Below, in pieces: positions 1-64,000 of a DNA stretch of 64,000 nt. The stretch covers positions 99,347 through 163,346 of the forward strand of contig NIVC01002941.1 of NCBI GenBank assembly GCA_002269645.1. The letters are read 5' to 3'. The notes below the pieces were generated by a model that worked only from the letters and a program-made list of their open reading frames with translations, had not been told where the DNA came from and made no database searches. A program made the translations under genes and the position numbers. Source of the DNA: Macrostomum lignano. Lineage: Eukaryota. Within the stretch, counting starts at the first letter, position 1. Each line of letters begins with the position of its first letter.

Positions 1-261
1 GCATAAGGTGAAAGGGGGGACACTTCCGCACTTTGAGCGCGTGCAGGGAAGCTCACATTAAATGGGGATATGCAATGAAGCAATAGATTTACTGTATTGC
101 ATTTTTTTAATATTTCGCATAGGATAAATATTGCCGCATGGTTGCGGGCTTTTGCCAGAAAGTGTAAGGATAAATAAAGAGAGCAAAAGTGCTGAACTAA
201 TGAAACACATTGGATAAATACAAATCGTGCACTATACATGAGCACTGAGACTATTCAAAAT

Positions 262-548
262 GTACATTGCTTTTACCCTGAAGCATAAGGAAAAGTACAA
301 AACTGACTGCTTTTGAACCCCAAGCCTAAGGAAAGTACAAAATTGATTGCTTTTGACCCTCAAGCATAAGGAAAAGTACAAAATTGATTGCTTTTGACCC
401 TCAAGCATAAGGAAAAGTACAAAACTGATTGCTTTTGACCCTCAAGCATAAGGAAAAGTACAAAACTGATTGCTTTTGACCCTCAAGCATAAGGAAAAAT
501 ACAAAATTGATTGCTTTTGACCCTCAAGCATAAGGAAAGTACAAAATT
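262..548. repeat. 41-bp tandem repeat (AAGCATAAGGAAAAGTACAAAATTGATTGCTTTTGACCCTC), about 7 copies
   Basis: Unit read directly; copies differ by a few substitutions. Confidence 0.9.
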
Positions 549-579
549 GAATGGAAAATTACAATTGACACCTGCTTTT

Positions 580-1010
580 ATCCTGAAAGCATAAGGAGAA
601 ATTCAATTTCTTTTCACAAGAATTTTGCATTTCACAAAATTGACTACTACTAGTAATGCGCATCGAAAGTTAGCAACTTGGCGCAACATATCCTGAAAGC
701 ATAAGGAGAAATTGAATGGGAAATTATAGCAAATTGAACCGCAAAATTAAAAAATTCTGCTTTCAGCACAGAAAAGGTACAGAGAAGGCTTACATCAATT
801 TAAAACCTCAGAAATGCATTTCACAAAATTGACTACTACTAGTAATGCGCATCAAAAGTTAGCAACTTGGCGCAACATATCCTGAAAGCATAAGGAGAAA
901 TTGAATGGGAAATTATAGCAAATTGAACCGCAAAATTAAAAAATTCTGCTTTCAGCACAGAAAAGGTACAGAGAAGGCTTACATCAATTTAAAACCTCAG
1001 AAATGCATTT
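580..1010. repeat. Tandem duplication of a ~189-bp unit, about 2.3 copies
   Basis: CATTTCACAAAATTGACTACTACTAGTAATGCGCATC occurs at ~628 and ~817; ATCCTGAAAGCATAAGGAGAA occurs at ~580, ~689 and ~878. Confidence 0.85.
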
Positions 1011-1249
1011 CGCATTTCTGAGGTTAAATTACAGCGCCGATGTCAGGCAGATCTAGGTCGCCTTCAAGCAGCACTTCCGGATAGTGCAGGCTTGGCTCAA
1101 ACAATTGGCTGCCATGCTGGTCAGGCTGAGCTGCGACTGGCTGTTCTAGAGCAGGCTGTTCGGCTGAATCATCTTTGCTTTTGTCACTCAACTCGTAGGG
1201 CAGCATTGGCCGCTCTGTTTGGTGCGGCGGCTCCTGCAGTCGGTCTGCC

Positions 1250-1795
1250 ATCATCTGTGGCACCTTTGATTATGTTGTTGCAATGTACTAACATTTTGGC
1301 TAGACATCCATGTTGGGCTGTTGCAGGCTAGATCCAGTAGGCTACCTTGCCGACCTTTCTGTTGACCTTGTACATGCTCTTGTATGGCCAATGAAACTTT
1401 GGTAGCTTGCCCAACTCGAGCTTCGGGTTGGCCAGGCAGACCAGATCTCCGGGCTGCAATTCCACGGGCTTAGGTCAGTTCTCGTAATTGGCCCAGGGCA
1501 AGTATGGCAGCTTTGTTGTTTGTTGAATGCCATAGACTTCGCAGAAATGTCGAAACTCATGCCCCATAAACTGCTTGCCTTGGTCTAAATGGATCCACAT
1601 GGGGATTCCGGTGATTGGGAAGACTTGCTCTTGCAGGAGAGTTATTATCATCTTGGCACTCTGATTTTTCATGGCAAAGGCAAAGGGGTACTTCGATGTA
1701 GTATTGACATAGGTGAGAATGTATTTGTTACCTTGGTTTATCAATAATAATAATAATATTTTGGATATTAGAGTAGATGAGTTGTCAAACACCTT
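1250..1795 (-). mobile_element. Degenerate Ty3/Gypsy LTR-retrotransposon integrase remnant
   Basis: ORF 1475-1792 has rve-core motifs (GNKYILT..., GIPMWIHLDQGKQF...FC...GI...PYLPWAN). A different frame directly downstream reads ELQPGDLVCLANPKLELGKLPKFHWPYKSMYKVNRKVGKVAYWI*, resembling the GPY/F module. Frameshift, stops and an internal deletion indicate decay. Confidence 0.75.
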
Positions 1796-3544
1796 TTGCA
1801 GTCTTTTCTAGCATCATAGTATGATACTTAGGTCATGTACATAAGCAGTGATGGGCACCACTAAATTTATTTTTAGTGCCGCTAATTAGTGCTATTGCTA
1901 ACTGATAAAAGAAAAAAAAATTGCAATTGCTAATAGTGGTAGCCATTTCTACTTTGAATTTAGTGCAATTAGTGCCACTAATTTTGAAATACACTAATTA
2001 ATAAGTACATTTAATATAAACTGCCATTTCATATATATTTAGGCATTTTTGCATATTTTTAACTCACGTTTTAAATGAATATGTTAATAATGCTATTGCT
2101 AATAATTTGTTTTTATTATCAATCCTAATAAAAAATTCTCAAGCTGCTGAACTGTCAGAGCAACAGTTGGTAGAAAGAGTTCCTAAATTACAATGCTGTT
2201 TGCCTTAAAAATGTCAAGGGCCCTTGCTACCATGGCCATGACCTTTTTATACACAAGAAGAAAAGCATGATCATCAGCTTCAAATGGTGGTATGGGATTT
2301 ATTAACCCCACCATCACCCTGTTGATATAGCATGTTGCTTCACATCATTGTTTAGAATATCAACTGAGTTGAACGTTGAAGTCTGATTAAATTATTAAAT
2401 CTAGTATTCTAGTATGCATTTTATCTTCAAGACTATAGGCTACATATTATCTATCAAACCTAACTAGGGCATTTTTGTCAATTTTGCTAGGCTATTTTGC
2501 TATATATGTCAATGTTGGACCTAAAAATTATATAAACTAAATATTAGCCAAGGTTCTTTCAAAAAGGCATAAATATGCTAGAATTTTTCAGCATAAAGGC
2601 TATCTTCTGGATTATATATTTAATCAAGGTTTATTGACTATTTCAAGCAAGCAAAAAGCATTTCAACTATATAAAATGTATTTAATCCTTTTTGAAATAT
2701 TAATGATATAGCTCTTTACTATAAAATAATGATTCTATATTTATTATATTGTCTACAGAACTGTTATTATAACATGGCTATAATTATTCTCAGATAGCAA
2801 ATATCTTAAGCCTTTATTATAGACATTATACCCAAGCTAAAGATATAAAAATAATTCTAAACTAAATAAGTCAGTTTGGCATGAATCTAATCATGTACCA
2901 TAGCACTTGGGCAAACTATATAGCCAACTATGTAAGTTAATAACATATTTATAAATAAAAATCTTTATATATCTGATCTAATTTTTTTAAAGTTGAAAGA
3001 CTTTTAAATTAAATTAAAGCAATTGACAATGAACAAATAGAACAGGAAAGAAATTATGGAAAATATATAAGCTAAATGTATATATTTGTACAATGAAAAA
3101 ATAAGGTATATATAGTACAAAATATTAATTATTATAAAGTATTTATGTCTAAAATAACTTAGTCTTTATCATTTGTTCTATATATAAAAAATTGCTAGAG
3201 GGTTATAAGCACATTTTGAACTGTCTTTGGTGACATTGTCATATAAATAATAATGAGACAATCCTGTCTATTTTGCTAATATAGGCATTTATTAATGTGC
3301 CAATACTGTATATAGGTACTCCCTTATACGGACATAGTATACAATGGCCTTGATTTTTTAATTATCAGGCATGTACACTCTCTACTTTGAAAGTTGGCCT
3401 TGCCCTCCTAATAGGGTACAAATTACCCCTGGCCAATTTTTGTTTACAAGCCCCAAATTAATGTGCAATACAGAATTGACCTAAGCATTATCACAAGATA
3501 CAGCTGCATTTATATTAATTTATGCTAAACTTAGTTTAGGCATA

Positions 3545-3792
3545 GGGGCTGTAGCCCAGTGTTCTAGCTTGGCACTCTGATGACCCACCCAGACTCACAT
3601 TAATTTGGGGCTAAATTCGAATCTTGGCTTAGCTCTGCTTGTATAATCAACACTTTTGAGGCCCAACTCCCAAGGCACAGTGAAGTGTACATGCCTAACG
3701 ATAATTAGAATCAGGGCCGCTGTACACTCCTGTGTGAGTGTGTGCCTGCGTACGTATCCGCGCGCTTGTGTGCCTGCTCAGGGGAGTCGGCG
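3545..3792 (+). mobile_element. tRNA-derived SINE, copy 1 (diverged, B-box lost)
   Basis: Aligns by eye with the reverse complement of 50838-51118 (shared TCACATTAATTTGGGGCTAAAT, CACAGTGAAGTGTACATG, GGGCCGCTGTACACTCCTGTGTGAGTGTGTGCCTG, GCTTGTGTGCCTGCTCAGGGG). Starts GGGGCTGTAGCCCAGTG, which is A-box-like. Confidence 0.65.
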
Positions 3793-3917
3793 GAATGGGC
3801 AGCAATGCCTCTTGCCAGTTGTGACAATATTGCTTCAAGTGCACCAGGGTGCCCACAGCTTAAATGCCATTTGAAATCTTTACAAAAACTCAAATTAACA
3901 ATTTATCCATACTTTAG

Positions 3918-4097
3918 TTTCTTCCATGGCCAAATGGACCAGCTGACGGCTGACGAGTTGCTAAATCAGTATGAGCCCGACAACTATTACCTAGTTCGAG
4001 AGAGGGTCATTACTGAGTCATCTGAGAAACCTGATGAGCAGTTCTGTATATCTTTGCATACCAGAGTGAATGGGCAGCCAAAGAAAGTTCATTTTAG
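3918..4097 (+). CDS. RASA1: RASA1-like exon: first part of the N-terminal SH2 (FFHGQMD...YLVRE...VHFR)
   Basis: TACTTTAG acceptor and AG|GTAAGT donor; SH2 FLVRE-like motif. Confidence 0.85.
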
Positions 4098-7000
4098 GTA
4101 AGTTAATTAAATATTAATTTTGAAATCACCTGAAAATTCTTTTAGTCTATCTTGTTGTTGTCATTTTGCAATGCCATTGGATTTATCTTGCTGTCATTTT
4201 GCAATGCCATTGGATTTATCTTGCTGTCATTTTGCAATGCCATTGGATCTATCTTGCTGTCATTTTGCAATGCCATTGGATCTATCTTGCTGTCATTTTG
4301 CAATGCCATTGGATCTATCTTGCTGTCATTTTGCAATGCCATTGGATCTATCTTGCTGTCATTTTGCAATGCCATTGGATCTATCTTGCTGTCATTTTGC
4401 AATGCCATTAGATCTATCTTGCTGTCATTTTGCAATGCTATTAGATCTATCTTGCTGTCATTTTGCAATGCTATTAGATCTATCTTGCTGTCATTTTGCA
4501 ATGCCATTGGATCTATCTTGCTGTCATTTTGCAATGCCATTAGATCTATCTTGCTGTCATTTTGCAATGCCATTAGATCTATCTTGCTGTCATTTTGCAA
4601 TGCTATTAGATCTATCTTGCTGTCATTTTGCAATGCCTGAGAGTGCAGAATGAGCATGAATGCTAGCTAGGAGGAGACTGCATTTGAGCATTGCGAGCAA
4701 CAGGCAAATATAGCACTGATGATGCGGTAGCCTATTTTTAGCATAATTTATTACTCTGCGCAGTTTAGAAAAATATAAATAAGTGTTAATTCTGGAGTCC
4801 CCGCTCTCCTCGCTGTACATTTACCGTTTCGTCACTTTCTAATCCTGGGCTTTTTTGTTCCTTGTTATTGTAAAAGGCATCAAATATCCAGATATTATCG
4901 AGTAAAGCTAGGCTAATTCCTTATCAAATTTGCCTTGCCAGAATACGACAGTCCTACGACCTGTGTGTTATTGGCGGTCTGGTGTTTCACTCGCTGTCTG
5001 AGCTGGTCACCTACTATACTCAGGTAATGATTTGATACTTTTGTGCTTGGTCTATTCATCAGTATTCTGTGTTCTTGAATTCTAACTACCTTCATTGCTT
5101 ACTGAGTCCTCTGTCTGTCTACCTCCCAGCTCTCGCCTCTCTCCCTCTAGCGCCCTGTTGGCCTCCTAGCACCATGTCTGCATTTCACTTCTCAGCTCTC
5201 TACCTCCCAGCTGTCACTTCTACCTCCCAGCTCTCCTCTGCCTCTCAGCTCTCCCCTACCTCTCAGCTCTCCCCTACCTCTCAGCTCTCCCCTACCTCTC
5301 AGCTCTCCGCTACCTCTCAGCTCTCCCCTACCTCTCAGCTCTCCCCTACCTCTCAGCTTTCCCCTACCTCCCAGCTCTCCCCTACCTCTCAGCTCTCCTC
5401 TGCCTCTCAGCTCTCCCCTACCTCTCAGCTCTCCCCTACCTCTCAGCTCTCCCCTACCTCTCAGCTTTCCCCTACCTCCCTGCTCTCCCCTACCTCTCAG
5501 CTTTCCCCTACCTCCCAGCTCTCCCCTACCTCTCAGCTTTCCCCTACCTCCCAGCTCTCCCCTACCTCTCAGCTCTCCCCTACCTCCCAGCTCTCCCCTA
5601 CCTCTCAGCTCTCCCCTACCTCTCAGCTTTCCCCTACCTCCCAGCTCAACCTCAACCTCTACCTCATAGCTCTCCTTATCTTCATCTCACCCTCTACATC
5701 CCATCTCACCCTCTACATCCCATCTCACCCTCTACATCCCGTCTCACCCTCTACCTCCTAGCTCTCTCTACCTCCCATCTCACACTGCCCCCCCCCATCT
5801 CACACTACCTCCCATCTCACCCTCTACCTCCCAGTTCTTCATGTCTACATTTCACATCTCACTCTCTACCTCTCAGCTCAGTTATACCTGTAACTCGCTC
5901 ACGCCACAAAACTTTGCCAGGTGGAAATCTACCCAGGCGGCCGGCTGGAGCACCCGATCCGGCCGAAGCACAGCTGTCCAAGCAATCGCTGCGTGATGGC
6001 CATCATGAACTATACGAAATCGGCTGGCACTGACGAGCTGTCGCTGACTGCTGGTGACGTGTGCCAGGTGCAGCACAAGAACCAAGACGGCTGGATGTGG
6101 GTGGCGCATGTCAAATCTGCTCAGAGCGGTTGGGTCTACGATGGAATGGTTGAGGACCTGGTGAGTGTTGCTATGGTCATAGGGAGCTATGCTTTCATCC
6201 CGGATCCCCTGAGGCCGAGGCTCTAGCGGTGGTCCCTGAATCCCTGAGGCTGAGGGGCTAGCGGTGGTCCCTGAATCCCTGAGGCTGAGGGGATAGCGGT
6301 GGTCCCTGAATCCCTGAGGCTGAGGGGCTAGCGGTGGTCCCTGAATCCCTGAGGCTGAGGGGATAGCGGTGGTCCCTGAATCCCTGAGGCTGAGGGGCTA
6401 GCGGTGGTCCCTGAATCCCTGAGGCTGAGGGGATAGCGGTGGTCCCTGAATCCCTGAGGCTGAGGGGCTAGCGGTGGTCCCTGAATCCCTGAGGCTGAGG
6501 GGATAGCGGTGGTCCCTGAATCCCTGAGGCTGAGGGGCTAGCGGTGGTCCCTGAATCCCTGAGGCTGAGGGGCTAGCGGTGGTCCCTGAATCCCTGAGGC
6601 TGAGGGGATAGCGGTGGTCCCTGAATCCCTGAGGCTGAGGGGATAGCGGTGGTCCCTGAATCCCTGAGGCTGAGGGCTAGCGGTGGTCCCTGAATCCCTG
6701 AGGCTGAGGGGATAGCGGTGGTCCCTGAATCCCTGAGGCTGAGGGGCTAGCGGTGGTCCCTGAATCCCTGAGGCTGAGGGGCTAGCGGTGGTCCCTGAAT
6801 CCCTGAGGCTGAGGGGATAGCGGTGGGTCCCAGAATACCTCAGGAAACTGTTACACTAAATGGGGGGAGTAGCGGTTGCCCCTTCATTTCTAATGTTAAG
6901 TCTATCGTTAAGGCGACAATTGAACTTCAGGTAGCAGTTATGAATGATTGTTGCACCATCATCTGCTAAACATACTGAGGTGTAAATGTTGTGTTCCATT

Positions 7001-7330
7001 TTTGTGTTGACGAGTCTTCATGCCAGTCAAAAGTTAGCAGTCTGGAGACAATTTAAAGAGTGCGTACGACTATGCAGTGCTTTGTTTCGGTGCGCGTGCA
7101 CCAGTTCTCTGTTTGACTCCGAGTCTCCGGTTTAATAGCTTCTTAGCCTGTACGCTCGCTCGTAGGCTGGGGCTGGGGTGCAAGGCAGTGGCGCTGGGGC
7201 CGCTGCGAAGCATGAAAATTTCTCAGTGCCTCCCGTGATTCTTTTATTTATCAGATTTTCTCCAATGGTGTCGCTTTGTTTACTCACCGCTTCGGTGACC
7301 AAATTAATCAGATAGATAGGTAGATAGATT

Positions 7331-7363
<33 letters not shown>

Positions 7364-7364
7364 G

Positions 7365-7451
<87 letters not shown>

Positions 7452-10400
7452 GTAGATAGATAGATAGATAGATAGATAGGTGGGTAGAAGGTCACCCTGT
7501 ACTTAGCCGGTAGAGACCGCCTGTCCGCTGCCTCCCTCACTATTTTACAGCTAACTCGTACTCAGCCTCTGATTGGTTGTCAAAACAGCGGGCCTGGAGG
7601 TTTCCCAGTTCTCCCCTCATCCCACAATGATAATTTCATTCAGGCGCATCCAGGACCCTGGGAATGACAACAGTGTCGCATCTTTTATATAACAGAAAAA
7701 AACTGACTCTGTTTACTTATTAAACGCTTCTGGCAACATTGAATGCCGGTAACATTAAGATTTTTTCTTTAAGTGTGAACCTTATCACATGACTGGCACA
7801 CATCATGCTTCATCTGTGTGTAAGTTTCTTAAATATTTAATTATAAACATTTCCCAACAGCTGTGACTCACTGAATGATCATCAAGGAATATCAGCTCAG
7901 TGACAATGACTCACTGAATGATCATCGATGAATATCAGCTCAGTGACAATGACTCACTGAATGATCATCAAGGAATATCAGCTCAGTGACAATGACTCAC
8001 TGAATGATCATCAAGGAATATCAGCTCAGTGACAATGACTCACTGAATGATCATCAAGGAATCATTAAGTGCAATTGAACGCCCTCATGTTTATCAGTGG
8101 ATAATCTTCCCATACGACAATTATACAGTTTCAATCTTTGTCTTCGTGTATTTGGCTAGTAGTAGGGTAAAATATATAAATGCAAGCAAATTAGTCATAT
8201 ACATTGGTATTTCCCATCTGCCTCCGCAGCCCCCGTGACCCTCCTGTAACCCGCCACCGAATCAATGTTGTTTAGTTGCATTAGTGGAATAGTGGAACGT
8301 GCTGCTTCGATCAAAAAATGTGTCCTAAGGTCAGAATATAAAAAATAAATAACTTAATATACCTTGCAAGATAAGGGAACTGGTGTTTGTGCGTGTGTTA
8401 TTTTCAAACCAGATTCCTATATTCCAGCATCTTGATATTGTAGCTTCATCATTCTCTTTGTGCGCCGAAATTTTCTGCTCTGTCCCTCCCTCACCTCTCA
8501 CTTCAGTGAACTTGTGTGGTTGACCTTTGTTTGTGTGAACTTTGATTGCTATAAATGAAAGAGCCAGGTCTTTATAGACTTAGTGGAGCCCAGTAAATCT
8601 TGAATTCCTTTCATCCCCATCGTATCCCATGAAGTTCCATCTTCAAAAGCAGTTTATTTGGAATTTTAGTTAATTTTAAGTTTTAGAAGGCGAAACATTT
8701 ATATACCTGACTTGTATTATGAATTCTATTTCTCTTGACATGTGCAGTCCCGCCTCAAATGGTCTTGAGGTTTACCTAAGAATATTTAGACTCAAATCAT
8801 TGAGAATGGGTATTCAGTCTCATTGTTAATCGGTGTTCAGTCTCATTGAGAATGGGCCTTCAATCTCATTGAGAATCGTCTTCAATATCATTGAGAATCG
8901 TCCTTAAATCGCATTGAGAATCGGTATGCAGTATCATCGAGAATGGGTATGCAATTTCATTGAGAATCGGTATGCAGTCTCATTGATAATCGGTATGCAG
9001 TCTCATTGAGAATCGGTATGCAGTCTCATTGAGAATCGGTATGCAGTCTCATTGAGAATCGGTATGCAGGCTCATTGAGAATCGGTATGCAGTCTCATTG
9101 AGAATCGGTATGCAGTCTCATTGAGAATCGGTATGCAGTCTCATTGAGAATCGGTATGCAGTCTCATTGAGAATCGGTATGCAGTCTCATTGAGAATCGG
9201 TATGCAGTCTCATTGAGAATCGGTATGCAGTCTCATTGAGAATCGGTATGCAGTCTCATTGAGAATCGGTATGCAGTCTCATTGAGAATCGGTATGCAGT
9301 CTCATTGAGAGTCGTCCTTTAATCTCATTGAGAGTAGTCCTTCAATCTCATTGAGAGTCGTCCTTCAATCTCATTGAGAGTCGTCCTTCAATCTCATTGA
9401 GAGTAGTCCTTCAATCTCATTGAGAGTCGTCCTTTAATCTCATTGAGAGTCGTCCTTTAATCTCATTGAGAGTCGTCCTTTAATCTCATTGAGAGTCGTC
9501 CTTCAATCTCATTGAGAGTAGTCCTTCAATCTCATTGAGAGTCGTCCTTTAATCTCATTGAGAGTCGTCCTTTAATCTCATTGAGAGTCGTCCTTCAATC
9601 TCATTGAGAGTAGTCCTTCAATCTCATTGAGAGTCGTCCTTTAATCTCATTGAGAGTCGTCCTTTAATCTCATTGAGAGTAGTCCTTCAATCTCATTGAG
9701 AGTCGTCCTTTAATCTCATTGAGAGTCGTCCTTTAATCTCATTGAGAGTCGTCCTTCAATCTCATTGAGAGTAGTCCTTCAATCTCATTGAGAGTCGTCC
9801 TTTAATCTCATTGAGAGTCGTCCTTTAATCTCATTGAGAGTCGTCCTTCAATCTCATTGAGAGTCGTCCTTCAATCTCATTGAGAGTAGTCCTTCAATCT
9901 CATTGAGAGTCGTCCTTCAATCTCATTGAGAGTCGTCCTTCAATCTCATTGAGAGTAGTCCTTTAATCTCATTGAGAGTCGTCCTTCAATCTCATTGAGA
10001 GTAGTCCTTTAATCTCATTGAGAGTCGTCCTTTAATCTCATTGAGAGTCGTCCTTTAATCTCATTGAGAGTCGTCCTTCAATCTCATTGAGAGTAGTCCT
10101 TTAATCTCATTGAGAGTAGTCCTTTAATCTCATTGAGAGTCGTCCTTCAATCTCATTGAGAGTAGTCCTTTAATCTCATTGAGAGTCGTCCTTTAATCTC
10201 ATTGAGAGTCGTCCTTTAATCTCATTGAGAGTCGTCCTTCAATCTCATTGAGAGTAGTCCTTTAATCTCATTGAGAGTAGTCCTTTAATCTCATTGAGAG
10301 TCGTCCTTTAATCTCATTGAGTGTCGTCCTTTAATCTCATTGAGAGTCGTCCTTCAATCTCATTGAGAGTAGTCCTTTAATCTCATTGAGAGTCGTCCTT

Positions 10401-11387
10401 CAATCTCATTGAGAGTCGTCCTTCAATCTCATTGAGAGTCGTCCTTTAATCTCATTGAGAGTCGTCCTTTAATCTCATTGAGAGTAGTCCTTCAATCTCA
10501 TTGAGAATCGTCCTTCAATCTCATTGAGAGTCGTCCTTCAATCTCATTGAGAGTCGTCCTTCAATCTCATTGAGAGTCGTCCTTCAATCTCATTAAGAAT
10601 CGTCCTTCAATCTCATTGAGAGTCGTCCTTCAATCTCATTTAGAATCGTCCTTCAATCTCATTGAGAGTCGTCCTTCAATCTCATTGAGAGTCGTCCTTC
10701 AATCTCATGAGAGTCGTCCTTTAATCGGTATTCAGTCTCATGAAGAATCGCATTGAGGCTGTCCATAAGAATCGCCCCATAAAATTTTTCTACTGACCTT
10801 TTCTGTTCTTTTTCATTTTCGGATCAGCAATCAGGAAATGCAGCAGCAATTTGGCTCGGTACTTGTAATGAAAGTCTCTACCAAGCGTTCTGAGTCATTG
10901 CTTTTTCTCTGTCCATATCTGAATTCTGGTAGATTTCTGCTTTTTGATTTTTTCCTTCCGCGTGCTCCCCCCCCCCATTAGCGCTCGTCTTTCCCGTTTA
11001 TTTTTGCTCAAACTCGAATCCACAACGCGGAAGCAAAAAAATGTCGAACTATTAAGGACGGAAGTTAAAATAGAAAGATTTTCTGGTGGAGAATTCTCCA
11101 AATCTTGTCGTTCATTTTTCCTGCCTATATAAGCGGCCTCTGTTGGGTCTGAGAATTGTCAGCCATCTTTTATTGAATAAAAGCCTGCTAAGCATGAGCT
11201 GGCCTCCATTGAGACTTGCTGATCTGTTTTCTAATTGGTGTCGCTCCATTCGGCAACAGGCTGCTCAGGTGCTCAATCAATTGCTGTCAGATTTTTGCAT
11301 TGGCTTCGCTTTGTAGATGTCAAGTGAATATTGAAAGTTTATAAACATCATTAGATAATAATCAAGACGGACACTAAGGCACAGGCC

Positions 11388-11485
<98 letters not shown>

Positions 11486-11514
11486 TAGACAGAGACACCG
11501 ACAGACAATAAAGC

Positions 11515-11547
<33 letters not shown>

Positions 11548-14500
11548 CAGAGAGAGAGAGAGTGTGTGTAAGACAGACACACAGTAAGACCGACAGGCTG
11601 GCAGACAGACGTACTAACACAGGCGTACAGGCGCAATGCACACAAAGACCTTGATATTTGCACGAAAAAAGACGCGCAGGTAAGCAGAGACGCATCAACG
11701 CTATCCCCATTGTGCCCGCAGAACTCACCCAACTACGACCCGGAGCTAGAGAGCTGCGAGTTCTACCATCCCAGCCACAGGGAGGAGCGCGTCGAGGAGC
11801 TGAAGAGCCGCCCAACCGGGACCTACTTCCTTCGGCCGAGCGCCAAGAGCCGCAGCGTGTCCGTGCTCTGCGTCAATTGTAACGACGCTATAAAAAAATT
11901 CGAAATCGAGAGAATCCCGGGCGGCTTCAATCTGTCCGGCAAAGCATTTCGCACTATTGACGAAGTCATCCAGCGCTACTCCGTTAAGTACATCGACGAG
12001 AAGAACGAGGTGAAGTTGCGCGAGCCGCTGCTCAGACGGAGTCACGCCGCATCCAACCTACCGCAGGAGGACATCTACGCTCCCAATCGGGCTTCATCAA
12101 CTCAGATTCGGGAGTGCCAGCTGGCCGCCGAGTTTCACTGCCTGTTCCCGAAGCGTCGGAGTCGGCAGCGGGCCTGGAAACGGCAGCGCTGCATTCTGCA
12201 TCGGCGGCAGGACGAGAATCACGAGGTGCTGATCACGTCCAGCTCGGAGGTTGGCAGGCAGCCGAAGGGCAAGCCAAAAGGCTTGATAGCGTTGGAGTTC
12301 GCTCACCTGTACCCTGTGTGCCACGGCGCTTATGACAGGCCGCACTGCCTGCAGTTGGTCATCTTCAATGAGGTGTCTGCGAATTCGACACCGCCTGATG
12401 TCTACGTGCTGGCGGCCGACTCGCAGGCTGTGCTGGCCGAGTGGCTGGCCGCTCTCAAGCCGCTGTGCAAGTGCAGCAAGGTGTGCAACCACGGCCAGAG
12501 GAGCGGGCACGTCAGGCATGTCAGCACGCTGGAGGTGAGCTGATTAGGTTTGTCGGATTTCTAGTGTGGGATTTCTAGTGTAGGGTTTCTAGGTTGGTGA
12601 TTTTTTGTGGGATTTTTAGTGTGGGTTTTTTAGTGTGGGATTTCTAGTTTGGGATTTCTAGTGTGGGATTTCTAGTTTTGGATTTTTAGTGTGGGATTTC
12701 TAGTGTGGAATTTCTAGTGTGGGATTTCTAGTGTGGGATTTCTAGAGTGAGATTTCTAGTGTGGGATTTTTAGTGTGGCATTTCTAATGTGGGATTTCTA
12801 GTTTGGGATTTTTAGTGTGGGATTTCTAGTTTGGGATTTCTAGTGTGGGATTTCTAGTGTGGGATTTCTAGAGTGGGATTTCTAGTGTGGGATTTCTAGT
12901 GTGGGATTTCTAGTGTGGGATTTCTAGAGTGAGATTTCTAGTGTGGGATTTCTAGTTTTGGATTTTTAGTGTGGCATTTCTAGTGTGGGATTTTTAGTGT
13001 GGGATTTCTAGTGTGGGAATTTTAGTGTGGGATTTCTAGTGTGGGATTTCTAGTGTGGGATTTCTAATGTGGGATTTCTAGTTTGGGATTTTTAGTGTGG
13101 GATTTGTAGTGTGGGATTTGTAGTGTGGGATTTCTAGTGTAGGATTTCTAGTTTGGGATTTCTAGTGTGGGGATTTTCAGTGTGAGCTTGCTGTTTAGGG
13201 TCATTATTTAGCTGCATGATGGCTACCTCCTGCCTGCGCCCATCCAGGTGGCCGTCAAAGGCGTCCGCAATCTCAACGTCAGCTGTAAGACCGCCTTCGT
13301 CGCGGTTCACTTTAACGGGGTTGTGGTGGCGAAGACCCGGTCCAACCGGCGGGAGCAGGACGATGACAGCGTGCTCAACTGGGACGAGCAATTTCACTTG
13401 TAAGTGCTTCTCATTTTACTTCTCTTTGTCTACCTCTGTATCTGCATTTTAATTTGATTTCCTCTGGCTATCACTCTGAATTTGGCACTCTCAATTGACT
13501 CTGTATATCCCTTTTTATTTACCTTTGTAGTCCACTTCTCTGCTTAGCGTCTGCCTCTTAATCTACCTCTCAGTCTACTTCTGTCTGGTAATTACTAATT
13601 AGTCTACTTTTCAGTCTACTTCTTCTGATAATTAGTCTACCTATCAGTCTACTCCTTTTTAGTCTACCTATCAGTCTACTTCTCCTTTTTAGTCTACTTC
13701 TCAGTCTACTTCTCTGTCTGGTAATTAGTCTACCTATCAGTCTACTTTCCTGTCTGGTATTAGTCTACTTCTCAGTCTACTTCTCTGTCTGGTATTAGTC
13801 TACTTCTCAGTCTACTTCTCTGTCTGGTAATTAGTCTACCTATCAGTCTACTTCTCTGTCTGGTATTAGTCTACTTCTCAGTCTACTTCTCTGTCTGGTA
13901 TTAGTCTACTTCTCAGTCTACTTCTCTGTCTGGTAATTAGTCTACCTATCAGTCTACTTCTCTGTCTGGTATTAGTCTACTTCTCAGTCTACTTCTCTGT
14001 CTGGTAATTAGTCTACCTATCAGTCTACTTCTCTGTCTGGTATTAGTCTACTTCTCAGTCTACTTCTCTGTCTGGTAATTAGTCTACCTATCAGTCTACT
14101 TCTCTGTCTGGTATTAGTCTACTTCTCAGTCTACTTCTCTGTCTGGTAATTAGTCTACCTATCAGTCTACTTCTCTGTCTGGTAATTAGTCTACCTATCA
14201 GTCTACTTTCCTGTCTGGTATTAGTCTACTTCTCAGTCTACTTCTCTGTCTGGTAATTAGTCTACCTATCAGTCTACTTCTCTGTCTGGTAATTAGTCTA
14301 CTTCTCAGTCTACTTCTCAGTCTGGTAATTAGTCTACTTCTGTCTGGTAATTAGTCTACTTCTTAGTCTACTTCTCTATCTGGTAATTAGTCTACTTCTC
14401 AGTCTACTTCTCAGTCTGGTAATTAGTCTACTTCTCAGTCTACTTCTCAGTCTGGTAATTAGTCTACTTCTGTTTGGTAATTAGTCTACCTATCAGTCTA

Positions 14501-17500
14501 CTTCTCTGTCTGGTAATTAGTCTACTTCCGTTTGGTAATTAGTCTACCTATCAGTCTACTTATCAGTCTGGTAATTAGTCTACTTCTGTCTGGTAATTAG
14601 TCTACCTATCAGTCTACTTTCCTGTCTGGTAATTAGTCTACTTCTCAGTCTACTTCTCTGTCTGGTAATTAGTCTACCTATCAGTCTACTTCTCTGTCTG
14701 GTAATTAGTCTACCTATCAGTCTACTTCTCTGTCTGGTAATTAGTCTACCTATCAGTCTACTTCTCTGTCTGGTAATTAGTCTACCTATCAGTCTACTTT
14801 TCTGTCTGGTAATTAGTCTACTTCTCAGTCTACTTCTCTGTCTGGTAATTAGTCTACCTATCAGTCTACTTCTCTGTCTGGTAATTAGTCTACCTATCAG
14901 TCTACTTTCCTGTCTGGTATTAGTCTACTTCTCAGTCTACTTCTCTGTCTGGTAATTAGTCTACCTATCAGTCTACTTTTCTGTCTGGTAATTAGTCTAC
15001 TTCTCAGTCTACTTCTCTGTCTGGTAATTAGTCTACCTATCAGTCTACTTTCCTGTCTGGTATTAGTCTACTTCTCAGTCTATTTCTCTGTCTGGTAATT
15101 AGTCTACTTCTCAGTCTATTTCTCTGTCTGGTAATTAGTCTACCTATCAGTCTACTTTCTTGTCTGGTATTAGTCTACTTCTCAGTCTACTTCTCTGTCT
15201 GGTAATTAGTCTACTTCTCAGTCTGGTAATTAGTCTACTTCTGTCTGGTAATTAGTCTACTTCTTAGTCTACTTCTCTATCTGGTATTAGTCTACTTCTC
15301 AGTCTACTTCTCTGTCTGGTAATTAGTCTACCTATCAGTCTACTTCTCTGTCTGGTAATTAGTCTACCTATCAGTCTACTTCTCTGTCTGGTAATTAGTC
15401 TACCTATCAGTCTACTTCTCTGTCTGGTAATTAGTCTACCTATCAGTCTACTTCTCTGTCTGGTAATTAGTCTACCTATCAGTCTACTTCTCTGTCTGGT
15501 AATTAGTCTACCTATCAGTCTACTTTCCTGTCTGGTATTAGTCTACTTCTCAGTCTACTTCTCAGTCTGGTAATTAGTCTACTTCTCAGTCTACTTCTCA
15601 GTCTGGTAATTAGTCTACTTCTGTTTGGTAATTAGTCTACCTATCAGTCTACTTCTCAGTCTGGTAATTAGTCTACTTCTGTCTGGTAATTAGTCTACCT
15701 ATCAGTCTACTTTCCTGTCTGGTATTAGTCTACTTCTCAGTCTATTCTCTGTCTGGTATTAGTCTACTTCTCAGTCTACTTCTCTGTCTGGTATTAGTCT
15801 ACTTCTCAGTCTACTTCTCTGTCTGGTAATTAGTCTACCTATCAGTCTACTTCTCTGTCTGGTAATTAGTCTACCTATCAGTCTACTTCTCTGTCTGGTA
15901 ATTAGTCTACCTATCAGTCTACTTCTCTGTCTGGTAATTAGTCTACCTATCAGTCTACTTCTCTGTCTGGTAATTAGTCTACCTATCAGTCTACTTCTCT
16001 GTCTGGTAATTAGTCTACCTATCAGTCTACTTCTCTGTCTGGTAATTAGTCTACTTATCAGTCTACTTTTCTGTCTGGTAATTAGTCTACTTCTCAGTCT
16101 GGTAATTAGTCTACCTATCAGTCTAATCTGTCTGGTAATTAGTCTACTTCTCAGTCTACTTCTCTGTCTGGTAATTAGTCTACTTATCAGTCTACTTCTC
16201 TGTCTGCTTATACATGTACGTTGGAGTATTTTGCAGAACTTTATGTCACTCTGTGTCCTTAGGAATAAAAGTACACCTCGTAGAACTGCCCTAGATAAAT
16301 GAAATTGTACAGAATTGAGGCCACTCTGCGTGGGAGGCGAGAGGTCACATGGTGCACAGTGTGTATACACAGATTGAACTGGTAATTCGCCTGATTTCAG
16401 CATGAGTCATAGGATAGTGGAATTGTCACCCTAATATGCAAGTATGCCCATTTTTCAGTAAAATTCCAAGCTTTTCATTATTAAAAATGTTACAATTATA
16501 TAGCATTTCGCTTGTTAAACTTATGTTACATTGAGCAGCTCCTCAAGAAATTTTGATTGTCTTTATGCTATAGTAAATTGAGTTTAGTACAGGAATGTAC
16601 ATCTTCCATAGGGTGCAGAGGTGTACATCTGTTCCATAGGATGCAGAAGAGGTGTACATCTGTTCCATAGGATGCAGAAGAGGTGTACATCTGTTCTAAA
16701 AGGTGCAGAAGTGTACATCTGTTCCATAGAGTGCAGAGATGTACATCTGTTCCATAGGATGCAGCAGAGGTGTACATCTGTTCCATAGGGTACAGCAGAG
16801 GTGTACATCTGTTCCATAAGGTGCAGAGGTGTACATCTGTTCCATTGAGTGCAGGGGTGTACATCTGTTCCATAGGGTGCTGCAGAGGTGTACATCTGTT
16901 CCATAGGATGCAGCAGAGGTGTACATCTGTTCCATAGGGTGCAGAGGTGTACAAGTGCATCTGTTCCATAGGGTGCAGCAGAGGTGTACATCTGTTCCAT
17001 AAGGTGCAGAGGTGTACATCTGTTCCATTGAGTGCAGGGGTGTACATCTGTTCCATAGGGTGCAGCAGAGGTGTACATCTGTTCCATAGGGTGCAGAGGT
17101 GTACATCTGTTCCATAGGGTGCAGAGGTGTACAAGTACATCTGTTCCATAGTGTGTAGAGGTGTACAAGTGCATCTGTTCCATAGGGTGCAGAGGTGTAC
17201 AAGTGCATCTGTTCCATAGGGTGCAGCAGAGGTGTACATCTGTTCCATAGGGTGCAGAGGTGTACAAGTACATCTGTTCCATAGTGTGTAGAGGTGTACA
17301 AGTGCATCTGTTCCATAGGGTGCAGAGGTGTACAAGTGCATCTGTTCCATAGGGTGCAGCAGAGGTGTACATCTGTTCCATAGGGTGCAGAGGTGTACAA
17401 GTACATCTGTTCCATAGTGTGTAGAGTTGTACAAGTGCATCTGTTCCATAGTGTGTAGAGTTGTACAAGTGCATCTGTTCCATAGTGTGTAGAGTTGTAC

Positions 17501-20500
17501 AAGTGCATCTGTTCCATAGTGTGTAGAGTTGTACAAGTGCATCTGTTCCATAGGGTGCAGAGGTGTACAAGTGCATCTGTTCCATAGGGTGCAGCAGAGG
17601 TGTACATCTGTTCCATAGTGTGTAGAGTTGTACAAGTGCATCTGTTCCATAGTGTGTAGAGTTGTACAAGTGCATCTGTTCCATAGGGTGCAGCAGAGGT
17701 GTACATCTGTTCCATAGGGTGCAGCAGAGGTGTACATCTGTTCCATAAGGTGCAGAGGTGTACATCTGTTCCATTGAGTGCAGGGGTGTACATCTGTTCC
17801 ATAGGGTGCTGCAGAGGTGTACATCTGTTCCATAGGATGCAGCAGAGGTGTACATCTGTTCCATAGGGTGCAGCAGAGGTGTACATCTGTTCCATAAGGT
17901 GCAGAGGTGTACATCTGTTCCATTGAGTGCAGGGGTGTACATCTGTTCCATAGGGTGCTGCAGAGGTGTACATCTGTTCCATAGGATGCAGCAGAGGTGT
18001 ACATCTGTTCCATAGGGTGCAGAGGTGTACAAGTGCATCTGTTCCATAGGGTGCAGAGTTGTACAAGTGCATCTGTTCCATAGGGTGCAGAGGTGTACAA
18101 GTGCATCTGTTCCATAGGGTGCAGCAGAGGTGTACATCTGTTCCATAGGGTGCAGCAGAGGTGTACATCTGTTCCATAGGGTGCAGCAGAGGTGTACATC
18201 TGTTCCATAAGGTGCAGAGGTGTACATCTGTTCCATAGGGTGCAGAGGTGTACAAGTACATCTGTTCCATAGTGTGTAGAGTTGTACAAGTGCATCTGTT
18301 CTATAGTGTGTAGAGTTGTACAAGTGCATCTGTTCCATAGTGTGTAGAGTTGTACAAGTGCATCTGTTCCATAGTGTGTAGAGTTGTACAAGTGCATCTG
18401 TTCGATAGTGTGTAGAGTTGTACAAGTGCATCTGTTCCATAGTGTGTAGAGTTGTACAAGTGCATCTGTTCCATAGTGTGTAGAGTTGTACAAGTGCATC
18501 TGTTCCATAGTGTGTAGAGTTGTACAAGTGCATCTGTTCCATAGTGTGTAGAGTTGTACAAGTGCATCTGTTCCATAGTGTGTAGAGTTGTACAAGTGCA
18601 TCTGTTCCATAGGGTGCAGAGGTGTACAAGTGCATCTGTTCCATAGGGTGCAGCAGAGGTGTACATCTGTTCCATAGGGTGCAGCAGAGGTGTACATCTG
18701 TTCCATAAGGTGCAGAGGTGTACATCTGTTCCATTGAGTGCAGGGGTGTACATCTGTTCCATAGGGTGCTGCAGAGGTGTACATCTGTTCCATAGGATGC
18801 AGCAGAGGTGTACATCTGTTCCATAGGGTGCAGCAGAGGTGTACATCTGTTCCATAGGGTGCAGCAGAGGTGTACATCTGTTCCATAGGGTGCAGAGGTG
18901 TACAAGTGCATCTGTTCCATAGGGTGCAGAGTTGTACAAGTGCATCTGTTCCATAGGGTGCAGAGGTGTACAAGTGCATCTGTTCCATAGGGTGCAGAGT
19001 TGTACAAGTGCATCTGTTCCATAGGGTGCAGAGGTGTACAAGTGCATCTGTTCCATAGGGTGCAGCAGAGGTGTACATCTGTTCCATAGGGTGCAGAGGT
19101 GTACAAGTGCATCTGTTCCATAGGGTGCAGCAGAGGTGTACATCTGTTCCATAGGGTGCAGCAGAGGTGTACATCTGTTCCATAGGGTGCAGAGGTGTAC
19201 AAGTACATCTGTTCCATAGTGTGTAGAGTTGTACAAGTGCATCTGTTCCATAGTGTGTAGAGTTGTACAAGTGCATCTGTTCCATAGTGTGTAGAGTTGT
19301 ACAAGTGCATCTGTTCCATAGTGTGTAGAGTTGTACAAGTGCATCTGTTCCATAGTGTGTAGAGTTGTACAAGTGCATCTGTTCCATAGTGTGTAGAGTT
19401 GTACAAGTGCATCTGTTCCATAGTGTGTAGAGTTGTACAAGTGCATCTGTTCCATAGGGTGCAGAGGTGTACAAGTGCATCTGTTCCATAGGGTGCAGCA
19501 GAGGTGTACATCTGTTCCATAGGATGCAGCAGAGGTGTACATCTGTTCCATAAGGTGCAGAGGTGTACATCTGTTCCATAGGGTGCAGAGGTGTACAAGT
19601 ACATCTGTTCCATAGTGTGTAGAGTTGTACAAGTGCATCTGTTCCATAGTGTGTAGAGTTGTACAAGTGCATCTGTTCCATAGTGTGTAGAGTTGTACAA
19701 GTGCATCTGTTCCATAGTGTGTAGAGTTGTACAAGTGCATCTGTTCCATAGTGTGTAGAGTTGTACAAGTGCATCTGTTCCATAGTGTGTAGAGTTGTAC
19801 AAGTGCATCTGTTCCATAGTGTGTAGAGTTGTACAAGTGCATCTGTTCCATAGTGTGTAGAGTTGTACAAGTGCATCTGTTCCATAGTGTGTAGAGTTGT
19901 ACAAGTGCATCTGTTCCATAGTGTGTAGAGTTGTACAAGTGCATCTGTTCCATAGTGTGTAGAGTTGTACAAGTGCATCTGTTCCATAGTGTGTAGAGTT
20001 GTACAAGTGCATCTGTTCCATAGGGTGCAGCAGAGGTGTACATCTGTTCCATAGGATGCAGCAGAGGTGTACATCTGTTCCATAAGGTGCAGAGGTGTAC
20101 ATTTGTTTCTGTAGCATGTACTGTACAGCAAAAGCTTCAACCCTTACGCCTCTCCACTGCAGCGAGTTCTTCCCAGAGTGCATTCACACTCTCAGCCTGC
20201 ACATGACTCGACGCAAGACGCCCAAGACTACCAAAGTGATGAAGCACGACGTTCGAGTGTCCGATTTGAGCCTGGGTCGAACCTCGGACTTGAAAGTGCC
20301 GGCGGCGCAGGACAAACTGCAGTTGTGCTTCTCCGTCCGCAGAGTCGGGTACGCGGTGCTGCAGGCCAGCAAAGACTACGTCCCGATTCGGGATATTTTC
20401 CTCAAGTCAAAAGACGATCCCACTGAATGCCTGCGAGCACTTGCCGAGGTGTGCACCTCCGAGGATTTGACTTACCTGGCCAGGGCCATCTACAAGGTGT

Positions 20501-22520
20501 TCGCTTATTACGATCAAGTGGCGAACCTGCTAACCAGCCTCCTGCTTAGAGAAATTCAGTCTATTAGCAGCGAGTCCGAGGGTGTGTTGTTCAGGACCAC
20601 CACTATTGGCACTTCGGTGCTTGAAGTCTACCTGGTCACCGATGAGCCTATGCAGTTTGTGCGCCACTGTCTCGGCGAAATGGTTCAAGAGGTGCGTCTT
20701 TTGCGCGATTGAGATCCGTTCGGGCCAGGATCAGTGTTGCTTGTCAGTAAAGTGTCATAGATTATATCATGGTCATTCATGACCTGTGTCAGTGGCTAAA
20801 GAATCATAGGCAGTGTCAGTGCCTAGTGCTTGGAATTGTCAGCAGATGCTCATAGCGAGTTTCAGTCAGCAAGATGCTCATAGCCACAGTCAGCAGATGC
20901 TCATAGCCAGAGTCAGTCAGCAGATGCTCATAGCCACAGTCAGTCAGCAGATGCTCATAGCCACAGTCAGTCAGCAGATGCTCATAGCCACAGTCAGCAG
21001 TCATTTCTCCCTCGCAGATCGTCAACAGCAACGCCAACCTGGAGCTGAAGGCGGACCGCCTGTTGCACTCGAGCGGCGAGATGAGCGACCTGGACGAGGC
21101 GGACTCGATTGCTAGGAGGAACGCGGCCCGGCTCATCGAGCTGCTGAACAGCTGCATGAGGCGGACATTGCGGCACTGCCAGGCAAACGGCTGCCCGGCC
21201 ATCCTGCACCAGGTGAGCGTGGCCTGTCAGCAGGAGACGACTCGGCGCTTTCCTCAGGCCACGGCTCGCGTTCTGTCTGCTTTCTTCTTTCTGCGCCTGT
21301 TCTGCCCGGCGTTGACCACGAAGTTTAGGCAGGTGTTCGGAGCCGAGCTCCATCAGGAAGTCAGTCCGCAGGTGCTGCGATCTCTGCAGCTGGCCGCCAA
21401 GGCTCTGCAGTTGTTTGCTAATCAGTCAAAAACTATGCGAGAGGCTTGCATGGAGCTGGTGCGACCTTTTGTGTGCGAGAATACGGATTTGTTTAACCAG
21501 CTCAACGCTTGTCTGGTGAGTTGTCTGGCATGGCATTGATTTCATGTTCTGGGTGATTTTTGTTTTTTAAATTGGGACAGTTTGTGGCAATTTTCCCCAC
21601 TCGAATTGGGATAATCTGTGGCTAATTTCCCTACTCGAATTGGGATAATCTGTGGCTAATTTCCCCACTTAAATTGGGATAATCTGTGGCTAATTTCCCC
21701 ACTCGAATTGGGATAATCTGTGGCAATTTTCCCCACTCGAATTGGGATAATCTGTGGCTAATTTTCCCACTCGAATTGGGATAATCTGTGGCTAATTTCC
21801 CCACTCGAATTGGGATAATCTGTGGCTAATTTCCCTACTCGAATTGGGATAATCTGTGGCTAATTTCCCCACTTAAATTGGGATAATCTGTGGCTAATTT
21901 CCCCACTCGAATTGGGATAATCTGTGGCTAATTTTCCCACTCGAATTGGGATAATCTGTGGCTAATTTCCCCACTCGAATTCGGATAATTTGTGGCTTTT
22001 GTTCTAGATGAAATTGGGATAATTTGTGGGGATTTTCCCTAGTTAACTTGGGATAATTTCTGGCGATTTTCCCTAGTTAACTGGGGATAATTGTTGACAA
22101 TTTTCCCCATTGGAATTGGGATTATTTGTGTCTTTTTTTTCAGTAACTCGTATGTAAGATGTTATGGGATTTTTTTTATGTTGTAGACTTTTTTATTGAG
22201 GCTATAAAGAAATACAAGTCATCCCCTCTCAACTCCAGACGGCTTCCCCGGATCCGGTGGCTCCCCTCTCCGCCGGTTCCTCCGCCGACGCTCCGTCCTC
22301 TTCGTCCGCCGGCGCCGCCGCTGCCGCCGCGTCAAGCAGCCCATCAGATTTGCAGAACATCAGCCTGACGTTCGAGCTGGCCAGCGTCCACGATTTCTGC
22401 GCCCGACATCTCGACGACCTGCGCAATTTGCAGACTCGCTCAGGCAGTCAGAATCTCAACACGCTCATCAAGGCCACCGAGTTCCTATCGAACCGGCTGT
22501 CAAATGAGACGAACAGGTGA
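3918..22520 (+). CDS. RASA1: p120 Ras GTPase-activating protein homolog (SH2-SH3-SH2-PH-C2-RasGAP); join(3918-4097,4942-5023,5921-6160,11722-12534,13248-13399,20163-20691,21018-21515,22239-22520); 5' exon(s) not found
   Basis: All eight exons have AG/GT boundaries with matching phases (2-2, 2-0, 0-0, 0-0, 0-2, 2-0, 0-0, 0-stop). Domain order and motifs match RASA1: SH3 '[12 protein letters not shown]...DGWMWV', arginine-finger 'LFRTTT', '[10 protein letters not shown]', C-terminal '[17 protein letters not shown]'. Confidence 0.93.
4141..4636. repeat. 33-bp intronic minisatellite (TGTCATTTTGCAATGCCATTGGATCTATCTTGC), about 15 copies
   Basis: Read directly; explains ORFs 4120-4657. Confidence 0.95.
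4942..5023 (+). CDS. RASA1: RASA1-like exon: end of the N-terminal SH2 ([28 protein letters not shown]); absent from the ORF track
   Basis: CCTTGCCAG acceptor and CAG|GTAATG donor; resembles RASA1 'IGGRRFSSLSDLIGYYS'. Confidence 0.85.
5195..5880. repeat. 18-bp pyrimidine-rich minisatellite (CTCCCCTACCTCTCAGCT) grading into ~20-bp CT-rich repeats
   Basis: Read directly; explains the SQLSPT ORF. Confidence 0.9.
5921..6160 (+). CDS. RASA1: RASA1-like exon: SH3 domain
   Basis: TTTGCCAG acceptor and CTG|GTGAGT donor; RASA1-type SH3 motifs. Confidence 0.92.
6197..6835. repeat. 35-bp minisatellite (GGTCCCTGAATCCCTGAGGCTGAGGGG[C/A]TAGCGGT), about 18 copies, partly alternating variants
   Basis: Read directly. 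Confidence 0.95.
7308..7485. repeat. (AGAT)n microsatellite
   Basis: Read directly. Confidence 0.97.
7862..8062. repeat. 43-bp tandem repeat (TGACTCACTGAATGATCATCAAGGAATATCAGCTCAGTGACAA), about 4.5 copies
   Basis: Read directly. Confidence 0.92.
8795..10745. repeat. 23-bp minisatellite with palindromic core TCTCATTGAGA; two subfamilies
   Basis: Type A TCTCATTGAGAATCGGTATGCAG (~8990-9310); type B AATCTCATTGAGAGT[C/A]GTCCTT[T/C] (~9310-10720). Confidence 0.95.
11388..11580. repeat. (GACA)n/(GA)n compound microsatellite
   Basis: Read directly. Confidence 0.95.
11722..12534 (+). CDS. RASA1: RASA1-like exon: second SH2 plus PH domain
   Basis: CCCGCAG acceptor and GAG|GTGAGC donor; SH2 'GTYFLRPS', PH 'KPKGLIAL...RPHCLQLV...WLAAL'. 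Confidence 0.92.
12552..13172. repeat. 14-bp minisatellite (GTGTGGGATTTCTA)
   Basis: Read directly. Confidence 0.95.
13248..13399 (+). CDS. RASA1: RASA1-like exon: first part of the C2 domain (VAVKGVRNL...VVVAKTRS...NWDEQFH)
   Basis: CCATCCAG acceptor and TT|GTAAGT donor; resembles RASA1 'VQVAKT...VWSEEF'. Confidence 0.85.
13560..16205. repeat. ~36-bp minisatellite built from AGTCTAC subunits (AGTCTACTTCTCTGTCTGGTAATTAGTCTACCTATC)
   Basis: Read directly. Confidence 0.95.
16587..20100. repeat. 28/31/34-bp variant minisatellite with core CATCTGTTCCAT
   Basis: Read directly; source of the ~1190-aa antisense ORFs. Confidence 0.95.
20163..20691 (+). CDS. RASA1: RASA1-like exon: end of C2 and start of RasGAP, including the arginine finger
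   Basis: CCACTGCAG acceptor (phase 2 completes Phe) and GAG|GTGCGT donor; 'LLLREIQ...[18 protein letters not shown]'. Confidence 0.92.
20840..21003. repeat. 27-bp intronic repeat (AGTCAGTCAGCAGATGCTCATAGCCAC)
   Basis: Read directly. Confidence 0.9.
21018..21515 (+). CDS. RASA1: RASA1-like exon: RasGAP catalytic domain
   Basis: CCCTCGCAG acceptor and CTG|GTGAGT donor; '[14 protein letters not shown]', 'AKALQLFAN'. Confidence 0.92.
21575..22000. repeat. 34-bp intronic minisatellite (CCCACTCGAATTGGGATAATCTGTGGCTAATTTC)
   Basis: Read directly; degenerate copies extend on both sides. Confidence 0.92.
22239..22520 (+). CDS. RASA1: RASA1-like last coding exon
   Basis: AACTCCAG acceptor; matches the RASA1 C-terminal helix; TGA at 22518-22520. 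Confidence 0.85.
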   Translation, partial: TASPDPVAPLSAGSSADAPSSSSAGAAAAAASSSPSDLQNISLTFELASVHDFCARHLDDLRNLQTRSGSQNLNTLIKATEFLSNRLSNETNR

Positions 22521-22644
22521 ACCTGACTTAGAGAGCTTGCGCTTCCGCTCTACTGATAGTAGTAAGCCGTAGCATTTCTCCTGTATCTCTGGGTCCGTTG
22601 CTAATACCCGCTGTGCATCCCCACTGATGAACAACCCCTTGTGC

Positions 22645-22886
22645 ATCCCTACTCTGATTTACATCCCCACTGATGTACATCCCCACTCTGATGTACATCT
22701 CTATTCTAATGTACATCCCCACTCTGATGTACATCCCCACTCTGATGTACATCCCCACTCTGATGTACATCCCCACCCTGATGTACATCCCCACTCTGAT
22801 GTACATCCCCACTCTGATGTACATCCCCACCCTGATGTACATCCCCACTCTGATGTACATCCCCACTCTGATGTACATCCCCACTG
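22645..22886. repeat. 18-bp repeat with palindrome GATGTACATC (CTCTGATGTACATCCCCA)
   Basis: Read directly. Confidence 0.92.
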
Positions 22887-23092
22887 TACGCCCCATTTCC
22901 CACCGAAAGTCTCATATTCACTGCGGTTAAACAAACTTCAACTTCAATGTAAATCGGCTTTGCCCAGCTGTTAGAATCTGCCAGTTTTATTCATGATTTG
23001 CGAACCCTCACTGTTTATTGCGCTCCGATCTTGTTATCTTGGACTAAAACATTGATTGATTAGTACACCTTTGCAGTGATTATTACAAATTT

Positions 23093-23098
23093 AATAAA
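23093..23098 (+). terminator. Candidate polyadenylation signal (AATAAA) of the RasGAP gene
   Basis: AATAAA about 570 bp after the stop codon; supported by position only. Confidence 0.4.
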
Positions 23099-23444
23099 AA
23101 TTGCATGTATCTCGTACACTGTGCGATACTTGTATCTGTGCCATCCGTCTGCTCATCACGGCACGGAAATGATGCATGATTTCTGATCCAGTTTTAATGC
23201 TCAGTGCGTGTAGCATGGTATCACGTGACTTAATTAATTTTCTATATTCCTGTCATGCTGGAAATTTCACTGTGCGATTTTTAACTTGCGATTTCAATAT
23301 AATTGATTAATTATATTACCAGATTTTCGGTTGATTGATTATATTGTACTTCAGCATAGTCTGCTTTGTAAAGCAGCGGGTTTTGAAATAAATTTGTTTG
23401 CCACTATTCGCTTTCTGTTGCGATTCGCTGATGCCAGTAATGAA

Positions 23445-23960
23445 ATCCCAGATTCTCAAATCCCAGAATCCCATATCCTCAAACCCCAGATTCCCAGATC
23501 CTCAAAACCCAGAATCCCAGATCCTCAAATCCCAGAATCCCAGATCCCCAAACCCTAGAATCCCAGATCCTCAAATACCAGAATCCCAGATCCCTAAACC
23601 CCAGAATCCCAGATCCCCAAACCCCAGAATCCCAGATCCTCAAATACCGGAATCCCATATCACCAAATCCCAGAATCCCAGATCCCCAAACCCCAGAATC
23701 CCAGATCCCTAAACCCCAGAATCCCAGATCACCAAACCCCAGAATCCCAGATCTCAAATCCCAGAATCCCAGATCCCCAAACCCCAGAATCCCAGATCCT
23801 CAAATACCAGAATCCCAGATCCCCAAACCCAGAATCCCAGATCCCCAAACCCAGAATCCCAGATCCCCAAACCCCAGAATCCCAGATCACCAAATCCCAG
23901 AATCCCAGATCTCAAATCCTAGAATCCCAGATCCTCAAATACCAGAATCGCAGATCCCAG
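23445..23960. repeat. ~23-bp minisatellite (CCCAGAATCCCAGATCCCCAAAC)
   Basis: Read directly. Confidence 0.92.
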
Positions 23961-24424
23961 TAGAAAAATATCGTTATGCTTTGTACAAGTATTAAATATT
24001 TGTAAGCTGAATCACAATTTTTGTTAATGAAATCATTCTGATTTTCTTATATACTGAGTCCTGTTCTTTAAATAGTTTAGGTTTAAAGCGTTAATTTGCG
24101 TTGGCAAAGCGAAAGAAACTCTGGTGTCTTCTTAATTTAGTATTGTCCAAGCCAAGCTTTTCTATAATCCTAACTTTTGCTGCATGTACTACTTCTATTT
24201 TTGCCCCACCAGTAGTTGTAGTGGCATATGCGGTCATTCTGTTTCCGTTATTTTTGTTTTACAGATAAAAATTGTGCACCTTAAATACATAGTATTTTTA
24301 TTATTGACACATGCTTTTAATGTCAATAAGTGCGTTTCATTTCTTATCGAATTTTATTCGATCCTGAAGGCTTGAGTCTGTCTGTTTCTTTAAGCCAATA
24401 ATTTTAAGTGTTTTAATCTAGGAT

Positions 24425-24733
24425 TTATTATTTGGCATCTGAGATCTAGGATCTGGGATCTGGGATCTAGGATCTGGGATCTAGGATCTAGGATCTAGAA
24501 CCTGAGATCTAGGATCTGGGATCTAGGATCTGGGCTCTAGGATCTGGGATCTAGGATCTGGGATCTGGGATCTGGGATCTAGGATCTGGGATCTAGGATC
24601 TGGGATCTAGGATCTGGGATCTAGGATCTGGGATCTAGGATCTGGGATCTAGGATCTGGGATCTAGGATCTTGGATCTAGGATCTGGGATCTAGGGTCTG
24701 GGATCTAGGGTCTGGGATCTAGGATCTGGGATC
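24425..24733. repeat. GGATCT[G/A]G 7/14-bp satellite, left arm
   Basis: Same unit as 29515-33108; interrupted by the LINE. Confidence 0.95.
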
Positions 24734-25626
24734 AGCTTCAAAAAGTGTGGAGTGCTGTTGACTCCTATCTGATTGAGCTGACTGTCGAGGAGGGAATCTC
24801 CATCGGCATTGAGCGGATGGTGCTGCGAAGCACATTCGTTCTTATTGCTCCTAGCAGCGAGGAGGACGCTCGGCAGCTGCTCCAGCGGCTACCGACGGTC
24901 TCCTTGGATGCTGACCTTGGTGGAGCTCTTTTTCTTCGCGAGGGCCAGCGTCCAAAGACGATACCCTACGTGGTTTTCGTTCCTGCTAAGAGCACCGCAG
25001 CTGGACCAGACGTTATCCGCCGGGTCCTACTGCGTCTGAACCCCGACCTCCCTGCTAGTGGACTGGTGTATCACCGCCGAGTCCGCAGGGGGGAGACGGG
25101 CAACTCAATTGTCCTCGGCCTTTCCAACGCTTGGGCGAGTCGGTACCCTAATGGATCCTCTTTCCAGCTGGGTGCCCTCAAGCTCAAGATGCGCCGAGGA
25201 AAGTCTGCCAAAGGGAAGGCTACTGCCAACCCCGGCATCTCCGGCAAGAGCGGGGCGCAGTCTAAGGCCCAAGGAAAGGCGCAAGCCGATCCCAAAGCCA
25301 AAGCTGCGTCTCGCCCTTCTGCTAGCAGCAGTTCGGCGACCGTGGTAACGGCTCCGGCCAAGCCCCGGGAACCAAACCTGCCAGTCGGAGAAGGAGTTGA
25401 GGACGAGGCCGGGTCTTCGGAATCCGAGCTCTCCTCGGCCACCCTGGTGGGGTCTGAAGGTAAAGATGCAGATGAGGAAGCTTCCTCCATCCTGTCATCG
25501 GAGCCTGAGGACTCTGCTGGGGGGGCCGGTGGGAGTGAGGAGGCCATGGACGTCGACCAACTCCCATCTCCCAGTCAAGCCCCAGCGGCCTGGGACGAGG
25601 ACGATCTGTTGTCCAAGTCTCCTTGA
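24734..25626 (+). CDS. LINE ORF1 remnant (5'-truncated; LOA-type, DUF4780-like core, acidic/Ser-rich tail)
   Basis: 'VVFVP...RVLLRLNPDLP...GNSIVLGL...FQLGALKL' resembles LOA ORF1; lies immediately upstream of ORF2. Confidence 0.65.
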
Positions 25627-25665
25627 TGGCCCTGGGCTCTAGCCAGACACTGCATTTAATACAGT

Positions 25666-28600
25666 ATGACTAAGCTCCACGCTGCCAAAGGAGCGACATT
25701 CTGTCTGCAAATAAATTTACAGCATTGCGTATCTGCGTCAGTAAATCTGATGAAGATTGCTGAGCTGTACAGGCCAGGCCTCATCCTGATCCAGGAACCC
25801 TGGATGCGCAACGGTAAGTTGCCCAACATTCCCTCTGGCTACTCTGAATTTTATGTGTGTGGCCCGGGGAACAACCGCCCTAGAGCGGCTATCCTCGCTG
25901 CTAGCCATCTCCAGGCTTGGCTGAGGACTGATCTCTCTGATGGAGACCTTTGCGTCATCCAATCTAATAATTTCTCTCCGCGTACGTGTCTTGTTGCCTC
26001 GGTTTATATCCCAGGCGACAGAGACCCTGCTCCTGAGAGTTTACTGCGCCTCGCGCAGTACTGCGAGTCCCAGAACGCTGAGCTGTGCTTAGGGGGCGAC
26101 CTCAACGCGCACCACAAGCACTGGGGCAGCAAAGATACCAACACTAGAGGAGAGGAGCTTCTGGCCCTCATCTCTAACACAAACCTCATGCTCTGCAACC
26201 GCGGCAGCACTCCTACCTTTAATAATGGCAGATGGACCGAGGTCCTCGACGCCACACTCGTTACCCCAAGATTCTTTGACAGAGTTGAGGAGTGGTGAGT
26301 CTGGTCTGAGGAGCCCTCCCTGTCTGACCACTGCTTTATCGCCTTTAATATCGCGGACACTAAAACCCAGTCTCCGATCACTTGGAGGCGCAATATCCGC
26401 AACACTGATTGGGCGGCCTACAAGGCTGCCCTTGATCTGCACCTGCAGGAACTCACGGACTTACGTCCGATTGAGACCTGCGAGGATGTGGATCATATGG
26501 CTGAGACGCTGACAGGTTGCATTATTGCAGCCTACGAAGCGGCTTGTCCTGCTCGCGCCTACAAAGGCAAGACCTCGGCGCCGTGGTGGAACCCGGAGCT
26601 GGGGAAACTCAGGCGGAAGGCCAAAAGCCTTCATCGCCGTGCCATGAAGACCGGAAACCCGGAGGACATGGAGCTTTTCCGGCAAGCCTCCCGCAATTTC
26701 AAATCTGAAGTGCGCAAGGCCAAGGAATGTAAGTGGCGCCAATTCTGCAATGAATTGGATCAAGACAGACCTACTTCTAGGCTTGTCAAGGCCCTTACAA
26801 TAGACAAAATTTCCAAATTAGCCATGATCAGAAAAGATGATGGCTCTCTTACTAAAGACCCTGAAGAAGTGCTTCAGCATATGCTCAGCACATTCTTCCC
26901 GAGGGTACCTACTGCTAGACCGGAGCCCAACCATTCGATGGATGGAGCCACCCTAGCGGCGGGCATTGTCACTGAAGACCTAATCGCTCGTGCGGTCAGA
27001 ACCTTCAAACCCTTCAAATCTCCTGGACCTGATGGTATCTACCCTGTTCTCCTTCGTGAAGCAGCCAAGATACCCTCGTTCCTGAGACTCACCCGCAATC
27101 TTATGCGGGCCTCTATCCAGCTGGGATACGTTCCCAAATGCTGGACTGAAGCTCGGGTAGTCTTTATTCCCAAACCTGGGAAGGGTGACTACCAAAGCGT
27201 CAAGGCCTTCCGGCCAATTAGCTTAACGTCAGCAATGCTTAAGCTCACGGAGAGGCTTATTCTCTGGCGGCTGCTCTCCTGCGAGCTGACAGCGATGCCC
27301 CTCAGCAATAATCAGCACGCCTTCCGTACCGGGAGGTCGACTGACAGCGCCCTGCATGCGATTGTCGAGAAGATTGAACGGGCGGTACTGGGTGACGGTT
27401 ACGCCCTGGCTCTCTTTCTTGACATTGTTGGCGCCTTCGACAACGTTATCTTTGAAGCGTTTCAGAGGGCCCTTCAAAATCGCAAAGCTCATGCTACCCT
27501 CATACGGTGGATCATGTACATGATCTCCAACCGTACGGTCACTGCCCAACTTCTTGGGCAAACTGCCTCCACCAGAGTCTGTAAGGGTGGACCCCAAGGC
27601 AGAGTCCTCACCCCGACGCTCTGGAACCTGGTCATGGACGCTCTTCTGAGTGACTCCCGACCCGACCCCGTCTTCAAAGTCGGGTATGCTGATGACGTCA
27701 CGGCCATTGTGGCAGGACCGTCTCCCAGCACGCTCAGGGATCTGATGCAGAGCTTTATCTGCAAAGCAGAATCCTGGGCCAATGACAATGGTCTGGAACT
27801 CTCTGAGCCCAAAACCGTTGCCATTATGTTTACCAGCAGACTACGCTGGAACATACGTCCTCTGCAGCTCTACGGCAGAGATATTGCCTTCGCGCACCAG
27901 ACCAGATGTCTCGGGGTCACACTTGACCACCGGCTTAACTGGTCCTTCCACGTGAAAGCAAAAGCCAAGCGTGCCTCAGCCATCCTGGCCCAGCTCCGAC
28001 GAGCACTTGGCACTTCTTGGGGTCTATCCCCAAAGCGGCTTTGGTGGATCTATACTTCCGTAGTTAGACCTGCCATTACGTACGCCTCTGTTGTCTGGGT
28101 TAGCGCTACCCAGGTCAAAAGCCATGCAGACCTGCTCAACAAGATCCAAGGCAGAGCGTGTAGGCTCATCTGCAACGCCACCAGGTCCACGCCCTTTGCT
28201 GGCATGGGGGCCTTCCTTAATCTACCGCCTCTTGACCTCTTCGTCAGGGGTGAGGCGGCTAGAACGACGCGGCGTCTAATTGATGCCGGCGTCAAATTCA
28301 TTTACATGAGAGCACCTGCTAAGCGGAACCTTGTCCCGCATAGCGACCTGTGCCTCAACTTTCTCAACGAGTGTCAGGCCAATCGCGTCTTCACCGATGG
28401 CATTGCCTCAACGCTCAACCTGAGACAGCGCTACTCCGTAGCTATCGACTCGCGCGATAACATCAATGACCAATGGAACCTTGGTGAGCTTCATTGCTAC
28501 ACCGACGGTTCTAAGCAGTCAGCCAACACCGGCTTTGGTGTTGGAATCTTTCTGAACGGGAGGGTCATCGCTACCCACGCTCAATACACTGGGGTCAACT

Positions 28601-29410
28601 CCAGTGTTTTCCAAAATGAAGTTCTGGCAATCAGCTCCTGCACTGCAGAGCTTCTCGCCACTGGCGTTATTGGCAAGAACATCATTTTCCATTCGGACAG
28701 CCAAGCTGCCTTGCACGCCATCAGTGGCTGCAGCACCAACTCTGCTACAGTCCTTGACTGTATCAAACTCCTCAATGTGTTGCGTTCCGCCAACAAAATT
28801 ACCCTTAAGTGGGTTCCGGGGCATGTGGGGATCCGAGGAAATGAGTTGGCTGACTGACACCCTTGCAAAAGTTGGTGCCTCCGGCTCCTCTCTCGGCCCC
28901 GAACCCCTTGTCCCGATTCCTGGCTGTGTCATCGACTCGCGCATCAAAGCGTGGATCAGGACTCAGCACCGCTCGACTTGGGCGAACCGCACGAACTGCA
29001 GGCAATCCAGAGGCGCTGTCCCTCAGCCCTCTCACCAGCTCCGGAAGCTCCTCTTGCGCCTCTCGCGCAGAGACATCCGGGCTGCCACCATGACCCTCTC
29101 TGGTCACGGCTGCTTCTCCAGGCACCAGTACCTGCAGGGCAACGCCAACAACGCCACCTGTAGTTTCTGCAACTCAGGTGACGAAACTGCTGAGCATTTC
29201 GTAAGCATCTGTCCCGCCTTCACGCGGGCCAGACTCACTTACCTCGGGCCACACACATGTATTACTGAAGCGTGCAAACCCGAAAACTTTAATCAGCTCA
29301 CGCGCTACCTTCGGGCCACCCGCAGGGCTGAACTCTCCTTTCCAGAGAGCACTATAGCTGCTGGCGACACTGGGGGACCTCCCTGGGCGGCGCCAACCCT
29401 CCGTCCATAG
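25666..29410 (+). pseudogene. LINE ORF2 (APE-RT-RNase H-CCHC) with one premature TGA (26296-26298) and a 4-bp TGAC duplication frameshift (28851-28858)
   Basis: APE: QEPW, GGDLNAHH..WGS, LDAT, SDH. RT: KSPGPDGI, FRPISL, GGPQG, YADD. RNase H: YTDGSK, QNEVLAI, SDSQAAL, WVPGHVGI.GNELAD. C-terminal CSFC...ETAEHFVSIC. Confidence 0.9.
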
Positions 29411-29514
29411 CGACGCGTCGGCCGTTCAGGGATTAGCGGAATGGGCGCCCGCGCCTTCCCGCTGTATCCCCTCCGGGACAGCCCTGCAGCTAAGTCAAGT
29501 AAGTCAAGTAAGTA

Positions 29515-32500
29515 TCTGGGATCTAGGATCTGGGATCTAGGATCTGGGATCTAGGATCTGGGATCTAGGATCTGGGATCTAGGATCTGGGATCTAGGATC
29601 TGGGATCTAGGATCTAGGATATGGGATCTGGGATCTAGGGTCTGGGATCTAGAATCTGAGATCTTAAATCTAGCGTCTCAGATCTAGGATCTGGGATCTA
29701 GGATCTAGGGTCTGGGATCTAGGGTCTGGGATCTAGGATCTGGGATCTAGGATCTGGGATCTAGGATCTGGGATCTAGGATCTGGGATCTGGGATCTAGG
29801 ATCTGGGATCTGGGATCTAGGATCTGGGATCTGGGATCTAGGATCTGGGATCTGGGGTCTGGGATCTAGCGTCTGGGATCTAGGGTCTGGGATCTAGAAT
29901 CTGAGATCTTGAATCTAGCGTCTCAGATCTAGGATCTAGGTTCTAGGATCTGGGATCTGGGATCTAGGATCTGGGATCTGGGATCTGGGATCTAGGGTCT
30001 GCGATCTAGAATCTGAGATCTTAAATCTAGCGTCTCAGATCTAGGATCTGGGATCTAGGATCTAGGGTCTGGGATCTAGGATCTGGGATCTAGGATCTGG
30101 GATCTAGGATCTGGGATCTAGGGTCTGGGATCTAGGGTCTGGGATCTAGAATCTGAGATCTTGAATCTAGCGTCTCAGATCTAGGATCTAGGTTCTAGGA
30201 TCTGGGATCTGGGATCTAGGGTCTGGGATCTAGGATCTGGGATCTAGGATCTGGGATCTAGGATCTGGGATCTAGGATCTGGGATCTGGGATCTGGGATC
30301 TAGGATCTAAGATCTGGGATCTGGGATCTAGGATCTGGGATCTAGGATCTGGGATCTAGGATCTGGGATCTAGGATCTGGGATCTAGGATCTGGGATCTA
30401 GGATCTAGGATCTGGAATCTGGGATCTAGGGTCTGGGATCTAGGGTCTGGGATCTAGGGTCTGGGATCTAGGGTCTGGGATCTAGAATCTGAGATCTTGA
30501 ATCTAGCGTCTCAGATCTAGGATCTAGGTTCTAGGATCTGGGATCTGGGATCTAGGGTCTGGGATCTAGGATCTGGGATCTAGGATCTGGGATCTAGGAT
30601 CTAGGATCTGGAATCTGGGATCTAGGGTCTGGGATCTAGGGTCTGGGATCTAGGGTCTGGGATCTAGGGTCTAGGATCTAGAATCTGAGATCTTGAATCT
30701 AGCGTCTCAGATCTAGGATCTAGGTTCTAGGATCTGGGATCTGGGATCTGGGATCTGGGATCTAGAATCTGGGATCTAGGATCTGGGATCTGGGATCTGG
30801 GATCCAGGATCTGGGATCTAGGATCTAGGATCTAGAACCTGGGATCTAGGATCTGGGATCTAGGATCTAGGCTCTAGGATCTGGGACCTAGCATTTGGGA
30901 TCTGGGCTCTAGTATCTGGGATCTGGGATCTGGGATCTAGGATCTGGGATCTGGGATCTAGGATCTGGGATCTAGGATCTGGGATCTGGGATCTAGGATA
31001 TGGGATCTGGGATCTAGGGTCTGGGATCTAGAATCTGAGATCTTGAATCTGGCGTCTCAGATCTAGGATCTGGGATCTAGGATCTGGGATCTAGGATCTG
31101 GGATCTAGGATCTGGGATCTAGGATCTGGGATCTAGGATCTGGGATCTAGGATCTGGGATCTAGGATCTGGGATCTAGGATCTGGGATCTGGGATCTAGG
31201 GTCTGGGATCTAGGATCTGGGATCTAGGATCTAGGGTCTGGGATCTAGGATCTGGGATCTGGGATCTAGGATCTGGGATCTAGGATCTGGGATCTGGGAT
31301 CTAGGGTCTGGGATCTAGGGTCTGGGATCTAGAATCTGAGATCTTGAATCTAGCGTCTCAGATCTAGGATCTAGGTTCTAGGATCTGGGATCTGGGATCT
31401 AGGGTCTGGGATCTAGGATCTGGGATCTAGGATCTGGGATCTAGGATCTGGGATCTGGGATCTGGGATCTAGGATCTGGGATCTGGGATCTAGGGTCTGG
31501 GATCTAGAATCTGAGATCTTGAATCTAGGATCTAGGTTCTAGGATCTAGGATCTGGGATCTAGGGTCTGGGATCTAGGATCTGGGATCTGGGATCTAGGG
31601 TCTGGGATCTAGAATCTGAGATCTTGAATCTAGCGTCTCAGATCTAGGATCTAGGTTCTAGGATCTGGGATCTGGGATCTAGGGTCTGGGATCTAGGATC
31701 TGGGATCTAGGATCTGGGATCTAGGATCTGGGATCTGGGATCTGGGATCTAGGATCTGGGATCTGGGATCTAGGATCTGGGATCTAGGCTCTGGGATCTG
31801 GGATCTAGGGTCTGGGATCTAGAATCTGAGATCTTGAATCTAGCGTCTCAGATCTAGGATCTGGGATCTAGGATCTGGGATCTGGGATCTGGGATCTAGG
31901 GTCTGGGATCTAGGATCTGGGATCTAGGATCTGGGATCTAGGATCTGGGATCTAGGATCTGGGATCTAGGATCTAGGATCTAGGATCTGTGATCTAGGGT
32001 CTGGGATCTAGGGTCTGGGATCTAGGATCTGGGATCTGGGATCTAGGATCTGGGATCTAGGATCTGGGGTCTAAGATCTGGGGTCTAGGATCTGGGATCT
32101 AGGATCTGGGATCTAGGATCTGGGATCTAGGGTCTGGGATCTAGGATCTGGGATCTAGGATCTGGGATCTGGGATCTAGGGTCTGGGATCTAGGGTCTGG
32201 GATCTAGAATCTGAGATCTTGAATCTAGCGTCTCAGATCTAGGATCTAGGTTCTAGGATCTGGGATCTGGGATCTAGGGTCTGGGATCTAGGATCTGGGA
32301 TCTAGGATCTGGGATCTAGGATCTGGGATCTGGGATCTGGGATCTAGGATCTGGGATCTGGGATCTAGGGTCTGGGATCTAGAATCTGAGATCTTGAATC
32401 TAGGATCTAGGTTCTAGGATCTAGGATCTGGGATCTAGGGTCTGGGATCTAGGATCTGGGATCTGGGATCTAGGGTCTGGGATCTAGAATCTGAGATCTT

Positions 32501-33108
32501 GAATCTAGCGTCTCAGATCTAGGATCTAGGTTCTAGGATCTGGGATCTGGGATCTAGGGTCTGGGATCTAGGATCTGGGATCTAGGATCTGGGATCTAGG
32601 ATCTGGGATCTGGGATCTGGGATCTAGGATCTGGGATCTGGGATCTAGGATCTGGGATCTAGGATCTGGGATCTGGGATCTAGGGTCTGGGATCTAGAAT
32701 CTGAGATCTTGAATCTAGCGTCTCAGATCTAGGATCTGGGATCTAGGATCTGGGATCTGGGATCTGGGATCTAGGGTCTGGGATCTAGGATCTGGGATCT
32801 AGGATCTGGGATCTAGGATCTGGGATCTAGGATCTGGGATCTAGGATCTAGGATCTAGGATCTGTGATCTAGGGTCTGGGATCTAGGGTCTGGGATCTAG
32901 GATCTGGGATCTGGGATCTAGGATCTGGGATCTAGGATCTGGGGTCTAAGATCTGGGGTCTAGGATCTGGGATCTAGGATCTGGGATCTAGGTTCTGGGA
33001 TCTATGGTCTAGGATCTGGGATCTGGGGCCTAGGATCTATGGTCTGGGATCTATGGTCTGGGATCTAGGATCTGGGATCTAGGGTCTGGGATCTAGGATC
33101 TGGGATCT
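29515..33108. repeat. GGATCT[G/A]G satellite, right arm (~3.6 kb), with recurring hairpin-variant monomers and higher-order blocks
   Basis: Read directly. Confidence 0.97.
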
Positions 33109-33944
33109 AAGGATGTTTTTATTTGAGGTAAGTCATTTCTGATCTGTAGCTGGCTAGAGAATGACAGGGAGGGGGTAGATGGAGAGTATCTCATGACTGC
33201 TCCCCGGATTATAAACAGTGGAGAGGAAGCGAGAGACAGAGTGTGCAGGGAAAATTCGGTTCGGAGAAGAAGAGACCTGCCCCAATCTTGAAGCAACAAT
33301 ATTCGGGCTGATGGCAGCTCAACTTATCAGGTTTGTTCTCCAATTCACAGTCACAATTGACTACTTGCTGGCTTCTCAGTTTCTCCAAGGCAGGCATGGG
33401 AATAATGAATGCAAGCAGCGAGGTAGCTGACTCAGGCAATTTCCGCTGTTGTGAGCTGATCGCTGCTGCTAGGCGTGGCGGATAGCGGAATCCCAACTAG
33501 AGCAGCTGTCGTATTTAGTCACGGCATGGTCTTAGCAGCTGTGAGGCGGAAATCTCAGTCAATATTTGCTCCAGGATGTTTTTTTGCGTTGTTGTCACTG
33601 GCTGTAAAGTGCGGTCCGACCTAGCTTGAGATCCCTGTCTGAGAACTGCGAGAGCCTCTCCAGTGCATGACACAGAAAGGATTTAACTCAAGCAAAAGTA
33701 TACAAGCAGCAACACAGACGTAACTTTTATGTTTTTATATTTTGATAAACAGTTATAACAAATAACTGATAAAATAATACAAGGATTTTGTACCAGTATA
33801 CAGCCAAGCCGCTTGAATATCTGTTGCGGTGCACGTGGGATTAAAGTTGCCTACAAATAACACGAAACTTGTTTGCGAGGGGGTAGGTGATATCAATAAA
33901 ATGAATTACTCATGAATTTTTGCAATCTGAACAGCTGAAACTGA

Positions 33945-34590
33945 AATACAGAAATTTTCTCAGGGGTGGGGTCATTAACCCTAATTTTCTCAGGGGTGAA
34001 GTCATGACCCCTAATTTTCTCAAGGGTGGGGTCATGACCACTAATTTTCTCAGGGGTGGGGTCATGAACCCTAATTTTCTCAGGGGCGGGGTCATAACCC
34101 CTAATTTTCTCAGGGGTGGGGTCATGACCCCTAATTTTCTCAGGGGTGGGGTCATGACGCCTAATTTTCTCAGGGTGGGGTCATGACCCCCTAATTTTCT
34201 CAGGGGTGGGGTCATGAACCCTAATTTTCTCAGGGGTGGGGTCATGGACCCTAATTTTCTCAGGGGTGGGGTCATGAACCCTAATTTTCTCAGGGGCGGG
34301 GTCATGAACCCTAATTATCTCAGGGGCGGGGTCATGACGCCTAATTTTCTCAGGGTGGGGTCATGACCCCTTAATTTTCTCAGGGTGGGGTCATGACCCC
34401 TTAATTTTCTCAGGGGCGGGGTCATAACCCCTAATTTTCTCAGGGGCGGGGTCATGAACCCTAATTTTCTCAGGGGCGGGGTCATGACGCCTAATTTTCT
34501 CAGGGTGGGGTCATGACCCCCTAATTTTCTCAGGGGCGGGGTCATAAACCCTAATTTTCTCACGGGCGGGGTTCAGGACCCCCTAATTTT
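33945..34590. repeat. 30-bp G-rich minisatellite (CCCTAATTTTCTCAGGGGTGGGGTCATGAA)
   Basis: Read directly. Confidence 0.93.
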
Positions 34591-35421
34591 TTCAGGGAGG
34601 AGTCCGCCGACTCCCTTGTCGCCCCCCCCCTAGATACGTCAGTGGTAAAAAGCAGAAAAATGTAGCAAAACACGTGCAACATTCCGGATAAAATTGAAGA
34701 TACACAAAGAAATCACAAACAAAAATATCGTTGGATAATAGCATAATTCTTTTTTTCAAAAAACATTTCTGACTTTACCAAGTCTGACTAGTTTAAAAAT
34801 ACACCGATCAAAAGTTTTACAGCCTTCCGCCAACTTGCATAAATGTACGAGTGTAGTAAAACAAAAAACGCAGCGCATCGAAAGAGTTAAACAAAATAAT
34901 TTTTTCACGAAATTTTTAACAAAAAACTTTCTTAGAAATGGGGCAAATTTGATTTATATAACAACTGTCGATGAGTTGCGGATTAAATAATGCATAAATA
35001 TAGATTAAAAAATAAAAAAATAAACTGATATTAGAGCAAACATAGTTCACACGCATACAATTTTATAAGCCATTTGTACAGCGTTACAAGCGCTGCATCA
35101 AATTATAATATTGAAAAAGCGGAAACAAAAACTGCCTACAGATTTCACCAAACCGACTCAAAAGCGGACTATAAAGCTACGGAAAACTTTTTACAACAGC
35201 CATGCGCGCGTGCAATCAATCGTGCAGTCTTGCAATGCGGACGCTTCGTTTCTTCTGTAGTTTATTGGAATTGAAGTTCGAATTGCTTATTAAATATTCG
35301 ACTTGGGCGTCCCAACTATGGTCGCGCAATGTTTCACTGAATCATTGTTACTTTGCTCTCCTCTCCAGGTTCGCCTTTCTCGTACCTGAGTTGAGTGAAG
35401 TCGGTTCGCGGCTTTATTCTT

Positions 35422-35516
35422 AACTAACTAAATGACTAACAAACAAACAAACAAACTAACTAACTAACTAACTAACCAACTAACTAACTAACCAACTAAC
35501 TAACAAACAAACAAAC

Positions 35517-35557
<41 letters not shown>

Positions 35558-35579
35558 CACTAACTAACTAACTGACTAG

Positions 35580-35613
<34 letters not shown>

Positions 35614-35614
35614 C

Positions 35615-35661
<47 letters not shown>

Positions 35662-35662
35662 C

Positions 35663-35713
<51 letters not shown>

Positions 35714-35785
35714 CACTAACTAACTAACTAACTAACTCACTAACTAACTAACTAACTTACTAACTAACTAATTAACTAACTAACC

Positions 35786-35841
<56 letters not shown>

Positions 35842-35842
35842 C

Positions 35843-35881
<39 letters not shown>

Positions 35882-35921
35882 CACTAACTAACTAACTAAC
35901 TGACCAATTAACTAACTAACC

Positions 35922-35961
<40 letters not shown>

Positions 35962-35962
35962 C

Positions 35963-36001
<39 letters not shown>

Positions 36002-36002
36002 C

Positions 36003-36054
<52 letters not shown>

Positions 36055-36087
36055 GCTAGCTAACTAACTAACTAACTAACTAACCAA
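35422..36087. repeat. (TAAC)n microsatellite
   Basis: Read directly. Confidence 0.97.
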
Positions 36088-36102
36088 TAGAAAACCTCTC
36101 TC

Positions 36103-37323
36103 TCACCTGACTGTCAAGTCAGCGTCGCGGTCGACACGGTCGACGTCTTCAGCCTCGTGAACTTCGCATTCGGTTTCAGTAGTCCCGTTATTTGAGGCGG
36201 CGGCGCCGGTCTCGGCAATCATCGCAGCCTCCTGATTGGTCCCGGTGGCCTCGTTGTTGTCCTCCGTCAGGTTGTCATCCTGAATTCCGTCCTCAGGTCC
36301 GACGTGGCCACCGTTCTGACGCTGGCGGCTCTTGTCGACGGTGGAGTACCGGTAGGACGTGTTCAGCCGCGAGTCACTCCGAGCGGCATTGGGGGGCCGC
36401 TTCGGGAACAAGCAGGGCAGGATGTTGCGGAACTCGTTCTGGAAGTTGGCGTTCATCCAGCCGTACAGGAACGGGTTGTACATCACGGAGCTCATGGCCA
36501 GCAGGTGGCACACGAAGAAGAGGCTGCGGAACAGGCCCTCCGAGGTTATGCCGACATCGTTCAGCATCCACAGCAGGTTCAGCGGGATCCAGCACACCAC
36601 GAAGATGACCACCATGGCGATGAGCATCCGGTTGGTGCGCCGCTTCCTGCGGATGTCCAGCTCCTCCTTGCTGCGCGACTTCTTGGCCAGAGTTTTCTTG
36701 TGGCGATTCTTCAAGCTGATGCTCACCTTGGAGTAGCAGGCCGTGATGATGGAGCAAGGAATGAGGAACTGCAGCACGAAGCTGATCACGGTGAAGACTG
36801 GCCGGTATTCGGGCTTCCAGTCCTCCACGCAGCTCTCCGTTGCCGCCTCGTCCGAGGACTTCACGCGCTGGAACACGGCGATGGGCAGGCTGATGAGCAC
36901 GGCCACCAGCCAGATGATCACCACGATGAGCAGGCAGAGGCCCGTCTTCATCCGGGGCACGAACGGGTGCACAATCATGCAGTAGCGTTCAACGGCGATG
37001 GCCGTTGAAGTCAGGGTCGACACGTACACGGAGACGCCCATGGTCATCGGCATGAGCTTGCAAACTGCGCCCGGCAGCGTCCAGGTCTGCATGAACATCA
37101 CCGTCGGCGTCAGCGGCACGTTCACCGTGCTCATGATGACGTCAGAGATGGCCAGGTTGGTGATGAGGATGTTGGTGATGGTCTGCATGCTGCGCTTCCT
37201 CAGTACAACTGTGATCACCAGCAGGTTGCCCAGGGTGCCGAGCATGCAGATGATGGAGTAGAACAGGACGCACAGCGACTTCACCCACATCGGGTGGGTG
37301 GGGATGGTCGCGTTGTGGCTCAT
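36103..37323 (-). CDS. Class A neuropeptide GPCR, NPY/sNPF/prolactin-releasing-peptide receptor type (~406 aa)
   Basis: Seven hydrophobic helices; GN (TM1), NLAISD (TM2), AVERY (TM3), CWIPLN (TM6), HLLAMSSVMYNPFLYGWMN (TM7). The likely start is MSHNAT, which carries an N-glycosylation sequon; the track's upstream extension runs into a repeat. Confidence 0.92.
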   Translation of the reverse strand: MSHNATIPTHPMWVKSLCVLFYSIICMLGTLGNLLVITVVLRKRSMQTITNILITNLAISDVIMSTVNVPLTPTVMFMQTWTLPGAVCKLMPMTMGVSVYVSTLTSTAIAVERYCMIVHPFVPRMKTGLCLLIVVIIWLVAVLISLPIAVFQRVKSSDEAATESCVEDWKPEYRPVFTVISFVLQFLIPCSIITACYSKVSISLKNRHKKTLAKKSRSKEELDIRRKRRTNRMLIAMVVIFVVCWIPLNLLWMLNDVGITSEGLFRSLFFVCHLLAMSSVMYNPFLYGWMNANFQNEFRNILPCLFPKRPPNAARSDSRLNTSYRYSTVDKSRQRQNGGHVGPEDGIQDDNLTEDNNEATGTNQEAAMIAETGAAASNNGTTETECEVHEAEDVDRVDRDADLTVR

Positions 37324-37569
37324 TGCAGGCGGGTGACTCGGTCTGGGTTTAATGGAATGGGTGGCTACGCGTGTATACAGACAGCACTCAGCAACGGTTG
37401 AGGCTGACCCCGCCTGACTCGGACAGACATTATCAGTCAGAAGACGCGGGTCACGAGCACGCAAAAGTGGCGTCCGTGGTGGTGGCATCAGGGAGGCGCA
37501 GCCAGGTACTTTCCTATGTGTGCATGCAACCCGGAGTTCGATTCCTGCTCGCGCGGTCACATTACTGTG

Positions 37570-37745
37570 AAATGGCGCCAGAGCTATATACTGTGGAATG
37601 GTGCCAGAGCTATACACTGTGGAATGGCGCCAGAGCTATGCTGTGAAATGGCGCCAGAGCTATACTGTAAAATGGCGCCAGAGCTATACTGTAAAATGGC
37701 GCCAGAGCTATACTGTAAAATGGCGCCAGAGCTATACCGTGAAAT
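37570..37745. repeat. 24-bp repeat (CTATACTGTAAAATGGCGCCAGAG)
   Basis: Read directly. Confidence 0.9.
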
Positions 37746-38184
37746 GTGGTTACCAAACCTTGATCTAAGGCTCAAAAATAGTTCTGGCTTCAAAACGCAT
37801 TGAGCTGCATATTTTATTAATAGAACTCCAAAAAAAGAGTTGAGTGCAATTCTCACTTGAATAAAACTTCAATTTGCCTTTCGTTGGCAGGCAGGCTAAG
37901 GCAGAGTCTGCTCCAGCATATGCAAATATGCCAGCCCAGTGCCAATACGAGAACTGGGTTGGGTAAGTTTGCTCAGGGGATTAATAAGTGTCTTCATATT
38001 GCTGCTGCCATTAATGATTGGGTTGATTGATTGGCGCTGTCCTGAGGAATTCATTATCAATCATCAGGCTTACTACTCTCCTAATTATGATGATTTGACA
38101 GCATCATCAAGGCTCTGGACTCTCTGTAGATCGCATCCGATAAAGTAATTCGGCAGCCTTGATGACTTCAGCGACTGCATCGGA

Positions 38185-39245
38185 TACAGAGACATGCCCC
38201 CCCCCCGACAAAGACATGACTCCCCCCCCCGACAAAGACATGGCTCCCCCTCCGACAAAGACATGGCTCCCCCCCGACAATGACATGGCTCCCCCCCTCC
38301 GACAAAGACATGGCTCCCCCCCCCCTCCGACAAAGACATGGCTCCCCCCCGACAATGACATGGCTCCCCCCCGACAATGACATGGCTCCCCCCTCCGACA
38401 AAGACATGGCTCCCCCCGACAATGACATGGCTCCCCCCTCCGACAAAGACATGGCTCCCCCCGACAATGACATGGCTCCCCCCCGACAATGACATGGCTC
38501 CCCCCTCCGACAGAGACATGCCCCCCCCCCGACAAAGACATGGCTCCCCCCGACAATGACATGGCTCCCCCCTCCGACAGAGACATGCCCCCCCCCCCGA
38601 CAAAGACATGGCTCCCCCGACAATGACATGGCTCCCCCCTCCGACAGAGACATGCCCCCCCCCCGACAAAGACATGGCTCCCCCCGACAAAGACCTGGCT
38701 CCCCCCCCGACAAAGACCTGGCTCCCCCCCGACAATGACATGGCTCCCCCCGACAATGACATGCCCCCCCCGACAAAGACATGGCGCCCCCTCCTGAAAA
38801 GACATGGCGCCCCCCCCCCGACAAAGACATGACTCCTCCCCGACCCCGACAAAGACATGGCGCCCCCTCCTGAAAAAGACATGGCGCCCCCCCCCCGACA
38901 AAGACATGACTCCTCCCCGACCTCGACAAAGACATGGCGCCTGGCGCCCCCTCAAAGACATGGCGCCCCCCAAGGACAGGGCGCCCCCTAACAAAGACAT
39001 ATGGCGCCCCCCAAGACATGGCGCCCCCCAAAGACATGGCGCCCCCCAAAGACATGGCGCCCCCCCCAAAGACATGGCGCCCCCCCCAAGACATGGCGCC
39101 CCCCCCAAAGACATGGCGCCCCCCCCCAAAGACATGGCGCCCCTCCAAAGACATGGCGCCCCCCAAAGACAGGGCGCCGCCTAACAAAGACATGGCGCCC
39201 CCCCCCGGACAACGACAAGACATGAAACCCTCCCCCCGACAGACA
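38185..39245. repeat. C-rich ~22-bp minisatellite (GACAAAGACATGGC[T/G]CCCCCCC), two subfamilies
   Basis: Read directly; poly-C tracts of variable length. Confidence 0.93.
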
Positions 39246-40026
39246 TGGCAACACAAATGTTTCAAACTCACCAAATGCAAGGCAAAAATCTGTTGTCCAG
39301 AATTGAAAAATAGCTTTAACTGAAATTCAACCAAAGACATTGATTTAATAAACAGGATCCAAGCTTAAAGTACTCAAATCCTATTATGAGAATCAGAAGA
39401 AAGCTTCTCAGATCAACTCACCCGCTGAGAGCAAATCCTTGAGCAAAACTGCCGCCGCCCACGTTTTGCCTTCTCATTCTGTCTCTTTTTTCAAATCCCC
39501 TTTAAAACCCTTCGCCCCCTGCCTCTCGGATCCCCGATTTTTCTTCCCCGCACTCGCACCGTCTCCTGCCCAGACAGCCAATCCGCTAAGCAGCAGCATC
39601 TAGAAAAGGTGAGCCCCGTCTGCTCAAAGGGAGACGGTAGAGATGGAGGAGTTCGAAGGAATGAAGACGGGAAGGAGTGCAGAGGGGGACAGGAAAACAG
39701 TGGAATTTGGCAGCCAATAGCAGTGCGGATGGGGGGGGGCGAGTTTCACTTGTTTCAATTGCTTCCCCCGTGTCTACATCAGCTCCCTGCCTTCACCCTG
39801 TGTTCCCCGCGCGTCTTTTGAAGTCCCCGCTGCTCCTGATGGGCCTCTCGAAAGCGATGTCTGTGTGGGTGGGTGGGAGCGCAGCTAAGCAGCTTCTCCG
39901 TCACTCTCACTCACTGCCTCACTGCCGAGATGCAGAAAAACAATTTCTGAAAGGATTTCATTCCAAAAATTCTAAAAATAGTTCTCTTGATTGTATCGCG
40001 TTTCTGTGTCTCTGCCTGCTAGAAGA

Positions 40027-46268
<6,242 letters not shown>

Positions 46269-46721
46269 CCCAAAGTGCTTCAAACAAAATTACAACCCGT
46301 CGGAGGGAGTTTCAGCAGCTACCTGCAGCCTGAACAATGCCATTTCATCTACGGGAAGTTAAAGCCGCTGCTATTCACTACTGCAGCGTGAGAAACAAAA
46401 AGCAGTCTGAAAGACCCCCCCATCCATCTGTCTGATTAAGTGGAGCCCTTGCTCACGGCTGATAATGACAGGATGCGGGACAAAGGAAGCATTCCATTAG
46501 TCTTTGCATTCGGCTGTCGCTCTTTCCCCACTCGCAGATGATGCCAGCTGACTGATGCGGCGCTCTGAGAGGCTGCGCCCTTCCTTTTTTTTCCGCACCT
46601 GCTGCACCTCTTTATTGAACAGAAAATGTTATTGAAAACGGAAAAGCATGCCGTTCGGGAAATATGTTGCTCAAAGGTTTTTTCACTTGTATTTTATCGC
46701 GATTTTAGAGGCCAGTCTCTT

Positions 46722-49700
46722 TCAGATCTCTTTCAACCGATTCTCCAGCTCAGGAAAGGCCATTAGCAGCAGCATTTTGTTATACTTCATGACGCTTTTC
46801 ACCGAGTCAAACGACACGGAATGACCTGTGAACCAGGTGCGCCTGAAGCCCTGCACTTGGTCAAGGATTCGCCACAGAACCCCATCGGCGATTTCCGGTA
46901 TGGTGTATCGAGGCATGTAGTTGAAGGTTATTGAGGCCAGGGTGTCGCCACTAGCCAGGGGGTCGTGAGCTTCCGGCGCTGTCTGCAGGTCGCTGCTTGA
47001 GCCTTCCGAATTGGAGTAGCCTGACAGGTAGTAGGCTACGATGGTGGAGGAGGCTGGAGTCTCCGGGCTTCGATTGAAATCTGGCGAGTTCAGAGCCAGT
47101 TCGGAGTTGCGAATGGCCAGGAGCCGATCGAGACTGGGGCTGCGGATTGCCGTGCGGGGGTTGATATTAGGGGGGTGCAGACTGTGAGTAGAGGGTGTAA
47201 CTGTGAAGGATCGCCACAGAGGGTGTAGAATGTGAGTTGAGGGTGTAGACTGTGAGGGGAGGGTGTAGACTAATAGTAGAGGGTGTAGAATTTGAGTGGA
47301 GGGTGTAGACTGTGAGTGGAGGGTGTAGACTGTGAGTGGAGGGTGTAGACTTTTAGTGAAGGGTTTCGATTGAAGCTAGAGATGGAGCTGCTGCAGACAA
47401 TGGATTTCCATCACATACTTCTCCGTGTCCAGCTGGTCCAGGTAGTAGGCCACAGGGTGGGCCGCCACTTCCGGTTGACCGGAAAAGCGCACCAGCTTAG
47501 TCAGAAACTTTCTGGACTTCAGTCTGGAGAACACATCCTTCTCGGCCGGGGTCAGGTCATCCAACAGGCCGCCCGTGACCGCCTGCGCGCTGGGAGTCCA
47601 CACCAGCCAGTCCACCGTCTCCATGCTGTTGTCAAAGAATCGAATCTTGATGGGACGACCACCGCCACCACCGCTCCTGCTGACACCAACGACACGACTG
47701 TTCATGCGGAACTGCACACCGCCAGCCAGCTGGAGACGGTCGCGCGCCGACTCCCAGAAAGTCTGGGTGGATAGAATTCAATAATAACGATATGAAATGA
47801 GAGCTAAGATGGCCAGTTTACACTCTGGTGCTTTGGAGTGGGGTAGACTTTGGATTGAAGACAAGATCGTCAATGTACAGTCTAGCTTTGGTGGTATTGG
47901 GGTGGGGTAGGAATTAAAGATAAGCTCGCCTATGTACAGTCTAGCTTTGGTGGTATTGGAGTGGGGTAGGAATAGGAGATAAGATCGCCAATGTACAGTC
48001 TAGCTTTGGTGGTATTGGAGTGGGGTAGGAATAGGAGATAAGATCGCCAATGTACAGTCTAGCTTTGGTGGTATTGGAGTGGGGTAGGAATAGGAGATAA
48101 GATCGCCAATGTACAGTCTAGCTTTGGTGGTATTGGAGTGGGGTAGGAATAGGAGATAAGATCGTCAATGTACAGTCTAGCTTTGGTGGTATTGGAGTGG
48201 GGTAGAAATAGAAGATAAGATCGTCAATGTACAGTCTAGCTTTGGTGTTATTGGAGTGGGGTAGAAATTGAAGACAAGATCGTCAATGTACAGTCTAGCT
48301 TTGGTGGTATTGGAGTGGGGTAGAAATTGAAGATAAGATCGCCAATGTACAGTCTAGCTTTGGTGGTATTGGAGTGGGTAGGAATAGGAGATAAGATCGC
48401 CAATGTACAGTCTAGCTTTGGTAGCATTGGAGTGGGGGAGGAATCGAAATGGGTTGAAGATGGCAAGTAGAGCAATCTGTAATCACCTAATACAGAGCAC
48501 AAGAATGGTCGGGCGCACCTGGAATCCCTTGCGCAACATGCCGAGCCTGGACTCCTTCCGGGGCACCAGCAGGTCAGTCAGGTAGGCCTCCGACATCCAC
48601 ATGAGTCCGTAGAGAGCGGAGGTGTCGCTGGGACTGCCGTAGCCCATGGCGGTCATGCCGAACAGAAAGTAGGGCTCCAGAGCCAGCAAGCCGTTCTTCT
48701 CCAGATAGCTGAGCGCGCTGCAGTTCAACTTGGCCAGCGCCTCGCTTGACGGCTGGGCCAGCGGGAACTCCAGGAAGTCCGGCTGCTGGGCCGGATAGAG
48801 CTTTGAGCGCAGGCGGATGTAACGCTGACTGGCCTGCAGAATGTGCTGCTTGACCTCCTCATCGGATGCGTTGGGCCGCAGCGTTGGATCCAGGCGTCGA
48901 ACCCTGCCGAACACGAACTGCTCAAGGTCCATCTAGAAGTTGGAAAAGTTTCTTTCCTAACTTACGGATTTGCCACTTACTGGAGTGGTTGGAACCGTGA
49001 TCGGAGACAGTTCTGCTCATTCCACTGCCTCCTGAGCACACAAGCACGCCAAGACTGCACGCAGGCACCCACTCGTGCACACGCTCACACAGAGTGCACA
49101 GGGGCGCCAGCACCAGGGGCTTTAGCACCAGGGGCGCCAGCACCAGGGGCTTTAGCACCAGGGGCTTTAGCACCAGATGCTTTAGCACCAGGGGCGCCAG
49201 CACCAGAGGCGCCAGCACCAGGGGCGCCAGCACCAGGGGCGCCAGCACCAGGGGCGTCAGCACCAGAGGCGCCAGCACCAGGGGCGCCAGCACTAGGGGC
49301 GTCAGCACCAGAGGCGCCAGCACCAGGGGCGTCAGCACCAGAGGCGCCAGCACCAGGGGCGCCAGCACTAGGGGCGTCAGCACCAGAAGCGCCAGCACCA
49401 GGGGCGTCAGCACCAGAGGCGCCAGCACCAGAGGCGCCAGCACCAAGGGTGCCATCACCTGGGGCGCCAGCACCAGAAAAACTTGTGAACCAGCGCAGGA
49501 TCAGAACAGCGCAAAATTCAGTGCTACTGAAAACTCGCAAGTTTCGAGTTCAGGATCGCGGCCGACAGCTCATACCTGGCGAGCGGATGGCTCAGACGAT
49601 TCTCTGATCACCGCGGCAGGCAGGGTGGCTTCATCCAGATCGTAGCCGATGCCCTGAGCCATGCGGCGCAGGTCTCGGTAGTCGCTGCTCACGTAGCAGG

Positions 49701-49965
49701 TGCCCAACTCGTGCGGCAGCGGGTCCGCCTCCGAAACCTTCAGCGTGACGGAGCGCCCGCCGACCCGGCCGGAGGACTCCAGCACAAGGAGATTCTTGAA
49801 GCCCAGACTGCGGAGCAGGTAGGCCATATGCATCCCGGCTGGGCCGGCGCCCACAATGGCCACCCTCGAAGACCGGCTGGGCCGCTCGGCAGCTGTCGGC
49901 AGGCAGGCGGCGTCATGGTTGCTAAGCAACTGCAGCAGCAACAGCAGCAGCAGTGATGATGTCAT
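46722..49965 (-). CDS. Secreted FAD-dependent oxidoreductase, amine-oxidase fold, similar to polyunsaturated fatty acid isomerase; join(49576-49965,48519-48932,47419-47762,46722-47139), ~521 aa
   Basis: Leu-rich signal peptide; Rossmann motif VAIVGAGPAG and GG motif RVGGR; GYG motif; C-terminal QG..TW.TG...F. GT/AG boundaries with matching phases (0, 0, 2). Confidence 0.88.
47170..47362. repeat. ~20-bp intronic repeat (GAGGGTGTAGACTGTGAGT)
   Basis: Read directly. Confidence 0.85.
47860..48440. repeat. 59-bp intronic minisatellite, about 10 copies
   Basis: GCCAATGTACAGTCTAGCTTTGGTGGTATTGGAGTGGGGTAGGAATAGGAGATAAGATC. Confidence 0.93.
49100..49478. repeat. 15-bp intronic repeat (GCACCAGGGGCGCCA)
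   Basis: Read directly; explains the APGAP ORFs. Confidence 0.93.
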
Positions 49966-50559
49966 GCTTTATCACTCGCCTTATAGTCTCTAAATCAGCT
50001 GTTAGGAATAATTAGTTTAAATGAGTACAATTAGCAGGCTAGCAAGCGCAAACTCTGCTGTGAGAAAAGACTTAATAAGGGCCTATAAGTCGAGGCTCTT
50101 ATCGGAAACCCCCCACCCCCTAATGCAGCAGCTCAATGGGCCGGCCCCTGCCATGTGTTATTGTTCCATTGTTTGAAGGCAAAATAATTTGTGACAGGAG
50201 TTGGCGATTATTTATGACTGATAATAAAATACTCACGATTCCAGAGTTCGACCGGATTGCCCCCCATGCGGGATTGCGTGCGCACTACTTGAAATTAATT
50301 CTGTCACTTTTTGCCAGGCGTTGTTGCTATTTATAGCTTTAGTTGACGTTTTACCGGCCCGCGAGATATGGCATGAGTTCGTGGAGGATCGCGGCAAAAT
50401 TTGAAGTGCCATGCACTTGAGAAAAAAACTATTATGGCCGAGATTTGAAAAGCTGCACGAAATTATTCCACGGCTGATTGAACTGCTCGAAATCTGCGCA
50501 ATTTTACCAGCAGGGATCGACTTTCGAAAAGCCAATGAAACAACAAATTAATCGATTTA

Positions 50560-50745
50560 AATGATTTAATCGATCGATTTTTATCGATTTTTATCGATTT
50601 TCATTGAATTTATCAATTTTCATCGAATTTATCTATTTTTTCGGACTTTTAAGATTTTTTCTCAGTTTTATCGATTCTTATCGATTTTTAGCGATTTTAT
50701 CGATTTTTATTGACTTTCATCGATTTTATCGATTTTATTGAGCAT
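50560..50745. repeat. Degenerate ATCGATTTT short repeat
   Basis: Read directly. Confidence 0.75.
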
Positions 50746-50804
50746 ATTCTTTAGCAGTTGCTAATCGGAGTCCAGATTCTGGGTTAGTTCGATGTGTTTT
50801 GTAA

Positions 50805-51118
50805 TTTTTTTGCTAATGTAATTGCAAGACACGCACACGACTGCCCCTGAGCAGGCACACAAGCGCCCGGATACGTACGCAGTCATACGCACAGGCACAC
50901 ACTCACACAGGAGTGTACAGCGGCCCTAACTTTATTTACCGATAGACATGTACACTTCACTGTGATTTGGGGGTTGGCCTTCAAGGCCGTTAATTGCGCA
51001 AGCAGAGCCAAGCCAAGACTCCGATTTAGCCCCAAATTAATGTGACTGCACTGGGAATCGATCCTGGGCCGCTGGCACACCAGAACGCCGCTCTACTAGA
51101 TCGCTGGGCTATGCCCCC
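50805..51118 (-). mobile_element. tRNA-derived SINE, copy 2 (A and B boxes present)
   Basis: The minus strand starts GGGGGCATAGCCCAGCG (A-box-like), contains GGATCGATTCC (B-box-like), has a body shared with 3545-3792 and a short A-rich tail. Confidence 0.7.
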
Positions 51119-51509
51119 ATAAAAGTGCAATTACCCCGCCCTAACTTAGCTGGGATTGACGTAAACACAAAAGCGATTAGCATCTAAATTTAGTTTGAAA
51201 GAATCTGAAATCAGATCCTCTCATGCAGCTCATGAAACTCAATGCCAATACAAAGGAATATTTTTCTTGGATAAAAGAAACATCCAGGCCAGGCATTGTG
51301 AGCTCACGCAAGTCTCCGCCTGACTGCTTCGGGCCAGGGCTGAGAGGGCCGAGTGGAGGGGAAGTCAGCCAAGCGTGCGCCTGCTGGCGACTCGAGCCTG
51401 ACAGGGCAGAAGTTCGCGGGCTCGTCTGTCGCTGAACGGCACCGAATCCCAAGGGTGCAGAGAAAATTTGAATTTTAATACCATGAGACGCGTCCTTTTC
51501 AGCCTCAGT

Positions 51510-51511
51510 CC

Positions 51512-51595
<84 letters not shown>

Positions 51596-51612
51596 GTCTG
51601 TCTGTCTGTCTA

Positions 51613-51650
<38 letters not shown>
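51510..51650. repeat. (TCTG)n microsatellite
   Basis: Read directly. Confidence 0.97.
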
Positions 51651-52489
51651 CATCGATCTTCCCCTCTTTCCTTTCTGTGTCCCACTGCAAATCTCTGGTG
51701 AATTTTCGACAAAAGAGCTCAAATATAAATAGACGCAATGAAAGGCCTAAAAAACGCAATGATAATTAGCAGGAGTCGAATTCCATTTTTGGCTTTCTAC
51801 GAGCCTGTATTTCTGAAAAAAATCCGACTTTCTGAAAGGGGTGGTCGAATATCTGAATGCCTTACAAGCACATGAACTGTAAGTCTTAGGATTAGATATT
51901 GGGAAATTTATGTGTCCACAGAGTACTGAAATCTACCCATCTCGCAAATGCATTCAGGCAGGGAAACTCGGCCTGAAACAAAACAGAGTAAGGAGTCCTT
52001 GTACTTGAGTTGTCCATCAGTGAGTATATTGCACCCATGCAGCCAAATTACTTTTGCAGCGCATAAGCTGTCAAAATGACAAAACAAATATTTTCAAATC
52101 CATCGTCTTCCCACATATCAGCAGCTTTGCGCGCCTGAGGCTGCAGCGAATTATGAGAAGAACTGAACTCAAAATTTTTCGTTTGATTTTTCCCTCCTTT
52201 GCCCGGGTCTCCGCGTACAGCCCGAAGGAATTGCCAAGGCGCCCGAGACTGAGGCTGCAACTCGATCAAGGCGGGGCCCGTCGCCCACGCCTCTGTCTGG
52301 GGAGAGGAAATTGAAATTCAAAAAAAGAAAAAACATGACACCGCTCGAACTGGGTGGCCGGGGCGCGTGTTCCTTGATGAGGAGAACAAGGGAGGATGGG
52401 GCGTTGACGCTGGTTGCTAATTAAACAGCCAGCATCTCTGACTCGGGGGCGGAAGCCATATCATACTGGCGCATTTTGAGTCAATTTTG

Positions 52490-52870
52490 TCGTTGACTAG
52501 ATTAGCAATCCATCTCATTCTTTCCTGTTGACTAGATTAGCAATCCATTTCCTACTTTCCTGTTGACTAGATTAGCAATCCATTTCCTACTTTCCTGTTG
52601 ACTAGATTATCAATCCATTTCCTACTTTCCTGTTGACTAGATTAGCAATCCATTTCCTACTTTCCTGTTGACTAGATTAGCAATCCATTTCCTACTTTCC
52701 TGTTGACTAGATTATCAATCCATTTCATAATTTCCTGTTGACTAGATTAGCAATCCATCTCATAATTTCCTGTTGACTAGATTAGCAATCCATTTCATAC
52801 TTTCTTGTTGAATATATAGATTCTTGTTGAATTTCATACATTCTTGTTGACTAGATTAGCAATCCATCCT
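52490..52870. repeat. 35-bp tandem repeat (GTTGACTAGATTAGCAATCCATTTCCTACTTTCCT)
   Basis: Read directly. Confidence 0.92.
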
Positions 52871-54630
52871 GCATCTTTATACTCTGGCAGAAATTGAGAC
52901 AGAGAAAGCAGAAGCGAAGAACAACAATACGAGTATAAGCACATGCATAAGCAGAAATGGCATGCAAATGTAGATTGTCTCAGAAAGTGTTCAGACAGGC
53001 CAGCCGTGAGCACCTCTGAGATCTCAGCAGCGCCGGCAGAAGCTGTAGATCACCAGGAGGCAATAAATTAGAGGGGTCGGCCTTGTAGGGACGGGGAATT
53101 TAATCAGTCCTGGGTCTGCTATGGATTTTGTACATGCGAGCTCACGCGGGGCGTCCCAGAGGCTGGCTGATATATAATTACCTCAATAGCCATAAAACAC
53201 GATTTCCAGTCTTTACAAGGCCGCCGATTCTTGTTTTTCCATCGATAAATAAAATTCCGCACTGACTACTTGCAACTGAGACTGGCAAAAAATTAATTAA
53301 TTTGATAACTATGCGAGACAGACTGCACGTTTCTTTTGGCTCAAAGGTTGTTGGAAAAATTTATTGCAGAAAACCGCTGCATGGGAATTGCATATAGGAC
53401 TCGCCATCTTCATTGGCTCCTGGTTTGGCAGTCCTGAGCCTTGATCATCAGTATATTAAACTCTCTAGCCCTTTCGACGATTTATAATTTCGAGCTTGTG
53501 ACAGCTAACCCTTTTTCGACTCACCGATATGTTACGTTAAACAATTTTTAAGGCAGTTTTTTCACGAAGAAACGCATGCACTTTTGCGAGTGTTTCTTGA
53601 AAACAGAAACCTGCATCATTACGCTCGTAACAGGAAGCAGCACCTGGATCAGTTGGCGTGCTATCAAAAGCTTCTGCGGCATTGCAGGAAATCTGAGGAA
53701 TTTGCTTGGCTTCCAGAATGCACAAGTTAATTAACGCTGGCCCCGATCGTGCAGCCCTTTTCACAATAGCATGTAGCGGAAGTACTCGAAATTCAACAAT
53801 TTCTGCAAACACGTCCAGCTCACTAATTAAATCCCAGCTACTCACTTGTCTGTTTTCAATCGATCCGAAGGGATCTATTTCAGTAGTATGGGATAACAGA
53901 ACTCTGCCGCAGGAATTTCCGTGGAAAAGCCATGGGCCCTAGTGAGTGAACATACGGGCCTATGTAAATCCATTGAGCGACTCTGCCGCAGGGCAGGCCA
54001 TGGAAATTCCGTGAGACCTCCTAGTGAGAGTACATTGGTGCAAGTATTTGCGAATGGGGTGGGGCTCCGCGGGAATTCCGTTAACCGCAATGAATGAGTA
54101 TTGGCAAATGCGTGTTCTGCTACGACGGACACAGGCGGTTCGGTTCATAAAACCAGGCAATGCTTTGCTTCTGAATGACATTTAATATTCCATCGGGTAT
54201 CGTAAAAGGAGGAGGGGCGTGTCTTTATTTCAATGATTACAATAAAATCAATTTGCAATTCATGTCTAAAATTTGAGCTACCAACTGTTGAAAAATCACT
54301 TGATTTTGGAATTTAAGGATTTTGGAATTTTGGAATTAATTGAAACTTTTGCCTATTAATTAGGCAAAAGTTTCAATAACAAGATGCTGCTTTAATAAGA
54401 TTATAATAGCCAAGCATCTCCCCCTTTCTTGGGGTGGTGGGTGTGTTGCTAAATGGAATTGGACGCTCAATAATTATCAGTTTTATTGCTCCCCAGTCTG
54501 GTCGGGAGTTCCAGTTGGCGGCAAGTGCAAAGGAACTTTTGTACATGTATGCTTTCAATAGAGGCTCTGTATCTGGGTTTTCTAATAAAATTATTTTAAA
54601 AAACCGGTTTCTGAGACGGCTGGGTTACTG

Positions 54631-54724
54631 ACTGTAAACATAGCTAAGCTGTAAACATAGCTAAGCTGTAAACATAGCGGCTATGTTTTTATTAACACAG
54701 ATTCGAATAAGCGAGGTATATAAG
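54631..54724 (+). promoter_or_regulatory. Candidate promoter: three TGTAAACA (forkhead-type) repeats, a palindrome and a TATATAAG box upstream of ORF 54819
   Basis: 17-bp unit CTGTAAACATAGCTAAG repeated; AAACATAGC-G-GCTATGTTT palindrome at 54670-54688; TATATAA at 54717-54723. Confidence 0.55.
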
Positions 54725-54818
54725 ACACCGTATACTTGAATACGGGACATAAGTTTCTACTTCTAATTTGAATTTAACTTCAATTTGATTTTTCTATTCA
54801 AACATTAAAAAATTTGGA

Positions 54819-55997
54819 ATGAATAAATCGCGCTGCCCTTCATATGTGTACGAGGTATGCATTTCCTGCAACTCATGTGAGCTCGGTGGCTTAAAACGTC
54901 ACAAAATGAAAAGCAGCTGCAATGTCAGTCGCTGGCTGCTTTGCCACGAGTGCCAGACGCGTGAGCTCTTTAATGTGCGCCAGCAAGTTCGAGCTCACAA
55001 AAACCACATTATTATTAACTGGAGCTCACCTGGAGATTTAAAACGAGCCCGCTTTGCTGCCTTGGAGGCTGCCCAGCGTCAAGAGCAGCTCAACATTATC
55101 GAGCGCAGTCGAGCACCGGTCAGCGCACTCAGCCAGACAATTCAGGGCGTCTTTCAGCAGCCTGATGAAGATTTTCAGCACGCTACCGATGCAAACTTTG
55201 ATCTGCTTGCCGCTGCACTTGCCGCTGTGGAGCAGCAATCAGATTTTTTTGGTTCAGCCGCTGCGCCAGCTGCTGATGCCGGCCTCCCAGCTGACGGTGC
55301 CGGCCTTCCAACTACTGATGCCGGCCTCCCAGCTGACGGTGCCGGCCTTCCAACTACTGATGCCGGCCTCCCAGCTGACGGTGCCGGCCTTCCAACTACT
55401 GATGCCGGCCTCCCAGCTGACGGTGCCGGCCTTCCAACTACTGATGCCGGCCTCCCAGCTGACGGTGCCGGCCTTCCAACTACTGATGCTGGCCTCCCAG
55501 CTGACGGTGCCGGCCTTCCAACTACTGATGCCGGCCTCCCAGCTGACAGTGCCGGCCTTCCAACTGCTGATGCCGGCCTCCCAGCTGGCAGTGCCGGCCT
55601 TCCAACTGCTGATGCCGGCCTCCCAGCTGACGATTCCACTGGTTTTGCAGCTCCTTCGGAGTTGGATACTGCCTTCTTCGAGGATGTCGATTTGGAGCCT
55701 GTTGAGCTGGCAAATGAAGAAGCTGAGCAGCAACAGATGCCACCCTACAGGCCTGTTCCAGTCGCAGGAAAAAATATGGAGCAAGCCAGAATGATGGCAG
55801 AAGCAAGCCTATCCGATCTCCTGCGAGAATTCGAACCTCCTACTCCACCGGCTGCACCAGAAATCCAAACCGGTGACATCCCAGTCGTAGAAGCCATGCC
55901 ACCGATGCCACCGTCAGTCTGCATTCAGCTGGTACTACCGAGCAGAGTCGAGGGCGAGTATTTTATTGACCTTGGGGAGGAACTCGCATTCGCTTAA
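54819..55997 (+). CDS. Polinton-associated 392-aa protein: N-terminal CxxC...H zinc-finger-like motifs, 14-aa repeats (42-bp unit, 55275-55630), acidic/Pro-rich C-terminus
   Basis: Long ORF with non-repetitive flanks, an upstream TATA box and a downstream AATAAA (56197-56202); CISC...KRHK and CHEC...RAHKNH. Confidence 0.65.
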   Translation: MNKSRCPSYVYEVCISCNSCELGGLKRHKMKSSCNVSRWLLCHECQTRELFNVRQQVRAHKNHIIINWSSPGDLKRARFAALEAAQRQEQLNIIERSRAPVSALSQTIQGVFQQPDEDFQHATDANFDLLAAALAAVEQQSDFFGSAAAPAADAGLPADGAGLPTTDAGLPADGAGLPTTDAGLPADGAGLPTTDAGLPADGAGLPTTDAGLPADGAGLPTTDAGLPADGAGLPTTDAGLPADSAGLPTADAGLPAGSAGLPTADAGLPADDSTGFAAPSELDTAFFEDVDLEPVELANEEAEQQQMPPYRPVPVAGKNMEQARMMAEASLSDLLREFEPPTPPAAPEIQTGDIPVVEAMPPMPPSVCIQLVLPSRVEGEYFIDLGEELAFA

Positions 55998-56699
55998 GTA
56001 GCTCTTAAAGTGTCCCAGTTCAAAGTATTTAAAAGTAGGGGAAACGAGATTTGTAGATTTTTAGGGTAAAACCAATGCATTCTACCCTGCATAAATATTA
56101 ACTAATTACGTTGCACCTCATCGTGCTCATACAGGTTTCTCATAAACAAAGTGAAAAAGAAAATAATTTAGGCTTACTGTTCAAACTTATTCTTATAATA
56201 AAGCTTTAATAAGCAGCTTTAATTAGTAGGGTGACTAACGAGCATGATTTTTTGCATTGCGAAATGCTTTACCAGAAATATAATGGATTGATGGTTGCTT
56301 TTAATGAAAGCTTTTGCACTTTCTTGGACTTTGTTGAATTCATTACTTGTTTTTTTTTTTCAATCATGTGAATATCTTCGAAGAAGTTATAGGTTCACTC
56401 GCTTATAGAATTACCGTTAGGTTCACAGCATCTACTCAACTCTATGAGTATAATATGGGATTGATGATCTATGATACCCAATGTTTAGAATGACATGAAT
56501 TTGGTTTGTCAAGCATGACTTTGGTTAGATTCAATTTCTGCTCCATAGAGCTCTGAATGCTGGAAATTTATCACTCCACTACATCTCTGACAGAATTGCA
56601 CTTGGGTTAAATTTATCAAACAACACTTTTACACTGGAATTTCAGCAGCATTGAGTTCTTCACTAAATGTCGCTCTATTTCTAATATTAATTCTCTGTA

Positions 56700-59600
56700 A
56701 TGGCCACCTCATCGAGTCAAGAGGACGAGCCGGTGGACCCAGCTGTCAGCCACGAATTTGGACCGAGTGGTAAGTTTTTTCATTCCATTGCTGGTTTTAT
56801 GAACTCATGCATTTCTGTTTGTTGCATTCCTGTCTCTTAGCAACGGAATTATTTATATTTTTCTCGCCTACACAACAATTCCCAAATGGTTCCCAACAGG
56901 ATTAAGCCGGAGAACTCACAATAATGAGACATTTTTATTCCTCATTAGATGAATTGACAAAAATGCGAAAGCAGAACTCCATCTATTTCTTCAATAATAA
57001 CTCTTCAAATTCTTTTTTTACACTTATACGTAGCTCGTATTGATTAATAAAAAATATTAAATCTAGATATAAGGTAGTAGGATAAATAGTATACTCGTAA
57101 GTGTAAAAAAGGGCAATAAAATATTCGACTTCCATAACTCCCAGAGACATTTCTCATCATTTCCACTTTCCATAAATATTTTTAATACTATCTTCCCTTC
57201 TTCAATTGTAGGACCTTCATTCACCCTGGCGTTAAAAACCAGCGCTCACGAAGATGTTCTTCAAGTTCATCGATTTACACCTGGAGCTGCCACTGAAACA
57301 TTCGAGTTTCTCGATTTCTGCAAAATCGCAGTGCAGCAGTGTCTTGAAATTCGCTTCGACTCTTCGGATAATTGCTCTGTTAAAGCTCAGATCAAACTGA
57401 ATTTGCGCATGGTCAGAGTGCAGGCGTCAGAAGCTGTCAAGGGGGAGGATAAATGGATGAGCACACAACTCGGATTGGTGGTAGATATACAGGAGTTTGA
57501 TGATTGGTGGAGACAGCAGTTTACAGAGCTGGAGCGCAAAGTCGATGTCTACAACACCAACGGTAGTGGCTGGATAATTGAAAAAATCAATTTTTTTGAA
57601 CTTTACTCAGCTCTCGTCGAACGAGTTTCCTACTACACGGGGCATGCTGCGGAATTTATTCTACCGACTCCACTTCTTCGGAAGAAGGCGGTTATTTGTC
57701 CTCCAAGCAATGGTGTAAATTGCTTTCTTTACGCATGCCTTGCTTTTCTGCACAAGGAAGACAACAAAATAAAGAAATCAGCGCAACGCGAGTCTTCCTA
57801 CACTGACTGGCTGGATGAACTTAACATGAGTGGAATTGACTTGCCAATCAATGTCACCGACCTTTCCATTGTTGAGAGACTGAACCCGAGACTTTGCTTC
57901 ACGGTTTTCATCTGGGAGAAAGAGAGCGCTCAAGTCCTCCGCTTGCCTACTGCAGCTACAATTAAAGATCGAGAAGTTGTTCTACTCTTATTTATTCCAC
58001 CATCAGAAGACGAGGCCTCGGGTCATTGGTGTGCTGTTTCAAGCATCAACAGGCTTCTTAATAGCAAGGCAGCTCTGCATCGGCGGAAGTGGTGTGAGCG
58101 CTGCTTGCTGCCCTTTCATAGTGATGCAGCCTTTGAAGAACACAGCCGAGCTCCTTGTCAACCTGGAGTGATCAACGTCAAGGAAGAGTTGCCAGATGAA
58201 AGGAATAATATTCTCCGATTCTCATCATGGGAAAAAACAATTAGTCCGCCATTTGTTGTTTACGCCGACTTCGAAGCATTGAATGCTCCATGCCAAGAAG
58301 ATTCGATTGCTGGTATAGCAACGAAGAAGTTAACTGAGCACATTGCTGTTGCTGCTGGCTACATCGTGCTGCACAGAGAAGGGATGACTGGTCTAGCGCC
58401 CAGAGGAGCGGATGATAAAGTGAGCACTTTTGTCAGCGACGATCCTAATAAGTGCATTTCCGATTTCCTGCAATCGCTGGAGAAGCTCGCTCGTGAAGTT
58501 TACGGCTGGAACACGGAGTTCAGTCGACAAGCAGCGATAAGAACAGAGATGGCAGGGCGACAGTTCAGAGAAGCCACAGCTTGCTGCTATTGTAGAAGCG
58601 AATTCACGGAAGGGTCCAATAAACATTGGGATCACGACCACCTCAGCGGAGAATTTCGGGGAGCTGCGTGTGCTGATTGTAATATGAAGGCCAGACTAAA
58701 GAGGTCTTTCCTTCCCGTCGTGTTCCACAATTTCAAGGGGTACGATCTCCATCTCATGATGTCATCCGCTTTGGGTCTGATGGAGGGTTGGAAAATCTCC
58801 GTCATCCCTCTGAATCCAGAGCAGTTTCTGTCGATGAAAATCGAATTTAAAATCGGCGAGTATGAGAGTGAGGGCAAGATCAAGCCTTTAAATTTTACTA
58901 TTCAGTTCATTGATTCGAATCAATTTCTTAATGCCAGCCTCTCACAGCTCATCAAAAATTTACCAGAGGCTGAATGTCGTATCACTAGTCGCCTACGCAG
59001 CAGCAGATTCCCACTGCTATCATCCGAAGTGCTTTTCAGCAAGGGAGTTTTCCCGTATGACTATCTTAAAAATTCAGACGTGCTGAAGGATGCCGTGCTT
59101 CCCAGCCAAGAGAGCTTCTACAATGCTCTGACTAAGAGCCACTGCACCAACTCTGACTATGAGCATGCTCAACGCGCCTGGCGAGAATTTCAGGTTTCAA
59201 ATCTAAAAGAGTACATGCTGTGCTACCTCGAGCTCGACATCAGGCAGTTGGCTGATATTTTTGAAAATTTTCGCAAGATCAGCATGCAAGAGGATGGCCT
59301 TGATCCAGTCCATTTTATTTCGACACCAGGCCTATCATTCGCTTCGGCATTGAAATCCATCAAGTCAGGGATTGAACTGCTAACAGATGCGCAGATGTAT
59401 TCGCTGTTTGAGCGCGGCATTCGCGGCGGCATGTCGTTTGTTAACATCCACAAAGTGCAGGCTACCTCAGCAGCGGGCGCCAGCACTGGTGTTGACAGCA
59501 ATGAGGATGTTGATGGTGGCACTCCTACTATTCATGCTGGCCTCACCGAGCTTCTTGCTGTGGATGCAAACAACCTGTATGGACAGGCGCTCACTATGAA

Positions 59601-60854
59601 CTTACCAGTCGGAGGATTCCGTTGGCTGGACGATGATGAGCTGCTTTTGTGGACTGAAGATCGCATTCGAGGACTCAAGCTAACCGATCCACTCGCCTAC
59701 CTCTTTGATGTTGACCTTGAGTATCCCCCAGAGATTCACGAAACCACCGAAGACCTACCATTTGCACCGGAAAAGGCTGCCCCGAATTTCAGGGAATTTC
59801 CTGAATACATGCAGCAGCTGTGGGAAAAGGTCGGTACGGAGAACTCCACCTATCATCCGACAGAGAAGCTGATGCTCACTTGTCACGATAAGCCTTCCTA
59901 TGTGGTTCATTCCTCTATTTTGGCGTTCTACCTGAACCATGGAATGCGGGTTAGACGCATCAATCGCATGATTGAGTTTCACCAAGAGCCTCTCTTTGCT
60001 GCCTACGTCGAGAAAAATAGCCAGAAGCGGGCTGCAGCGAAAACCAACTTCGAAAAGGATTTCTACAAGTTAAAGAATAACGCGCTATTCGGCAAAACTA
60101 TGGAGAATGTGCGAAAGCGGCGTGATATTCGAGTCTGCACCAACGTGGAAAAGGTAAAGGTACTGCTTGCCAAGCCGACAATTACCAATTTTATCATAAT
60201 TACTGATTCACTAAGCGTTTTGGAACTGCAAAAGACAAAATTAAAGCTCGATCGGCCTATTTTTATCGGGCAATGCGTCCTAGACTTTTCGAAAATGATT
60301 ATGTACGAGCTGTTTTACGACAAACTGAAGCCCTGGATAGAGAACGATGGAGGTGTCATCAAGCTATGCGGTGGTGATACCGATTCTTTCTTTCTCTCAA
60401 TCAGCAACATGAGCGTTCAGTCTAAAGTTCTACCGCTGTTGAAGTCGAAGCAGCTGCTCGACACTTCAAACTATCCTCAAGAGCACGCGCTATTCTCGAA
60501 TGATTTAAAAGCGCGACTTGGCTGCATTAAGGATGAAGCAGCCGGTGCTCGCTTTGAGGAGTGGCTGCTCCTAAGGCCGAAGCTTTACTCATTCAAGGCG
60601 AGTAGCCAAGCCGCGGAAAAGAAGAAGGCCAAAGGAGTTCAAGGATGCATTGTTAAGAAAGAGCTGGCTCACAGTGACTACCTAAGGGTGTTCAATGAGC
60701 TCTGCAGCCATTCTGTCGTTGTTCATCGTATTGCCAGCATCCATCACCGACTGTACACTTTGCAGCAGCGGAAGTGTGCCTTAAGCATTTGGGAAGACAA
60801 GCGCGCTTGGCTGAGCCCTAACTATAGTCTCCCATTTGGTCACATTCGGCTGCT

Positions 60855-60923
<69 letters not shown>

Positions 60924-61011
60924 GCAACAGCAGCAACAACAACAACAACAACAACAACAACAGCAGCAGCAACAGCAGCAGAAATCATCAAAACGGCGCC
61001 GACTACTTTGA
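56700..61011 (+). CDS. Protein-primed family B DNA polymerase of the Polinton; predicted join(56700-56769,57212-61011)
   Basis: ExoI YADFE, ExoII HNFKGYD, KGVFPYDY, PolA DANNLYG, PolB KLKNNALFGKT, PolC GGDTDS, RPKLY, KAKGV. Endonuclease-VII-like 'DHDHLSGEFRGAACADCN'. No ATG lies in frame upstream, but a phase-matched GT-AG intron supplies one. Confidence 0.95.
60856..60981 (+). repeat. In-frame (CAG/CAA)n tract encoding ~41 Gln at the PolB C-terminus
   Basis: Read directly. Confidence 0.95.
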
Positions 61012-61571
61012 AATTGAATAATGAGTACAACAAGCTTGCTAAACAAAAACAATAATTTCTTTGCGATTTCAAAGTTTCTTTCTTTGACATTGAATAAAGG
61101 TTAACCGCTAATCTAAATAGGATTTTTTCCAAATGCAATAAAAACTTTGATCATCTGCTGAGGCTAGCAACAATTTTTTGCTTCACAATATTTACTTACA
61201 ATTGCGCGATGATGATAATGAAACCAATGCTTCGTTAGTGGTGGTGGTGGTGTTTGCGGTGATGGCATGTGAGAGTTTTATTTTTTTCTAATTTTACCTG
61301 TACTTTGTGGTTGGTTTTTTGAATCCTGATATTGCTTTATAAGTTTTAATATATTCCATCTGCTTTTGGACTATTTTTTCCTATTTTTGTAGTGGTTTAT
61401 CTGCTTGCTCGTATTTGCTTTTAGCTTGCTATTTGTTTATCTCTACAAGATGTTCACCACTGGTTTTTCATTGCAATTAAAAATGAAGACAAAAAAGCTA
61501 GTGCATGAGAGAGAATTAATTTGAATATTTTAATTAAACAAGCCGCGATTTATTCTTTCTTTTTATTTATT

Positions 61572-62137
61572 TCAGTTTGAAAGCAAGCAAGCTAATAGGG
61601 AACGGTCTGATTGTAGCATATGCTTAGACTTTGCTCCGCTGAGCACAAATGAGCCATTGTGAAAAAGCGTACACTTGCAGTATTGAAGCTGACAAACTAA
61701 AGCAGTAAAACTTTCAGGTTCATATTTCGCATTCGGTAGCACTTCACAGAGGTTTCTTAGTGATAGAGCCTTGGGCAAGTCTATTTTTCCATAAGCAGTA
61801 ATAGTCTTAATTCGGACACAAACGGATTGACGAGGCAGCAGTTGAGGCGGAACTCTGCGATGCAGCATAGCCACGAAGCGACGGGCAGCCTTGACTGAGG
61901 CCGAGTAGCTCCGGGCGCCACAGATACTCAGTTGTCCAGTCGGATAGAGCAACAGAGTCACTCTGGGATTCCGCATCCTCTTGATGAGCACTCGGGCCAG
62001 ACGGGGCGATAGATGACATGAGCCATGCTGAGAGCCAGTTCCCGCAGAGGCAACTGGGCACCCCTGCCTCCAGCCAGCCTCAGATCCACGCCGCCAACCA
62101 GATTGGTCACTCGCAGGGCTGTCGCAGGTGTACTCAT
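61572..62137 (-). CDS. Divergent TATA-box-binding protein (TBP)-like protein in the Polinton; one -1 frameshift at ~62004
   Basis: ATG at 62137 gives MSTPATALRVTNLVGGVDL...LPLRELALSMAHVIYRP. This continues in the track's frame as RLARVLIKRMRNPRVTLLLYPTGQLSICGARS...AARRF and RIKTITAYG...YEPESFTAL...TLFHNGSFVLSGAKS. Both TBP repeats are present. Confidence 0.85.
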
Positions 62138-62154
62138 TTAGAGAGTCCTTTCTG

Positions 62155-62651
62155 TCAGTGGTGCTGTCTTTGAGAGCCTTTGAGTGGTGCGGGCACACCT
62201 CGCTTCTTAAGTTGATACAGAACTTTGGCTTCAGCCAGTTGTAGTAGAGCAATACATTTTTCACTGCACAACCAGTATCAGATGCTTGAATCAAAGGTGA
62301 TCCCAGATCCTCTAGGTTGTACACCTGTCTGCCAAGCAGCTCAGTCAGAAAGATGGACTTTTTCACCCCGCTTGTCCAGGTGGGGCCGTAAGCAATGTTT
62401 AGAATGTCATTTGCCAAATGCATGTACGATCGGGATCCATCTGTCCACTTGAAATGATGCAAATTCTTTGAGAGCTTTCTGTAATGCACCTGCATCTCAG
62501 GTGAGATTCGCTCCCATGAGAACGGAGAGGCGTACACGTGATGAGTGATATGGTAACTGCCTGCCCGGACTTGGGCAATGGCTAGCTCCTTCACAACGAA
62601 ATCTCTGCTCGATCTCTCGCGTGGGAAGCCTTGGAAGTCAATATAGTTCAT
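62155..62651 (-). CDS. Polinton DEDD/DnaQ-like exonuclease-fold protein (C-terminal boundary uncertain)
   Basis: IDFQGF...FVVKELA...SPFSW...HHFKWTDG...EDLGSP...CAVKNV...W pattern, seen in small exonuclease-like ORFs of invertebrate Polintons. Confidence 0.6.
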
Positions 62652-62691
62652 GATCGGATGGTTTCAAGATGCCTGATATCGGGAAGCCGAC

Positions 62692-63383
62692 TCAGTTCCC
62701 CTTCTTAAATAGTTTTTTCCTGTTCAGCTGTAGCCAAGCTCTCCCACTCCCGAATCCTTTAACTGTATGATGAGCAGGGGCGGCCTCTGGAGAAACAGCA
62801 GGTTTAGAAATTAGCTGCCTAACTGACTTTCCTATGGCCGAAGCTGGGATGTTAAGCTTTTTATCTTGGAGCAATGAGACAAACTCACTCCAGCCCACCG
62901 GCTCGCTGGCACATTTCGAATCCCTCACGGCACTGTGAAACAAATCCAGGATGTTTGAGGAGGGTATTGTCTTCCCACAAATTTGCGCCTCGCCATTTTC
63001 GGACACCCGAATCAGAGAAGGATTGCCAGATAGGATGGCCCATAGACTGCGGGCTCTCGCTTTAAACTTCTGCGGCACGGATTGGGTGATCTTTTCCCCC
63101 AGCTGCTTGGTGCAATATCAGTTTTCAGCATCTTTGCATCACTCGCAGGTACCGCATCATCCTTTCCAGTCCGCTTGCGCTTGGCCAGCAAACTCTTCAT
63201 CGCATCATGGTACATGGCAGCTTTCACATCGTCTGGGCAATCCTCGGCAAGCAAAATATCATTGCATTTCCTCTGCGCATATCTCACAGCAGTGTCGAGT
63301 TCAGACTCAACTGGCTTCAAATTCTGTGTGAGCATGTCGTATTCTGACTTGGGGATCAGAACCATTTCTGAGAACTTATTCAT
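62692..63383 (-). CDS. Conserved Polinton hypothetical protein, split by a 1-bp frameshift at ~63096-63100
   Basis: N-part MVLIP...IL...PDDVKAAMY and C-part GE..I.G..IP.SNILDL...P.GW..F...L...NIPASAIG join if one G is added to the G5 run. Confidence 0.65.
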
Positions 63384-63693
63384 TTTGTTTCTTTTTCTTC
63401 ACTAGCTTTATTAGAATGTAGAGAATTTTGATAAAACCCGTATTTAGCAGATCCGCAGCTCTTCTATGTGTAGAAATTTTGCGGATTATTTGCTTTTGCT
63501 TCACTAGCGCTGCCTTTTCAGTGAGTGAGAACGACAGAGTGTTTTGCAATAGGTTATAGCAGGCCTCAATGAGAAATTCATGTACTGCTTTTGGACCCGC
63601 TCTGATCAACAGACGTTTAAAGCTGATGGAATATTTCGGTGAGGCGAGAACATCAAACAAACTTTCATGTGAGTCGAATGTTTCCATTATCAT
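63376..63693 (-). CDS. Conserved small basic Polinton protein downstream of the ATPase (~105 aa)
   Basis: 'FLIEACYNLLQNTL...KQKQIIRKI...GFIKIL' resembles the ORF that commonly follows the Polinton ATPase; its stop overlaps the next ATG (ATGAATAA). Confidence 0.6.
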   Translation of the reverse strand: MIMETFDSHESLFDVLASPKYSISFKRLLIRAGPKAVHEFLIEACYNLLQNTLSFSLTEKAALVKQKQIIRKISTHRRAADLLNTGFIKILYILIKLVKKKKQNE

Positions 63694-63740
63694 TAGTGTT
63701 GCAGAATATAGAGCAAATGGCAAAATCTCGGCTGTTATTC

Positions 63741-64000
63741 TTAAGTGTAAACCAGGTGGGGTCGCTGATTGGGCAGGATTCGAGCCCGGACCGCAGCTCA
63801 TCAGGGGTGGAAGGGTGAAAATCCAGGAGCAGGTAGGCTCCCCTGCCGTGCGATGTCACGTGCTTGAACACTGACAGCAGAAAGCCGGGCTTCTCAGCAA
63901 AACACTGCCTGCCCAGCGCCGCAATCTGCAGCTGGTCTCTGGGGTTCTTCATGATCACAAAGTACATCGCATTCAGACTCATTGTTCGCAACTCCTTCCC
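63741..64000 (-). CDS. Polinton A32/FtsK-like packaging ATPase, C-terminal part; 1-bp frameshift at ~63791
   Basis: GKELRTMSLNAMYFVIMKNPRDQLQI..LGRQ.F...YLLLDFHP.TPDELR; after frame correction it continues VRARILPNQRPHLVYT*. Confidence 0.88.

Follow-up and report, generated by a model that had tools for sequence, protein, structure and literature searches.

A flatworm Polinton with its own TBP-like gene and two classes of upstream signal

At issue here is how animal Polintons activate their capsid genes and whether these elements behave as viruses. The window studied here, a stretch of 64,000 nucleotides of Macrostomum lignano DNA, includes the left arm of a Polinton, a virus-like mobile element present in multiple copies in the flatworm genome. 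An initial annotation had noted a putative zinc-finger protein with an acidic tail behind a TATA box and triplicated motifs, as well as a TBP homolog on the opposite strand, and had proposed an early/late cascade like that of adenoviruses. The observation was partly confirmed, and the reading is supported in part.

The element and its gene order

The element carries the hallmarks of a Polinton, namely a 132-bp TIR with a 6-bp duplication, a protein-primed DNA polymerase B, and a retroviral-type integrase, whose rve and chromo domains were read in a near-identical copy (Table 1). The 6-bp target duplications were found at both of the two other copies with both ends read, and the right end of the window's copy lies past the contig end. 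Both the Cys/His-acidic ORF and the TBP-like gene are located between the terminal repeats, and the concern that the former might lie outside the TIR is thereby settled. The protease matched Pfam C5 (E 4e-5), and the putative packaging ATPase showed a P-loop and a weak Pox_A32 match. Two ORFs of 427 and 269 aa, for which Pfam gave no match, are putative capsid genes by their size and order. The genes of the right block run head to tail, almost without spacers. Element-derived matches in the host number well over 100.

For the polymerase gene, a phase-1 donor and an acceptor of the putative intron were present in all three subfamilies tested. Coverage by run contigs (seven labeled 'RNA?' and one unlabeled) was even over the stretches, extended through the putative intron, and showed no splice joint; it is uninformative on expression, start sites, and splicing. 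The convergence of both gene blocks on an AT-rich spacer was reproduced (31% GC), but the AATAAA signals reported on both strands carry little weight as evidence, with two on the plus strand (0.4 expected) and four on the minus strand (1.9 expected).

Table 1. Features of the Polinton left arm (positions in the window)
Feature	Position	Strand	Remarks
Left TIR, AGTAGT end	53882..54013	+	132 bp
Three 17-bp-spaced TGTAAACA units, running into a short palindrome	54633..54688	+	Candidate host-factor sites
Canonical TATA box TATATAAG, 'early' class	54717..54724	+	TATA[AT]A[AT] in 8/10 distinct upstream sequences
Cys/His ORF (predicted two-zinc), Oncoid-like	54819..55997	+	Helix, 14-aa repeats, acidic-hydrophobic patches, conserved C-terminal motif
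Putative short first exon, DNA polymerase gene	56700..56769	+	Inferred; GTAAGT donor at 56770
Protein-primed DNA polymerase B main frame, poly-Q tail	57212..61011	+	Pfam DNA_pol_B_2, E 1e-13
AT-rich spacer between convergent blocks	61012..61571	.	Candidate poly(A) signals, both strands
TBP-like gene, 188 aa in most copies	61572..62137	-	Window's copy frameshifted near 61994
'IDFQGF' ORF, 281 aa in most copies	61807..62651	-	Tail overlaps TBP-like gene in other frame
CTTAAGAA box upstream of TBP-like ATG	62204..62211	-	Motif scan
230-aa ORF, structural block	62692..63383	-	Frameshifted near 63096 in window's copy
TTTAAGAA box upstream of IDFQGF ORF	62702..62709	-	TATTTAAGAAG in window, TATATAAGAAG in most other subfamilies
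105-aa ORF, structural block	63376..63693	-	ORF
CTTAAGAA box upstream of 105-aa ORF	63738..63745	-	Motif scan
Putative packaging ATPase, 3' part	63741..64000	-	Frameshifted near 63791; contig ends 64000

The TBP-like gene and the frame that overlaps it

The minus-strand ORF in which the initial annotation had recognized a TBP homolog does match Pfam TBP (E 2.6e-19). However, this 359-aa ORF (61572–62651) is not the TBP gene itself but the product of a frameshift found in just a few copies, in which an unrelated upstream ORF is joined to the TBP-like gene minus its first 44 residues. The fusion arises in the window via the indel near 61994. Among 43 places examined, the TBP-like frame was separate in 36, fused in five, and fragmentary in two. 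That the fusion is a functional product, for instance via programmed frameshifting in other copies, appears very improbable. In both families the overlapping frame is open for 110–128 codons (chance 0.02 and 0.002), and five fused places are known, which would fit such a product, but the fusing indels occur at four different positions, purifying selection acts in the TBP frame on the lost residues 1–44, and two run contigs cross the site gap-free relative to the two-frame copy. With regard to selection, omega was 0.10–0.25 in both halves of the TBP frame and 0.9–4.8 in the overlapping frame; the TBP-like frame is under purifying selection. The overlapping IDFQGF ORF, which may be nuclease-like from its look, gave no match in PDB and PHROG searches.

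Pfam TBP covered two stretches of the protein (E 1.3e-22), as expected of a two-repeat saddle, and a Foldseek comparison of its AF2 model (pLDDT 76) with TBP structures gave TM values of 0.73–0.82 at an E of about 1e-12. The protein is thus predicted to be a diverged TBP fold. TBP inserts four intercalating Phe, and its stirrup glutamates contact TFIIB (excerpts of PMC10005294). Together with the saddle, the element's protein shares N12, the YEPE stirrup (139–142), F144, and F159 with cellular TBP and TRF2/TBPL1, as judged from the alignment with host TBP. In contrast, the first intercalating Phe is replaced by P48 (with W47 adjacent; the placement depends on the alignment), the second by Y65, and the second central Asn by T112, so that Pro/Tyr/Phe/Phe and Asn/Thr stand where a canonical TBP has four Phe and two Asn. 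The EPE of the acidic stirrup, the putative TFIIB contact, was invariant in 11/11 aligned sequences. N12 and three DNA-face aromatics are kept in both families that carry the gene (families 1 and 2, see below).

In a tree, the Polinton proteins formed a long-branched clade of their own (support 100/99) that included two environmental proteins, and host TBP and TRF2 fell outside it (TRF2 pair 100/100); a separate 157-row tree was a quick version only. Since a grouping with host TBP was rejected only marginally (p-AU 0.04, with long branches and a group named after an earlier tree had been seen), no donor is claimed. Scans of viral contigs for outside relatives found none. A metagenome scan gave 11 loci, and the six inspected were ordinary or unrelated TBPs, one of them on a 1.2-kb contig without context. 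The close environmental proteins P0009 and P0016 and a divergent TBP group of 170–190 aa cannot be called Polinton genes, because they are unnamed or generically named and come without gene context.

Upstream signals and a two-stage reading

Two upstream signal classes in the Polinton are new here. The terminal genes, that is, the Cys/His-acidic ORF and a PC4-like ORF past the window, have canonical TATA boxes, which for the former agrees with the box initially annotated and for the latter was seen in 10/10 upstream sequences. In the right block, TAAGAA lies upstream of 8/10 genes, mostly as YTTAAGAA. In an unbiased 6-mer scan, TAAGAA/TTAAGA ranked top in two subfamilies (8/10 genes; corrected P 6e-7 and 9e-8). 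One locus (L045) contained YTTAAGAA eight times against 1.21 expected, seven of them on the coding strand and each of these upstream of a gene, and 53.9 kb of host flank contained it once. Ahead of the integrase, in non-coding spacer sequence that has otherwise diverged, the motif was retained in 10/10 copies, although counts across copies are not independent because the copies are related and recombine. Leu-Arg pairs were encoded as TTA-AGA in 4/31 cases, while codon usage predicts about 0.5. The box is mostly found 35–80 nt before the ATG, with a full spread of about 28–147 nt; it stands at 100–147 nt for the capsid and basic genes, and the one closer site, at -10, is in family 2, which has a second at -93. 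Lacking it are the protease (0/9 within 200 nt) and the 230-aa ORF (0/9). The integrase, no structural protein, also carries a TAAGAA box. Aligned to the TATATAAG boxes that the element itself carries, the variant box falls on their TAAG half.

The distribution over Polinton families was examined next to these signals. In family 1, to which the window's copy belongs, the zinc-finger ORF and the TBP-like gene occurred together in 15/16 fetched copies, most of which had been picked because both genes had matched; the 16th was truncated. The co-occurrence expected by the initial annotation is therefore seen in other copies, but a fixed module of the two genes is not, as the TBP-like gene is present in 6/6 copies of the distant family 2 (ATPase 45% identical) and the zinc-finger domain in 0/6. 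The constant companions of the TBP-like gene are instead the PC4-like gene, also present in family 2, and the TBP-overlapping ORF. TAAGAA was again the top 6-mer in family 2 (4/8 genes, corrected P 0.086). In family 3, which has a capsid gene, TBP was found in 0/3 copies, and the one copy scanned had no enriched 6-mer. The TBP-less negatives comprise two families, one of them partial, neither of the same structural lineage, and the TAAGAA motif may track the lineage of the structural module and not TBP. Family 5 showed a TAAGCA box (5/8 genes, corrected P 0.009), and its candidate TBP-like ORF had no Pfam or PDB match (hhalign E 0.002, probability 13%).

On balance, we lean towards a two-stage programme, with host TBP on the terminal TATA boxes and the element's own TBP on the YTTAAGAA boxes of the structural block; what is shown is the genes, the fold prediction, the selection, the motif classes, and their spread over families. 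As the element has a diverged TBP and a shared non-standard box, its own factor likely turns on the capsid block. YTTAAGAA would take the place of TATA, since it mostly lies 35–80 nt before the ATG, and would be bound by the element's TBP, in which the residues that read bases have changed and the acidic stirrup persists. Host Pol II would then be recruited via host TFIIB. Because the TBP gene of family 1 itself stands behind a variant box, bootstrapping must be assumed, and the hybrid TATA/TAAG box of the ORF that overlaps from upstream would yield the first TBP. The PC4-like protein and the dispensable zinc-finger/acidic protein would be early helpers. If true, TBP and box would form a natural altered-specificity TBP/TATA pair. 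A dedicated TBP with a defined 8-nt box would make the switch concrete and open to test in this laboratory flatworm.

Two other readings have to be weighed. The box could be read by host TBP or TRF2 with the help of the element's PC4-like or zinc-finger protein, while the TBP-like protein acts as a decoy on TFIIB/TFIIA that damps host transcription. The host does carry intact TBP and TRF2-like genes, the protein retains the YEPE stirrup but no longer has its first intercalating Phe or its second Asn, and TRF2 has lost an intercalating Phe and cannot bind TATA (excerpts of PMC10005294). We nevertheless consider this reading unlikely, as N12 and the three DNA-face aromatics are conserved in both families, and the box seldom occurs in host flank and is missing from TBP-less families. 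Losing the first Phe would likewise suit a TBP that had given up specific DNA binding, as with TRF2.

Less probable still, TAAG could act as an initiator of the baculovirus late type, served by the polymerase of a helper virus, or as an RNA-level signal (processing or translation) by which one long transcript of the right block is divided into messages, with the TBP-like protein serving elsewhere, e.g., at a replication origin. The baculovirus late initiator is TAAG, the same as the core of the box, and both the nearly spacer-free gene order and box distances from about 28 to 147 nt would suit it. However, apart from the single -10 site, the box keeps at least about 26–28 nt from the ATG, as TATA spacing demands, it aligns with half of the element's TATATAAG boxes, and no helper virus is in evidence.

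Beyond the two-stage reading of this element, we tentatively entertain that a lineage of animal Polintons has a self-contained early/late programme with a minimal kit (a bare TBP core with altered DNA-reading residues, a PC4-like protein, and overlapping partners), in which TBP and box co-diverged between families (TAAGAA versus TAAGCA). If so, it would help to establish whether, and at what time, the capsid genes of animal Polintons are expressed.

The zinc-finger ORF and comparison with known systems

The initial annotation of the terminal ORF agrees with seven Cys/His positions that were invariant in nine aligned sequences and with a tail of net charge -43. Omega in its N-domain was 0.11, and its last few codons vary by copy, with the contigs of 4/4 runs departing from the window near 55973. 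No homologue was found by word search, Pfam, or PHROGs, and Foldseek against viral and PDB structures gave no match at E<=0.001; the best PDB sequence match, the tandem fingers of ZNF512, was not significant (E 0.61). The triplicated motif upstream proved to be GTAAACA at 54634, 54651, and 54668 (17-bp spacing), but the triplication is subfamily-specific, and the core GTAAACA/TGTTTAC occurs in 5/14 terminal-gene upstream regions. We take the TGTAAACA units to be forkhead-type sites. p53-type half-sites were found in 0/14 of these regions.

Adintoviruses carry Cys-rich acidic ORFs upstream of PolB, termed 'Oncoids' (excerpts of PMC8502044), and the zinc-finger protein resembles them as an unproven, dispensable candidate activator. 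It is conceivable, though we would not favor it, that the ORF is an Oncoid acting on host cell-cycle or defense proteins and not an activator of element genes. Its place upstream of PolB and its paired CxxC fit the Oncoid description (excerpts of PMC8502044), family 2, whose genes carry the same box, lacks it, and LxCxE occurs in 9/18 sequences, sitting at residue 40 in the subfamily of the window's copy and in two related ones. Yet this motif overlaps a CxxC, its Cys is an invariant putative zinc ligand, and it is gone in 7/7 sequences of more distant subfamilies, while every subfamily has acidic-hydrophobic patches of the sort seen in activation domains. With adenovirus E1A and the Oncoids, the candidate activator shares its position as first left-end gene behind a TATA box, the Cys pairs, and an acidic disordered tail; in contrast, no sequence or fold similarity was detected, and LxCxE is not conserved.

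The PC4-like profile matches PC4 structures (E 1.3e-8), but unlike PC4/Sub1 the gene is element-encoded. As it also occurs on elements without a capsid gene in the stretches fetched, its protein may serve DNA replication instead of transcription. The element shares with adintoviruses and other Polintons the TIRs, the 6-bp duplication, pPolB, the integrase with chromodomain, and the Oncoid-like ORF upstream of PolB, along with candidates for the ATPase, the adenain-type protease, and the capsid-like genes (excerpts of PMC8502044). Here, in contrast, two animal Polinton families have both a TBP-like and a PC4-like gene as fixed components. The same excerpts name TBP only in the legend of Fig. 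5, on elements of non-animal datasets, and describe no promoter classes. One text file of the supplement has no mention of TBP, PC4, Macrostomum, or TATA, and the figures may hold content relevant to novelty. A pairing of a Polinton TBP with a late box was not found in the literature searched, mostly without subscription papers.

Adenovirus uses host TBP. By analogy, the vTBP of beta- and gammaherpesviruses (EBV BcRF1, KSHV ORF24, HCMV UL87) with its TATT box is a closer model for an early/late programme with TATA on two terminal genes and TAAGAA on 8/10 right-block genes, and to that extent the adenovirus-like cascade initially proposed is revised. The element-encoded programme itself is supported by these signal classes, which lay beyond the initial annotation. 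Herpesviruses set the precedent of a vTBP with TATT late promoters (excerpts of PMC4893493 and PMC7498053), and in vitro the EBV protein bound TATA and TATT alike (excerpts of PMC4893493). Both systems have a virus-type TBP fold encoded by the element or virus, TATA on early-type genes with a variant box ahead of structural ones, and no viral RNA polymerase seen. In contrast to vTBP, the Polinton protein is a bare core of 188 aa, 25–30% identical to host TBP, without the extra Pol II-binding domain or a recognizable five-partner set; the Pfam families of ORF24/BcRF1/UL87 matched none of the element ORFs scanned, and the candidate target is YTTAAGAA instead of TATT. If the two-stage reading is true, the herpesvirus late-gene strategy would have arisen a second time, independently of herpesviruses.

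Element boundaries and gene order

The window forms the end of contig C2941 of the 764-Mb genome assembly, and from 53882 to the contig end it matches other copies at more than 99%. Here, a left terminal repeat of 132 bp begins with AGTAGT, and 6-bp target duplications flanked both copies for which the two ends were read. With such a repeat and the gene order taken from near-identical copies (see table), the element is a Polinton. The zinc-finger ORF, which the initial annotation had assigned to the element, does lie inside it. In the L054 copy, the TBP-ATPase block is 94% identical to that of the window, as opposed to 65-69% for the polymerase, indicating that subfamilies exchange their left and right modules by recombination. 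The copy on contig C910 lacks a segment of approximately 230 bp that precedes the triplicated motif in the window.

Genes in element order, their upstream signals (upstream sequences with signal/total) and coordinates of associated features; L-numbers are fetched loci, other coordinates are those of the window
Feature	Arm, strand	Upstream signal	Coordinates
Left terminal repeat	left		from 53882
Segment absent from C910 copy	left		54399-54628
Cys/His-acidic (zinc-finger) ORF	left, +	TATA[AT]A[AT] 8/10	54819-55997
DNA polymerase B	left, +	no TAAGAA-type box	
Polymerase, putative intron	left, +		56700-57212; L050:5737-6308; L054:2418-3154
Polymerase, CAG/CAA microsatellite	left		60862-60980
TBP-like gene	right, opposite	TAAGAA 9/10	in 359-aa ORF, 61572-62651 (-)
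'IDFQGF' ORF	right, opposite	TAAGAA 11/11	overlap with TBP: 61807-62137; L094:6865-7250
230-aa ORF	right, opposite	TAAGAA 0/9; five carry CTTAAGCT	
105-aa ORF	right, opposite	TAAGAA 10/10	
ATPase	right, opposite	TAAGAA 11/11	
Adenain-type protease	right, opposite	TAAGAA 0/9 within 200 nt	
427-aa ORF (presumably capsid)	right, opposite	TAAGAA 11/11, about -105	
138-aa basic gene	right, opposite	TAAGAA 8/8, at -147	
269-aa ORF (presumably penton)	right, opposite	TAAGAA 8/8	
Integrase	right, opposite	TAAGAA 10/10	
PC4-like gene (coordinates cover families 1 and 2 and pPolB elements)	right, opposite	TATA[AT]A[AT] 10/10	L045:7635-8360; L117:4694-5497; L120:4281-4775
Polymerase finger, families 2 and 5			L090:3286; L095:4627; L131:3857
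Stretches of family 5			L131:2315-3621; L127:3266-4132

The TBP-like gene

The TBP homolog previously read on the opposite strand is real as a frame, but the 359-aa ORF that holds it is a fusion with the IDFQGF ORF: of 43 distinct places examined, 36 had the TBP-like frame on its own, 5 had it fused and 2 had a fragmentary one. The separate ORF has 185-196 aa, with one copy cut short at 150. The fusing indels occupy four different positions; that of the window, near 61994, is common only to the window and contig C2930, and two run contigs span the site with no gap relative to a two-frame copy. The fused form, found at five places, is very improbable as a functional product. For six subfamily representatives, omega was 0.11-0.25 over TBP codons 8-108 and 0.10-0.22 over codons 112-175 (measurable in 8 of 15 pairs), versus 0.9-4.8 for the overlapping frame, indicating that the whole TBP frame is selected, including the part lost in the fusion.

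The protein was modeled as a two-repeat fold (pLDDT 76) with TM scores of 0.73-0.82 to archaeal and eukaryotic TBP, at 25-30% identity to host TBP. In the alignment, N12, the YEPE stirrup, F144 and F159 are shared with host TBP, while Y65 replaces the second Phe, P48 (W47 adjacent) the first Phe, and T112 the second central Asn. PMC10005294 describes the roles of the stirrup Glu and of the four Phe, and PMC12716038 the central Asn/Thr contacts. A search of 1.84 billion representatives returned five matches below 1e-30: three belong to databases of the host, one is an unnamed Logan protein and one is environmental. A 33-row tree united the Polinton proteins with the environmental proteins P0009 and P0016 in a long-branch clade (100/99) from which host TBP and TRF2 were separate, with a Polinton and host TBP grouping only marginally rejected (p-AU 0.04). 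The host TBP and TRF2-like genes (L075, L076) are single open frames with three assembly loci each. A large group of unnamed divergent TBP-like proteins of 170-210 aa (P0028, P0029, P0050, P0051, P0074, P0161-P0179), from environmental and sequencing-run contigs, is possibly viral.

A shared variant box and its distribution

Upstream sequences of all genes were compared across the fetched subfamilies. Canonical TATA boxes stood 60-112 nt before the PC4-like and zinc-finger genes, the two remaining zinc-finger upstream sequences carrying ATATAAG, and TAAGAA upstream of right-arm genes occurred mostly as YTTAAGAA. The integrase count leaves out two rows that are second projections of frameshifted copies; upstream of this gene, the motif is the sole constant within diverged non-coding DNA. 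One locus contained eight matches (1.21 expected), seven of them on the coding strand. In the window, three matches fell in the element and one in the 53.9-kb flank. Since the pattern was first picked by eye, an unbiased 6-mer scan was run, and this motif discovery, proposed in the initial annotation, returned TAAGAA/TTAAGA as top 6-mer for each of two subfamilies, with 8 of 10 genes carrying it (Bonferroni P 6e-7 and 9e-8). The Polinton TBP-like gene with a shared variant box is a genuine feature. GTAAACA, which we take to be a forkhead-type site, was present in 5 of 14 terminal-gene upstream regions.

More distant families served as controls. Family 2, with 45% ATPase identity to the window's family 1, carries in 6/6 copies a TBP-like gene (35% identity, Pfam E 5e-18) together with the overlapping ORF and the PC4-like gene. 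TAAGAA is the top 6-mer (4/8 genes, corrected P 0.086), and the TBP gene of this family carries a canonical TATAAAAG. In both families, 110-128 codons of the IDFQGF ORF run stop-free across the TBP N-half (probability by chance 0.02 and 0.002). Compared with the C-half, this overlap shows several-fold lower synonymous divergence. Family 5 showed a TAAGCA box in 5/8 genes (P 0.009) and a candidate ORF, possibly a very remote TBP, that is TBP-like by eye and scores weakly; its listed stretches also encode a dUTPase and a deoxynucleoside/thymidylate kinase. Neither tblastn nor the profile found a TBP in family 3 (three copies) or a partial sixth family (one copy), and because the same profile missed the family-5 candidate, very remote TBPs could escape detection; one scanned copy of each yielded no enriched 6-mer. 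The correlation of TBP and box rests on few families and may track structural-module ancestry.

Left-arm genes, proposed cascade and known systems

The proposed co-occurrence of zinc-finger and TBP-like genes held in 15 of 16 fetched family-1 copies (the 16th truncated), chosen mostly because both genes matched, but did not extend to family 2, with the zinc-finger domain in 0/6 copies. The zinc-finger ORF had 145 genome matches with identity down to about 30% and an omega of 0.11 (measurable in 2 of 3 pairs). C14, C17, C34, C42, C45, H60 and H63 were invariant in nine sequences, all with a His near position 29, a pattern that would fit two zinc sites. The tail was acidic in 18/18 sequences, with tandem repeats differing by subfamily, acidic-hydrophobic patches and a conserved C-terminal motif; LxCxE occurred in 9/18, its Cys being a putative zinc ligand. 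Profile, word and structure searches gave no significant family or fold match, and position and CxxC pairs fit the 'Oncoid' class described in section 3.2 of PMC8502044.

The polymerase gene seems to hold a putative spliceosomal intron, with a conserved phase-1 acceptor and an upstream donor in all three subfamilies tested. In two of the three, neither a TATA nor a TAAG box separates the acceptor from the left TATA box; a polymerase transcript may thus start at the left promoter and be spliced. The microsatellite encodes its poly-Gln tail of about 40 residues. Polymerases of families 2 and 5 begin with a small Cys/His finger, which the family-1 frame apparently lacks. PC4-like genes with canonical TATA were also found on pPolB elements whose fetched stretches showed no capsid gene.

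Most likely, host TBP would fire the terminal TATA promoters. The element would obtain its first TBP from the hybrid TATA/TAAG box that serves the overlapping ORF upstream, or in family 2 from the TBP gene's own TATA; this TBP would then bind YTTAAGAA and bring TFIIB and Pol II of the host to the structural block. Relative to TATATAAG, the box retains the TAAG half and has a changed upstream half; the C-terminal repeat of canonical TBP reads the upstream half, and the Asn-to-Thr change sits in this repeat of the TBP-like protein. That the latter is a decoy, with the box read by the host, we consider unlikely, and that the box is an initiator or an RNA-level signal appears quite unlikely.

TBP is labelled in elements from non-animal datasets in the Fig. 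5 legend of PMC8502044, and a passage of PMC10675990 mentions TBPs in mirusvirus-like elements; our literature search found no report of a TBP and box pairing in animal Polintons. Although the Polinton protein is not a member of the herpesvirus vTBP family, vTBP with its TATT box, as portrayed in PMC4893493 and PMC7498053, is the closest working system.

Follow-up and report, generated by a model that had tools for sequence, protein, structure and literature searches.

A divergent TATA-binding protein gene in Polintons of Macrostomum lignano and a candidate promoter box before their genes

Introduction

The TATA-binding proteins (TBPs; PF00352) of cells and archaea form a two-repeat saddle. 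According to the accessible parts of PMC1636458, the C-repeat binds the TATA box's 5′ half, P191 (yeast numbering, used throughout) is suggested to exclude all but T at position 1, position 2 is governed by residues 194, 203 and 205, and G at position 6 is accommodated by the wild-type protein. In the yeast variant TBPm3 (I194F, V203T, L205V), the C-repeat pocket next to position 2 is changed, as it is by V203→K in the TBP described here; the latter, however, is natural, involves other residues, and has a specificity that is read from upstream boxes alone.

TBP homologues of Nucleocytoviricota and mirusvirus-like elements share the viral TBP fold, and most carriers of this type encode their own RNA polymerase and TFIIB. 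In contrast, no RNA polymerase or TFIIB gene was seen among the ORFs of the Polintons studied here, and a TFIIB search gave 15 matches on 7 contigs, with no multi-copy family. Polintons and adintoviruses have no RNA polymerase, and the way in which their capsid and packaging genes are switched on is, to our knowledge, not settled.

TBP genes have been reported in mirusvirus-like elements (PMC10675990, available portions). A TBP homologue in a Polinton-like genome is likewise indicated for the MELD viruses with an adintovirus-like PolB, where it is known only as the label 'TBP' in the legend of Fig. 5 of Starrett et al. 2021 (PMC8502044). The available passages of PMC8502044 and the preprint 10.1101/697771 give no function, promoter or distribution for that TBP, and one supplementary file does not contain the term. 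Nor is a Polinton TBP mentioned in the accessible parts of PMC10005294, PMC12220804 and 10.1101/2022.05.25.493380, and no paper on TBP as a Polinton gene, on such boxes or on the switching of Polinton genes was found in the literature covered, which was mostly non-subscription and did not include Repbase. An earlier note on this DNA did not know of TBP as a recognised Polinton gene. The legend label of Starrett et al., the one link of TBP to a Polinton-like virus in the literature covered, lowers the novelty that had been assumed.

The elements analysed here share with Polintons/Mavericks (adintoviruses) the PolB, chromodomain integrase, adenovirus-type protease and ATPase genes, repeats ending in AGTAGT, and 6-bp duplications. 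They differ from them in carrying a TBP gene, a PC4-like gene and lineage-specific promoter boxes.

Results

The window ends within a Polinton

The window, which is the whole stretch of 64,000 nucleotides analysed, ends within a Polinton of roughly 13 kb that is cut by the contig end. Only the left terminal inverted repeat (53882–54013), which begins AGTAGT, lies in the window. Inward of this repeat are a terminal ORF of 392 aa with tandem repeats (54819–55997, plus strand), preceded at about 100 nt by a TATATAAG box at 54717, and the gene for a protein-primed family B DNA polymerase (PolB; 57409–61011, plus strand; PF03175, E=7e-14), which is convergent with the TBP gene (61572–62137, minus strand). 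The remaining genes are all on the minus strand: a conserved Polinton ORF at 61810–62651 that we presume to be PW-like (281 aa in natural copies), a conserved ORF of 230–240 aa (62695–63383) that is broken near 63,090 in the window copy, a small conserved ORF (63376–63693) of about 105 aa from the ATG behind its box, listed within a 141-aa ORF, and the 3′ end of the packaging ATPase gene (63665–64000). The TBP gene is thus located between PolB and ATPase, as the earlier note had placed it, with three ORFs between it and the ATPase gene. The PW-like ORF has no Pfam match, and its relatives are unnamed clusters, most often from Arthropoda.

In sibling copies, the complete order is inverted repeat, PC4-like gene, integrase, putative minor capsid, small basic ORF, putative major capsid, protease and ATPase, followed by the two conserved ORFs, the PW-like ORF, TBP and the convergent PolB. 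The integrase (PF00665), which carries a chromodomain, and the adenovirus-type protease (PF00770) were identified by Pfam. The ATPase is assigned only by its P-loop motif and weak NTPase matches, and the PC4-like gene by a PF02229 match below the cut-off (E=8e-5). Two ORFs of 427 and 269 aa are conserved across lineages and have no Pfam matches; we take them to be the putative major and minor capsid proteins, respectively. The elements end in AGTAGT, and three of the four elements checked are flanked by a 6-bp target-site duplication. On the basis of PolB, integrase, protease, ATPase, inverted repeats and target duplication, the element is a Polinton/Maverick.

Several further features of the element and its surroundings were observed. 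A second transcription-related gene of families A and B is the PC4/p15-like one beside a terminal repeat (L033:7130-7855; L092:5795-6433), which is preceded by a TATATAAG- or TATATAAT-type box. The end of PolB (60850–60985 in the window) contains a long CAG/CAA polyglutamine tract, the length of which varies by 3 nt among sibling copies. The TBP gene is unbroken in copies that retain both inverted repeats but have lost most of PolB (L035-L037 in C84 and L088-L090 in C255). To the left of the element, at 47376–49965 on the minus strand, lie host-side ORF fragments that presumably belong to an amine-oxidase/FAD-dependent enzyme.

Reading frame of the TBP gene

The earlier note had recognised a complete two-repeat TBP core of about 188 aa within a 359-aa ORF, with the N-terminal strand in another frame, and both observations were borne out. 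The 359-aa ORF (61572–62651) matches PF00352 in two stretches (Pfam search, E=2.6e-19), while the N-terminal strand begins at a minus-strand ATG at 62137, immediately after a TAA. In natural unbroken copies the ORF is 187–188 aa long, and the window copy is frameshifted near 62,000. The proteins closest to the window TBP in the databases are labelled Macrostomum lignano. Behind the stop codon, where the earlier note had reported AATAAA, two such signals are found on the minus strand (61549–61571), at 61571 and 61554; contigs of two presumed-RNA runs stop at 61542 and 61504, which is a weak indication. The stretch between PolB and TBP is largely without cover in two of the three presumed-RNA runs, the contigs of which cover the TBP gene, a weak hint of expression.

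A DNA search of the genome itself, in which the best 40 of 135 candidates were scored, provided sibling copies for comparison. An unbroken TBP ORF is present in 24 of the 30 loci fetched, and six, including the window, are broken. Over 3.8 kb, the window is separated from seven near-identical siblings by 0–3 substitutions, against as many as three single-base gaps. The break is absent from the short-read contigs of all three runs that cover the site (X1, X5 and X18; a further run, X12, has no cover there). Given the unbroken siblings, the single-base gaps against so few substitutions and the short-read contigs, the frameshift near 62,000 is probably an assembly error. Since one other contig, L002, carries the same break, it may alternatively represent a real mutant copy.

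The tail of the PW-like ORF overlaps the 5′ half of the TBP gene in another frame, and the break in the window fuses the PW-like ORF to the TBP 3′ half. A programmed PW–TBP fusion was rejected, as the two occupy separate frames in most copies. The PW-like frame is open over the TBP 5′ half (61810–62137 in the window) for 109 codons in family A and 128 in family B, in the same relative frame, which is longer than expected under a codon-usage null (P=0.03 and P=0.003, respectively); this overlap may be maintained.

Fold and DNA-binding residues

The TBP fold was supported for a natural unbroken copy, which scores 79.8 bits against PF00352 (cut-off 22.9) over two stretches and matches 35 solved TBP sequences. 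Its predicted model (pLDDT 89.8, pTM 0.80) forms the saddle and superimposes on solved cellular TBPs with TM scores of 0.76–0.83 at 21–26% identity. The model is nearer to these (about 0.8) than to viral structures, including the Nucleocytoviricota and mirusvirus-like homologues (BFVD; up to 0.74). In comparison with cellular and archaeal TBPs, the element protein lacks the N-terminal extension, has a short insertion after strand 1, and is encoded in multiple copies inside Polintons.

Aligned with the host TBP, the element protein retains N69, V71, L114, E186, E188, F190 and F207, of which the E186/E188 stirrup and F190/F207 are kept in both families A and B, together with the GA[KR]S motifs. 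The changed residues are F116→Y, V122→S, T124→C, N159→T, P191→S/T and V203→K. Two of the four intercalating Phe positions, F190 and F207, are thus preserved, whereas F116 is Tyr and the F99 column is Pro with a Trp beside it. The alignment bears out what the earlier note gave for F116 (Tyr) and N159 (Thr), and likewise YEPESF and the pair of Phe in the C-repeat. The note's 'L/A' at the first N-repeat Phe had been taken from the broken frame, and unbroken copies read Trp-Pro there. In the central Asn pair N69 is kept, but since N159 is Thr the protein lacks the canonical N69/N159 pair and is classed as a divergent TBP-fold homologue rather than a canonical TBP.

TBP genes in other Polinton lineages and outside the genome

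A PF00352 search of the genome, with the best 150 of 330 candidates scored, returned 12 entries for the host TBP and a TRF2-like gene (three contigs each), the rest being divergent copies. Of the divergent loci, 66 were examined (L001-L030 and L052-L087, where at least one place is represented twice), and each of them lies within about 1.5 kb of a Polinton gene, which supports the linkage to Polintons. Element copies account for well over a hundred of the genome's PF00352 matches and can pass for host TBP paralogues; UniRef names one of them 'TATA-box-binding protein'.

In family B, the TBP is 35% identical to that of family A and occupies the same position in a lineage with an integrase 57% identical. 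Among five further lineages, taken from the tail of an ATPase search, four have a more distant TBP-like ORF adjoining kinase and PolB. Three of these four ORFs match PF00352, two of them above the cut-off, and one has no Pfam match. TBP-like genes are hence present in six of the seven Polinton lineages sampled; for lineage F (C1390), no TBP was found in the copy examined, which has an N gap and no PolB. TBPs are the best matches (E 2e-7) of the model of a distant group-2 (C/D/E/G) protein, but with a TM score of only about 0.44 this model does not reproduce the saddle. TBP identities group the lineages into (A,B) and (C,D,E,G), as do those of ATPase and integrase.

The kinase and PolB genes follow closely behind TBP in lineages C, E and G. 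In the one copy of lineage D that was seen, the TBP-like domain is in frame with a deoxynucleoside kinase domain (L117:872-2290, minus strand); in lineages C and E the two are separate adjacent ORFs. An ATG is missing where the fold begins in several group-2 TBP-like frames (L112:6345-6893, L124:7874-8428 and L117) and is present in L120; its absence suggests splicing or trans-splicing, or else a start at a non-AUG codon.

Outside this genome, three Logan proteins (66–72% identity) and a few ENA/JGI proteins belong to the A+B clade. Minimal TBPs of 170–210 aa on contigs of 7–19 kb share N159→T (P0049, P0120, P0136, P0058, P0042 and P0194), and may be Polinton TBPs of other hosts; further metagenomic relatives are P0015, P0021, P0176 and P0177. 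Viral contigs scanned with alignment A2 and with P0120 contained no relative, and a phage collection gave no match. A metagenome scan gave ten loci at 23–26% identity; those examined were ordinary cellular-type TBPs or unplaced, with none in the A+B clade.

Phylogeny and selection

In an IQ-TREE phylogeny of 47 sequences hand-picked from 176 aligned, the deep order of which is unresolved, the A+B TBPs form a clade with support of 100/98 and the C–G proteins one with 100/100, whereas the host TBP falls in the cellular clade (99/94). The element TBPs do not nest with the host TBP or TRF2. Family-A pairs have Nei-Gojobori dN/dS values of 0.15–0.48 (pairs led by three reference copies, dS above 0.08), which is not the pattern of neutral decay. 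The TBP gene is under purifying selection, unbroken in most copies and always inside Polintons. None of the outcomes that the earlier note had named as counting against its proposal, namely no TBP fold, no Polinton linkage or a decaying host retrocopy, was found.

The word 'captured' in that note needs qualification. A recent or family-specific capture is not supported, since lineages that split deeply share the gene, and its identities group in the same way as for ATPase and integrase. Nor is one common origin demonstrated for all Polinton TBPs, given that A+B and C–G are two clades.

Identity between subfamilies drops from about 97% to 60–70% near TBP codon 100–120 and stays low on toward PolB (61572–61840 in the window, against C84, C219 and C529). 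A recombination point thus seems to lie inside the TBP gene, with the C-repeat travelling with the PolB side.

Candidate promoter boxes

The earlier note had proposed that the protein reads a modified TATA sequence at the element's genes, and a candidate, YTTAAGAA, was found before the core genes. In the window, on the minus strand, a CTTAAGAA box (62204–62211) lies 74 nt before the TBP start as a candidate core promoter inside the upstream ORF, a TTTAAGAA box (62702–62709) lies 58 nt before the PW-like start, and a second CTTAAGAA box (63738–63745) lies about 52 nt before the small ORF. Boxes of this kind stand before the genes for the integrase, putative minor capsid and ATPase, and before the small core, PW-like and TBP genes, whereas the terminal genes (PC4-like and left ORF) have TATATAAG-type boxes.

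Of the YTTAAGAA sites, 7 of 8 in subfamily A1 and all 8 in the diverged A3 lie on the coding strand 30–150 nt before a gene start, against a fraction of about 0.05 for such intervals, and none of 2000 random-start sets gave an equally good 8-mer, although the motif was picked after inspection and gene starts were set from ORFs and tblastn. Over the window as a whole, the motif is no more frequent than chance would give (4 sites, 5.2 expected). In A1, no box occurs within 150 nt of the protease or the 230-aa gene, and the putative major capsid gene in A1 and A2 has only CCTAAGAA. For the 64 TBP starts located, a YTTAAGAA-type box lies 65–80 nt upstream in 49 and CTATAAAA in 11, all of family B; four have neither. 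The shortest distances from box to ATG are 35–47 nt, a spacing that fits a TATA-type element. Three boxes lie inside coding sequence, and all are read as TTA-AGA, though TTA accounts for only 15 of 174 Leu codons.

Box sequence varies among lineages. In family A, the box found most often has C as its first base and T as its second, while family-B boxes mostly begin TATAA and include plain TATAAAA. In lineages C, D, E and G, the boxes are TATAAG[CT]A, starting with T, at 2/4, 3/5, 5/6 and 5/5 sites (by lineage, in no set order), and no box stands in front of their TBP genes.

Discussion

The Polinton TBP is a real, selected and widespread gene with a well-positioned candidate target box, and represents a variant of the viral TBP. 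We consider it likely, judging from the protein and the placement of the boxes, that it is the element's own promoter-recognition factor, predicted to read YTTAAGAA and to recruit host TFIIB and Pol II. In such a scheme, the terminal genes would be fired by the host TBP, and the element TBP would first be made through weak reading of its own box. It would then amplify itself, in A and B, and switch on the core block via host TFIIB and Pol II. A single early–late scheme does not fit every lineage, as a box precedes the TBP gene itself in A and B and is lacking there in C, D, E and G.

The changed DNA face (P191→S/T, V203→K, N159→T, V122→S and F116→Y) would explain the C or T at position 1, T at position 2 and G at position 6 of the box. 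Family A has lost P191, has K at 203 and uses C/T followed by T at positions 1–2, whereas C–G proteins keep P191 and use T-A. This link between residues 191 and 203 and the box is suggestive only, and is weakened by family B, which also lacks P191 and yet has boxes that mostly begin TATAA. The match between TBP clade and box amounts to two or three independent groups. Moreover, the TBP 3′ half has been exchanged between subfamilies with the box unchanged, which speaks against recognition by the element TBP.

That exchange, in which the family-A 3′ half travels with the PolB side, would be compatible with a different division of labour. Recognition of the box would then fall to another element protein or to the machinery of a helper virus, as in virophages, and the TBP would serve a different purpose, for instance bending DNA at the termini or at internal sites in replication or packaging. 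The position of TBP just upstream of kinase and PolB in C, E and G, and in frame with the kinase in D, would also suit such a role, as would the TAAG core common to all boxes. This core resembles the baculovirus late promoter. On the other hand, the boxes are TATA variants by sequence and stay at least about 35 nt from the ATG like a TATA box, which a start-site motif need not do, and no helper virus is known here. Promoter motifs of endogenous virophages have been taken to implicate different giant viruses (PMC8547959, in the parts available), but on balance we regard another reader of the box as unlikely.

The boxes might instead be read by host TBP/TFIID. The element TBP would then be a decoy or repressor, sequestering TFIIB, NC2 or Mot1 or sitting on promoters, and would damp host genes or silence the element. 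In favour of this, the DNA face has changed heavily whereas the acidic C-terminal stirrup has been retained, and the boxes of family B include plain TATAAAA. As wild-type TBP tolerates G at position 6 (PMC1636458, available parts), the host TBP could read the boxes of B and C–G. The commonest box of family A, however, has T at position 2 and C at position 1, the latter reported in the same source as barred for wild-type TBP. In addition, the DNA-face residues N69, V71, L114, F190 and F207 are kept, and box type follows the TBP clade. We accordingly think a decoy improbable.

A retrocopy of host TBP or TRF that decays neutrally as a passive passenger is highly implausible: the gene does lack introns, the host TBP core likewise lies in one unsplit frame, and the window copy and five others of the 30 loci are broken, but identity is only about 25% to the host TBP (family B) or 22–26% to solved TBPs (family A), the same gene position recurs in lineages with integrases 57% identical, and the separate clade and a dN/dS well under 1 would rule such decay out unless both are artefacts, without thereby naming a donor.

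Returning to the element TBP as a promoter-recognition factor, a fuller version can be put forward tentatively, at somewhat less than even confidence. Polintons would possess a private transcription switch without an RNA polymerase, in the form of an ancient, vertically inherited TBP that has been retuned to a lineage-specific TATA variant poorly read by the host TBP, and that amplifies itself in the window family. Because the TBP is paired with a defined 8-nt box, the question is testable by binding and reporter assays. Across the Polinton lineages, TBP also varies naturally at positions that bear on TATA specificity, and if the proposal is true, residues of the TBP would have changed in step with the promoter boxes from lineage to lineage, forming a natural series of altered-specificity TBPs.
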